A DNA stretch of 64,000 nucleotides from Catajapyx aquilonaris (taxonomy: Eukaryota), in the NCBI GenBank assembly GCA_000934665.2, contig KZ538377.1:1-64000 (forward strand), read 5' to 3'. The notes under the pieces are model-generated. The model saw only the letters and a list, made by a program, of their open reading frames with translations, searched no databases and was not told the DNA's origin. The position numbers and the translations under genes are program-made. Positions 1 through 64,000 of this stretch are shown piece by piece. Position 1 is the first letter of the stretch. Each line of letters starts with the position of its first letter.

Positions 1-577
1 TATTTTTTTAAATAAAAAAATAACGAGATTGGAACAAATCGATCTGGCGGTGGAACAACGTGGAACTCACTCGGAACAAGCGATCCGCAATGTTTTTGAC
101 CATCCTATGCAATTAGAGGTGCCACCGTGGAGTTGGCACCGCCAAGTTATTTTTTTAAATAAAAAAATAACGAGATTGGAACAAATCGATCTGGCGGTGG
201 AACAACGTGGAACTCACTCGGAACAAGCGATCCGCAATGTTTTTGACCATCCTATGCAATTAGAGGTGCCACCGTGAAGTTGGCACCGCCAAGTTATTTT
301 TTTAAATAAAAAAAATAACGAGATTGGAACAAATCGATCTGGCGGTGGAACAACGTGGAACTCACTCGGAACAAGCGATCCGCAATGTTTTTTGTGCCAA
401 ATATGTAGTTGGCGGTGCCGGTCGTGAACTTGGCACCGCCAATTTATTTTTTAAATAAAAAGTTTCCGTGATTGGAACAAATTGAACTGGCGGTGGAACA
501 ATGTGGAACTCTCTTGGAACAATTAGACCACGTCACTGGACAGGTCATTCCGACGACTGGCGGTGCCAACTTCACGG
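1..577. repeat. 147-bp tandem repeat (about 3.5 copies, truncated by the window start) with an internal hairpin and a terminal inverted copy of the hairpin arm
   Basis: Units begin at 1, 148, 295 and about 444 (tattttttta aataaaaaaa taacgagatt ggaacaaatc...). Copies 1-2 are nearly identical and copy 4 is diverged. Each unit has GGTGCC...GGCACC. 558-577 (tggcggtgccaacttcacgg) is the reverse complement of ccgtgaagttggcaccgcca in unit 2. Confidence 0.95.
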
Positions 578-2155
578 ACGTGATACGTGGACTCCCCACT
601 TTTTTGGTGTGTTGGATCATTCCCAAGTCTCCGGTTGCTGTATCCATCACTGATTCCTCCGCCTCCGGATTCTGCGGACTGCTTGTGCTCTCCATGCACG
701 TAGCCAGAAATGCAATTTGGATAACGTGTTTGAGGCGGTTTTAAACTTTGAGTTAAACCGCAGGGACCAGCTTTTAGGGAAGGTCTCCAGTGTGTTACAC
801 TGCAACATGGATTTCCCTTTTTTTGGAAGTGGGGGGAGAGGGAGGTGGGGGGGGGGGGGTCTATATGGACGTGTGGCTTTGGTGTTATTGAAACGAAAAG
901 CTTGCCGTCACGCCGAGAGAAAAGTTTGGTGTAGCTTGTGGGAAGGTTGGTTCAGATCAAAACAGGATTGAAATCAATTATACAGGGTGATACACTGCTC
1001 ATATCCACACTTCAAGAATAGGAGGCCATCAGAAAATCTGAGCCAGGCCTAGCTAGGCCTAGCTCCACGTGGTTCTGTCTACCAACAGCAACGATGCAAA
1101 GATAACGACACTATATAGCAATAGTTTATAATCCACATGAGTCAAACTGCATGGCATCGCATAATAGCCATAGTACTACGTACGTTGCCAATTAATTTAC
1201 ACGTCTGCATTGAAAATATTGGTGGTTCAATAATGCACCTCATTTGTTGTTAGATGAGTGTTGGTTGTGTATTTCTGGCTGGTGGATGCAATGTCGCGTG
1301 TGAGTGATTCAGCAAATGTGATTAATAATCAAGCGCGCTATTTATTAATAGATTCCCCTCACCATTATGGTCCAATCACGAAGCCGGCCGCGTTTCACAT
1401 TAGAGATTCACGCCGCAAATTTCAATTGGTGGAGGGCGAAGTAAAGACAAACCATTAAGCTAGGAATGGGAGCTAGGTTGGGCTGGTATGGGAGGGGGTT
1501 TCTGGTTGGGTTTGACACGCGGGCCTCGGTATCGAATCTCGTAATGACCCAACTTCCTCCATCCAGAGACCCCCGGTTTTAAGTGCTTTATTGAGCCGGC
1601 GTACACTTAATTACTCTGCGGCTTTATGTGTAGAAGAACCCCCTCCTCCGCTGCTTTGCATGAATTCTGCTTCGATTGGGGGTAATTCCCCTACATGGAA
1701 TTTTCCCATAAATCTCTCCATTCAAGTGGTCAGCGGCGCTCCCCAAATGATTTTTGGGGGACCGTTTATTTTAACTCATTAATTGTTGCAAAATACTGAT
1801 ATAGTGGCTCAGTGATACACTGCTCAATATATATTCAGATAATTATGCGCTTATGGAAGCAATTTTAGTTTTGACGTTTAATCGATCTGACTCGTATACT
1901 GTGTATTTGTGCAGGTTTCATTAAAATTTAACGAGTGGAATCGGTGCAAGTTCTCTTTCATCCCCCAAATGCAGATGTTTAATTTAAAAGGAATGGGGCT
2001 GTCCAATCACAGATTCTGGTCCCTAAACTTTCTAATTGCCGCGCGAAAATATTAACGAAGTCCCACGATTTTGCTTACTAGACCCGATTTTCAAAGGTGA
2101 CATTTTTGAGCATGTTTTCTGATTGAATCATTTTTTTTCTCTCTCTCCATTTCAG

Positions 2156-2368
2156 AACCATGTGAGAGAACATTTTGCGCCTTCGGGGCCGTGTGCGCCA
2201 CAGACGAACGCGGTCGCGCGTCCTGTCGCTGTCCAGAGTGCCGGTTGCCCCTGGCCTTTGCCCCTGTGTGCGGCTCGGACGGCGTCACCTACGACCACGA
2301 ATGTCGCCTGCGAATGAAAGGCTGCCAGACGCAACGAGTCATCCGCATCCAACACTCCGGCGAGTGCG
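2156..2368 (+). CDS. agrn: Agrin-like protein, internal exon encoding one follistatin/Kazal domain (EPCERTFCAFGAVC...PVCGSDGVTYDHECRLRMKGC...HSGEC)
   Basis: Polypyrimidine tract plus ttcag| at 2154-2155, G|GTAAGT donor at 2369. 213 nt, phase 1-1. Ten Cys in follistatin spacing and the Kazal PVCGSDG.TY...C motif. Confidence 0.9.
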
Positions 2369-5300
2369 GTAAGTCCAGTTTGTCAAACAATGGTTGCGAG
2401 CCGTTTTCTCCCTTGAAGCGATCCCATCAAAACACTAAGAACACTATAATTTTTGGTTATAAACTGTCTCAATATGATGAAATGTGAGGAAATACTTGGC
2501 GGACCGTTGGCGGAGGGATATTTATCGAAGTTGTGTGTGTGTGATCCGCAGATCCCGACGCACGTCCCCGCGCGCATCTTCGCGAGCGTCATGGCGGTGC
2601 CTCCAGCCTGTTGGAGTAGCGAACGAGAGGCAGCTGGCAAAATCGGCGACCCAATGTCTTTTCGCGTTCCTTCCTGGGGCTTTTATGGGCTAATCCCCCC
2701 CAAGAAAAGGGAAATACTGGAACGGGTTAGGAGTTGTAGGGAAGGGGGTATAGGGTTGGAAAAGGGGGGAATAATCCTGGGGCTTCTATTGCTTTTCCTA
2801 ATTGGTGGCCTGAGCTAGACAAGAGTAGCGATGCTGACACTCTAATTTTAGAGAGCGTGGGGGTGGGAGGAAACTAACCTGAGCTGCTTCAGGCGCTTTT
2901 AAGGACTGGTCTGAATCGGTGAATGGGAAAGGGGTGGCAGGCAGATGAAGGTGGGATGGGCGCAAGGGGGGGAACAATTACACGAATTCACTTTGCCAGC
3001 TCAACTCAGGGTAGGAAAAACCGCGAAGAAGAAGCTTTGGCTAGGAAGAAAAATGACCGTACTTTACAGGTGTCAAAGGCTCTTATCTCTCTATCGTAAG
3101 CAGGTGCAATTATGGCGACGGATGTTCGAGCCAAGTTTTGGGACGCGCAATTTTGGCAGAAACACTTTCGTTTTAAATCATACAAGTGCCTAATATTGAA
3201 CAAGCTGCGGGACAACAAACAGCGTTGGTTCCATCAGGGTCGCGTTTTGCTAGTGATGAAAAATCCTGTCGGGGGCACATGGTAATCTGGTTTATTTTCT
3301 AATCACAAATGTTTTCCGGCTAACCAGATGACAAAGCTATCAACTGACGCGGCCAGCCCTATGTTGTTTTAGCCAAATACTTTTTGTTACACGGCAGTGT
3401 TACTATTGGATGAATATTGAAATCTGAATTTTCTGATTAGTTGCTTTAAGGCCCACATTTCTCTGCCGGGCACATTGCGGATAAAATTTGGAAAGTGTCG
3501 CATAATCATACCTTTGCGATTTTAATATTGACTGTAACTTGGGCGTAGAACTCATCAGTGCTACATGTTTCAATTATTACGTGTCGTTACGACATGTTCT
3601 GCAATAGACATGCCAATTCTTTTGTACACATGACGTGATGTGACTCTAATGAAACATCTGTGTTTCCTGTCACGTACCAACTGGGTTCATTGCGAAATGC
3701 GGTTCGGTACCATAAAATACACTGGCAATGTGTGACTTGTACCCCCCTAATTATATCTCGAAACGTGCGTCAGACGCTCTAACCAGCCCCGGTCCTGGCG
3801 ATAACCTTGCTTTTTGTGGCTATACAGCTTGCTTTCTAACCTCTATCGAATACTAAAATCGACGAGGCGCACTAATCCTGTAAACATTTAATGTTGTGTG
3901 GGCTACACAGCATCAGAGAGAGTAGAGCGGGCTGTGCAACCTTTTATTCCGCTGACTCTCCCCACGTTGCATAATTCCATCCACGAACTTTCCTAGCTAC
4001 TCTTAACTAATGCGCAGAGGCTGCTGTGCGATGTCGATTTACACTAGTTGAGAGGATAGGAATGCTAAACAAGCACTTAACCCGCAACTGGGAATTAAAA
4101 CTGCTTTCTTAACGGCGTCATATTTCAAAGCTTCCTCACTAAGATGGTGGAACATCCTATTTCCTTTTTTTTCTCTCTTCCTCTCTTGGAAATTCTCCGC
4201 CTAACTGCAGCCACAGTTAGGCGATAAGGCAAGCTTGAAGGTGCTGTCCTGCTGGAGAAATGTGCCTGTACTCTGTCGCAGCTGTGGCGTGCATAAATAA
4301 AAGGATGACTTATTCCACTTTAATGTATCCCAAATAAACAAGTTCCACCCTGTATGTCTGACATATGGCTGTAAGTATATATAAGAAGGACGCAAAACCA
4401 CAGGTGTGCTTTTCTCCAGGTATTGATTTTCATCAGCACAGCGGGGATATAACGAGGTATCGATAAGCGTGATGCATTGTGTCCTCATCTTGAAACCCCA
4501 TCGCCCGATAAACATTCCATTATTGACGACGGAGCCAGATTATGTGATGAGCTGCTTGTCAGGCTAAGTATTACTACAGAAATCGGTTCCGAAAATGGGT
4601 GCACCCTGGAGGATACGCGGGGTCCTACCGGCTTGTGATGAATGAAAGCCGTTTTTTTTGGAAGTATAGGGCAATTTGCAAGGACCGGAGGTATAGTGTT
4701 TCATATTTGAATAATGGATATTGCTTCCATAGATAGTGCGCAGAGACGCTGAATGAACTCCGTACAACCTAGGCACGTGGTAGAAAGGCTCGTTATTGTG
4801 CAGGAAAATAGTCCTGGTTACTGCAGTGCCCAACATCTTAAAATTCCAAGTCACACACATGTTGTATTATTTCTAAGGCTCCTGCGGCTCCTTAGACACT
4901 GTGACTTCACCAGCAGGCTGCTGCAGTCTGACTTGACGATTTTGAGTTTAGCATACGAAATGTACTCGCGGGATACATTTGAACTGAGATTCTGGTACAG
5001 TTAACATCCTGGAGAGATGGAGAAAAAAAAATCTTGTAATTAGGGTAACGATATCGTTTAAAATTGGGATGTCTTGGTGTGCAAGACAAGGAGTCGTTTT
5101 CGTCTGTGTTTCCTTCCCATGTCTGCTTTATTTCTCCCCCCATCTTTCCTTCGCTTTCCATCTCTTTTCTAATGGAAACAGAAAGGTTATTACGTATGAG
5201 GAAGACGGTTGCGTCGTCGAAATTGCCGTCTTTGGTTCATTTAAGCCGAAAGCGTCGTCTGCGAGGAACAGTTAAGTGGATAACACAAGAGTGCCTCTGC

Positions 5301-6767
5301 CGCTTCCTCCTACCTTGCCCCTTGCAATTACTATTAACGCTTAACGAACATGATGCTCCAATTAGCTTAACTGAAAGGTACGGAACACTCACATCGATAG
5401 TTGTGCTCGGCTCTAATATACTGCGCCGGGTACTTCAATCATGTCTTATCAAGGCTGCCTTTATGCCCTGTCTTGTTCAGTACATTGGCCAAGGAGAATG
5501 AACAGAGTTCGGGATAGGTTCATTAATATCACACAGGTCTGTGGAATATTTTATCCCTGGCAATATCTACATCCGCATGGGACGGAAAATGTCCATATAA
5601 TCATTGTGTCTTTCATATATGTCACTACGAGGAAATAATGTAACTTCCTGCACACGATTTTATTACAGTACTTTCACGTAAAGGACATGCGACAAGCACA
5701 ATCACACACAGAAAAATTCCCTCAATGAGTACAGTACGCTCTCAGCGTAGAATATTTTCCTGCATCATAATATTTTAGCTGCTGAAATGCTGCAGCTGCT
5801 GTAAAATATTAATGTTGTTTATAGTAAAATAGAGGCAGCAACCAGCAGTGCGGAAAGCACAATAATGACAAGCGTCACGACTGTTGATTTAGATGGTTCC
5901 ATCAGCACTCTCTGCCATCAACACCTTTTCGCAGTGGCCTCCCTGTCAAGGGGTGACAAAGAACATCATTCACAATGTATGAACAATGTATTTTCATTTA
6001 ATGCGGACTGTGTACGGAAGCACAGTTGGGGCAATGGAATGGCATGCTGCCTTACTAAAATGCTGTTGCGATTGTTGCATGCGTGTAACTAAACCAGTAA
6101 AATGAAGCACTGCCACTACAATATATTTTTATATTATTTTTACTGGTTATCACAACATTATATGGAAATGTGCTGCCACAAAATCAAAGAGCTAGAATGA
6201 ACTCGTGCGAGATTTCCCCTTGAATTCATGCAACCGATTTTAAATCGTAGAAATGCCCCACTGTGTAAACTGCACAGTGTGCAGTTATAATAATATTATT
6301 CTAAATTAATATTAATAATGTTCAATTAATCGGACATATAGTGATTGAAATACCAGTAGTGTATATCTGAAAGTCATATTACAACGTCATTTTGTGTTTG
6401 AATTATTCTACGTAGAGTATTTCAGATTAAACCATCAGTGTGCACCAATACATTATAATGGCCAAAATATTAATTTAATATTCGTATTGTTACTGCAGCA
6501 TGGTAGAGACAAAACTATTCTTTTTTCTTCTTCAGTTAGTCACTTCAAAAATATTACGACTATAATATACCCACATTTATTAGACCCTAGGCTATAGTTG
6601 GAGTATTAACTACTATATTCAATGTAGGTATTTTTTAATTAATTCAGAACATCCCAGCTTTGGAGAGATGATAGCTGAAATACTGTACTACTTGCACTCT
6701 AAGCCATCGATATAAGTTTATATAAAATTGGGAGAGTTATACAAAAATATACCTACTGCAGCCTTAC

Positions 6768-6879
6768 CTGAAACTCTTTGATAGCCTTTTGCAAGTCTTC
6801 CTGATATACTTCTGATGTTTCACGGGAAGCTTCTGTACCAATTTTGTCCATAAGGCACTCCATCTCCAATTGAAGCGCT
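6768..6879 (-). pseudogene. Relic exon, module 2b (RALQLEMECLMDKIGTEASRETSEVYQEDLQKAIKEFQ)
   Basis: tttttttcctctgaag| acceptor, CAG|GTAAGG donor. 112 nt, phase 2-0, open, in frame with module 2a. Confidence 0.75.
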
Positions 6880-6983
6880 CTTCAGAGGAAAAAAATAGGC
6901 ATTAATGCATAAAGGTTTCTGTTGTGGCGTAAAGTGTCCATCAGTACTCGATTACATAAAATGAACGTTTTCTCTGAACTTAC

Positions 6984-7116
6984 CGGCACAAAGTAAGAGG
7001 ATCAATCCTGTAATCGTGATGGTGTAGTATTCCAGTAGGAGTATCAATAACTGGCACGGTCTGTGCGCAAATGCGATCATCAGTAAGCCTAATATTTGCT
7101 TGGGCGGCTACTTCAG
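6984..7116 (-). pseudogene. Relic exon, module 2a (EVAAQANIRLTDDRICAQTVPVIDTPTGILHHHDYRIDPLTLC)
   Basis: ctcttcttattattccacgcag| acceptor, CCG|GTAAGT donor. 133 nt, phase 1-2, the only open frame of the three. Confidence 0.75.
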
Positions 7117-8510
7117 CTGCGTGGAATAATAAGAAGAGTAAATATTTAAATTAAAAATTAACATGTGGCCATAATGATCTGTTCACTCTGAGCAGTGACA
7201 CTAATTCACCATCTCGAGTAGATGTGATGTAGTACACGGAGCAGAACAAGGAAAATATCTTGCAAGATTCAAATCTGTCGGAAGGTTTAAAAAGATGCGC
7301 ACTTACTTTCCTCTGACTTATCTTGCTCTGACGTTGAAAATTATTGATAAATTATTTCGTGTCACAGTTCAGACATGAACAATTTATGGCTAAATACCTT
7401 CAATTATTCGTTTCTGATATAGTTACCTGCAAAGAAAAAATACAAGTAGAGCGTCATGTCTCTCTTGATTCAGGATTACTCGACGCACTGTCCGGATATT
7501 AAACCTTTCTTCTATGAGAATCCGAAGTGGAAAGAGCCTTATATATACTGTACATTGCCTAATTAAAATATTGCCATTATTTTATGATATGGGCATTTCC
7601 CTCACGCAACAAAATTTGATAAACGTTCAGTCAACTTTTATATCTTTGAATTGTATCATCCGCACTATATCTCTAAACGGATGTGACCAAAGCAGTTGCC
7701 TCTGACTCATTAAAAACCAATTCAGTTAAAGTGTTGAATTAATTTTATTGGAGCTGCGGAGGGCAAGAATTAAACAAATAATAATTAGGCAGGATAGCCA
7801 AGTATTGCGCAACGGACATGAATGAAACAGCGATATCTTATCGCGAGACTGACGCCCACTATTACACTACATCCTGAATGTATGAATGAAAAAAGTGGGC
7901 GTGTATGCTGTCACGTACACTGTTCTCGATTCCTATACGCCGATCGTTTTCTTGAATGTAATGTGCCAAAGTACATTTAGTAAGGAAACCAATTAAAGTA
8001 TAACTTATATGCAGACTGAAGTCACAGCCGACATAATGTGACTATAACACACCACGTTAATAATATTGAAAGAGATTAGTACAATGCAGATCTTTTGGGA
8101 TGCATCATGTCATAAGAGTACAGAGGTCGACAGAGGTGCACTGTACATGGTCGAACCATTTTGTTACGACAACTTGCCGTGTTTATTATTTGTGTTGCAT
8201 TGTTGTTCTACAGTAGAAGCTGTAACATAATAATAATTTTCAGTGTGCGCACACGACAGGTTTAATTTCATTATATTTCCATGCGTGAAGAAAGAGCTTC
8301 TAGAAAACATGCAGCCTCTGTAATGGTATAATTTTGTCGCAGCATATGCGTAGTCAGTAGTCGTATATTTCGTAGCAAGCCTCTATCTGCAACAAAATAA
8401 AACACATTCAATTATTTTTGCAGATCTATTCGTTTGACTCGACTGCTGCACACTATCAAATTATGGAAGTCTACTGTACAGTATGTGGTAGTGATGGTTT
8501 ACGGGTTTAC

Positions 8511-8622
8511 CTCATACTGAGTAGTAAGATCGTCCAAATGGCGTTGATTATTTTCAGCATCTTCTTCAAACTGCGCATTTCCCAACTTGTAAAGCAAGCA
8601 TTCCATCTTGTATTTAAAATAT
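8511..8622 (-). pseudogene. Relic exon, module 1b (QYFKYKMECLLYKLGNAQFEEDAENNQRHLDDLTTQYE)
   Basis: gtattgcag| acceptor, GAG|GTAAAC donor. 112 nt, phase 2-0, open, in frame with module 1a. Confidence 0.75.
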
Positions 8623-8717
8623 CTGCAATACATTAGAATGAACAAGTGGAGTGACATTGCTTGCAATATTAGTTGTATAGGGAATAGTGGATTATAATAA
8701 TCAATGCATATCCTCAC

Positions 8718-8832
8718 TGGCATAAGATGTCGCGTGGAATAACTTGATCACTGCGGTATTTGTCAACTATGGATTGTGCCCACATGCATATTCGAGGTTC
8801 CACATTGTTTTCTTCAGTCAAAATCACAGTCC
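8718..8832 (-). pseudogene. Relic exon, module 1a (TVILTEENNVEPRICMWAQSIVDKYRSDQVIPRDILC)
   Basis: cattattatag| acceptor, CA|GTGAGG donor. 115 nt, phase 1-2, open. Confidence 0.7.
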
Positions 8833-9296
8833 CTATAATAATGAGCAACAATAATACACCAATGAATATCTCATCTTGATTGTTTTCAAGGACAATCGTG
8901 GTATAGGGACAATATTGAATGAATAATATTTCTGATGCGTCAGTTCACATTCATCGTAATAAGATCGATTTTATATTGCATAGAACATAATTATCAGCAA
9001 TTTCATCCTTTCCTGCAACAATCAGAAGCAATAAATGACATGATATCTTGACCATTATAACTTGCGAGGTTCTCTTCAAAGCAGCGCAGCGCATGAAGTA
9101 GGACACTCTTTCGCAGCAAAGTATTGCCGATTTGTGACAGTAGCTTCCGCCATATGCTCCAAATATAACTTTTATCAAATGTAATACATCATCCGCCTGA
9201 CTGGATCAACAACACACATTTTACTCCAAGGTTGTGTACGAGGATCTGAACAAAAACATGCTGAATGCCACTCAGTAAACATGATATGTGGCTTAC

Positions 9297-9409
9297 TCCT
9301 GCCCAGAAGCGATACGTTCTCACAATGGCATGTCACCAACATGTCACTATACTGCAGAAGGATAATATGCGCACAAGTAACTCTCCCAAAACATTACGCA
9401 ATATTTTAA
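9297..9409 (-). pseudogene. Relic exon with F-box-like motif (KILRNVLGELLVRILSF / frameshift / LQYSDMLVTCHCENVSLLGR)
   Basis: ctcgtctcttacag| acceptor, GGA|GTAAGC donor. A 51-nt intron leads to an exon starting NPRTQPWSKMC, which resembles the W..lC tail after F-boxes. One frameshift is required. Confidence 0.5.
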
Positions 9410-10667
9410 CTGTAAGAGACGAGGCTACATACTGTTACGTTATGAAATTAATATTTGGGGAAGCATTATGCATGTTGCTAAATGCATATTTTAAGTAACT
9501 GTAATTGTGTAATTTGACTATACAGTATTTACTCCGTACATGCCGCATAATAACTTGAACTGTAATATGCAGTACGGAATGTTATTATCGAAAGCATGCA
9601 GCATATATTAGAACATTAGTTGCGTAGTTGCCTTGGTATATAAACCCCATTTTCCCTAAAAATAACAACACCTTTTAATGACCCCCACGTTAATACACCA
9701 AGCAAAGCCGTACAGCTAATGTTACATTACGTAGTGCAGTGCCTTTTTTTATCCGCCAAAAATACCGCTCCCTTGAGATTCCATATATGTTGCAGCCTAG
9801 TTTAATGTAGCATTTGGCCGTGGATGAAATTAGTTCGTGAAGCCTAGTTTGTCGAGCGATCGTGATGGATCATTAACGTACACTAAGTGCGGACGACGGT
9901 TAAATCTACTTCTGTTTTTCCGCCGCATTACTCTTTATTGGTAACCGATCACATCCAGACGCACATAACGAGTCCCCTGTCGAGCTCTCCTCTCTAGTAA
10001 AAAAAAGCAGTGCTCAAAAACACGTAATAACTGATATTTCACTCGGGATGCAGAGACATTGGACACCTCTCTGGTTTCATCCTCTCTCATCCCCCAATTT
10101 CCAACCTGTTCCAACCCTACACACATAATCCGGAGGATCAGCCATCCGAAATTTGCTTTTGAGAGTCAGCTGGGATTTTCCGGTTTCAATGACGTGTGGC
10201 AGCGCACGCCATTAATCGAACTCTGGGGGGAAAGGGTGGGAATGAATTGTACGGATATGTGGGGGGGTATTGTTGGGAAAAAGGGGGTGGTGGTTCATAA
10301 GCTGGGGTTGACACGGTGACAGCCCCCCCCCCCCTTTCGTCATGGAGGGGGTTCCTTACCCCCACTAGTTTCCAGGGAAACAGAAGAGAAAATTGTGCAG
10401 GTCGACTGACACCGGGAGCAAAGGTTTTCCCACTCTGGCCGTCGATAAATCCTCCGCAGGATGAAGCCTGGAAATGAGAGGATTCTCCGGGGGTCTCCCC
10501 CCCCCCCTCCACCTTCCCCAACGTTTCCGGATCTGGGAAAACGCGTCGCTTCGCTTAGCAAAGTACACTGGTCTCAAGTACATCGGTGATAGTTGAGGGA
10601 GGGTTTAGACGAGAGATCCGTGCAGCTGACACATGCAACACTTAGACGGGTGTAGCCTACTACAGTT

Positions 10668-10892
10668 ACAGTTACCCACATCATAACTTCTCAAAAAGTA
10701 GGCGGCGACCTCTGCCTCTCCAGACACCATAAGCGATCTGATTGGTGTACCAGAGGGTGCTCCCCCAATCAGAAATGTGGCTACAGTGAGATCCATAAGA
10801 AATCCTCCTTTAAAGTGTATTGCTTGACAACATAGGCCGCAATATTTAGGACATGCCTATTTCTTTTGAGAAGATAGGCTGTGGGTAGTGTA
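10668..10892. mobile_element. MITE-like element, family A, short copy
   Basis: Imperfect ~31-bp TIRs (tacccacatcataacttctcaaaaagtaggc / gcctatttcttttgagaagataggctgtgggta) with TA-CAGT-like termini. Clearly homologous to 32336-32796. Confidence 0.75.
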
Positions 10893-13800
10893 ATAGTGTA
10901 TGCCTCATCAGGTCAATATTCCTGCCACGAAATAAAGCTAAGAAATCTTGATAACGCGAACCCCGTATCGATGATGCCAGCATCCAGCGCATTCCGAGAT
11001 GGAGGAGAAATCGGGAGCCATCTTGCAAACTATTCCCAGAATTCCTCCTTCCTTCCACCCTTCCTAATGACTTGTTAATTGCTTAATGGTTCGTGCGGTA
11101 CTTGCATACCAAACGAAACAGGCCAGAACGAAGAGCTGAGAGAAGTGTATTTATTTTTTGCACACTTTTTTTTTTAAAGCAAAACCGTTTTCGAGGGAGG
11201 CTACTAGGGTTTTGCTCTATTTTCCAACAGCAACATGGATGCATCTCGACGACAGTTCTCATTCCCTGGATGGTGGCGGCCTCATTTTTCTTGCTCTGGG
11301 CTGCGTTAGGATTTCCGACGTGATGACTCTGCTGATACTAGTAGGCTCTATTTATCTAAATCGGACCCCGGCTCAACTCGTGAGTCTCGAGGCCTGATAA
11401 GATCCGGGAAACCAGCTGCGTTGTGAATCTGGGGGGGAAAAGGAAAAGGAGGAAGAGGAGAAAGTACAGGAAAAAAAACGTGATATTGAATTAGGTGCCA
11501 GGAGAGCGGGGCGGATGTATTTATGTCCATTAGCGGCACGTAACAGCCTGGTAGTTGAAAGGGTTATCTGGAATGATGTTAAATTTTTCAACTTATGCAT
11601 TTAGTTCGGCGAAAAGTAGTTTGAGAAAATGGGAGCAGCAAGATGGGGATTACGATACGCAATGTTTTGTGCGAAAAAATTTAAAGAGCGATATTTTGTG
11701 ATGATCCGACCATGTAACATAAAACCGCACATATACTCCACATACTTGCATATAACAACAGCCGGCTTATTTTTTATTGCACTGAAGGTTCATGATAAGC
11801 GGTAGAGTAAGATCATAATAAGGCAACACTTAACAGTTATCCCCATATCCCCATAAAGCTATACTAATTTTGGTATGCAAATTTTTAAGCGCAAATAATA
11901 ATGAAACCCAGTAGTTATTCTCAACTTTTGTGGGCCGTATTGTACAATGTACAGCATGTGCGCGCATGATTTGGAGTGCGTATGGTGGGTGTTAAACTAA
12001 ATCTGCTTTGTGATAGCACTTTTCAAGGCGTTATATGTGATGCAGGCTTGGTAGGAAGAGAAAGGAGAACTAAACCAGCTTGCATTATTTTTTTTAGGAA
12101 AGCAGGTTTAATTTCTCTATGTAGGCAAGACATGTAGGTCATCCCTGAATCTATTATGCTAATATCACATGAACAATGTTTCCATTCATTGCGGTAGGAA
12201 AATATGCTGATAAACATTGGTTCTAATGCCTGCTGTGAGAATAGTCAATAATTTGAGCAGTGGCCCGCATTACAGTATTTACGTGGGGTGTGCAGTACGG
12301 TGCACAGTTCAATATTCTGGCAATGAAGTGGCATATTTTCCAATAAAATTATACCTCCACTACAACATGCCTGGATTATTATGCGAGCCCGTAGCGTATA
12401 TCCAATGGTAAACAATTTTTAAGGTGCTTGAAACCGTGATTTAACTGTAGCCCGCGCCTATCTACAGCTTCCCAATTCGGTATTCAGAGGAACATATTCC
12501 AGCAAAAAAAGCGAAGGAATATGACGCATCCCCTTGGGTACAACCGGGAAGAAAATTCCTGGGCTAAGAAACAGAAGGCAAAAAGGGAAAGAAATCCTGG
12601 GGGTAGTGGTATCCAGTATAGTGTTAGGAGGCAGCAGCTTCGGCACTTCCTCCCGGCCCCAGGGCAACAGGCTTCCCGCATTACACAGCGGCAGGCAAGT
12701 CTCTCCGGAGTTTCTACCGGTTTCCTAGGGAAAAGCCCGTAGGATCCCCGGCTAGACATGGAGAATCCNCTCCAGCCCCCCCCCCCCCATCATCCACCCT
12801 TTCACTTGGAAACTAAAGCCCGTTGCCTCCCAACTCCCCTGGCCTAATGCGCACTTTGTCCCGAGGACCGCTGTGGAAGTCGCAGATATCTAAGTCAAGT
12901 CCTACTGATGTACCTCAAGAGGCTTTGCCTTCTCGTCTCTTTACGGGGTTGTCACAAAACTGTGCTATTCCCTGATAGTCTAACGGATTAGACTAATTGG
13001 AGGGTGCGGAAAATGATGATGTGATCTATACACATATGCAATATAAGCATGTCGCCTTTTGTGAGTGACACGGGTTCATTTTAGAAAGCGAATGGCGCCA
13101 GGAAAATTGTGTTAGGTCTCTGCTCTCATATTATGAATGACGTGTTTTCTGACTCTGCGGAATGGATTTTGAACGTCACTCAGCGGTAAAGATTGGCATG
13201 TGTGTCAATTTTCATGCATTACGTTCAAACTTGTGGAAGACACATTACTCTAGAGGCTTTTCATTGTTGACGACTTGCGCATATACCTGTAAATTGATCC
13301 GGTTTACACTGGAGCAGTCGCCGCCTTGTTCGTACTTTGCGCTTGAATACATACTTCCGGATATATCAGTTTACTGCAACCTACGTTGAACAACAAGCGT
13401 ATCGGATTGCTCCTCTTTGTGCAACTATGGCTTTCAGACGCTCAACTAGTGTTGTGCAAATTATGTATACCTATAGAGGCCCCATTACAATATTCGTCTA
13501 TCTCGACCTAGCTGGTACTTGGTGAAAGTGCAGGCCGCAGAGAAACATAAGTGATATGAAGAGGAATAATTGATTCACTTGACAGGCGCTCCATTGAAGT
13601 CATGTTTGGCACGTTTGGAGAGAAACTAGATCCATTTTCATTAGGTTGCACTGGAAGCAAATCTGTCTCGTGCACTTAACTTGCTTTCCAATAATAGTCT
13701 AGCAGGACTAGAGTTGGCGTATCCTATAACCCTTTAATTTGCGACTTGTTTAGAGTAGCGAGTTAATCCTGGAGATTTGCGCCAAAATGGATTAGGGAAG

Positions 13801-16004
13801 TCAATAATCAGGCTTAGTTGAATCCCCTTGTGGGATTTTCCATATGGACTGATCGCACAGGTCGTATCTGGATGGCCAGCGGGGTTTTGGAAAGGTGATT
13901 GGAATAACAGACTATCATTAGCGGATTTGCTTATTAGGCCAATTGAGGTGTTAGAGAGAACTGATGGGATTGGCATTATCCGACGGAAAATTGCTGCGGT
14001 GCAAATTAACGAATTGGCCGGATTATTCTTGCGAACCCCTGTAGTGTATATACAGTCCTGGTCAAAAATATTTATTCAGTACTTTTCCCTGTGGTTGTTG
14101 TATCTTTTTTCCCCTGGATTTCCTCTGATGGAGCCTCTAGTTGGGGGGAAAATCAAAGGACAGGCCAAATTGTGATTAATAGCCCTTTTTGCCCATCTGA
14201 CGTGGCCTAATATTGCTAAATGACCTGTTCGTGATTGATTATGCTGCGTCTTGCTGTAAGAAAAACACCCTAAATAATTAACACCGAGTTCGACATTCAG
14301 TCCTATCGCCGAATAATTTATTACCGAAATTAAGATTTTCAGCAAGCTTTACGCCAACGCTGCTAGTCTGTAATTAGACTGTACCTATCCGCATGGTTGG
14401 TCTAATGTAGCTGATGTACCGGTATGTCTGTGATAAAATTGGCCATCACACTGGCAGCACTACGGGCTTACCTTACTGGGTGTAGAGAGAAGGAAGAGAG
14501 AGAGAGAGAAAAATGATCCGCAAAGCACTGCTCTAGCCCTGTAAGAAAGTGTGGTCATAATTTAATAATCCGGGGCCGTCTTGGTTGGCAGTCACGAGTC
14601 TCCGGGGTCAGACATGAACCCGGATGGAACGCGCTCTTACACTTTTCCGTCATTCCGGGCTCCTACAACCCGACCCAGAAATTCCCCCCGATATTATTAT
14701 GGTGATGACGCCATCTACTCCCAAGACTTCATAAAGTCGACGCTTTCTTCCCCTGGAAATTGAAGCAAAGGTAATGAACCTGAGGAGTGTATGTGTGGGC
14801 TAGGTGAGGAAGGAAAACTGCTCACCACAGGGCTGGAGACTTGATATATTCGACCCTGATGAGCTTAAATTTGGGAGAAAACATGAAAATAAAGAAGTTT
14901 TCTGATTTAAGTGCAGAAGGTTAATTTAAATTTAATATATCGTAAAGAGTGGTTGATTTCCGTTGACAGAATAGTGGGAATAAAGTACTGCTGTATTATT
15001 AACCATTATCTTCCCATAAGTAATTGCTTCACCTGTCATTATACAAGACTAGTGCGCTAATTCTGATATCATGGAAACTCTCACAGAACCAGGGAAAGCG
15101 TGGTAAGTCTATATTGGATAATGTACCTATAGGATCATTACTTTATAATCCCAGCTCTACCGTACAGTACTGCACACTTGTCCAGCAGCCTAAACGTGTC
15201 TATTCATAATGTAGGTACGTAGGCTTTGCTTCTGTGTAGCATGAAGCATTAGGAATAGAGTTATCTATAGGTAATAAGGCAGAGCCCCGTGTTTTGATTA
15301 CTTTTCACTTAGCTCATTACTCAATTTTTCAACTGAGAGCATTCATTATTACTGGATGAATGCATCTAGCGGAGACAACAAATCCGGGTAGGTAGGCTTT
15401 GATGTTTTATACGCGATATTTACTGGAGATAAATTCAGCTTCTAAATTCCGCATTATGCATTGAATCCATCTTTGGTTCCAGCAGTGTCCAATCAGGCCT
15501 GGAAATATGACTCAATCGTGTTAAATTAGAAATTAGAACAAGTTCATCATGAATGCAATGGTCAGCATCACAGCACTCCAAAAAAATTAAATAAGAAAAT
15601 TTTATGAAGAGCTGTTATACTATGCCTACTTTACACAAGGAGTATTCTGCCTGCGTGTAATTTTAGTAATATCCGTAAAAAAAATAACAGCGCCAAAAGT
15701 TTAAAAAAAAAATAGCAAAGAGATTACTTTACGGAGCTGGTGGTTTATTCCAGTGGTTAAATTCCGAGAATTTAGGCCACGCATGTTTTTCATTTAATGA
15801 AATAAGCGCAATCATAACGAAGCATTCTGATCAATGCAATTTATTCCGAAGGTAGCCTTGCATCCCAGCATTTGCATAAAGTACAAACATAACGCCATAG
15901 TGCACGTAATTACGAATTAGAGTGCAAAGTATTGCACGTGCAGTAAATAAATTCCTGGCCGAATAATTTGATTCACTGGCTTCCAGTTCCACATATACAG
16001 TATA

Positions 16005-16007
<3 letters not shown>

Positions 16008-16063
<56 letters not shown>
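16008..16063. repeat. (AG)28 microsatellite
   Basis: Perfect dinucleotide run. Confidence 0.98.
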
Positions 16064-16064
<1 letters not shown>

Positions 16065-17838
16065 ACTGCATGTAAATTAAGGACTGTACATATTTCTGTT
16101 TGATGTTCATTAGCTCATTCTACAATATTTCCATCACACGCCATGCGATTGTTTTACGCATGGCAAATGCAACTAATAATGTCAGTTTAATATCAACGCA
16201 AGAGCAACAAATAGAGTCGAGCACTGCATGTAATCCATGTCAAGTGCGCAAGTTTCATGTAATTTGAACTGAGTAATTACGCATAAATTATGAACACCCG
16301 AGTGCATTTCCGCCCTTTTTTGCTCAAGAAGCTCCCAACTTTTTTGACATTTTTTGGTGGGTGATTTTGTGATTTTTGTCGCTTATTCTTGGTCCCACAG
16401 CCCCTGTGCAAGTGAGGCTATAACCAGCCTCACTCGTTAGTCGCCTGATAGTTCTTGGCCCTGGGTGTTTACTCCTCTTTGATAGACCATTCCGCGTCAA
16501 CGGTCCAGACTGTAAATCACATGTTCTGCTCCCCGCCTAATCAAGGACCCCCGCTACAATTTCCCCTCTCCATAGCCTTTAGGAGACATTAGGGGGCTAT
16601 CGGCAGAGCATCAAGACCACCTCACACACGCATCTGGAAAAAAAAAAAACGCCTATTTTTTACCTTCATAACCAGTTATATACAACCCGACATTAGCAGT
16701 TCTGCTCGTGACAATTTTGGATCGGGGGGAAAATATTGTGCCGGAAATTGAACTGGAGGCAATGCGAACTCATTAGTGCAACCCGCACATTACATATTGA
16801 TATAAGCAAATGCTAAATGGCAAGTGCAATAATCAAAACCGCGTTAGGTCGGATGGGTCGGAAGCAGAGTTTATAACTCATTCGACTAATAATTTAGAAA
16901 ACGCCTAGCTCTCTCCCTCGCCAATCCCCAGAGTTATTGTTCTCCTGTTGTTATTGAGTGGTGGCAACCATTGTGAACGCAGGTTAACCGTGATGGCCCG
17001 GAAATATTACCTTTGAAAGTGTCCTTTTCTAGACTCCCCCCGAGACCCATTGGTGCTTTAATTGTGCCCGCTGGCACCTGAATGGAGCCATTAAAACTTG
17101 AGAGAGTGCGAATGACACTTTTTTTTTTTTTGCCAACCCCCCCTCAACAATCCGCCCCCTCATGCTGTGAAAGACAATTGGCACTCATCAAAAGCTCCAA
17201 ATGTCACCACTCCCAAAAAAAAATTAAACTGCAGTTAGCAAAAATCGATTATGCAATCGCCATTTGGTAATGAGCGCTTTTTTATTATATATAATCCGAT
17301 TGATCTTTAGATCGTAATAAAAAAGGGCGGCAAAAATTGAGGTAATGTCGTAACGATTGCGACCGACGCCAACTGAGTTAGTTCAGCAAGCGTCCTGGAG
17401 ATGGCGGGAGAGTCCGGGGCATGGGAGCCCTCTCATTGGATATTCCGGGCGCCTCTTCCCGGATCGGATGCTGCATTTCAGCGCCGCCGGTGATAAATCG
17501 TGCCCGGCCGGGCCTGAAGGTTAGTTTATTGGCCTGAAATTTGGGCCGGATATTTATGGGAGGGTGAGAAGAAGAAGAAAAAAAAATTCGCGGACTTCCT
17601 CTTAGCCAGACATTTTAGCCATTAAGAAAAAGGCGGGCGCTAATTTGAGCGTGATGAGGTTTATTGAGAGTGTGATGCTACATTTGGCATCACAGATTTG
17701 TGCAATTTTTAAGCACTTGATGCTTCAGAACTTTCTATAAATACTGAATAAACAGGTTTTAAAATAATTTACGGTATTATCAGTCTTGAAAGTTCATTGT
17801 CAATTAAACCAATAAATATAGTCGACTTGCATTTCAAA

Positions 17839-18016
17839 CGTGGGGACTCTAAAGTCTGAATACATAAGTAATATTGGATTGTATTGTTGGTTTCCAGTTG
17901 TGTCATCTGGCAGATTGTTGGCAGTCAGTAAAGGTTGAGCTGACACAGTTGGCACAACTGAACACCAACAATGCAATCCAATTACCTATATATCCATATT
18001 TTAGAGTCACCCTGTA
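17839..18016. mobile_element. Fold-back MITE with ~65-bp imperfect inverted arms and a Tc1/mariner-like CACCCTG-TA end
   Basis: gggactctaaagtctgaatacataagtaatattggattgtattgttggtttccagttgtgtcatctg is inverted relative to cagttggcacaactgaacaccaacaatgcaatccaattacctatatatccatattttagagtcaccctgta. Confidence 0.75.
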
Positions 18017-21000
18017 CATGTCTTATAATAATTGTTTGCTAGTGATCCTTTAAACTATTGAATTAACGTTTCAGTTTTCTTTGCAATTTTGTTATGTTAA
18101 AAATTTATTAGCATCATTTAGTAGTTCATAGCTGCTACTGGTTTTTTGAGCCAGCTCCTGCGCACCGTGTGACAAACCCGGCCAAATTCCACATCAAGTT
18201 TAAACATTTTTTAATGCATCGATTGAACCCGAGTGCGCCTGTAAGCCTGCAGCAAACAAGCATGCAAAATTTAGTGTACGGGTGGACGAACCTTCATTCG
18301 AAAATATTTGATGTTATTCTACGAGTAACTGCCGTGGTTATTTTATAAATGCAAGTCGACTGTACAGTGATTTTTGCCCACAACCTCAGTACTTCCACGA
18401 TAATTATATTTAATCACACTTGGTACGTGTGACTGTATACAGTTGGACTGAATCAATGCTCATCAGAGTTTCACACTATTCAGGGATAATCGCGTCTGAG
18501 TCTAATTAGCACGTACGAGTTCCTCTGACTCGAATGTACAGTCGTGTGTATACATGTAGTTGAAGGAGTCTGACGACGTCTGTCCGTGGCCTGGGCTGTT
18601 TGGGCCACTTCCAACTGTAGAGCCTGGGTACGTCTCTTGGCTGGAAAGGACGCGAGGGATTACAAGGGACCGTGAATCACAAATCTCATTACGCGTCTAC
18701 CTTAACCTGGTCGCCTTCTCTCCTATCCCAGTACTGGAAGCCTAATTAGTAACCCTCCACGCTGGCTGTCCCTTCCTTAAACGACCGCTTAACTCATTTA
18801 TGGGCATTATAATCTTATTTTCTCTGAGAGATGGTCTCCGGAGAGGAGTCATACGCAGAGAAAGTGGCCTTTTCCACATTGTTCGCATTGGCACGGCTTT
18901 TCCTAGAAACGGAAAGAGCAGGGGGGAAGGGGGATAGGGTCATAATACTGTAATAATAATGCGCTGCTGTGCCATAAAGGAAGCGTGGGGTTTAGATTAA
19001 AGTGCAGTGTGGGTCCAACATGGGTCTTTAAGTAATGAACAAATCTGGCAGGCTTTGTACTCGTTGCCACAATTGGCACGTACAGTGTCGTCTTACTTTG
19101 AGTTGGGCCTGACTCATCAGGGATGACACATTAGCATAATTAGATATTGCATCTTAATCATACTTACTGTTAGTATAATGGTGGAGACAGATGTCCTTCG
19201 TTCTGATGGCTATAAACTGATAGCTTATAATTTTTTGACTATTACTTCCACATAGGTTGTCAAAGACTTTGGCGGACAGTGCATTATGGTGTCGTATTTG
19301 GTGGCGTATTTAGTGGCTTTTCTCGCTCACCTGTATGGCGGTTAATTGAAGTGCGATGGAGTTTTATGGATGTTAATGAACTTTCGGATATAATTTGGGT
19401 CCTTCCCATGATTTGATGGGAGTTCAAAGGCCATGATGTCCGTGATTCAGTAAATATTTCCACGAAGAACCTATGTTGTGAAATGCATTTTTGTGGATGA
19501 TCGAGTTTCAAAGCAGCAGGACATTCGTGGCGTTATTTTATCGCAATATTTTTCAAGCGCCAATATAATGCAAAAAAAAATCCAGGTACTGGTAATCACC
19601 AATCAGGTAAATAAGTGTTTGGTGCACTCACATAAGGCAATTTGCAATCAGGTAAATTAGTAGAGTGCGGTTCATGGAAGGATAATCGTTAAGCCGCATT
19701 GCCCCAGTAGAGTTTGTACCCTTTAAAGGGTGGGGTTGAGGGGGGAAGTGAATGTGCAAATGAACCCAAATGAATTCGCCCGAATAAAGCCAAACCTCCG
19801 GAACTCCCTTGGCTGCCGTCTGTCATGAAGCCACGCGACGCTGTTGACGTAGACAACACGACAGTCGTTATCCTCTCCCCGTTTCCATTCTCTTCCTGCC
19901 CCAGAAAATGAGCTAACAACCGAAATTTGTCGAGCTGGAAATGATAAAGTCTTCTCTTGCACTGGGGTTGCACAGACCTTGTTTTTCGCACGAGAACGCA
20001 AAAAAAATGCAGACCAGTCCTATAAGATTTGCGAATGTAGGGCGTATATGCAACTGACATCTGTTGATGGTGTGTCCAACTTTTATGTTGCAAACGCCAA
20101 TTGCCGTTTTTGGTATACATATTGCATACGGCTCTACATTTTGCAAAGCCTACTTGTGCACCTGGCTGAATAGCAATTTCATGTCCCCACTTAACACCGC
20201 ATCATAACACTAACGTGCCAAAGTTTATGGCCGTCCTTTTTTTTATTGCCTTACGCATATTTACTGAGCTTACCGAAAAAATGCTGAACATTGCATGCAA
20301 AAATCCTGCATGAAATATTTGCGAATGCTATTCTGGTGGCATTCTGCCGCGGCTTTTGCGGCTTAATGTTTTGAGCCCGTCATTAAATCATTGCATTCGC
20401 AAGTACCCCCGCAAAAATGCTTCAACTATTTACAATGCGGGTACCGGCTTGTATGACAATGAACTTGTTTTTTTTAGTCTCCCCCCCCCCCTTGGACAAT
20501 TTTCCGATATGAAGTTTGAAGCATATTCCTTGCAAAGTGCATCCATATGCAGTAACAGGTCTGAAAGTTTAAAGTGAGGGCAGAGGGTGCAATCTGGCCT
20601 TTCTGGTGCATTATGGGAGGCAACACGCGGTGGGAAGGAAAGATGGCGAGGCTTCCGCATTGCAGATTCGTCCGTGCCTAGATTGTCTAATGCTCTCTTT
20701 ATCGCCACTTGCCGCTTTGACACTTTAATGATTCCCACCAACGCTCCGACCTCCTTTTTTTTCCTTTACCGTCTGCGTTTCATGGGTCGCATCTTGTTCG
20801 GATGTGCCCCGCGATTCGCGTGTTCTCTGCGTGCGAGATGCGGTTTTTCTCACTTTTATTGGAGGCTTGAGACGTTTAAAGCCGGGCTATCAGAGCGTCA
20901 GATGTTTGGCCACCAGTCAGCTTGTGTTGGTCTTAGCTGCATGGCTTTGCAGTGACCGCACTAAATACTGTCCGTATTGTGGCCCTGCCAGGCACGGTAC

Positions 21001-24000
21001 GTCGCATGGCGTGATTTTTTTCAAACAGGTCCAGAATACAGTTACAAGTAATTTTAAAAAATTACTTCAAGCAGCAAAAATATTGCGATAAGTTCAGTTG
21101 GTCTTTGCAATATTGTGATAGTTCAATCCCATCTGTTATTCACGACAAAAGACGAAAGTTTCCCCCCCTTTAAGGTCCCTCACCCCCAGGGGTCTTCCAC
21201 CCCCATCTTCACAAGGGGGGAGCTTCGGGCAGGCAATAACGATTAAGCGAGGCGACGGGAGAGAAAACCGCTTGAACATTTGCCGCCTCCCGGACTCATC
21301 GCGCTCTGCAAAATACCTCAAGGGGGTGTAACCTCCTAAGAAAAAGAGAGAGAGAAAAAAAATTGAAGCAAAACTTGGATCGGGCCAAACTGAAATTGCA
21401 AAAAAAGAAATTAAGGTCGATTTGAGGTTGGCGACTATTAGATGCATCCGGCGGGGATGAATTTTTAATTGCGATTCTTTGACAGTCCTGGTGCGTCCGT
21501 TTCTCAAGCTAGAACGGAGCGAAATAATGGATGGAAAAGGGTAATTATTCGGGACTTTTTTTCCCCCGAGGAATTTTGAGCGGTGGTATGTCGCATTTTG
21601 AGTTGAGACCGTCGGATTTGTGTGGGGTGGGGGAAAAAATGGACGCTTCTTTTTTATAGTCTTGTTTTAATAGAGCCTGCTGTTCGTGCACCTGCCAGTT
21701 CGGAAAAGTTTAGAAAGAATTATGCCATCAACTTTGGGACAGCCCAGGAAGCGCCTGATGAAGGACTAATGAATAGAAGACAGACGCCTTTTTTTGTGCC
21801 GAGTTTGAAACTTGAAGCGCGCCCAGCAGTCGACCTATACCTGCCTAGGATACAAGGCATTGTTATACGCACTAATGGAGGAAATTATTAAAGACTCGAG
21901 AGTTAAAGGTGGCCTCTCTGGTGGTAAAACAGCATAATCACAGATATTGCGTGTTATTTGTGTATTTATTTATATTTATATATTTACTTACCAAACAGAA
22001 TGATTATGCACGTAAGAGATTAGACGTATAAATTGTCATTTGAAACATACTCGTATGTAACATTATTACTTGTACGTCATGTCTATAGTGAATATTATCG
22101 TTTCGTGAGCGAGTGTCTCCCTACTAAATGAATAATATGCAAATAAATATTTACGTACCAAATATGGCGTGAGGATGTGTGCATCCTTGGCTAGTTTGTT
22201 GCATACGTCTCAGCCTTCAGTTTTCTGTAAACATGATTAAAAGCCAAATAGCTGTCCGTCAGTGCACGCATTGTTAACGATGCGGCTTTAATACGCAATA
22301 ATGTGATATCGTCCAGCTTGTTCATTCTGAGGCTACTGAGAGCACCGCATAATAACTTTTTGAGCAACATTTCGGGCTAAAAATTATGAGCCGTACGCAC
22401 GTTAAACCAAAAATTCTTGGCATTCATTTCCAGTTACATCCATTCCCTGACACGCTGCCTTCCTCCTAAACACATTACGTCCCTCCATTTTCCTCAGGGG
22501 ATGGCGGCCGGGTTTCGCAAAAAAAAATAGTAAATGTGGTCACAGCATCCTCATATTCTGTGGGCACCATCTTTTCCAGCCTTTATTCGCGAAACGGGGG
22601 GGGATCCAGACTAGGTTATATCTCGTACAGGAAGGAAAACCCGGCTTTCCAAGTGAATCTCTGGGCCGTCGTGTAGTAGAAGCCATAATTCCTGGGCCTA
22701 AATGTAGCCCATCAGCACAGATGATTACTTGATCCTTTTATGGGGGTTTATGTGAACGCTGCGGATTAAGGTGGTTTCCTGCCTTCGCTCGGGTTTGCTA
22801 CCAAGAAGGGGGTTTTTTTTTCCTTGGTTGGGTGAAAGAGAAAGTATGGGCCTGTTTTTTTGCTGCTCATAACCAACGTTGGGGCTAGATATTGGGTTGG
22901 ATTTTTTTTAAAAAGGAATAAAAGGAACGGATGAGCTTTCTAGTTAATGGCGTGTACACTATATAGAACATTAGGCAAAAGCTATTGTTTTATTACATAT
23001 GAAACGTGCGGTTGATCATACAATATTATCATAATTGTGTTTTGAAAATTAGCTCGTTTGTTGTTATATTAATTCTTATTCGAATAGAAAACACATTAAT
23101 TCGGAGTTGTTAAAAATTTCGCAATGTGCAGTTATAATTGCATCAACATTTATGGGTGGATGACAGCCACTAAAATTCTGTCGCTGCAACTGTCATGCTA
23201 TGCCGAATCTATTTGGCTCAACGTACATCAAAAAAGTCCCTAATTTAACCGATCCGATACGTCAGTGTTTTATCGAAACACGGAACTTTCATCTTCAATA
23301 TTCCAATACTGATTACCCTACATTCCGCGCTGTTTTTTTCCGCCACCAAATAGATGATAGTGTCATAATCGTCACTTATCGGAACTTGAAGCCCACTTCA
23401 CACCCAATCAATTTCCGCGGGACATCGAAGCCATAATCGCCCATTTTGGCTCAAACTTACTGGTCAATGCCCCCCCCCCCCCTCTAACATTTTTATTTTC
23501 TCGACACAAGTATTCTCCATGAGCCTTAACCCTTTTGATGATATACTACCATGTCCTTCCTCTTTATCTTCCGTCCGAGATGTGGGAGGACCCCTCCATG
23601 ATTTTCAACTTTTTTTTTCTCTCTCCTATAAAAAGCAGTCTCCCTTTGTGAGAACGGCATTCATCACCGATGTTTGTCGCGGATTGCGGGGAACCCCCGT
23701 TTGAGTAGAAGCGAACTTGGGGAAACTGCAACGGAGAATAAAGGTGATATAGTGGCCTCCAGACTCGTCCTTTTCCGCCACCTTCTAACGGGAGAAGTCC
23801 TTCCCTGGCAATTTTTAGGAGAAACCTCGGGTATTGGTACGAGATAGACATTATTCCACAGTTTTTTTTTGTTGTTGTTGTAAGCTTTACAAACTGACAT
23901 GGGGGCCTTTCAGCTTGATTCGACCACAAATTTTTTTTATCGTGGGACGGGAGAGAATAAATATGTCTGAGTTGCCGCGCCAACACTGCAGATTGTGTCT

Positions 24001-27000
24001 AGGAAGATTTATCCGGAGAGAAACGGGGCAAAACAATATGGGACATAATTTGTAGCTGGGAGGGTAAGATAAACGCTGCTGTTTCCGGTTGGTATAGAGT
24101 TCAGCTCTTTTGGGCTGGTGCATTATATCTTCTTATTTTGTCGGGGTTGTCACCGGATTTGATTAGTTAGTTCCGCTTTGAACCTATTAGCCTGAAACGA
24201 ACTCGTTTTCTTCGTCTGTGCAGGTCAGGTGTTTAAACAGTGACAAGGTTGCCTAATGAGCCGTCCAATAATTCACTTTGCAAATTATTGGGCCAGTTGT
24301 TATTTGTCTACATTATTCACTTAAACCGCAGTTTATTCAAGCGTTAAATAAACTGACGCCAATCAACCATCCCTCAACACAAACACACTCCTGATTCATA
24401 TAAATGCGATCCTGTTATTACTGATAATCTGAAAACTACCTATTTAGCCATAATTGACGAGGTATTAGTTGACACTTCACCAAATGGCGCCAATAACGCT
24501 GGCAGTAAACACGAGAATAATAGTTTAAACTATGTTCCCCCCGAATTGCGTTACGCCATCGTTTTCATCTCTACCGGGGGCATTGGTCCAGCAGATATGC
24601 CATACAGCTTTTGCGCTGTATAATACAAAACCCGGGCAATAGCCAGCCTTCCTACAACTCGGGCTTAGTCTGGATAACAAGAGTCTACGAGCAAAAGTCT
24701 GGGGCCGAACTCCCGTAAGGCTCTGCTGATTTAAAATTCCGATGCGGCCTTCCCAACTTAGAAAGGGCTTCAAGGCAATGCTGTGCAGGGAAAGGAAGAA
24801 AGAAAGAAGAAAAAAAAAATAGAAAACTAAATTATTTGTGGTGCCCGGATGGAAATGGACCTTCATAAGGGCACACAGGAGAGAACCAAATTTGCCCTTT
24901 ACTTTTTTTTTTGTCCCTTTTGCATGGAGGATCCTCCTTTCCGTGCTGGATATGTCATAAGCCCGATACTTGGGAATCATTTACGTGGCCCACTTTCTTG
25001 GTAAGAAAGTCTTCAGAATAAGGAACTTCACTTCAGTATAATCTCGTCATATATTACAGTTGCATTAGGCAAATTGTAATGTGGCCAGAGTATAATTCCC
25101 GTGAAATATTATCGGCAACAATTATGTAGGTAGCAACAAAAGTTTTGCACCTTCCTATTGTGCGTTATCAGTTTACAACAACAATGCAACAATAATACAC
25201 CTGTCAACAAATCATTCACATTAACTGATATCTCATCTCATTGTTTCCTTCGCAGGCACAAAACACCATTTTTATCGGGCACGTGGTTTCATACGGTCAA
25301 CAGTATCATGTTTATACAGGGATGAGAGATGAAAAAAGTCATACACATGCAGCATGGCTATACCGCTTATAATGACTGGCATTAAAATGTCCGCTGGCCA
25401 ATAATTTTATGCCCTCAGGGAAATTTCACGGACGTGATACGTTACCACTAACCGTGCTTTTGGATATTATCTGCTCACTATACTATATAGTAATTCATGC
25501 CGTATACTATTGTACAAAAAAGTGAACCTCCGCGCCGCTTATCGTGAACCAGTTGATGGTCGAAAACCTCAAGGGTGCTTATTACTTCCCAACTATTCAG
25601 TTATGGCGGCTTATGATATTCTTTGGGGAGTTATATGAAATGAAAAGCTGAAATGAAGAACTGTGGGTCTCAATGGTATGATTATGAGATATTGGGGCTT
25701 GAAATGTGTATAATTTTGAAGTGTCCCGCAGAGAATTGCAGACTACATTACACAAAATGCCCAACTAAATTTTGTCAAGTTTTTATTTTAAATAAATAAA
25801 TCATGTTTAAGAAGGCATTGAGCAAAAATAGCATAACGTACGTTTGCCTTGATCGACGTAGTGGATGCATTTCGAAACCTACGTTGCAATATATGTCGTT
25901 ATACGCGCATGAAGTTCGTTACAAATGCTGTAACTGTATCGCATTTTTCATCCCACCCACAAGTTAATTCTCGGGATACTGCGTGTACCACCATACACAC
26001 ACCCAGTTCGTGCCATATTACGGTTAACCATTTTGGCAGTCAGTAATAGGTTCTACGGATCAATTGAATTCCATACCACGTGCGGTGTACAAAGCTCGTG
26101 TTATATAGGTGTTTGCAGTACATTCAGGATTAGCGGCTACAGGCCCGGAAAGTGTAATTGTAACCAAACATAAATATCCGATTCATGCATTATTTGGTCC
26201 ATGTAGTTCAATGAACAGTACACTTTCTAGTCTGCCAACTTTTGTTAACATTTCCAGCATAACGGCACACTGCGTATTGTTCGAAATGAAACTATACAAT
26301 CCGCGTGATGAATTTTTAAAGGTAAATTTACTTCTGTCCACACCGGTCCATGATTGTTTTCTATTAATTATTATTGGTGAGTTGGCACAACATTGCTTGT
26401 TACTTCCAGGTGAATGCAATGCTCCCTCTAGAGAGTTTGTACCCCCAAAGAAATCATTTTGATTTTATTTGTGTAACATAGTTTTTCCTTGGACGGTCGC
26501 AATTTTAGTTTATGATAAAGTGTAGCCCAACATCGCCCTACTTCATATATTTCCCAGCATTTTTGGGTGGGATTTACACCACTTGCATTAGCTAAGGTAA
26601 ACAGTACTTGGATCATTTTTTTATCCCACCTTTTTCTAGGTTATACACGTGCCTTGAAAATAACACACCCCGCGGAATACTGCATTACAAGAAAATCCTC
26701 AGCTCAGCGTTAAAACACACGAGTCACAGGATCTGCCGAGGACACTATTTGCATGAAAACTAAGAACTCCCCCCCTATCCTCCCCTCTTTCCCCCTAAAA
26801 ACCCAGCACGCCTCGTTACACCCGGAAAGAGGAAACCAAACTTGGACACGTTCACTTCTTTTGTGCGGCGGCATTTCCACTCTACCGCTCCCATACCCCC
26901 CTTCCCCCAAAGGCTTTTTTTCTCCTTCTCCACCCCCCACCCTCAATTAGATCCAGCAAAAGCTGACTGGAAGATCGGGGGCAGTTCGTTATTGGGCTGG

Positions 27001-30000
27001 TGCGGGAAGGCGATATTGGACCTTCCTTAATACGAAATGGAGAGGGGTGAGCCCTATCCCTGCATACAAATGAGCTTAATCCGGTTGAGAAGAATGGAGG
27101 AGGAGACATTGGAAGGAAGGAAGAAGGAAGAAGAAGAAGAAGAAGGATGGAGAGGGGAAGGAGGATAGAAGCTGCTAATACTCAAAAAATGACGGCGCGA
27201 AGCTTCCATCTCCGGCCTTCTACTTGCTCTTCCAATAATGGGGGTTTGAATGATGGTAGCAGAGAAGGATGCCAATTTAGAGCGATGATATTGAAATGGG
27301 ATGGAGTTTTTTTTATTTTTGTAGTGGCCGGGTCAAATATTTTTGAGGGGGAAAGTTGTTTAGGACGAGGTTATTTTTGTCTGGAGTGGTGGACCTAATT
27401 GGGCATAAATTTTGGATGAATATGGGCGTTGGACCGTGTGTGTTGTTGTTTAATCCGAATTCAGAGTCAAACAGAGCGGGAGAGAATTGATTTCCAGTGC
27501 GATTTGCCTTCACATGCGGGGGATAAAATTAATTTGAATTGTTTTAGCCTCATAGGGAATTTCAGCATGTCCAGTCATCATTGGCCCCTCTTTTATTCAA
27601 TTCAATTTAGTTCAATGAGCATTGCAAATGTTGTGTATTATTAATTGGAAAAATGCACCTCCAAGATATTTTTGTTACTTAGACCCTCTAGATGATATTT
27701 TTCCGGAAGGTACCTTTGAACTCTAAAACATGTTTTAAAGCAAATAGCAGGTTCAGAATGAATGAAACTTATCAGTCTGCAAGAAATCAATACTTCAATC
27801 AAATACCCTCAATATCAAGCGTCTAGAGGGTAGTCACTAATACAAAAACAGTTAATTTTGGCACACTCCTGCATTTACAGTTAAATATCCGCCTCTTCCA
27901 TGTAAAATTAATTAAATCCGGGGACTGTCTTTCGGCGAGTAAGACTTGAACTTGCAAGGCACCATTCATCCAACCTGAAAATGATCATCGACCTTGCTAA
28001 TCCTTCTGGCCAGCTTCTGGCATACAAGTCCGCTGACCCTTGTATGATCCCCCCCTCTATAGACAATGAGGCTTCCTCCATCCTATAGAGAAGGAAAAAA
28101 TCCCCCTCCGTTTATAACAAAACCTCTGATGCCCCCACAATGCCAGTACCCTAAATCGGATGGAATTGGTAATTAACCTGCGTTAAAATGGCCATGGAAG
28201 CAAAAACACGGCCTCCCTTACCTCCCAACGACCTGTGCTGTACCGGACCACAAAGGATATACCCCATACCTTCCATCCTGGGAATAGGGCAGGTAGTCAC
28301 GCAACTAAGAGAAATGGCTGGAAATGGGAATGTGGTGGGGAAGGGGGGGAGAGGAAAATGTGGGGAGAGGCGGGGGGTGGGGGGAGTATATAGGGGAGAG
28401 GCGGGGGAGGGGGGGAAGCAGCGCGACGCAGGAGGCGCCTGAGACGCCAATATGTTTGGTTGGTGCGACGCTTAGTGTGCCGCGGGGCCCGCCGCCGTTC
28501 AGTTGCCTCATTCTTTGTCGGCCCGGAACACTTTCAGGTACGACGTTTCATCTCGTGCCCAATCAGCCAAGGAGGTGAGACAAGGAAGGTGCGCGGTCAT
28601 CTGAGGCGTCTGGAAGAAAGAGACTTGTTTGTATAACGGTTTAAGAAACAAATAATTGTCATTAATGTGTGTGTTAAATTCAAATTGTTAAAACTCCTGA
28701 AATGCAGAACGATGAGACAGGTCAAAATATTGATAATTAATTAAATTGATAATAATGGCTCCGTCGTAAAATTAACTGAAGAATAAGCAAGTACACGTCA
28801 ATTGCACCATTAATAAAATGTGACTCTAATCGATCTGCAAAGCAGGTATCACTATTGTACTACCTGATGTTGCAAATCTTCAAACCACATTATTGTCTGG
28901 ACCGAATTTGTCAGATGTTGTACCGGTTGGCAATTATGTTGAACACGTGTGTAGATGCGATTATAAACGTGAGACTGGTCTTATCTAGATTGGTGTAGGC
29001 AGATTTTCCGGCTGACGTTTTTTGCTAATCGGTGAGCTTATACCTGGAGGCCTGGGAGTGTCAAGGAAGATATCAGATCTACGCTTCGATTGGCCTAAGC
29101 GGGGTTTATGTATAGAATTGGTGCGTCGTGTCCCAGCCATTTGTACGGTAATTTGGGGGAATAGATGATGTGAATGCTAATTTCCTGTCTGCAAATATTT
29201 TCGTTCAATTTTGCTAACCTTATATTGAGAGCTTTCGCAGTGTCTTATCAAAATATTAATTTGTAACAAGGCAGCTGCACCTTTTCACACGATTCTTGTG
29301 CTCAACTCTGTAAAGGCTTCTACGCTAGCCTACAATGTTATAAATAATTTATCGGTGCTACCTGATTGGATTCAATTACTGTATTTGTTAAATTTAAAAT
29401 ATATATGCTATTAGCCTATGTAGGCGCACAATCAGTCAACATATTAATTGACAAACATTTCACTTCATATTAGCCACATTTCCCTCCAGTTTCATATAAA
29501 TAATTATTATACCTAATATGAAACTTGAAACATATTTTATTATCAACTTATATCTAACTTATTTATATATAAGTTCGCAATGAAAATATTTTTATGACTT
29601 TATTGACGTGATATTTTAAAGCACACCACAGGTATCTCGTAAAGGTCAGCATATTCTGCATGCGGTTTCATGCTGGGAATCCTCTTATAAATGATGCCCA
29701 AAGCACATCTCCACTCCTCTTTTTTAACTAATGTGTACTCCCACAATTTAACATGTATAATTGCCAGTACACGGTATCCCTCTTTACTCTCCCCTTAGTG
29801 TGTGCTTTGGTTGGAAACAGGGGAAATGCAGAGGGCACCCCAGTAACTTCATTACTTTCTCGAAATTGGCTAAACCTCGCTGGCGGGCAACGTGATGCCC
29901 GTCAAAGAGAAACAACCGAATTCCGTTCATTTGGTACCTGATAATTATTTTCCCCGCGCTCATTATCCGGCACAGAATGCACTAAAACACGATGATCCTG

Positions 30001-32335
30001 GAACCCCTTCCCACCCCCTCAAAAAAGAGGCATTATACCAATGGCCCCTTTCAGCACCTGTACATTTTGTGTAACTCCCCAACGGTCCCGTCCACCCATT
30101 CACATCACGGAGTGTCTGGCTGAAAAGGTATCGTATGGTGCTGAGGGTTGGCCCACATCACTACCCTTTTCCCCCCTCAGAGTAATTACAGCACATTGGG
30201 CAATAGGCGTATGCCTAATTGCAACATTCCTAGCCACGGGGATCCTGCGCAGTGAAAGAACGCGAGGCATGTTGCCGGATATCCGCAGACACGCGATACT
30301 CTACTGATCGATTTTAATCACCGGGACAGCTTCGATGCCGCCGAGGAAAATTCGGGGGTTTTTGTCCACAATCCACAACCTATATGCAGGCCAGTTGGAA
30401 AGAATTCTGGGATTTTATAATATTATTTTAGCTATTTTTTATATAAAAAGGGAAAGATAATGTACAGGACATATTTGTAACGAATGTGCACGTACTGTGT
30501 GTTTTGTAACAAAGTTTTCTCAGCCATTTTAGTATTTAATATGCAGCCATGTTAAATTTACTGTCACATCTCATTTCAGTGGCATTAAGTGCCTAGATCA
30601 AAGGGTGCAGCCTGAGCACATACTCATTTTGCTGCTTATAATCTATGCTGGCATGGTTCTAAAGCCAAATAGGAATTTATTTCCGGAACATTATGCATGG
30701 AGCGCTACGTACAGAGTGCAACGTAATAATGCACTATACTGGAGAAACCCACACTCTGCACCTTGTTATATATTAATGTGACCCTATACAGCCTCAGTGC
30801 AGGTCACGCACTTCCTGCGGTTTATAATACACACAGATTCATGGAAGGCACAACATATGTTACCTCTAAACGCGTTATAACGTACTAAAACCTCGCCATT
30901 ACTGCTGAGCTCTTGTCGTATGATATGGAAAGTAAAGGTCTCACAGCGCATTGTTTTTTTTTTTGTATTCAGTGCCAATAACAGCTAGATATTTTAAAAT
31001 TCTGGAAGGCGTCTAGGAATAGATGTCGTAGGCGATCGGGTGCCTTTCAGTGGTGTAAGGCTGAAAGGAAAAGCAAAAAAGGGTCGGTTTATTTCGCATC
31101 GAATCGCTTTTTCTCTTCCATCGGAGACTGGTCCTTTTTTATGCCTGGCTCTGATCGACACTAAAACTCGCGTGGTCTTGCCGAGTGCTTCAATGAGAAG
31201 TCCGGAGAAAGAGGATTGTCCGCCTTCTGAATGTTGCGCCCAGGACATGCTTGGTTGTAAAGTTTCGAGACTGCTGGAGTCATTCAAAAGGAAAGGAAAC
31301 ATGCATTGTGCACCAGCGTGGTCTGGGGATGTATCAAATGCACGCGGTTTTATCTGTACCATGTAAGATATGTGTCCTGCAGGCTGGTTCGAATGGAAAA
31401 CAGTTCCACTTGCAGCAGTACTGTACCAGCCACGAGGTAGACCTATGGAATTCCGATATAACACACAAAATGCAATTTTGTGGTCAGTGCGTACACACCG
31501 CATTAAGCCCATATTTTCAGTATACAGAGCACAAAATGTTTCAAGAAAAATGCCGGTTTTAGCAGGATTAATGCATAAATTGGGTTTATTCCTTGTTGCT
31601 AATTTTCGTCGCTTATGTAGAACATGAAAGAAAATAAGCTCAATGAAGTGGGGACATTCCGCTTGCTAAATGGGACGTTTTAATAATATTGCTTCTGCAG
31701 CGAAACTTAACCGCCAGAAAAAAGCTATTTGCATTTCATCACATGCACGGTACATGTGTAGTCCCACAACGGCAGGACATAACGAACCTTTCGGCAATTT
31801 TCCTCTCGAAGTGCTGTTTCCAGCACCGCCAAGGACCTCTTCACCTCAAGGAGCCTGGAAACTCTTGGTTTCAGTAATGAGGTCTGCGGCAGTAACGATT
31901 CTCCTGAACTTGATGATTTTATTCTCCTTTCACCCACCCTCCCATCCACTGCTGAGATCGTTGTCTTTGTAGCCCTGAGGTTAACTTTCAATTCGGAGCA
32001 GAGTCAATGCCACGTCAGCACATTTGCTCAACTACCGTCTCCCCGCAGCGGCTGTAATTCCAGCCTAATGGTATTTGCATACCGGTATTAAATTAAGTTA
32101 CTCCCGTTGTTGTTGAGAACCGTTACGCCGTTGATGGTAATGCCACAATGATCTAGAGCGAGCCAGGCAATAAGATCGTAATAAAAGTCACCAGAAAGTA
32201 CTTAAAGCAACACCAGACTACCGCATTTGCTCTGGTATTTACATATTAATACTGTAAAATCCGTAACTAATAGCGTAATGCCTGAAATATTACTCTCCGA
32301 CTACATGTACTTTGGCAAATAATGTTTCTTATTGC

Positions 32336-32796
32336 TACAGTACCCACTGAATAACTTCTCCAAAAGTAGGCGGTGACCTCTGCCCCTCCAGACATCCTAT
32401 GCGATCTGATTGGCGGAACAGAGGTCCCCCACGCTCTGATCCACCAATCAGATTGCTTAGGAAATGGTGTGTACAGTACGGTCCGTAAGAAATCCTCTGT
32501 TGAAACCCTGCCGTGTATTACCGTGCAAATAAAAAACCAAGACACTTAAAAAATATCTATATCAACTAGACAATTTTGTGAAAAGTTGACGTTCGGTGCG
32601 CGAAGATTCCATGTCTCTAGATTGTGTTGTAAAGGAGAAAAAAATCCAAATAAAATGCCTCTACACACCATGTTATAAGATAGGCCAAAACTATTGCCAT
32701 CTCGTGGCAAAGTTTTACCCTACCAAAGGGGTTACAATCGGCCTTGCAATATTTAGGACATGCCTATTTTTGTGAGAAGCTAGGCTTTGGGTAGTA
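32336..32796. mobile_element. MITE-like element, family A, long copy
   Basis: Same TIRs (cagtacccactgaataacttctccaaaagtaggc / gcctatttttgtgagaagctaggctttgggta) and shared internal segments (gacctctgcc...gcgatctgattgg...taagaaatcctc; gcaatatttaggacatgcctattt). Confidence 0.75.
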
Positions 32797-35700
32797 CAGT
32801 AGGCTACTTTTTGCACAGTTTTGCGCAAAACTAATTTTTATTTTAGAATTCGTGCAATGTCGCTCAAGTGAGAATTCCCTCCAGTCATCTCCATCTCAGA
32901 ACTGGAAAAGCCATCTAGCCAGCGCTGCCTGCATATCCAACGGCCTCTAAAGACTTTGGAACGTGTTGACCTACAGCAATCGGCCGGATCAAAGACCCTG
33001 GGTCTATCTTAGTTCCACCGTCGTTTGTAAACATTGGTAGGAATCGTCTGCCCTCCCCCACNCCCCCTCAAAGGCTCGCCTCAGCCACTCCCCTCCTCTC
33101 TTCCTTTCCCTTTAACCCGTTATTCAAATCAACTGAGTCCGTACGTGATCAGCAAGTAAGGCTTGCCTGGAGAATAGTAGGAGGGGGAACCCCATTATCG
33201 TAGGATTCTCCGTATTCCACGCAGCTTCCGGACTGCATTATCCAGGCCAGTCTCTTTGAAGAGGTCTGGCACACTCCAGTGTTGCTGGAGTGTCTAGGGA
33301 GCCCCATGGAATTATAGCCGGTCTGATGATGCCATAAATTAAGGCTGGGGAAATGCGAAGTTTGCTTGTCCAGGTTTGCGCTACGTTTTTTTTTTTTTGC
33401 AAATACTAGCAGGGAGGATTAGATGGGCTTCGGCCCAAAAACCACCATCATTGCTGTACTTCCTATCGATTGGCACGTGTGCAGGAAACAAATATTGAAA
33501 TATTGCGGCTACTATGCGGAACAATAGTTTTTCTTGGTGAGCTGTAATAATAGCCGGTTTTATATGGAAGGAGGAAAAAAAAGTAAGTTTATTAGGCACA
33601 CAAAAGAAACTTGTGTAACGAGGCAGGAGTTCCCCTCGATTTATCACAGGGAATCGTCCCAGGATTATTGTCGAGGGCCGTTGCAGGGGCCCCCGGAATG
33701 TCCGTTGGTCCCTGCAGATGCGCTGGGAAAAGATGTCAGAAGCTTCTCCTTTCCGGAGATGTACGGCCTTCCGGTGAAGGGAGTGGCTCCTCCACTTTAG
33801 AAAGACATATTGAGGGCAATTTCCTGGCCTTTTGTTGTTGATAAAAAAGAAGAGAGAAAGGGAAAAAAGTTTTAAAAACATGGCGAGGGGTTCTTTGTCA
33901 GCAGACGCCCTGAAATCCGATCTCCGTTTGGACATTCCAGACATTCTCATGGCGGTAATCTCATGGTCATTACGAGACCGTCCGTGCAAAGGGGGGATTG
34001 GACATGAAATTTTACGCAACTCCAGGCTCTAAAAGGCTTAGCAATTATTCAGAAACACTGAGTAGTCTATTAATGGTTAAACCGTTTAAACAAAGGCCTA
34101 ATGCGGGCGTGATGAATGTACAGAACAGCTTGTTGAATATTATAGGACATTTTTTTTCCAGGGAGGTCCCTATGTGGTTTCCCCTTAAACTTTATCCTCC
34201 TCGCGCGTTATTGGATGATGGGGTAGAACTTGGTTCGCTGTTGGCGAGATGAAGCTGGGGAAGCGCGTCTGCATGATTTATGCACCCATTGTCCCCGGGC
34301 TCTGCCATTCCTAAATTATTTAGGGGCAGACGTGCGAAAATTTCCGCCAAGCAGATGAATATTGCTCCCTTCTGATTGAAGTGCACCCCAAGTCTAGCAG
34401 GAATGACATCTATGATCTATGTAGCTCGTGCGCAAATTAATTTTCTGCCCGGATAGTACTTATGCATAATGCAGTCAACATTTAGGCAACAAGAGTCGGA
34501 AATCCATCGCGATCTATTATAAGGTTCCGGGATTTTTTTTTCGTTAACGAGCGGGTCAGGTAATTAACGCTCCTGCAATCGGCTGCAAATTATTCACATG
34601 GCGCTTGAAATTGAGCCACCGAGTTTGTTATCGCATCACGAAATGACAATAATATTCCGAGAAATAATGGCCTCGAAAAAGCGGCAATTAATCGTCTTGA
34701 AGCCCCAGCCACTTGATGAATGCCCCGCATCATTCCCATATGTGTAGTAATTAAACTCGCAGCCCACTGGAAACAGTGAAGTGGTAAATACATAATGAAG
34801 CGCAGGTGATTAGGGTTGGAAACTAACGGCCATGTTGGAAGAGACGCCTCCAATGAGAGTTTTGGTGGGGGGGTTCCCGGGTCGAAGGGTGGGCGTCGGT
34901 GGGTGGGGTAGATTGGTAGGCATCATGGAGCACGTATGCTCCCTAGCTGTCCTTCTGTGTCAAAGTTGCTTTCATCGCGTTTCAAAAGCCAGGTTTTGAC
35001 GCTGATGTATTATGGCGCAGATTTAACGCGAGATGGCAGAACCAGATTGTAAATGTACAGGACGTGACAACGTTGCACAAAATCTCTGCTACAGGAGCCA
35101 ACCTGGGGCCCGCGCAAAAAAAACAGGTATGAAACTGCAATTTTGTAGCGAGCATGTATCTCCAACTAATATATTGTCCAGCTTCTTCGTCTAACCACAT
35201 TTGTCAACAATGGCGGTCATTGTAGGTCGAGACTATGTCCTAGGCTCAGATTCATCTTCCTTTCTCCTCCTCCCCCCTACGTCCAGATTCAAGTACAAAC
35301 AATTGATTTCCGGATGTCGGCTCTCCAGCGGAGCTTGGCCTCCTCCTTTGTCAAGCCATCATGAATCGCGGCAGTCTCTCCCAAAGTAAAAGGATCGAGG
35401 CTTGAGCATCAGGCCTTCCCTTGTTTGTGCAAAGGATGAGGCGCTTTCCCGCCCTCGCTTGTCCCGATTATTCTCCGGGACACTGAAAATGAATTCCACA
35501 CTATAGAGAGAGAGAGAGAGTACTTGGACGGATTCCCCGCAGTATAACGATCGATGATCTCCAGCACCGGGCTGTGCAGAACCTGCCGATGTGTTATATA
35601 CTCTCAGTGTGTCAGCCTCCATCTTGATCCCTACACACCTACCGGCCATTCCTGGAAATGATGGAACAAAAGGAACGTACCAAAAAAAAAAAAGTCGTTG

Positions 35701-38700
35701 AGAAAATGGGGAAATTTCCCTGGGATGGCGTTGTCTGAAGGGGTAGGGTAGAATTTGGCACAAGTTTCATCATTCCGTATCGGTCGGTGGGGAATGGCAT
35801 GCGTCATTTCCTCGGGGCCATTCTGCAACCGAGAGAATTACGCCGCCTGGGATCGTTTCCCTTTCAAATCCAACCCCCCCTCCTCTAGATTCGCCTCGTT
35901 ATCGGAAGATAGAGGGTCGAATCGTTGAGTGGGGCTCCTCTGCTGGGTGCTGATGAAAGCGTCGCAAAGTCAAAACATCGTTAGCGGTTTATCGCGCCCC
36001 TGGCTCTGATTCCGCGCTTATTACTGGATTCCCAATGCAAATACTAAGAAATTGGCTTTTGATAAACACAGATGAAGCAGTCAATACCAGAAATTTCGAG
36101 AAATCTAAGGAGGTAGCGCAGGTTTAAATATAACGTAATTCTCCCATTTATGAATTAAATTCGCATTTAAGCGATAAACAAGGCCCATGAATTGCTGATT
36201 ATTTTACATATAAAATACCGTAAGACTCCTTAAACGGCCCTCCTTTATACATATCGATATTCCATCATGCTGTATCGATATTCCTGGGTGGCGTCCTGAT
36301 CCATGATTGGCTCATTCTCAGGACAGAGAGGCGGAAGGACTTTCTACTTTATACGCATAGATGACACAATTTTGTGCGCGATGACACCTATCTGAATTTC
36401 ACCCCAGGTGAATGCAATTCTGAACCTGTGATGAGTTCAGCCATGACTGGCAGGCTTTCTCTAGAGTAGGACATAGCGTTTTTCGAACCTATAGGTCATT
36501 TCGACAGGGACGAAATTCTCTTCCGGGAACTGATGGTTTCGCCTGCCAGTCTTGCATAAAACAAATCAAACCGATGCGATAGAAGATAGGAAAAGTGAAG
36601 TGCAGGAGCAGCTGGCAGCGGGAATGAAAAGGAGGAATTGCCCCGGGGAGTGAAAAAGTGGCATGGACCAAGGAAGGAAGAAGAAGGGTTGGTGGAAATT
36701 TAGCATGGAATAAGTATGAAGAGGAAGGGAGGGAATCCGTTTCGTCTCTCGGAGGATCCCTAGGGAGGAATTGGGCTGGTTGAAAAAGGAAGAGGTAGCT
36801 CCCATGGGTTCCTCTGCAGGCAAATCGTCTTATCGGCACTGCTGCTCCGGTATTGAGCAGCTCCGGATTTTCTCCTCCGGTGTAAGGGAAGAGCTATGCC
36901 TCGGTGATAGTTTTCCCCCCATCTACCACTTTGCTCATTCTTCTCAATTCTCATCATGGACTGTGCCTGCCTCTCTGGTCCTCTCAAATCAATTATCACT
37001 TGGCTCTCGGCGCTCGCTTTTACTGTAACGTACAAATTCAGAAAGTGTACAGTGCACTTGTCAGTTGAATGTGCAGAGTTGTACAGTACTGTCGAGCAGT
37101 TAATGCACTCTGATAGTTAATTATTAAAATGCGTCTTTTTTTCTAAAATGTGCGAGTCAAACAGGCTACTGCATCAAAGCAGTACCATAATTAATTCAAC
37201 TGGAATAGTGTTGAATTAAGTATAACTTACTACTAACAAGACACACTATTTTATATAACCATGCAACTTAATTCGTCCAAAATGTAAAAGTGTTGTCAAA
37301 GCAAAACCGTCTGCTTCTTCAAATAAACATGTTAAAACTAATTGAAGCCGTGGAGTGCGGAAACAAGTTCATGTAAACGAAAGCTTTGAGGTAACGTGCG
37401 AGATGAAATTGAATTAACCGCCTTGGCCCCTCCCAAAAAAATACACATCATGAAAAATAAAATGAAGAAGGCTTATTTGGTTACGGCCAACTTTTTGAGT
37501 TACCGCTAAATTGTTTTTCATAATAAGGGGACGAAACAGACCGGATTATCGTCTTTGATGGAACTTTAAGCCTTTCCTCTGCTTATGACAATTTTTGGCC
37601 CGGAGCTTAAACAAGAGAACTTTAAAATGGCTGAACCGTGGAGAATAATCGATGCATGAAAATTACCCAGCTTTAGAGAACTTGCCTTAATCGGAACTGC
37701 AATATAACAACTGTAAATCGTTTTAGTCGCCACAAAAGGTGCCGCGTAAAAGAAACTCAAAAGTCGTTGAAAAAAAAGAGTACGAAACCCTTCAAAGTAG
37801 GTGTGAATAGAACCGTCTCAGTTTTATTGGATTTCCAGGAACTTTTTTTGACAGAACCTGACATTTCAATTTACAAGAATCTCTGGGGTTTAATAACTTT
37901 CGCAGGAGGAGTCATGTCGATTTTGAACCAGTACATTCAATCTTCTGACTTCCACTGATTGATTTGTCAGTATCATGTGGCGAAGTTCATATTGAGGCTT
38001 ATACACTTGGGGAAAAAACCTTCGTCTTGTTATATGAAATGGTTCGTGAATTTGTAACATTTTCCACCTTTCTGCACCCATTTTATACGTTTCTTAGGCA
38101 TCAGCTTTACGTGTGCAACAAGTCAAGAGAAATAGCGGACTTTGACGGCCTAGTTTGTTCCCAGGGAACATGAAAATCAATATGACGTGGTTTTAGAGGA
38201 GAGTTGGAACTTAGAGGAGGATAATGGAAATTGATGTTTCTTGGAAATGGCGATGAACTTTCACTAAAAATCGGGCTGTACTCTGCATATTTTTACAGGC
38301 GTTTGTTCGTTTAAAAGCGAATAAATATAATACTTCACGTATGTTGGATTTATAAAATATACATATGCATGAAAAACAGTCACAAGTAACTCTTTTGTCA
38401 AGTATGTCTTTTCGCTTTTATGTAGTTCACTATTGTCCATTATCAAACCAAATTACATGTTTAGTATCAGTGAATTGCAATCAAATATAATGGCAGGTTA
38501 TTTAATTTCATCATTAATAAATTGAATCTCGCTACTGAATTATTTACCTGACAATATTATAGTATGACCCGTGTGGTTGGGGGTACTAAACACTGTCCAG
38601 TTGAAAACAGTATTACTGTTTTAGCCCCTGAAAAGCCGACCATTTGTGAACCAAGAGAGGCGCATGGGTTAGCTGACTTTCAGGATGAAGTCCAAATCAG

Positions 38701-39540
38701 TAATGGTTATGTTTGGAGCCTGTACTCCTTCAGGTTATACTCCTTGTGTTACAATCGTGAGGTTGCATACAAACAAGGATGTTCACTCTTGATTTACTGT
38801 ATGTTAATGTTGGCATGACATGCTCTTTAATTGCGCAAAATAATATTAAGTATGTCATGATTAATACCCTTGAACAACAGGAATTTGACTCAAATTACGA
38901 TGAGGTGCATTGTAGTGGTGTGCTTAAATTACTGCGTTTTGTCATACCAGACTGTCTTTTCAAGTCCTTACCAAGAAAACCGCTCTTTATCGGAATTCGT
39001 TTTGACTCGCATTTCTGTGGATGAGGGAAATACGGTTTACCACGTTTAGAAACACGAGACTCACAGCGGTTTGTCTCATTGCATTGCATTTATTTGAACT
39101 TATGACACTTATGTCAACAATGTTTTGGGCAAACATATCCTGGTGCTGAACAGTTCGCATTCTAGATAGAAATTAATTTGCTTTTAAACTCATTCCCTCC
39201 ACCTTATATCGCTGGGATATGACTGTCTGTTCAATGATGGTTGAAGATTTGCTCCGGAACATGTTTTGTATTGTGACATACATTTCAGCCATATACATTC
39301 ATTGTCCAGTGTTCCGTTCTGAGACACACATCCCCCACTGTAACAAAATGTGACATCCAACTCCTTCGGATGACCCGGGACAGAATGCGCGCACCAAGAA
39401 CTACGAGTGCGTCTTTAAACCGGCCCCGGTCGATTTTGGAATGCTCCCCAGGACGGCCATGAGTAGTATGGTGGACATAACTTGAACATTAACCACCCAC
39501 CACCTTACCACCCTTCCCCCTTAGAAAACGGCTCGCAACC

Positions 39541-39640
39541 ATGACCTTCTTCTTGTGTTGTCGCCACTTGTTGGCAACAGCATGTCTGCTACTATCGGTG
39601 TGCTCTGAAGTGACGTGGTCGTGTTATGTGTTCCCGTCAG
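39541..39640 (+). CDS. agrn: Putative alternative N-terminus (signal-peptide-like MTFFLCCRHLLATACLLLSVCSEVTWSCYVFPS), contiguous and in frame with the following follistatin exon
   Basis: ATG in gcaaccATGa context (A at -3). Basic residue, then hydrophobic stretch LLATACLLLSV, then a plausible T-W-S cleavage site. No stop before the follistatin domain. Confidence 0.7.
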
Positions 39641-39877
39641 ACATACCGGACCCTTGCGAGCACAAGCAGTGTCCGTACGGAGCCCGATGCGTTCCTTCGC
39701 TGGACGGACGAAGCGCCTCCTGCGAGTGTCCCGCCTCCTGTCCCGACTACGGAGACAGCGAGGAGGCGCAGCCAGTCTGCGGAAGTGACGCTAAGGACTA
39801 CCGGAACCAATGCGACATGAGGAAGGCCGCCTGCCAGCACAACAGGGTCATCACGGTCAAGTTTGTCGGGAAATGCG
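39641..39877 (+). CDS. agrn: Agrin-like exon, follistatin/Kazal domain (DIPDPCEHKQCPYGARC...PVCGSDAKDYRNQCDMRKAAC...FVGKC)
   Basis: ttcccgtcag| acceptor at 39639-39640 joins the 2368 exon in frame (G|AC = Asp). G|GTAAGT donor at 39878. 237 nt, 10 Cys. Confidence 0.9.
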
Positions 39878-42800
39878 GTAAGTCACTTATTTTTTGGCCT
39901 ATTAAAAAAAAACTAGGTGCAGATGCAGGTGGCGTATGTTGCATGACGGAGGTGTAGCGTGAAGAATTACAAGTGTCCGCTGCAAAAATAGTTTTTTTTC
40001 CCCCACAGCGCATAATGCAGCTGGAGTAACTTCTCTCATGGAATTGATTATTCTCGGTGCAGTGTTTCATCCGGATTCGGATTAGTTTCTATGACCTCCC
40101 AGGCACTGCACTGCAAGCATTTCTACAAAAAAATACCTACAGTGCTCAAGCAGCATATTGCAGCTCTGTTGTGATCAAAATGTTGGTGGTAGTCCCCCCA
40201 GATGATCCAGCTTATTTGAAGTGATGCTTCACCAGCATGCTTTGGATGGTTGGCTCTAGAACAACACGATACGGTTTTGAATACTCGACTCCAATCAGTC
40301 CTGCCCGCATCTGAATCGGATAACCCAACCGGTATTCATCTCCAAGTGATGGCAGCATCAAATGCACAAAGCGTGGTAAATCTCACAATCAATTTCACCG
40401 GGCCAAATTTGAAGCTTCAGGCCTTTTCCCCTGCCATGAAAGGCCCTCCACAAATTTGTTGCACTAACGAGCCATTAGCGACGAAGATTAGCAAATTCAT
40501 TTCGCCAGCTATGAATTCTTAGTGTACACCTGCGTAGCCATGACGCTTTTTTTTCTCTAACACATGCATTGTTTCATAAGCGATATCAGGAGCGCCCTTA
40601 TAACTCGGAGCATAAAAGGCGCTTGCAACATGGAAAAAAAGATAGTGGAACTGCCCCCCTCCCCCCTAATTAAGGCTTATAATAGTGGCGTTATCTCAAA
40701 CGACTATTAAAACAGGGCGTCAGGCGGGTGAATGGGAGCGAACGTGTTGCTTTTATACCTCGACGGAAATCGGAACGATGGACATTGACAGTGTTTCATG
40801 GGGGGATATACGGGCAGACCCCGGATGGGTGCGCTCCATTTGTTGTTAGGAGGGGTCGACTCATGTATTACCATTATTGCGGCTGGCCTTCCGCACAACT
40901 AACGCGATATTAAAAAAGCGGTGATGTCAATAGGCCTTTTCTGGACCGCCAACACTACAGAATAATTGTGACACGCTGCGTGAAGAACTTCCGAATTTTC
41001 AGAATTAATAAAGGCGCCGCATACGAACAACTGAAGCATGATTGTGCTTCAAAATTAGCCTAACTCTGTGATTTTGTTAGCCTTTATTAATCTGCCAAAC
41101 TAGTAGCGAACCCGTTGCCAAATTTCGGCAACACTGGTTGCCCCCCCCCCCCCAACTTGGATGCAGTACGATAGGCCACTGCCAGATGGCGTGTTGGCTC
41201 TCCCTCACACACCACTGCCACTTTCAGAGAGAAAGCACGTTGGTGATGAGTCACCATGGTGTCCTCTAATAAGCCTAACTGTTGAAAGAGGAAAGTGAAA
41301 GCTATGGTAATTAGTTTGAATCTGCAGAGTTGTACAGTACTGTCGAGCAGTCATAACGTGTTTACGTGGTGGAATCACGGATTGCGAATTCTGTATGTGA
41401 TGTGCAGATTACACACCGTACACTCTACACAGTTATAAATATATTGCTAAATTACCACTGATGAAATGGTCTATCTCTAAATGTAGCAGCAATAATCTAC
41501 AGTTCCTGTTATGTTTTTTTTAAAAGCGTGGGCTTAATCTGCATGGACCAAAATATGTAAAGCTAAGCTGGGCTCCCCCATACAACATCGTTACATTCAT
41601 AATCCTCGCTGCAGGAATATTCATGCATTGTGGTCCAAAAATAATGGGCTTATTTGTAACAACTGAGGGACAATTCAGGCTGGGGGGTTCCTGGCCCGGA
41701 ACACACAGGGGGGAATGATGGGGGGGGGGCACAATAATCAAATAGAAACACTCTCACAATTTCACCACTTGCAATTCGGAATCCTGGAGAAAAATATTGG
41801 ATTATGCCACGGACTAATCCACCTAAATCGAATTGCGGGGAGGGCACCTCTCCTTTTTTTTGGGGACCCGAAGTTCTATAAACGGGGTTAAAATTGATTT
41901 CCCCCGACCCAAACTTTCCGTCTCTCTGATGACGTAGAGTTGGCTCCATATTGCTAGGTTTTGAATGTTATTCCAGCCTGCAAAGCCAAGCCCAGCCAAC
42001 ACACAAAAAAAGGAGTAGAGAAAGGCTGTTGCCCCTTGTTGAGTACGGCAATAATTGCTGACAATGGAAAAGGATGGCGGGAAAGCATTAGGGGGGGAAC
42101 TCAACGATATTCATATCATTTGTTGCCAATTTATGCGCGCAACGAGACGGAAATAAAGCTGGGGGTAAAAGGGGAAAGGACCATGGCTGCCAACTCGAGA
42201 TCGTCTGTCTTTTATTCCTCCTTTCCCTCCGAGTTCCCGGAGGCCATCACCGAGGATTATATGTCCCGGTAGTAAAATCCAGAATTCATTTTCTTTGCCA
42301 AGAAGAACTCGCTTGCTCTGCGTGTAGTGAGTCGAATGATTTTTAGACCTTTTATCCCGGAATAGTTTTCCGACTAGGAAAAGTGGGGGTTTTACGAGAT
42401 ACCGGTTCTTTGAGCACCAGGTAGAAGACTTGACGAAAAAGGTGGAATTCTACTTTTTGCAGACGTTTCGTAATATCGAGGGCATGTTGGGCCTGCAGCT
42501 CTGAATCAACCTGAAGCTTACCCTTTAAAAAAAGCAATTCTTGTTACACTGGCTGTGTCAGCTGCAATCCGAAACTTTGAGAGAAGCTGCAGGCCCACAA
42601 AATAACTTAGTAGTTACAACACACACGGCCGGTACTTTAGGCTATATACAGGGTCGCCTTTGTAACATAAATAGTGTGTAACTTGATCACCCAACCATCA
42701 CACGCACTGGAAAAATCGCTCTCTAATTACCACGAGTGAATAATTCCCTTTGTTTGTCCCAAGCCTTAATCGTAGTCCAGAAGTAGCTTCGTTGGTCCTT

Positions 42801-45800
42801 TACAGAAAGCCAAGAGATGCTCCCGAGGATTTCCCCCCGATTCAATTTGACGCCCACCTTTCCGTGAGCCAGTTCCATGAAACTTTGAGAGACTCTAGAG
42901 CTCCCAGCCCCCGCCGTCTTGTCAATGAGACCATCTGGCCAACATGGAGGGGCGGGAAAAGCTTAATTCCTGCAGCTTCGTGTGACCTGCTGAAAAGTTG
43001 AACCTTCTCCCATCTTTGTGGGAGTGAATATCCTCCGAGACAAAGTCGTGCAAAAGGGACCCCCAGAAACATGCAGAATGGTGGGCCCCTCCTCTCCTGC
43101 TGGAAACTGAGAAAAGTAATTAGAGCTCCGGGAGAATTACACTTCGGATTAAGAAGTCCCCTTCCGCTTTTCCTAGTCGTCGACCAACCTCTACATTTCT
43201 GGCTGGCTTCCCTTTTCCAGACGGAGAATACCCGGTGTCTCATTGTCCCCCTTAAAGCCAACTGACGTCACACACCACGTCCCGCTTTATCTGCATAAGA
43301 GGGACTTAAATTAGCGGGATAACGTCAGAAGTCTCCGCCCTTACCCACTCGCAAAAGGTTTCTGTATGAGTTGTGATCTCTCGTGGTGGCTGCACTTTGC
43401 TGCAGGAATTATTCCCGTGAAACTGCAGGCCTATTTCTTGTTCTCTAATAGTAGAAGAGCTGTATTTTAGGAGAGGGGGAAAAATGTGTGTTTGAATGGC
43501 GGTGGAGGCTAAAAAGAGAGGAGCTATTTGTCTATGCAGTGTGGTGGGAGGGCCTTGCTTGAATAATAATGTTGGGCTGTGTTTTGCTGACGGGAAAATC
43601 AGGCAGGAACCATCTAGAAATTTATGTTGCGCCACGGTGCTGCTAATCCTACTTAGTGGGTATATATACGGGAAAGTTTGTGCTCCCGGCCGTGCCTGCG
43701 CACTCGGCTTATTTTAGTAAAAATTTTAAAATGGAAAGAAGATGCGGTGTTATGAAATAGGATTATGAGCACCGCAGTTGGTATAGACAGAAGGAATGTC
43801 TCAATTAGGCTTAGTACAATGTGGCATTAAATAGGTTTCTTGAGTAGTAGATTCTGCTGTGTGTGTTTGTGCCCAGTCATGTATACAATTGCTTGTTAAA
43901 ATAAATATGGCGCATTAATAATTGCGAAGGATTTACTGCAAGGTGGCTTCACAACACTGTAGCCGTATTAAAATGAGGAAATGTCTCATAACGGAGGGTA
44001 AAAGTTTTAAGCTGCAAGCTGCATTTTAATTTGCTGTTGCACTGCACGACTGAAGTTTGTGCGCCATACTGTTATAATCCCAAGGAGATGCTTTTACTGG
44101 CCACTCGCGTTATCAGCATGGAGATACTTACTCCAATGATAAGTGATCAGACCAACCTGGTCCTACAGGCTGATAATTTAAAACCGCTGCAAGTGTAATC
44201 CTACTTGGGAAGACACATGACCCATCCAGCCCATTCTGTGTAATAAAGAACACCGCCGCCCTTTCTACGTTCTCATATCATTATACTGTCAGGTAGAACT
44301 CCGCCCGCCGGGAGGTTTCAACCGACTCGCCCACCAAAATTCAATTAGTAAAATCGGATTAAAATGTGATCTATCCCTTCTTGAATCTAGTTAACCTGCG
44401 AACTTTATTGCCAGAGGAAATGTTTGCCTAGTTTAGTCCAACTTTGCTCCATAGATCTTATACGCCCGATGCAACTTCACATTGTGATGCATCTCAGGGA
44501 GGGGACTATGTGATCTATTATGTAAGAGGATTTTGAGAAATTTGGTAACCCGAGGTGATTACAGTGGTCATATAAAATGAATGGGCTTTGAGTGCTCAAT
44601 TCTGTGCCGCGCCTCTTGTTTTCTAATGTTACAGGAAACTGGAAGTTCCATTAGAAACTGGCGAGACGAGGTTCAATTAGTGAAGACGAGAACTAGATGT
44701 ATTGTAAGAAGTACACTGCATTCGGATTGTAGTTTAGTGAGAAGTTAATGGGACTGTATATACACGAACTGTGTGAACATTAATAATGTAATAAGCGGAC
44801 ACAGCCATTATTGTGAATACAGTATGCAACATCCTGCCTAATGATTCACTGTAGGTGATGGATCTGCGCTAAGTGGCCGCTTCCCTCAGGAATATCTTCC
44901 AGTTTTTCATTTTAAAATTTTCCCATCCTCATTACAATTCCAGCAGGAGTCTGCGGCCAGCTGCAAAAAGTTTTTCCCCCCGTAAACTGGATCAATTCGC
45001 ATTTTCATTAAGCCACCCGCAATCTCGTTATTACCTAGTCATCAACCCGCAGTTCCACTACACCGAAGTTGCTACGAGCCTGACAAAATGTGCGTGACTG
45101 ATGAGCATGTTATTTCCACCTTCCTCACGAAGCCATTTGCGTGACCAGGCTACCCCAGGTAGAACCCATAAACGCGAACACACTGAGACTGGAATTATCC
45201 AGCAGGGAGTTCACATTGTAACCTCGTCTCATTCATTATTTCCGATTTGAAACGTTGCTCTCTGTACAAGCAATTAGAAAAAAATATAAGTCTGTATCAC
45301 TTGTTTGAATCTGCGTGTGACAGGTACTGATTGCACCTTTCAAGGTGTACATAGCCTCTCCATGGTGGGTCTCTGACTGGAAGCAATATGTCACAGCAGG
45401 GTGTCCGCATTGATCCAACAGCAGGGTCACAGGGTGACAAGGTTTTTCGACTTTCCAGCTTTAGCACAGCTCCTTAGCCTCTATAGGACAGAAATGCACG
45501 TTAGAATCTGGCAGCAGGGCGTGACTGGTGGCAGTAGCAGAAGGATATGTCCTGACATAGGTCCAAGGAAAAGTCAATAAGTCGCGGCCGAATTGTTGCA
45601 GAGAAAGCACTTGGAATTCGCCTGGAAGTTTGCGTGGAGAAAGGAATTCGCCAAAGACAGGTTGAGCTATTCGCTGTGTTGCCGCATAGAATTTAATTAT
45701 CCTTGCAGCTTCAGTCTAATCCTCTTTTACAAATCGGCGTTAAGTCTGTAATAAAATTTGGAGCTCCTTCGCTGACTCTTCATCATGTCTTTCAAAGCGT

Positions 45801-48800
45801 TGCATGCCATTTTAGACGCCTTTTTTTCTTGGAAGTGGAGGTAAACGTTCCGAATGGAATCGATCGCCCACAAGACAACCCTCGTGACACTTTTAGGCTT
45901 CAAAAGAGAGAAAAAGGCCCCCTTTCTCCTCTAATTGGAGCCTCTTCAATAGGATCCTCAAGATTAAGAGCACCACTGGGATAATATTTCACAAGTGGAA
46001 TACGCAAAAGGCATCCTAATTGCCGCACTAAAATTCCTCGGTCACTTGTTTTTTTGGGGGGTTGGCAGGGGTTGTAAACACACTAGAGTCGGCTATAAAC
46101 TCGGCCATTGAAATTGGGTAATTAAACTAATTTGCGCGAATTAAACTGGGCGGAATGGCTGCCCATCAATCTTGGTGTCATTTATAAATCATAACTTTGG
46201 TTCATGTGTTGCAGCTGCCAATTACGCCACAATGTTTGACCGAGGTGCAGGAATCGGTCAGTTTCAATGTGGGTTCGATACATATCTATCGGCCCGATAT
46301 TGTAAGCTGCGGGCAGTTAAAAGTACCAAAAATGTTGAGATAACAATGCAGTTAATATGCATGCATTGTTCAGTTTCCGAGTAATTGAGCCAATCGTGGT
46401 CGCTGCATAATTGCGTCAAAGATGATGCTTCACAAAAATGTTGGAAAATGTACTGACCTTAAAGCGTGATAGGTTACTGCGATAATCCCGGTCTTTCTCT
46501 ATAGTATGTATGACACCAATGTTGCTTATGTTACAGTGTATTTATCCTCTACTTTACCACCTCAGATTGAAATCCATTGTTTGTTTAACTGTAGAAAAGC
46601 ACACTCTTTGTCCAAACAGCGTTAATTAACCTTTATGATCACGCCTGCATTTTGATTATGTTGCCCCACGTTCGAGTAAATATTTTCTAGAAGCCCTGTA
46701 CAGGACATGCATTGTTAAGAGTCCTTTTTTTATAATGTAATTACGCTTGCAGCGGTTGTAAAATCCTCACTTGATGCACAAGTGCAATGGAAAATACCCG
46801 CAACACGTGTTTCATCCTGAGCGACCATTATCGAGGCGGATTTACCACTGCACGTAAATGAACCGTAAATTCCAACCCATAATACCCCCCAGACGTATAA
46901 ACCACTCTTTTCATACTACATATTACCGGCTTTTTTCGAGGGGGATAAACATATTCAAGCTTTTTCTCCTTTTTCTGGTCCATTCTAAGCCATTTGGAAG
47001 GTTAATCGAGCAGATAATTTTCAATTAGCCAGAGGGGGTTGGGAGGCAACAAATTGTGGGTCCATTACTACCACCCAACACTTGTGTGTAATGAGAAGAG
47101 TTTGCTGCTGCGTTGTTCAAAAACATGAACCAACCTACTCGATTCTAATGTACTATAGGCAATAATCGGACGATTAGGGTTGAGCAATAGGCTCAAGTCA
47201 TGCGAAACGTTGGACCCTTCCCTGCATTGCGACTCTCTTTCCTGTTTGGACCTTGCCTGCTTCGCTCTCTAGTATTTTTTCCCCTATTTTTTTAATGGCC
47301 TGTTTCATTGGGGGGGACCCCGTCGAGTCCTGTAGATGGCAGGACTGGAGTTGGCAATTATTTACATGGCGGAATGAATGCTATGGAGAGGTTAGACCAA
47401 CAATGGCACAGGAATGAATTGTCCGAGGTCTAGCTCCGGTCGGAGTGTTTTGTGTGCACGCTTTTTCAATTCGGCGGGTGCGGGGTTTTTTTCCTGTTTT
47501 TTTGCAAGGGTACTATTTTTTGTATTCCAGAGGTGGGTCTCTATAGCACGGAATTATCTTTGTTTTCGGTGTTAATGCAATGTTGCTGGAGTCTCTATTG
47601 TGATGGCAACAAGTATCGGAATAATTGCATTAATGTGCTAGCCCCTGTTTGTATGCCACGCTCATTTGTGTGGGTTTTAGCTTATCGTTTAATAGTACGC
47701 TAGGTCAACATAATTATTATTCTAATACGAATAAGGTGCTGTAATATATGTCAATATCCAGCTGCAAAGGGTTCTAACATTGACCTTAGATTCAGGGGCG
47801 TAAAGGTGGAAAAATCGGGATTGTCCAATTTTGGAGAAGTGCCCAGGCCTTCTCCTCCAGACCGGCTGAATGAACCATTGGGCTCCCCTTTTGAAGAAGA
47901 CGTCGTTTTGCCGGCGTTTCTTGCCGAACAATCCCGCAAGGAGACCATCAAAGTTAGGTTTTGGTGCCGGGGTATTACGGGGTTTATGGCTGTGTCCTTA
48001 GCACCAGGAAACGCTGTGATCAGGCCTAAGCTCCCGGTTGGCCTCACCTCGGCAAACCTTAAAGGAGCGTAAATCCCTCATCACCTCGGCCATCCAAACT
48101 GTGGTAACTACTCCAAAGAAGACCAAACTGACTCATCCACACCGCACTCAATTACTCTGCTCCAGCTCTCCAGCTTGCCAACCAAAAATATTATTTCTCT
48201 CCTAAACATGCTACCCTACGCTTCAAAACGATTCCAACAAAATTGCTCGGATGATGCACCCTATTTAGTGGAATCAGAAAACACGTGCCTGTAAAACGAG
48301 AGAATTAATCAGGCTCGCGCATCTATCGTGCCATTTATCTCCAAGTGGAGTCTCAGGCGAAAAATGGCTGGATTTATGCTTCCTGGTAACCCCCTCCTGG
48401 AGGGCCTATAAACTACGCTGAATCTGATAATCCGGAGGCGGACACAGCACGTGGCATTGATAGACTGCAGATAATCCCCTGCAGGGTAGGGGAAAAAAAG
48501 TTCCAGCGGCATCATTTCGTCGCGCAAGAGTATAATACCAAAAAGGGTCCGTCGAAGAGAAGAAGACGAGAGGGAAAAAAAAAGAGACACGCAGTCTTGC
48601 ACTTTTCTTTGACAAGTTGACGCGCTGGGCTTTTGGCCCCGACGCCTGTCAGAGGCTGGGAAACTTTCCAGAGACGGAGGAGACTATTTTGTTCAGCGGT
48701 CACAAGATTCGGCGGAGGATGTCATCTCGACGGAGCATATTTTAGGCTGCTTAGGTTGGGATAATCATATCAGGAGACGTCCTTTTTTCCCTAAGAAGAC

Positions 48801-51793
48801 GCTGTGATGAAAATAAGGCCGGATATAAAACTGAAGACGTTGTCAGTTTGACTGATTTGCATTTGTGAATCGTTACTCTGCTCTGCAGTTGCATGGGTCC
48901 ACAAAGTGCAGAATCGATGGGTCTTATTACGTTGTTAATAAAGGGGGGCTACTTGTCACAATTAAGATCTGTCACAATGCAGTCGAAATAATGGCGTACA
49001 GTTCTGTATTCGGGTGTCTCAAAGGGAACAGCGCAGTACACTGTGAGCTATAGAATATTGCGTTAGTTTCAGCCAGATTTAGGACGGGTTACACTGGTGC
49101 CAGATAATGACAGATTGTAACTTTCATTGGCGTCAACAATAGGCAACAAACCGTCACTTTTCCAACCGACTGGTACAGTACTTACCAAGTCATGCTTCGA
49201 GCTTGCCACTATGGACTGTACATGGATTGTAATAATGCGAGAGAACTCCGTGTAACACACTTGTTCGGATTTTTGACACACTATTGCGCATATTACAGTC
49301 TCCTTTCACTTTGAAGTCGTACTAACTCCCGGGAACCAAAGGAGCCCATTTTTTCCATTACGAATCATCCAGTAAATGAATAAAGTAGTAACCTTCGTTG
49401 CAGTTCATTGAGTCGTTTCATGTGGCCAGATAAAAGCGGTGCGCAGTACGAATCGAACTCGTTAACACCTTATCAATGCTAGAATAGAGAAACTCCGGCT
49501 GAAGTTTGTATCCGAAAGCGGTTAATTAGAGCGCACTCTTTTCTGCCAGAAGAGAGTCCAATTAGTCCCCTGTTGTATTCCGGGAGCTTCGCCCTTATCT
49601 TCAATTCCCCCGGAAACCGATTTAACTCTTGCTAATAAGTGTCTGAGGGGGTAAAGGATGAGAGATCGATTCGCAATGGTTCTCCTTTGATGCCGGGGCC
49701 TACACTCGCTTCAGAAAGCCCCATAATCCATACTGGCGTTTAATCTCTTCTCTCATTAAAGCAGCTGGTCTTGCCTCGCGATTAAACTGAGAACGGTTAT
49801 TCCCAGGTGAATACGTCTTGACCGCATGCTACAGCAGGATGCCTTCAGCTGCACACTTCAAAGGGAGTCTAATCCAAATATTAGGATCAGCATCGTGGTA
49901 ATTAGTTCAGTTGTTTACCGAATTAACTGTGTGCATAAGATGGCACCTATTGCAGTAGTTCCCAACATGATTTTAATTTTCTGAAAACAGTCGCGTTAAT
50001 TTATTGTAAATGGCTCTGCAACACTTTCAACCTCAAATTAACCCAAGTTCATAGGTGTACATACCTAAGTACCGCACAGATAATTTCCCAGGCAGCGCAA
50101 ATGTGCAACTCCAGCGATCAATATACCGGGTCAGACTATTCTCTCACCACAATGGCAACAGGAAACTGCTCTAGAAGGTGGCCTGCTCTTGTTTTTGTGG
50201 GTGGGTTAGAACCAGTTTTCTCACTTTAGCTCGTGGCTGGCTCAGAGATTCGGAGAGTCGGGGACGCACGGGTCAAAGTCCTGCCCTGCCGAAAATTTAT
50301 GCATTGGACTTATTGCTTTCATTTTGGGCTGGCTTTCAGATGGGGAAAGGCCTGACGGTCATCTGCATTTCATATTTTTTTGAAACATTTTATTGCAACC
50401 GTTTCAGCCGCTTTTAACATAAACACGGCCCCCTGCAGGCAGGACAACAAAGCTGTGCGGGTGAATATTTTATGTCTGAAAAAAAAAAAATCCGGCCCAT
50501 ATTATACAGTAATATTCATAAACTGGCGGATATTTTAAACTGCGAGTATATGTACGAACTGAATGAAGTTTGCATAAGGAAAGCTTAAACGGAACGCAAA
50601 TATTTAACCACTCAATATAAGACCACGTCTATACAGTTAACTTGCGGCGGTGTTAATGATCTCGTATGAAATATGGAAAATATCAATCGCTCATTGTCGG
50701 GACGTTTGTGATGCCAGTCCATATTTCTCTCTGTAATGGCAGTTTCCTGCTCTAAATATGAAGGCGTCGTTAAATTTTAAATCGCGGAGTGCGTGGTGAT
50801 TAATGCGAGAATGTGTTAGGCAATTCGTTGAGTAATCATTATTTCCCGGTTTTAGCTCACGCCACTCTTGTAATTTGTGCTAGAAAGGTGCAGGTTTCAA
50901 GTTTCTCCCATTCCTTTGCATGTGACGCTTTGGTGCCTATAATAATAGCCTTGGATAGACTGGAACAAGTGGCGTGACTCGGACATTCCAGGACAAAACT
51001 GGATGCCCACCGTCTGTAATTTACCAACATGATCTTAATATATCAGCCGATTCTACAAGACACGAAGGATAACAATGCGAGTTAATTAGTTCATACCCTT
51101 ATTATTTCATGGGTGTGTCTGGTGTGATTTTTTACAAAGAAAAATTAGAGGCGCCTATGCGGCGTCGTATCGATTAACTTTATATTGCATGAGCGTCACG
51201 TGTTAGAAAAGTAAACAGGCGGGTTCGTGTGCTGCCTTATCATACTATCATCACTAGGAGAGCCACTTTTATAAAATTAAAAAAAAGCGCGTTCTAAAGT
51301 ACAGATGCATTGAAATAATTTCTCGATATTAACATGTGAATCGTGCTGGATTTGAGTTCGTTCCCTTTGTGTGTTCGCCATTGGTTGCAAAAAAATTTAA
51401 CCGGAACATACATGTAGTAAATTAAAATTCACGTGCAGCCTGACAGCATCTACTCATCCTAAACTGACAAAGGTCTGCCCTTTGTAGTTCCCCACATTTT
51501 CATCTCCCCCACAACCCCCACAATAAAGGCACGAAAACTGGATTGAAAACTCCATTTTCCACAAGCGCAGTTCACTTAGTTGGCATCATTGGCAAGAGGG
51601 GCAAGGTTTGGAAGGAAATCAGAATTCGGATGGACCACCCTCTGATCTGGGATTGATGTTGGAAACGCTGGAGCCTCCAGGCCATTAGAAACGGTGGTCT
51701 TATCGTCCAGTTTGCTTCGGGGTTTGATGAGTGCTGGAAATGGAGTAGGAGGGGGTTGGAGATGGAAGCAACTTTGTCGCTTTTGGAAATTGA

Positions 51794-51821
51794 NNNNNNN
51801 NNNNNNNNNNNNNNNNNNNNN
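51794..51821. other. Assembly gap (28 N)
   Basis: Run of N. Confidence 0.99.
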
Positions 51822-53307
51822 TCGAATGATGTAGACGCTTTATCTGGCAAACCAGAGAGGTGAGGTACAACGCGTGTGGTGTCAATAACCGTTCGCTCGA
51901 AGGGAAATTGGAAACGAGCCAAGAACCGTTTTCTTCTTTCCTGGCGACGTATCTGCAAGTTTTGCGTCTCAAGACGCTTCTGTTTTTTCGGTTATTGGCT
52001 TCTCAGCCGCCCCAGCTTATCGGGTGTGAAATTGAGCACCCGAGTGGTTTTCCCATGAATGTGCACGCGGCGGTCTTAGCCAGGCTGTTACCGCTTGTCT
52101 GCACCCGGTACTACATCACTAGATATTTTTCCCTTGATCGTTACAAGATTTTCGCTGGGGTTGCCCGTTTCCATCAAACGGACTTCTCAACAATATTGGG
52201 AGCTGCGGAGGATTAACTTCGGGCTCCTAGAAGCCCCTGCAAAATAGACTTCCTGTTGTGCCAGAGGGCTGCTTAGGTTAGCGAACTGCCAGGATGAAAG
52301 GAGTAGCTCCAGGGCTGTTTTCAACCAAGTCAAAGGGTCTGGACTGCTCTAGTTCATGTTGTCTTAATTAATCGTGGTATGTAGGTGTCCCAAGAAAAAT
52401 AATTATAAATCCGGAAAATTAAATTTAAACAATTAATATCCTGGCAGATCAAGTGCCATTGTAATTAAACATACGAGTGGAAATTGCATGTCACCTGTAC
52501 AATGAGCACAATTACCTGGTATATTCCCTTCAATTAACACAAATTCTTTCAGTAACCAGACAATACCAATTCACAAATTATAATTAAACACCATGTATAA
52601 TGGGTTGTGTATGGATCGGTAAATTGTTGTGGATTTCCGCCAATCATGTGCAGGTTGACATGTGACAGCAGGGATGGCATGTTGCACTGTGATGGCCCCC
52701 TAACTTTGACGTGTTCCTGGCATACCTGCTGTACAATGCAGTAAACTTGGCGTAATGGAGTTTTAAAAAAGAAGGTCAGAGCTGCAATAGTTTTACGGGT
52801 TGGCTCCTTTTTATGCGAAAAACTTGTGCGAGAAAAGCTTGCAGGTTCAAAAATAATATTTTGCAATAAAAGGCAGAATACATTTTAGACATTAATTTGC
52901 ATTCCCCCCCACCTTCTCCGGGCATAAAATTTTAATTATTCCGAGTATTCTCTGTAGTTAAAACTTGATAAACATTTAAGTGTGGCGAATCCAATTCCCT
53001 GTGAGAATTCAGGCCCACAATGAGACCCCATAACTTGAGTGAAATATGCTGGTCATGTCTCCACTCTCCAGGCATTTCCCAAGCTTCTGCAAAACGTCAA
53101 GAGATAATACCCCCCTTTTGCCCCCCTTTTTATTCGCAATAACATCACCCCCATAATGGGCCTCTCCACTCGAAAAATTTCCTGTGGAAATAATAATAAA
53201 AAAAGGAAAAAGTGTTCCATCTTTAACGTCCGTGTTTAATATCCAGATTCGCACATTTCCCCCCGTCCGACTACTAATGGCTGTTCATTTTCTTCAATTC
53301 TATGCAG

Positions 53308-53523
53308 ATCCGTGCGAAGAAGTGACGTGCCCGGAATACCAGGTGTGCCAGCTAGATGAAGAAAGGAGACCTTTGTGTCGGTGCCACGAGCTCTGCTCCC
53401 TGGAATTCCAACCCGTTTGCGGATCAGACGGGAAAACATACGCCAACGAGTGCACCATGAAGCAAGAGGCCTGCAGGCTCAGGAGGAACTTGAGGATCAT
53501 CTACAGGGGGAAATGCAGCTCAG
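53308..53523 (+). CDS. agrn: Agrin-like exon, follistatin/Kazal domain (DPCEEVTCPEYQVC...PVCGSDGKTYANECTMKQEAC...RGKCSS)
   Basis: Branch-point-like ctactaat at about 53271, tatgcag| acceptor, CAG|GTCAGT donor at 53524. 216 nt, phase 1-1, 10 Cys. Confidence 0.93.
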
Positions 53524-53856
53524 GTCAGTCCGACATGTGGTATTGGCATATTCAGCAAAAGTTTTTTTGAATTGTTTATGAAAATTGCGCTTCCCACTTG
53601 TATTACTGAGCCCTCCCAGTTATTTGAATTTTTGGCATTTCGCCCGGGCTCTTTAGAGCGGTCCACGCGCTTTTTTTTAATGGGGTTATAAAACGTATTT
53701 ATATGCCAGCCTCATTTCTGCAATTTAGAGCCTTAATGGGGCCGGCTCCTTTCTGCCAAATATATGCCGACAGCACTGCTCGCTTTTGCCTTAGATATCT
53801 GAGCACTTCATTTGCTGGAAAGTTTTTGCGAGCCTGACAGTTTTGTGTTTGCCCAG

Positions 53857-54072
53857 GTGTGAATCCATGCGAGAATGTCCAGTGCAACGAGAACCAAGAG
53901 TGCGAGATCAACCGGTATGGTATTGCTCAGTGCAAATGTCCGGACGACTGCGAACATGTCATGAGGCCAGTCTGCGCATCAGATGGACTCACGTACGACA
54001 ACATATGCGAAATGCGAAAAGCTGGCTGCCAGCAAGAGAAGAAGATAGCTTTGGTGTACGCAGGCACTTGTG
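53857..54072 (+). CDS. agrn: Agrin-like exon, follistatin/Kazal domain (GVNPCENVQCNENQEC...PVCASDGLTYDNICEMRKAGC...YAGTC)
   Basis: ttttgtgtttgcccag| acceptor, G|GTGAGT donor at 54073. 216 nt, phase 1-1. Follows a 333-nt intron. Confidence 0.93.
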
Positions 54073-56828
54073 GTGAGTACACATTATTTTTACAGGACGA
54101 ATCTTCCTTCTTACTTGTTAGCTAATTATGCAGTTTCGGTTTAATTTTAAAGGTGATTTAACATGTTACGAGAGAGCAATATATAGGCTGACAATATGTT
54201 CCAATGTACTGTATGTGCTAAGCCTTCTGGGCACGACCCGATGCTTTGATGTCACGTGTGCATTCATCACAGAAATGGTCGTTTGAGAGCGGCATTTGCA
54301 GTCAAAGCTGGTAGAGGCGCGTCACATTTGCATTCTCTTTCATCTACCATGAAGATATTAACAAAATGTCGAATGTTTAATTACAGCTTTCATGGAATGT
54401 GCGTTGAAAATATTGTCAAGTGGACTGTTTTGATGGCAACAAAGCATTAAATTCATCCCAAGCACGTGCCGATCGCGTGACTAAAGACGCATTAATATCT
54501 GATATAAAATGTACAAGTATTAATTCCCCATCAACTCCCGCATGCAAAGTAATCCCACGTGAATTATTGGCACTAGCTCAAACTGCACGCGCACAGATTT
54601 GAAAACAACTGCAGTCTGGTCCTTGCCAAAATGAAACCTGTTCCGCGGTTGCAACCATAATGACATTGCATACAACCCTTGAAGCTAAACCGGCTCATCC
54701 TTACGCGCCAAGCATCGCAACAATCTGGTAATGAAGAATATGGAGAGCTAAGGCTAAATGTAATATTTAGTGTACAGTAGCTAGCGGCATGCAAGCCGCA
54801 TTGGTGAACCCCCGCAATTATAAACCCCCCCCCCATCTTGCCCCCCCAAAGCAAGCTAGAGCACACTGTAACTATAATTATATTCCCCTAGGGCCATTCC
54901 TCAAACGGCGGGAAAGTTGGAAAACCTCAAAGCTTGCCGCCAGGATGGGGAAAACCAGGAGAGGGAATGTGCAGCTTCATGTTATTAAGAAGCATTATTT
55001 CAGCTTACAACTTCTTCTTCAGTAGGAGACAGTCGAGAAAAAGGACAAAAAAATGTCATAAATTACAGACTTTAGTAGTGATCGAAGGTTGGAAGTAGGG
55101 GGGATAAACTTCTGCTATACAAACATGGGAGGTGGCATTGCTTGGATCTTCCAACCAACAAAAAAAAATTATCAAAAAAAGGAAGAAGAAGAGAAAAAAA
55201 ATCCTGGGAGCGAAGGAACGACGAAAATTTATATTAGGAGTTCCAGGGGCTTGGGTCTTCATGCTGCGTTCCAGGCATCGTTTTCATTCCTGAATTTTTC
55301 CTCTTCTTCTGGAAGATGAGAGCTATGGATGTCCCTGTTGGGATTTTGTCGAGTGGAATATTGAATCGTTTTATGCAATGGTATGGAGAGCTTGTGGATG
55401 ATATATGGAAATGGGCCTTCTTTTTAAAATTGCATTTTGGGAGCTCTGTTATTATCAGGGAAGGGAAAGTATGGCGGGTTTGCACGTATTTTTTGGTGGT
55501 GAGGAAAATGGCAGCCAGGTTTTATAGTCTGGTTGGTGTAAATTGCTCCAAACTGATGGGGGTGCAATAATAATAAAATTGTGCACGTTCTGTGATTTTA
55601 TCATGTACAGGGTTGTGCACTGCCTCTGTTGACATCCCCAACACTTACAGTGGTTAAATATCGTAAGGGATTTCTCTTTTGTACTGTACACATCAGATAT
55701 TCCAGCAAAAAATCCAACCATTCATAGCGTCATGTTTAGAGCACAAGCGTTGAGAACTGTATAACTTTTATTATTACACGGTGTAATAACCTGGAGCGCT
55801 GTTTGCACTGTTCAACAACCCCGTTAAAAAAGGCGATGCAATATCCCATCGAAGTTCAGCATTCGGACTGTTTATGTGGATTTGAACTCAATAAATCTAA
55901 TATCTCCGTAAATCCTTCAGGAAAAGTCGTAAAGAAAAAAATATATCTGAAGAATCAATATTGGCAATTGGAAGAAGAGAAAAAAAACTGCGAGTCTTCC
56001 CCCTCCTTACTACCCCCACCCTATAAAAGGTAATCCTTCTCGCCAACACCAGCGATTTATATCCGAGCTCAAGTAACGGGAAAACCCTATTTTCTCTGAA
56101 CCCAATCGAGTAGTGGGAACTTTGAAAAGCAATTAGGAAATTACTGTCCTGAATCATTTTGCTGAAACAGCGACTGCGCCCCAGGGCCGCCCTTGGCATC
56201 AGCCTAGATCTAGAACCCCAGTCTGAATGAAAACTTATTTCCTCGTCGACAGTCGATAAAAGTCGAAGAGAAGAATAAGCCGATGTGGAACGAGAACGGA
56301 CAATAAGGATTCCCATTTGAGATTAGCACACCCCCCAGTTTCCTTTGTGGAGCTTCTGGGAAAAGCCTACCCATCTGCAGATTAATTTCCGTCGGATAAT
56401 GCCCCCATTCGCACCCATTCTGGAACCGGTTTTTTTTGGAACGGGTGAGGAGATTACAAAACATTTGCTCTCTGCCTTTGAATTGTTATTTCCGAAAATT
56501 AGCATGTTCTTAAGGAAGGGTTGTCAAACTTATATTTTTTTCCCCCAGCCAAGACTGCTAATGCACACATTAGGTTGGGTTGCCATTTTATGGTGGCTCT
56601 TTCCTCCCATCAACTTTGTACCAACCGCAAAAGGAGCAAAAATCGATGGGGAAGTGCACCGAGCTGGAAATGAGAGAAAGGCACTACGCTAGAATGGGCC
56701 TTGAATGAAATTTTCGCATCCTGTCCCTTATGCAACCCTCCAGGGCGTGCTTTCCGCCTGGGAGGCCTACCGTGCACTGCATCCATTATTTTGCGGTTCA
56801 CAAAATTTTTTTTACGGAGTCTTGATAT

Positions 56829-57037
56829 AGCCTGTAATGCTGAAGTGGTTTAGCCCACAGCCTTACCACTTCTGAGATCCCGAGTTTGATCCCTGGATCA
56901 TGCAGAGAGTTTTCTCACGTGGAAGGAGTTTCGATAGGTTTGCTTTTGTGAAAGTCTAGAAGCTTAAAATCTGTCATCAGCAGCGCAGTGACTTAACAAC
57001 AACAACAACAACAACAACAACAATAATAATAATAATA

Positions 57038-57117
<80 letters not shown>
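56829..57117 (+). mobile_element. tRNA-derived SINE-like element with an (AAC)n(AAT)n tail
   Basis: A-box-like tgctgaagtgg (56838-56848) and B-box-like gtttgatcc (56884-56892) at tRNA spacing, about 100 nt of body, then a simple-repeat tail from 56995. Confidence 0.6.
56995..57117. repeat. Compound (AAC)~9(AAT)~32 microsatellite
   Basis: Direct reading; one AGT interruption. Confidence 0.97.
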
Positions 57118-57119
<2 letters not shown>

Positions 57120-59014
57120 CTGGTGAACTAGGAGCCACTTGACATTAATATTGTGTTGACATTTGTGTCAATGAAAATCTCTGTTTGCAAATAAGTTCTC
57201 ATTTAAATTATGCATGGCTTCCGTTACTCTGCGGACGATTAAATATTCTGCGAACGAACAGCATTCAACATTCAGAGCTGCAGACCAAGGAAGGGTTTAA
57301 TTTATGAAGTTGCGTAGAACATTAATTCATGTGTATGCTGTTCTTGGGCACTTCGCATCATCTGATGTCTGCTTGAGTTTGCAGCCTGAATCCTTCGCGA
57401 TGTGCTTTATCGGATCATTAATTCTTTAGTAGGCCTACTTTCTGCATAATGACTGAAGCCAGTCAATAGCTACGAGGTTGATAAAGAGGTTGAAGAGCAA
57501 AACCCAGGGGGAGTCAGAATTTTGTCTTTCATAATGTCAGCATGCATAATACACAGGGCTATTCAACTTCCTTCGACATATTTCTAATACGATTGATTGT
57601 GACAATTTTGGATATATTACTGTTATGCGAATGACGAAACATAAATTCGATGCGATTATCTGCTTCGTGGTAGGAAATCAACTGGAGCAATTTTGTCGTG
57701 CTCATCACACCATGTATCATGTCAAATTACCGGGAATTTAAAATAATGAGGTCAATGTGAATCGAAGCTGAAGTTGTAGCAAAATTGTTTTGGCAAACAT
57801 ATCTCGTTCATACGCTCCTCCAGGTATGTTTAAGCCCCTTCAACGTTGACTCGCATGAGTGAATATTTACTCTAGACAATTTCTTACAAAAAAAAATCCT
57901 GAGGAAACACCCGGGACAGCATCCCAAGCCTTCCCCAACCAATCCAGACTTGCTCCAGAATCTTGATCCGGGAGAGGCCAGGAGGACGGAAAGGGCCTGA
58001 TTAGCCCAAAGGTAGAAGAAACTCCTGCCATCGTTTTCCGGAGACAAACTCCGGCACACTGCAAACTTCTAAGCTCATTAGCGCGCCAGGCTGCCTTGCT
58101 TCCACTTCCCCAAAACCTGTGACTATAGCAACACGGGGCCTCGACGCCTAGGGCACAAAAACCAGGCTATGCCCCACATAATTCATGTACTCGAGCCTCT
58201 CACCAAAAGCGGACTGCCCGATACTACCAGTTGTCTCAAAAATTCAATCCCCCTTTTTTTCCAGCCTCGTAATTGCATCAGGTACAGAACTGCATATGGC
58301 AGCCCTATTATTTACCACATGAGGCATGAAACTCGTTAATGCATTCGTTCCCCCACAAAATGCACAGCCCGGGGATCTCCACTTTTTTTTTTTTCCAACC
58401 CATGAATTTTTCACAACACATCGGAGTTCATTGCACGGAACCATTTTTTAAGCGTATATACACCAGCAGGACATACTTTATAGTTGGAGTTCAACAGGTT
58501 CTCTTGACTTAAAAACTTCTTCCACAACCTGAATTCGGTTCATGGCCAATTGCGTCTTTTTGGCTCGGGGGGGGGGNTGCACTCACATGAAATAGTCTCG
58601 TCCACTTCCTATAATTTATAGGCACGGAGTTGGCGGTGCCAGATTGTCTGCTGCTCCAGAATGAGTTGGTTGAAACGTCACGAGTTTTATGGAGGACTAA
58701 CCATATACGTTGGGTGTGTGCACACATTGTCAAATAAAACGCGTGTAGTTATCGACCACTTCTTGCTAGAGGCATGAGCACCTGCTTGAAAACGCGAGGT
58801 GGAAATGAATGGTGGGAGTCCATTAGTGAGAAGTTATGGCTCCCAGAATCTCATAATATCACGGACAAGCTCCACGAAATTTCATTCCTTGGTCTCCAAT
58901 CGCTACTGGCTCTATCGAGAGGTAAATCAGCCCTGAAAACCAGACGTTCCTGTAAAAAATTCATTCCAGGATTGAACTTGTGTTGTCTGGAAGGCAGATT
59001 TTCCACCACATTTT

Positions 59015-59505
59015 GCACCAATCAGAAGCTACAGCCTCGTAACTTTTAAAAAGGTCATTAATGTTAAAATTAGCCGCTGAAGGCAAAAGAACCGTTGATG
59101 CTTAAAATAGCTGCTAATGCTAAAGAACTGCTAGGCTTAAACTAGCAGCTAATGCTAAAATCACTGTGCTTAAAATAGCAGCCACTGCTCAAAATAGCTG
59201 CTCATGCTAAAGAACTGCTAGGCTTAAACTAGCAGCTAATGCTAAAATCACTGGGCTTAAACTAGCAGCTAATGCTAAAATCACTGGGCTTAAACTAGCA
59301 GCTAATGCTAAAATCACTGGGCTTAAACTAGCAGCTAATGCTAAAATCCCTGGGCTTAAAATAGCAGCCACTGCTAAAAATAGCGCATAACCTAAAGAAC
59401 TGCTAGGCTTAAACTAGCAGCTAATGCTAAAATCACTGGGCTAAAAATAGCAGTCGCTGCTAAAAATATCGCATAGCGCTAAAATTAGCAAACGACGTTT
59501 GTAGT
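59015..59505 (+). repeat. Dispersed element with an internal ~33-bp minisatellite (ttaaactagcagctaatgctaaaatcactgggc)n, copy 1
   Basis: About 10 variant units at 59100-59460. The unique head (aatcag.agctac...aacttttaaaaa...taatgttaaaattagccgct) and tail (agcaaa..acgtt) are shared with 61077-61317. Confidence 0.85.
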
Positions 59506-59553
59506 TAGTGGACAATATGAATCGAGGTGTGAAATAAGTATTTTCTTCCACAG

Positions 59554-59766
59554 AACACATGGGACCGTGTGCCAGCTGGACTTGCCAACATGGCGGGATG
59601 TGCGTTGAGAGAATGGGTCGAGCTGTGTGCGAATGCCCAACGTGCAGTGCAGAGTTCGATCCAGTGTGCGGTTCAGATGGGATCAGCTACAACAACGACT
59701 GCAAGCTCAGACTAGAGGCCTGCCAACAGAGGAAGGAAATCAACGTGCTCTACAAGGGACTTTGCA
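59554..59766 (+). CDS. agrn: Agrin-like exon, follistatin/Kazal domain (EHMGPCASWTCQHGGMC...PVCGSDGISYNNDCKLRLEAC...YKGLC)
   Basis: ttttcttccacag| acceptor, A|GTAAGT donor at 59767. 213 nt, phase 1-1, 10 Cys. Confidence 0.93.
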
Positions 59767-60132
59767 GTAAGTTTTTCGGGATATAGTGGAGCTCTATAGA
59801 AAGAGCACGCCAACCGAGATCTCATCGATTTCAATTTTTTTTAAATAAGCCCTCAAAATTGCCTGTTTCCATACCATCCTAGTGTAAGTATTAAAAAGTG
59901 GGATGGGGAGGTGGATGTTCCCAGGACTAAACGGAAAATGCCGCATTTAATATGTGGAAACGGGCTCTTTTATTGCGGGAACTGCAGTCATTTTTGGATC
60001 GTTTGATCCCATGCGTTATGCATTGTCAGTGATCTAACATGGGTTCAGGCTGTCGCAATAAAATTGCCCTGCCCTGGGGGCCATTCAGAATAATAACGTA
60101 CATCGTACATCTCTGTAATACTCTGATGACCT

Positions 60133-60414
60133 CACTCGCAAAAAGATGAATATTTAGTCGAACGAACCAAAATGTTTCATTCAACCAAATAGCTAACATA
60201 GGTTCTGCCAAACGTTTGGTTGACAAAACCAACATTTCGGTTACCGAGGTTAACACAGTCGAGTTGTTTTGGTTGTCCTGACTAAATATTTGGTTGAAAC
60301 ATATTATCCGTCAACCAGTTTTTCAATGTGACTAATATAATTTTCGACGCAATAACCTAATTTATCTCAACCAGCGAGTTTTAGTTACTTCAACAATGTC
60401 TCTTTTTTTCAGTG
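60133..60414. mobile_element. Non-autonomous DNA element with CACT...AGTG termini and subterminal repeats (CACTA/EnSpm-like)
   Basis: Ends cactcgcaaaaaga ... tctttttttcagtg. The internal motif tcaacca(aa)/(tt)tggttga is repeated in both orientations. Confidence 0.5.
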
Positions 60415-61076
60415 TAACCGGTAACATTACAGAGTGTGCAGTAGACTAACAAAATATGCTATGGGAAAATTATCAACATGCAGGATAGATATCAAATGCT
60501 ATAAAAATTAAGTCCGGCCGTTTCCCAGCCAGCTACCCATTATCGTGGCTGACCAATTACAGCCAGTGTGAAAGGGCTATAAAACCACAGTAACTCTATT
60601 CCCTTAATGATGGAAATGAAGACCGGAACGAACCGATGTGACGCTCGTTCACCATTTTCCTTTTCGTTTTCGGAGAGCCGTCCCGCAAGTAGTCAGTTTA
60701 AAACCAAAAAAAACTTTGGGACGTGACTGATGACAGCCCAGGGGAGAGGCTGAGTCTAATTAGAACTTTGCCGTTAATTGCATCTGCCTGCTCATCACGA
60801 CCGCAGCTATTTATTATCCAATCCCTCATCCAATTTTATGGTATCGAAGCTGAACAGGCTAATGAAGTTGGCCCCGGTATGTTTTCGCTCAGAATTTTCA
60901 ATGAACCCACACCCCGCCGGTATTATTTCCAATATTATTTCAGCAGATAAGCCGATCAGTTATTGGTACAAGGTGAGTAATCGCGACGTCGTCGCTGCGG
61001 CCATGATTAATCATCGCTTATCACTAGTCCCTCTTCCTACTAGCGACGGGAAAATATAAGCAATGCAGCTAACCCT

Positions 61077-61317
61077 GCTACAAATCAGCAGCTACTGATG
61101 AACTTGCCAGATAACTTTTAAAAAATGGCCGTTAATGTTAAAATTAGCCGCTAAAAGCAAAAGAACTGCTAGACTTCAACTATAGCAGTTAATGCTAAAA
61201 GAACTTTGGGTTGAAAATAGCAGCTAATTCTAAAATAACTTTGGGCTGAAAATATCAGTCACTGCTAAAATAGCAGATAACGTTAATGTAAGCAAATAAC
61301 GTTAAAATTCGTAGCTG
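61077..61317 (+). repeat. Second, shorter and more diverged copy of the minisatellite-bearing element
   Basis: ttaatgttaaaattagccgctaaaagcaaaagaactgctag matches 59058-59093, followed by a few diverged aaaatagcagctaat units. Confidence 0.8.
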
Positions 61318-63950
61318 CTTAATATTTTTAGCACTTTTTCCCATCACTAAGTCATATTTCCCCACCCAAAATTTGTAATAATGGGTCGAGTCGAAAAGGC
61401 CTGTACTGAACTGCCCTCCTCTCTCTTCTCCGGTGCTGACGAAGATTTAATCCGTGACTTTAGCAGTGATGGTAAGCCCTTTGCCCAAAGTGCTCGTCTC
61501 TGGCTTCTACGGTGCACTCTGCTATTTCCTTACCACCCTGCTCCTTCACTCTCACCCCTTCTTCCTATCCCTTTTCTTCGTCAAAGTCCTGCGAACTGGG
61601 AGGGGGACACACCAAAAAAGAAAATGTAATGGACTCTCTCGCCTTCGCTTTGTGAAAACCGCGTGAAGGTCTTGCAGCGACAGTTAAGGTGGATTAGGGT
61701 GTTATGGTGGCTGCGGCCGAAAATGGCGTTCGGTAATGGATGCTGCTGTTGATATTACTCAGCTTGCAGTGGTATAGCGCTCGGAAAATTACGCTCCACT
61801 GGCCTGGAAGTACTACGCCAAGATAACCTTTCCCCGGGCCAAATAAGTGCCTCGCAGTTGAACAGCGACACTGTTTCAATGGGGCTCGTTACGTCGCTGT
61901 TCCGACTCTACGATGCTCGGAATAAGATGTGGGATGCCGTACAAAATAAAATAAGGTTGCTGAAAAATGCTTGGGAGAAACCTACTGAAGTCCGGCAGTT
62001 TATTGTTACAAAAAGCCATAAGCATGTTTTTTTTTTCTTCAGTGTGCTGATGTGGGAAGTTTCCAACCTGCCTGGGGTTTCATTGTTGATATTGGATATT
62101 TTTCGAAACTGTTGCTGGGAATGGGGAGCCGGAACTTGCAGGAGAATGTTGAGCATCCAGTGTACATGAGGCCATTCTCATGCAAAAGTTTGGAGGAAAC
62201 GGGGGGGCTTGGCCACTGGTATTTTAGCCACAAAATATGGAAGCTGCATTGCGAGTATTATATGGTAAGACCTGGTGATGATTAATTGCCTTATTTTGCC
62301 TACAGTGTTTTGTTGGAAAATTCGCCTTTTCGAATGTAACTTGAAAGCAAAATGCAACTGCATATTATGCGAAACTCGTCTGCAGTGAATTTAATGTTTG
62401 TCTTGGTAAAAGCTGGGGTAGTATACTTTACACAAATGTAGCTCATGGATGAATTACATTCATCAGAGTTTGTACATGAACTGCATGTATTGACTATTCA
62501 ATTACAGTTCGGACTGGCCTCGCAGCCTGCAAAAGTTCAATGTAGCTACTCTACAGAGCCTGTACAGTAAAGACACTGTAGCAGCGATACTAAAGCGCAG
62601 TTTTTTCACCAAGTTAAAGCGAGAGTGCTATTGGAAGGAAGGATAATGCGATCAACAGGTGGTGGGAGGGGGGTGGGGCGGGTGTCCAAAACAAACTTAA
62701 TTTCCTGGCAAACTTTGGTCGCAGTTTCCTCCACCTGTATACCTCCCGATAAAGCTACAGAACAATGAAGAAAAAGTGGACATGGGCTACATCAAAAGTA
62801 ACCCGTTGGACCCCAAGGGAGAAGAGGGCAGAAAAAGCAAGGCAATTTTTATTACTTACACACAGGTGGGGAAACAAAGGGCACATACTGCTTTTTCATA
62901 TCGCTATTATTAGTTTACCATTTCCGCCTAAATAACTAGAGAATGCGTACTGTAGTGTTGTGATACTTCCAAATCCCAGGTCGCCTGTTGATCGCACCAT
63001 GTCTCTTGGAGAAAAAAAAACTTTTCTTCCTGCACACAGCACTTTCTTCCATCCCCCCTCCAATCTCTCTATCTTTCCTCACACCCTTTTTGCAAGCGAT
63101 TTCAGCACCGATATCACTGCACTAGCACACTCTTTGGCCTCGATCACACCCCTTGTCTTTACTTGTCTTCCCTTGTGACGCTCTTTTCTGGCAGTTATAT
63201 GCACATTCTCCAACGTGTGGCCAAGTTTAACTCTCATGCTTTTAGCCACTATTTTAATATAATAATTCAGAAAGGCGGATTCGGCTCGAATTTCTAACCG
63301 TGTAAAATTAATCCAAATATTAGGGAATTATGTAAATTTTGCACTGTATTCACTGCTTGTTCTTACAGTTAAAAAAGTAGTTTCGTCGCATTGCACCATA
63401 TTCAGATTCGTATTATTGCACACGGTTATTTCGGAGCATGAGAGTTACCTTTGCCCCCAAGCCTATGTATAACGACACATCTGTCTCTTTGTGTGTGTTT
63501 TAAGTGTGTGCCTCGCTTGCCCGAGCCAGCCAAAGAAAAGCACTCAGCATAACCGACGTCACTTTTATGCACCTTTCTTTCCGCACATCACCCGCCCAAA
63601 ATCTGAATGTTTTTCTTGCACTTGTTTCGTGCACGTGCCTGTATACCGAAAAATGAAAACCTTCCGACGGACCACGCGACACGGAGACAGAGAGAGAGAG
63701 CCAACCACTGCTGGACCATCATTTTTTTTATTTAGCAAATTGTATCGACCATATAGCCCCCCCCCCCCCAATCTCTGCGAAAAGCTGCCATTAAATGGAG
63801 GAAACCGGATATTTCTCAGAGTTCACCTTGGATTTTACATGACACAAAAACATACATTGGTGTGCATTGCATGTATGTTTGTAATCGGTGTCACTCACTG
63901 GTGTATGGTCAGCACAACTTGCAGTGTTTGACATTGTTGTTTATTTACAG

Positions 63951-63991
63951 ATGGATGTGAGAATAAGCAGTGCGACTTTTACGCCGTGTGT
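63951..63991 (+). CDS. agrn: Start of the next agrin-like follistatin exon (NGCENKQCDFYAVC...), cut by N/poly-C and the window end
   Basis: ttgttgtttatttacag| acceptor. Joins the previous exon in frame (A|AT = Asn). C-x4-C-x5-C follistatin N-terminal pattern. Not in the ORF track. Confidence 0.85.
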
Positions 63992-64000
63992 NCCCCCCCC

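Follow-up and report, generated by a model that had tools for sequence, protein, structure and literature searches.

Open exon pairs within an agrin intron

The host gene of this locus is agrin, whose follistatin/Kazal exons are found on the plus strand near 2220-2370 and 39730-39880, with agrin (PDB identifier 8s9p_A) as their best match among solved structures. These two exon sites bracket an intron of about 37 kb in the window, by which we mean the whole 64-kb stretch of DNA that was analysed. Four open exons, referred to here as A and E (X-type) and B and F (Y-type), all lie on the minus strand of this single intron (6768-8832) and are hence nested in the host gene. Exon A (8718-8832; 115 nt) comprises two leading nucleotides, 37 codons (TVILTEENNVEPRICMWAQSIVDKYRSDQVIPRDILC) and two trailing nucleotides, with an acceptor of 3.6 bits and a donor of 2.5 bits, these and all other splice-site scores being based on generic metazoan frequencies and not on an organism-specific model. 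It is followed by an intron of 95 nt (8623-8717) and by exon B (8511-8622; 112 nt), which has one leading nucleotide and 37 codons (YFKYKMECLLYKLGNAQFEEDAENNQRHLDDLTTQYE), ends in phase 0, and is flanked by an acceptor of 2.3 bits and a donor of 2.1 bits. Exon E (6984-7116; 133 nt) comprises two leading nucleotides, 43 codons (EVAAQANIRLTDDRICAQTVPVIDTPTGILHHHDYRIDPLTLC) and two trailing nucleotides (acceptor 3.1 bits, donor 6.8 bits), and is joined across an intron of 104 nt (6880-6983) to exon F (6768-6879; 112 nt), with one leading nucleotide, 37 codons (ALQLEMECLMDKIGTEASRETSEVYQEDLQKAIKEFQ) and a phase 0 end (acceptor 5.2 bits, donor 7.8 bits). Both introns are of the GT..AG type and split a codon, CA/A (Q) between A and B and CG/A (R) between E and F. 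Exon A has a single open frame, while in B and F a second frame is open too.

The original prediction had described a decayed antisense gene running over 4201-9548, with four fully open exons and short retained introns. When both splice sites are required to score at least 2 bits, exactly A, B, E and F are recovered as open exons on the minus strand from 9548 to 4201, the predicted junctions 8718/8622 and 6984/6879 are present with their AG and GT sites, and a multi-exon coding sequence antisense to agrin that retains introns of 95 and 104 nt is borne out. An independent contig built from DNA runs of the species is identical to the window over 2000-10705, with no differing letters, though its reads are possibly shared with the assembly; the exon frames are therefore not assembly slips.

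The setting of these exons is less distinctive than had been proposed. The AT-rich block of 5 kb holds for about 6001-9000 (GC 0.35-0.37) but not for 4001-6000 (GC 0.44 and 0.42); most other bins of the window have a GC of 0.40-0.50, and some other kb bins equal 6001-9000 in AT-richness. Likewise, regularly spaced splice sites are present, but the minus strand of 4201-9548, with 22 acceptors and 13 donors per 5.35 kb, barely exceeds the density of the window's minus strand as a whole (218 acceptors and 106 donors per 64 kb). A MITE-like high-copy element (depth about 610) adjoins the region at 10673-10887.

Site densities so close to the window average would suit an explanation by chance, with splice-like sites and open frames as accidents of an AT-rich intron, as would the loss of most of the proposed exon chain described below. 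Against this stands the pairing of the exons. A search for open exons of 90-200 nt with good splice sites, separated by introns of 40-400 nt, found only A-B and E-F as phase-compatible pairs on both strands of the 64-kb window (128 kb), and when the region was shuffled 500 times with its dinucleotide composition preserved, not even a single such pair arose, as against two in the real sequence. Of 44 tiles cut from the real window, pairs occur in only three, each of which overlaps the region.

Coding signature and probable duplication of the two-exon block

The codon-position composition of the four exons taken together is biased (chi-square 30.2, p=3.6e-5), a value not attained in either of two controls of 2000 sets each, random introns in the one and four open intronic frames in the other, which argues against chance. 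Taken singly, the bias is seen in B (p=0.005) and E (p=0.006) and is lacking in A (p=0.56). In the four exons the bases rank G>A>C>T at the first codon position and A>T>C>G at the second, as is usual for coding sequence. Their third positions are T-rich like the nearby intron, whereas the host exons are C-rich at position 3, and this fits a gene that is weakly expressed, young or drifting.

Exons B and F are homologous. They are of equal length and have the same phases, their local alignment score of 48 compares with 20.1 +/- 4.1 for shuffled sequences (none of 2000 reaching it), and they are reciprocal best matches within the window (tblastn E-values of 0.05 and 0.06; tblastx E-value of 0.006). 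The similarity, again at odds with an accidental origin, is in register with the exon boundaries: ungapped identity is 54/112 nt in the exons and 43/120 and 41/120 in the flanks. Exons A and E agree in phase and differ in length (115 and 133 nt), and their likeness is marginal, with a score of 25 against 18.7 +/- 3.8 that 144 of 2000 shuffles attained. For the spliced peptides of A-B and E-F the score is 69 against 24.2 +/- 4.5, with none of 2000 shuffles reaching this value. At the DNA level blastn found no likeness between A-B and E-F, and HMMs of both exon types revealed no further X- or Y-type copies in the window. The blocks are thus adjacent, of the same phase, near-equal in length and similar, as expected of duplicated exons, with the similarity of A and E being marginal.

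Between the blocks, synonymous sites are saturated and non-synonymous sites are conserved. By Nei-Gojobori counting, B and F give a pS of 0.75 and a pN of 0.47, and the corresponding values are 0.81 and 0.48 over all 72 aligned codons. In the other two frames of B and F the pN/pS ratios are 1.0 and 1.43, so that pN is lower than pS in the proposed frame only, another observation that chance does not predict. These sequence features suggest that the four exons belong to an unannotated coding locus without known relatives. We regard chance as an extremely improbable explanation of the locus, and for exons B, E and F it is refuted by the shuffle, codon-position, B/F homology and pN/pS tests.

Exons C and D and the ends of the gene

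Two stop-bearing segments, C and D, had been proposed as decayed exons of the same gene. Their quoted peptides (8386-8255 and 7426-7307) are reproduced letter for letter from the minus strand, but their place in the gene is not upheld. Exon C (8255-8386) has an acceptor of 6.6 bits, a donor of -2.6 bits and two in-frame stops; when B is read on into C at phase 0, a stop follows after 10 codons (8386-8354), and C could consequently be a short last coding exon. Exon D (7307-7426) has good sites (9.6 and 4.3 bits) and is closed in all three frames. As there are eight exon-like site pairs as strong as those of D on the minus strand of the window, D may be due to chance. Phase compatibility of adjacent exons, claimed for the whole chain, holds for A-B and E-F and fails from C to D as quoted, because C ends in phase 0 and D was read with two leading nucleotides. 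None of 12 comparisons of C and D with A, B, E and F is significant, and C and D share no sequence with each other. Their 5 stops in 84 codons match the background of the region (0.052 per codon) and set them apart from the four open exons, whose 154 codons contain none (Fisher p=0.005). No open exon with good sites was found on the minus strand from 6768 down to 4201, so most of the chain claimed over 4201-9548 is unsupported. The preferred reading leaves C, D and all of the chain below 6768 outside the coding sequence. A gene decaying uniformly across A-F would not produce such a split in stops.

These observations bear on the possibility that the exons are a relic, either of a longer modular gene or of a formerly coding gene that is now at most a spliced non-coding RNA, with its linking exons and ends decayed and A, B, E and F surviving as the portions that stops have yet to reach. 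The phase 0 end of B cannot be joined to the two leading nucleotides of E, the only two connecting exons (8382-8253 and 7327-7210) are weak and look non-coding, and C and D carry stops in spite of usable acceptors, all of which would be expected of such a relic, as would the intron-like third positions and the failure to find a database relative. Uniform decay, on the other hand, is at variance with the distribution of stops: 154 random codons of the same position-specific composition would stay open with a calculated probability of only about 0.002, and the stops of C and D are at background density in segments that share nothing with the open exons. Moreover, non-synonymous divergence is well under the saturated synonymous divergence, and no parent gene is known. 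We consider a relic a tentative alternative.

A convincing start or end of the gene was likewise not found, as a relic would predict, and no compelling complete gene model emerged, the start candidates having weak donors or being translated polypyrimidine tracts. A weak candidate upstream exon at 9297-9351 (minus strand; ATG at 9342, acceptor 4.4 bits, donor 0.7 bits) ends with one trailing nucleotide, which is what both A and E require; it is one of four ATG-to-GT candidates upstream of A and hence no better than chance. For the second block, a weak candidate first exon at 7427-7457 (minus strand) would start with the ATG at 7457 and supply 10 codons and one nucleotide before a GT of 4.5 bits. 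Its donor coincides with the acceptor of exon D, and its hydrophobic peptide is a translated polypyrimidine tract. Downstream, a weak AATAAA on the minus strand at 8182-8187, 324 nt from exon B, might serve a first small gene as its polyadenylation signal, a match that says little since the window contains 103 AATAAA where 86 +/- 10 would be expected; a second weak, putative signal lies at 6576-6581 (minus strand), 187 nt downstream of exon F.

Relatives, origin and arrangement of the locus

The original prediction recognised no full-length family in these exons, and database searches agree, within the limits of exon-length queries: Pfam, PDB and protein-library searches gave no true match. 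A word-indexed protein library of longer proteins, searched with E, F and B, returned no matches. A profile of the X exon against 1.84 billion representative proteins returned two, both translated satellite-like repeats and not homologues; with queries of 37-45 residues, such a search would catch close relatives only. None of the exons matched Pfam at curated cut-offs, the best scores among the approximately 200 ORFs scanned being Cyclin_N for exon A (E-value 0.18; 11.9 bits against a cut-off of 23) and SidC_lipid-bd for the ORF of exon F (E-value 0.0011; 19.3 against 27). No match for the exons was found in the PDB and no related cluster in the protein atlas. A resemblance to POZ/Skp1-Elongin C would be no more than a speculative lead. 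Having no detectable relatives, the protein of the locus is treated as lineage-restricted. It thus resembles taxonomically restricted (orphan) genes in that no Pfam, PDB, atlas or protein-library relative was found, with the difference that exons of 37-45 residues are too short to establish orphan status.

The locus had been read as an unprocessed pseudogene. No intact paralogue or parent gene was found in the protein libraries with these short queries, or at a likeness of at least 80% in contigs of the DNA runs of the species, where no second copy of the region was found; across two DNA runs, extra contigs of at least 80% likeness over 4201-9548 are essentially zero, with four bins showing about two more over a depth of 30.8 (X1). 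The locus is similar to unprocessed pseudogenes in its retained introns, its lack of an annotated function and the absence of a complete ORF among those found. It differs in that neither a parent gene nor a disabling mutation in the homologous exons was found, stops being confined to segments that are not demonstrably in the gene. A pseudogene is thus not supported, though a recently inactivated gene is possible.

Arrival as transposon cargo had also been suggested, in which case the AT-rich block would be an ancient mobile element that brought exons of host origin into the intron. The local AT-richness of 6001-9000, the MITE-like neighbour, and an imperfect inverted repeat of 33 nt (76%) at 6448-6480 and 9441-9473, which flanks the exons, are in keeping with such a captured fragment. 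However, the repeat, the best in the region, is AT-rich and of a quality that often arises by chance, the region is at single-copy depth as opposed to about 610 for the MITE-like element, and scans of 80 minus-strand, 10 plus-strand and 117 window ORFs revealed no domain of a transposase, a reverse transcriptase or any other mobile-element protein. With no convincing termini and no extra copy of at least 80% likeness in the DNA runs, we deem transposon cargo very unlikely.

Our preferred reading is a coding locus antisense to agrin, perhaps still active, with ancient tandem two-exon blocks that were both kept coding, and we give it about an even chance. An X exon, an intron of about 100 nt and a Y exon would have been duplicated in tandem long ago, giving rise to A-B (8832-8511) and E-F (7116-6768), both plausibly retained as coding since the duplication. 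The blocks, of 227 nt (A-B) and 245 nt (E-F), are each 2 mod 3 in length; because two nucleotides complete the entry codon and the exit is in phase 0, they cannot be read serially in one frame. They may be mutually exclusive, flanked by an upstream exon with a 1-nt end and a downstream exon that both share; alternatively, each may be the core of its own small gene of about 100 codons, the two genes being tandem paralogues. A fuller version, in which a living, taxonomically restricted locus after the first follistatin domain of agrin encodes a three-cysteine module of about 75-81 residues that is without relatives in present protein libraries, in two ancient copies used as mutually exclusive cassettes or as tandem genes, is possible but doubtful.

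Exons duplicated in tandem and spliced in a mutually exclusive manner are a known arrangement. The blocks resemble it in being adjacent same-strand copies with the same phases and old protein-level similarity, in the identical length of B and F and the difference of 18 nt, a multiple of 3, between A and E, and in a block length of 2 mod 3, so that inclusion of both would break the frame. Unlike in that arrangement, the unit is two exons and an intron, not a single exon, and the copies are 1.4 kb apart; alternative use of the two blocks would be a conjecture from these features. Protein-coding genes nested within introns often lie on the strand opposite to the host. Such genes have been described as typically short and young and as located within long introns (PMC5174743, PMC3814207). 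The locus is similar to nested opposite-strand genes in its position within one intron of about 37 kb, its short introns and its small predicted product, and differs in that no complete ORF was found. No nested gene in agrin came up in the literature searched, PMC3927609 having no bearing on it.

Codon-position and pN/pS tests on internal duplicates can tell real exons from look-alikes without a transcriptome or relatives. Whether the locus is alive or dead, the greater part of the 5.3-kb exon chain first proposed is spurious, and if dead, the locus is an ordinary relic. If active, it would add one or two unannotated small proteins to this genome and be a clean case of a nested gene, antisense to its host, in which a two-exon cassette has been duplicated, and its transcription could interfere with the expression of agrin.

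Exons antisense to agrin

Kazal/follistatin domains are present in plus-strand ORFs near 2220-2370, 39730-39880, 53380-53520 and 53930-54070, and the best solved-structure match of these ORFs is agrin (8s9p_A; the first ORF aligns to residues 170-244 and the third to 466-535). The antisense exons described here therefore sit in an agrin intron of ~37 kb, on the opposite strand, as the original prediction had placed them. Third codon positions are C-rich in the host follistatin/Kazal exons (89/190 C, 18 T) and T-rich in the four antisense exons (54/154 T, 29 C). Scanning the window against Rfam and for tRNAs returned no match. The window contains an assembly gap of 28 Ns (51794-51821) and single Ns at 12769, 33062, 58577 and 63992.

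A minus-strand multi-exon relic with four fully open exons had been proposed at 4201-9548. We recovered all four on the minus strand, each with both splice sites scoring at least 2 bits on generic metazoan frequencies that are not specific to this organism: exon A (8832-8718, 115 nt), exon B (8622-8511, 112 nt), exon E (7116-6984, 133 nt) and exon F (6879-6768, 112 nt). The junctions 8718/8622 and 6984/6879 and the peptides quoted earlier were reproduced exactly, and no open exon with good sites was found on the minus strand of 6768-4201. When both strands of the 64-kb window were searched for open, phase-compatible exon pairs (exons of 90-200 nt, introns of 40-400 nt), A|B and E|F were the only ones. 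Not one of 500 dinucleotide shuffles of 9548-4201, the control that the original prediction had named, yielded even a single pair, and among 44 tiles cut from the real sequence of the window, pairs occurred in three, all of them overlapping this region. The description of the locus as an AT-rich 5-kb block holds for 6001-9000 (GC 0.35-0.37) but not for the remainder of the block. Likewise, the sites of A, B, E and F are good, but the overall density of minus-strand sites does not set the region apart, being about that of the window itself (22 acceptor and 13 donor sites within 5.35 kb versus 218 and 106 within 64 kb).

Two copies of a two-exon block

The four exons form two blocks, A-B and E-F, that resemble each other in architecture. 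Exons A and E (X-type) each have two leading nucleotides that complete a codon and two trailing nucleotides, exons B and F (Y-type) each have one leading nucleotide, a phase-0 end and a length of exactly 112 nt, and the introns inside the blocks measure 95 nt (A-B) and 104 nt (E-F). B and F are reciprocal best non-self matches within the window (tblastn E-values of 0.05 and 0.06; tblastx 0.006), with a local score of 48 versus 20.1 +/- 4.1 for shuffled sequences that none of 2000 shuffles reached. The likeness of A and E is marginal (25 versus 18.7 +/- 3.8, reached by 144 of 2000), and the two exons have in common a terminal L-C and, at nearly equal offset, an R-I-C triplet. Once spliced, the A-B and E-F peptides score 69 versus 24.2 +/- 4.5, a value reached by none of 2000 shuffles. 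At the DNA level blastn detected nothing between A-B and E-F, and ungapped nucleotide identity is 54/112 within B/F and drops to 43/120 and 41/120 in the flanks. Thus, the likeness is old and limited to the exons. A tblastx comparison of the two block neighbourhoods returned the B-F match only, and HMMs of the X and Y exons found no further copy in the six frames of the window.

Other segments offered no link to the two blocks. Only two candidates could connect B to E, 8382-8253 and 7327-7210; both are weak, the composition of 7327-7210 is not coding-like, and neither was retained. For other exon-like segments that the window carries on its minus strand, 21335-21184 and 10532-10360 among them, no relation was detected, and two more on this strand, 338-218 and 190-71, are spurious, being copies of a tandem repeat. 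This repeat occupies 1-522 (147-nt unit, 3.5 copies, 92% matches) and is the source of the two open segments. A low-complexity ORF of 122 codons lies on the minus strand at 10189-10554 and has no Pfam match.

Relatives, copy number and mobile elements

The exons belong to no recognisable family, in agreement with the earlier reading: exon-level queries found none in Pfam, the PDB, a protein atlas, protein libraries or a metagenome, though queries of 37-45 residues would miss all but close relatives. In Pfam, the single exons and 80 minus-strand ORFs gave nothing above the cut-off. Cyclin_N (E-value 0.18), SidC_lipid-bd (E-value 0.0011), DUF2496, Ezh2_MCSS and PG_binding_1 scored below it and were dismissed as chance among ~200 ORFs, and ten plus-strand ORFs gave UPAR_LY6_2 only (E-value 0.052). 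Searches of the PDB with A+E and B+F profiles, and with A and B singly, found no relative, the sole match being 15 residues of a subtilisin-like protease (E-value 1.7). The best protein-atlas match for E and B (0.80, a bacterial TelA cluster) was discounted, as it lies within the range of shuffled sequences, and word-indexed searches for longer proteins gave no match for E, the F ORF or part of B. When 1.84 billion representatives were searched exhaustively with the X-exon profile, two matches emerged, P0002 (498 aa) and P0003 (150 aa), which we rejected as summed chance, one stretch of 11-14 residues recurring three to seven times. Both are highly repetitive predicted proteins with a ~60-residue unit and look like translated satellite DNA. 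A metagenome scan with the Y profile produced 173 pattern matches, of which none was confirmed. A motif across the A/B junction may resemble small POZ-type (Skp1/Elongin C-like) proteins, an unsupported impression to which we give no weight.

The stretch 2000-10705 is matched without a differing letter by one contig of the species' DNA runs, and depth across 4201-9548 is flat and single-copy (30.8 and 20.6; four bins are up by ~2 in sequencing run X1), so the locus has neither a recent paralogue nor a repeat copy of at least 80% likeness. Mobile-element domains were not found in the 80 minus-strand ORFs, the 10 plus-strand ORFs or 117 ORFs elsewhere in the window, and the sole inverted repeat bracketing the exons is a 33-nt, 76% match in AT-rich DNA. 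On these three grounds the suggestion that the exons arrived as transposon cargo is unsupported, and we reject it.

Some neighbouring sequence does vary in copy number or between contigs. A MITE-like element of ~215 bp (10673-10887) has 24-nt terminal inverted repeats that are 88% complementary. Its summed contig depth is ~610 versus ~31 in the flanks in X1 and 408 versus ~21 in run X4, and dozens of contigs of 80-90% likeness terminate at its borders. The bin 10350-10683 has about twice the single-copy depth, and relative to the window the contigs of the runs have an additional C in each of the homopolymer runs at 10322 and 10496. At 3470-3626 a second short X4 contig with 11 differing letters and five gaps (its depth is 4.4, that of the matching contig 10) probably represents another haplotype or allele.

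Coding constraint, decay and arrangement

Read in frame, the four exons together show a codon-position composition bias (chi2 30.2, p=3.6e-5) that none of 2000 random intron-segment sets attained, nor any of 2000 sets made up of four open intronic frames. Bases rank G>A>C>T at the first codon position and A>T>C>G at the second, which is the usual coding pattern. Taken singly, B (p=0.005) and E (p=0.006) show the bias, and F (p=0.11) and A (p=0.56) do not. Divergence between the copies (Nei-Gojobori) has reached saturation at synonymous sites but not at non-synonymous ones: pS is 0.75 and pN 0.47 for B/F, aligned ungapped from the exon ends, and the two remaining frames of this pair give pN/pS of 1.0 and 1.43. 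For A/E, pS is 0.86 and pN 0.48 on a codon alignment guided by the protein alignment, which favours a pN below pS.

Two further minus-strand exons, C (8386-8255) and D (7426-7307), had been counted as decayed members of the exon chain, a claim that we do not uphold: none of 12 comparisons with A, B, E and F revealed any likeness, and stops are as dense in C and D (5 in 84 codons) as in the region at large (0.052 per codon). The 154 codons of the open exons contain no stop (Fisher p=0.005), and stops only in C and D are not the split expected from an evenly decaying gene. The donor of C is poor (-2.6 bits). The sites of D are very good (9.6 and 4.3 bits), and since the window has eight site pairs of this strength on its minus strand, this exon may be coincidental or non-coding.

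These observations bear on whether the locus is alive. Given open exons free of stops, stops concentrated in unrelated segments and pN well below pS, we lean, with middling confidence, towards a locus on which coding constraint acts or acted until recently. That the blocks are instead a relic, the remnant of a longer gene of repeated modules whose linking exons have decayed, is possible but doubtful: exon A is weak in both likeness and codon signal, and third positions resemble the surrounding intron rather than the C-rich third positions of the host, both of which speak against activity, whereas the distribution of stops and the low pN speak against a relic. Of the relic reading in the original prediction, intron-retaining antisense coding exons survive, and the inclusion of C and D and the transposon cargo do not.

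If the locus is coding, two arrangements could be envisaged. The blocks are 227 and 245 nt long, each 2 mod 3, and a splice from B to E would be out of frame. The blocks might thus be alternative cassettes between a shared upstream exon ending with one nucleotide, for which 9351-9297 on the minus strand (ATG at 9342) is a candidate, and a downstream exon. Alternatively, each might be the core of a small gene of its own, the two genes lying in tandem. The first gene would run from the ATG at 9342 to 9297, through A and B and then 10 codons that start at 8386 and lead to a stop at 8354 (AATAAA at 8187-8182), and the second from the ATG at 7457 to 7427, through E and F (AATAAA at 6581-6576). An AATAAA motif lies downstream of both blocks and is common in the window. 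As the start and end pieces of both arrangements are no better than chance, neither is preferred.

The closest known kinds are nested genes in long introns, mutually exclusive tandem exons, unprocessed pseudogenes and orphan genes. Tandem exon duplication with mutually exclusive use is a known kind of arrangement. Genes nested in long introns are described as common and typically short and young in two studies (PMC5174743, PMC3814207), and the literature searched yielded no description of an agrin-nested gene (PMC3927609 is unrelated). The original prediction is partly confirmed in what it observed and partly supported in how it was read, and we take the locus to be an unannotated antisense coding locus nested in the agrin gene of C. 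aquilonaris, with an old internal duplication.
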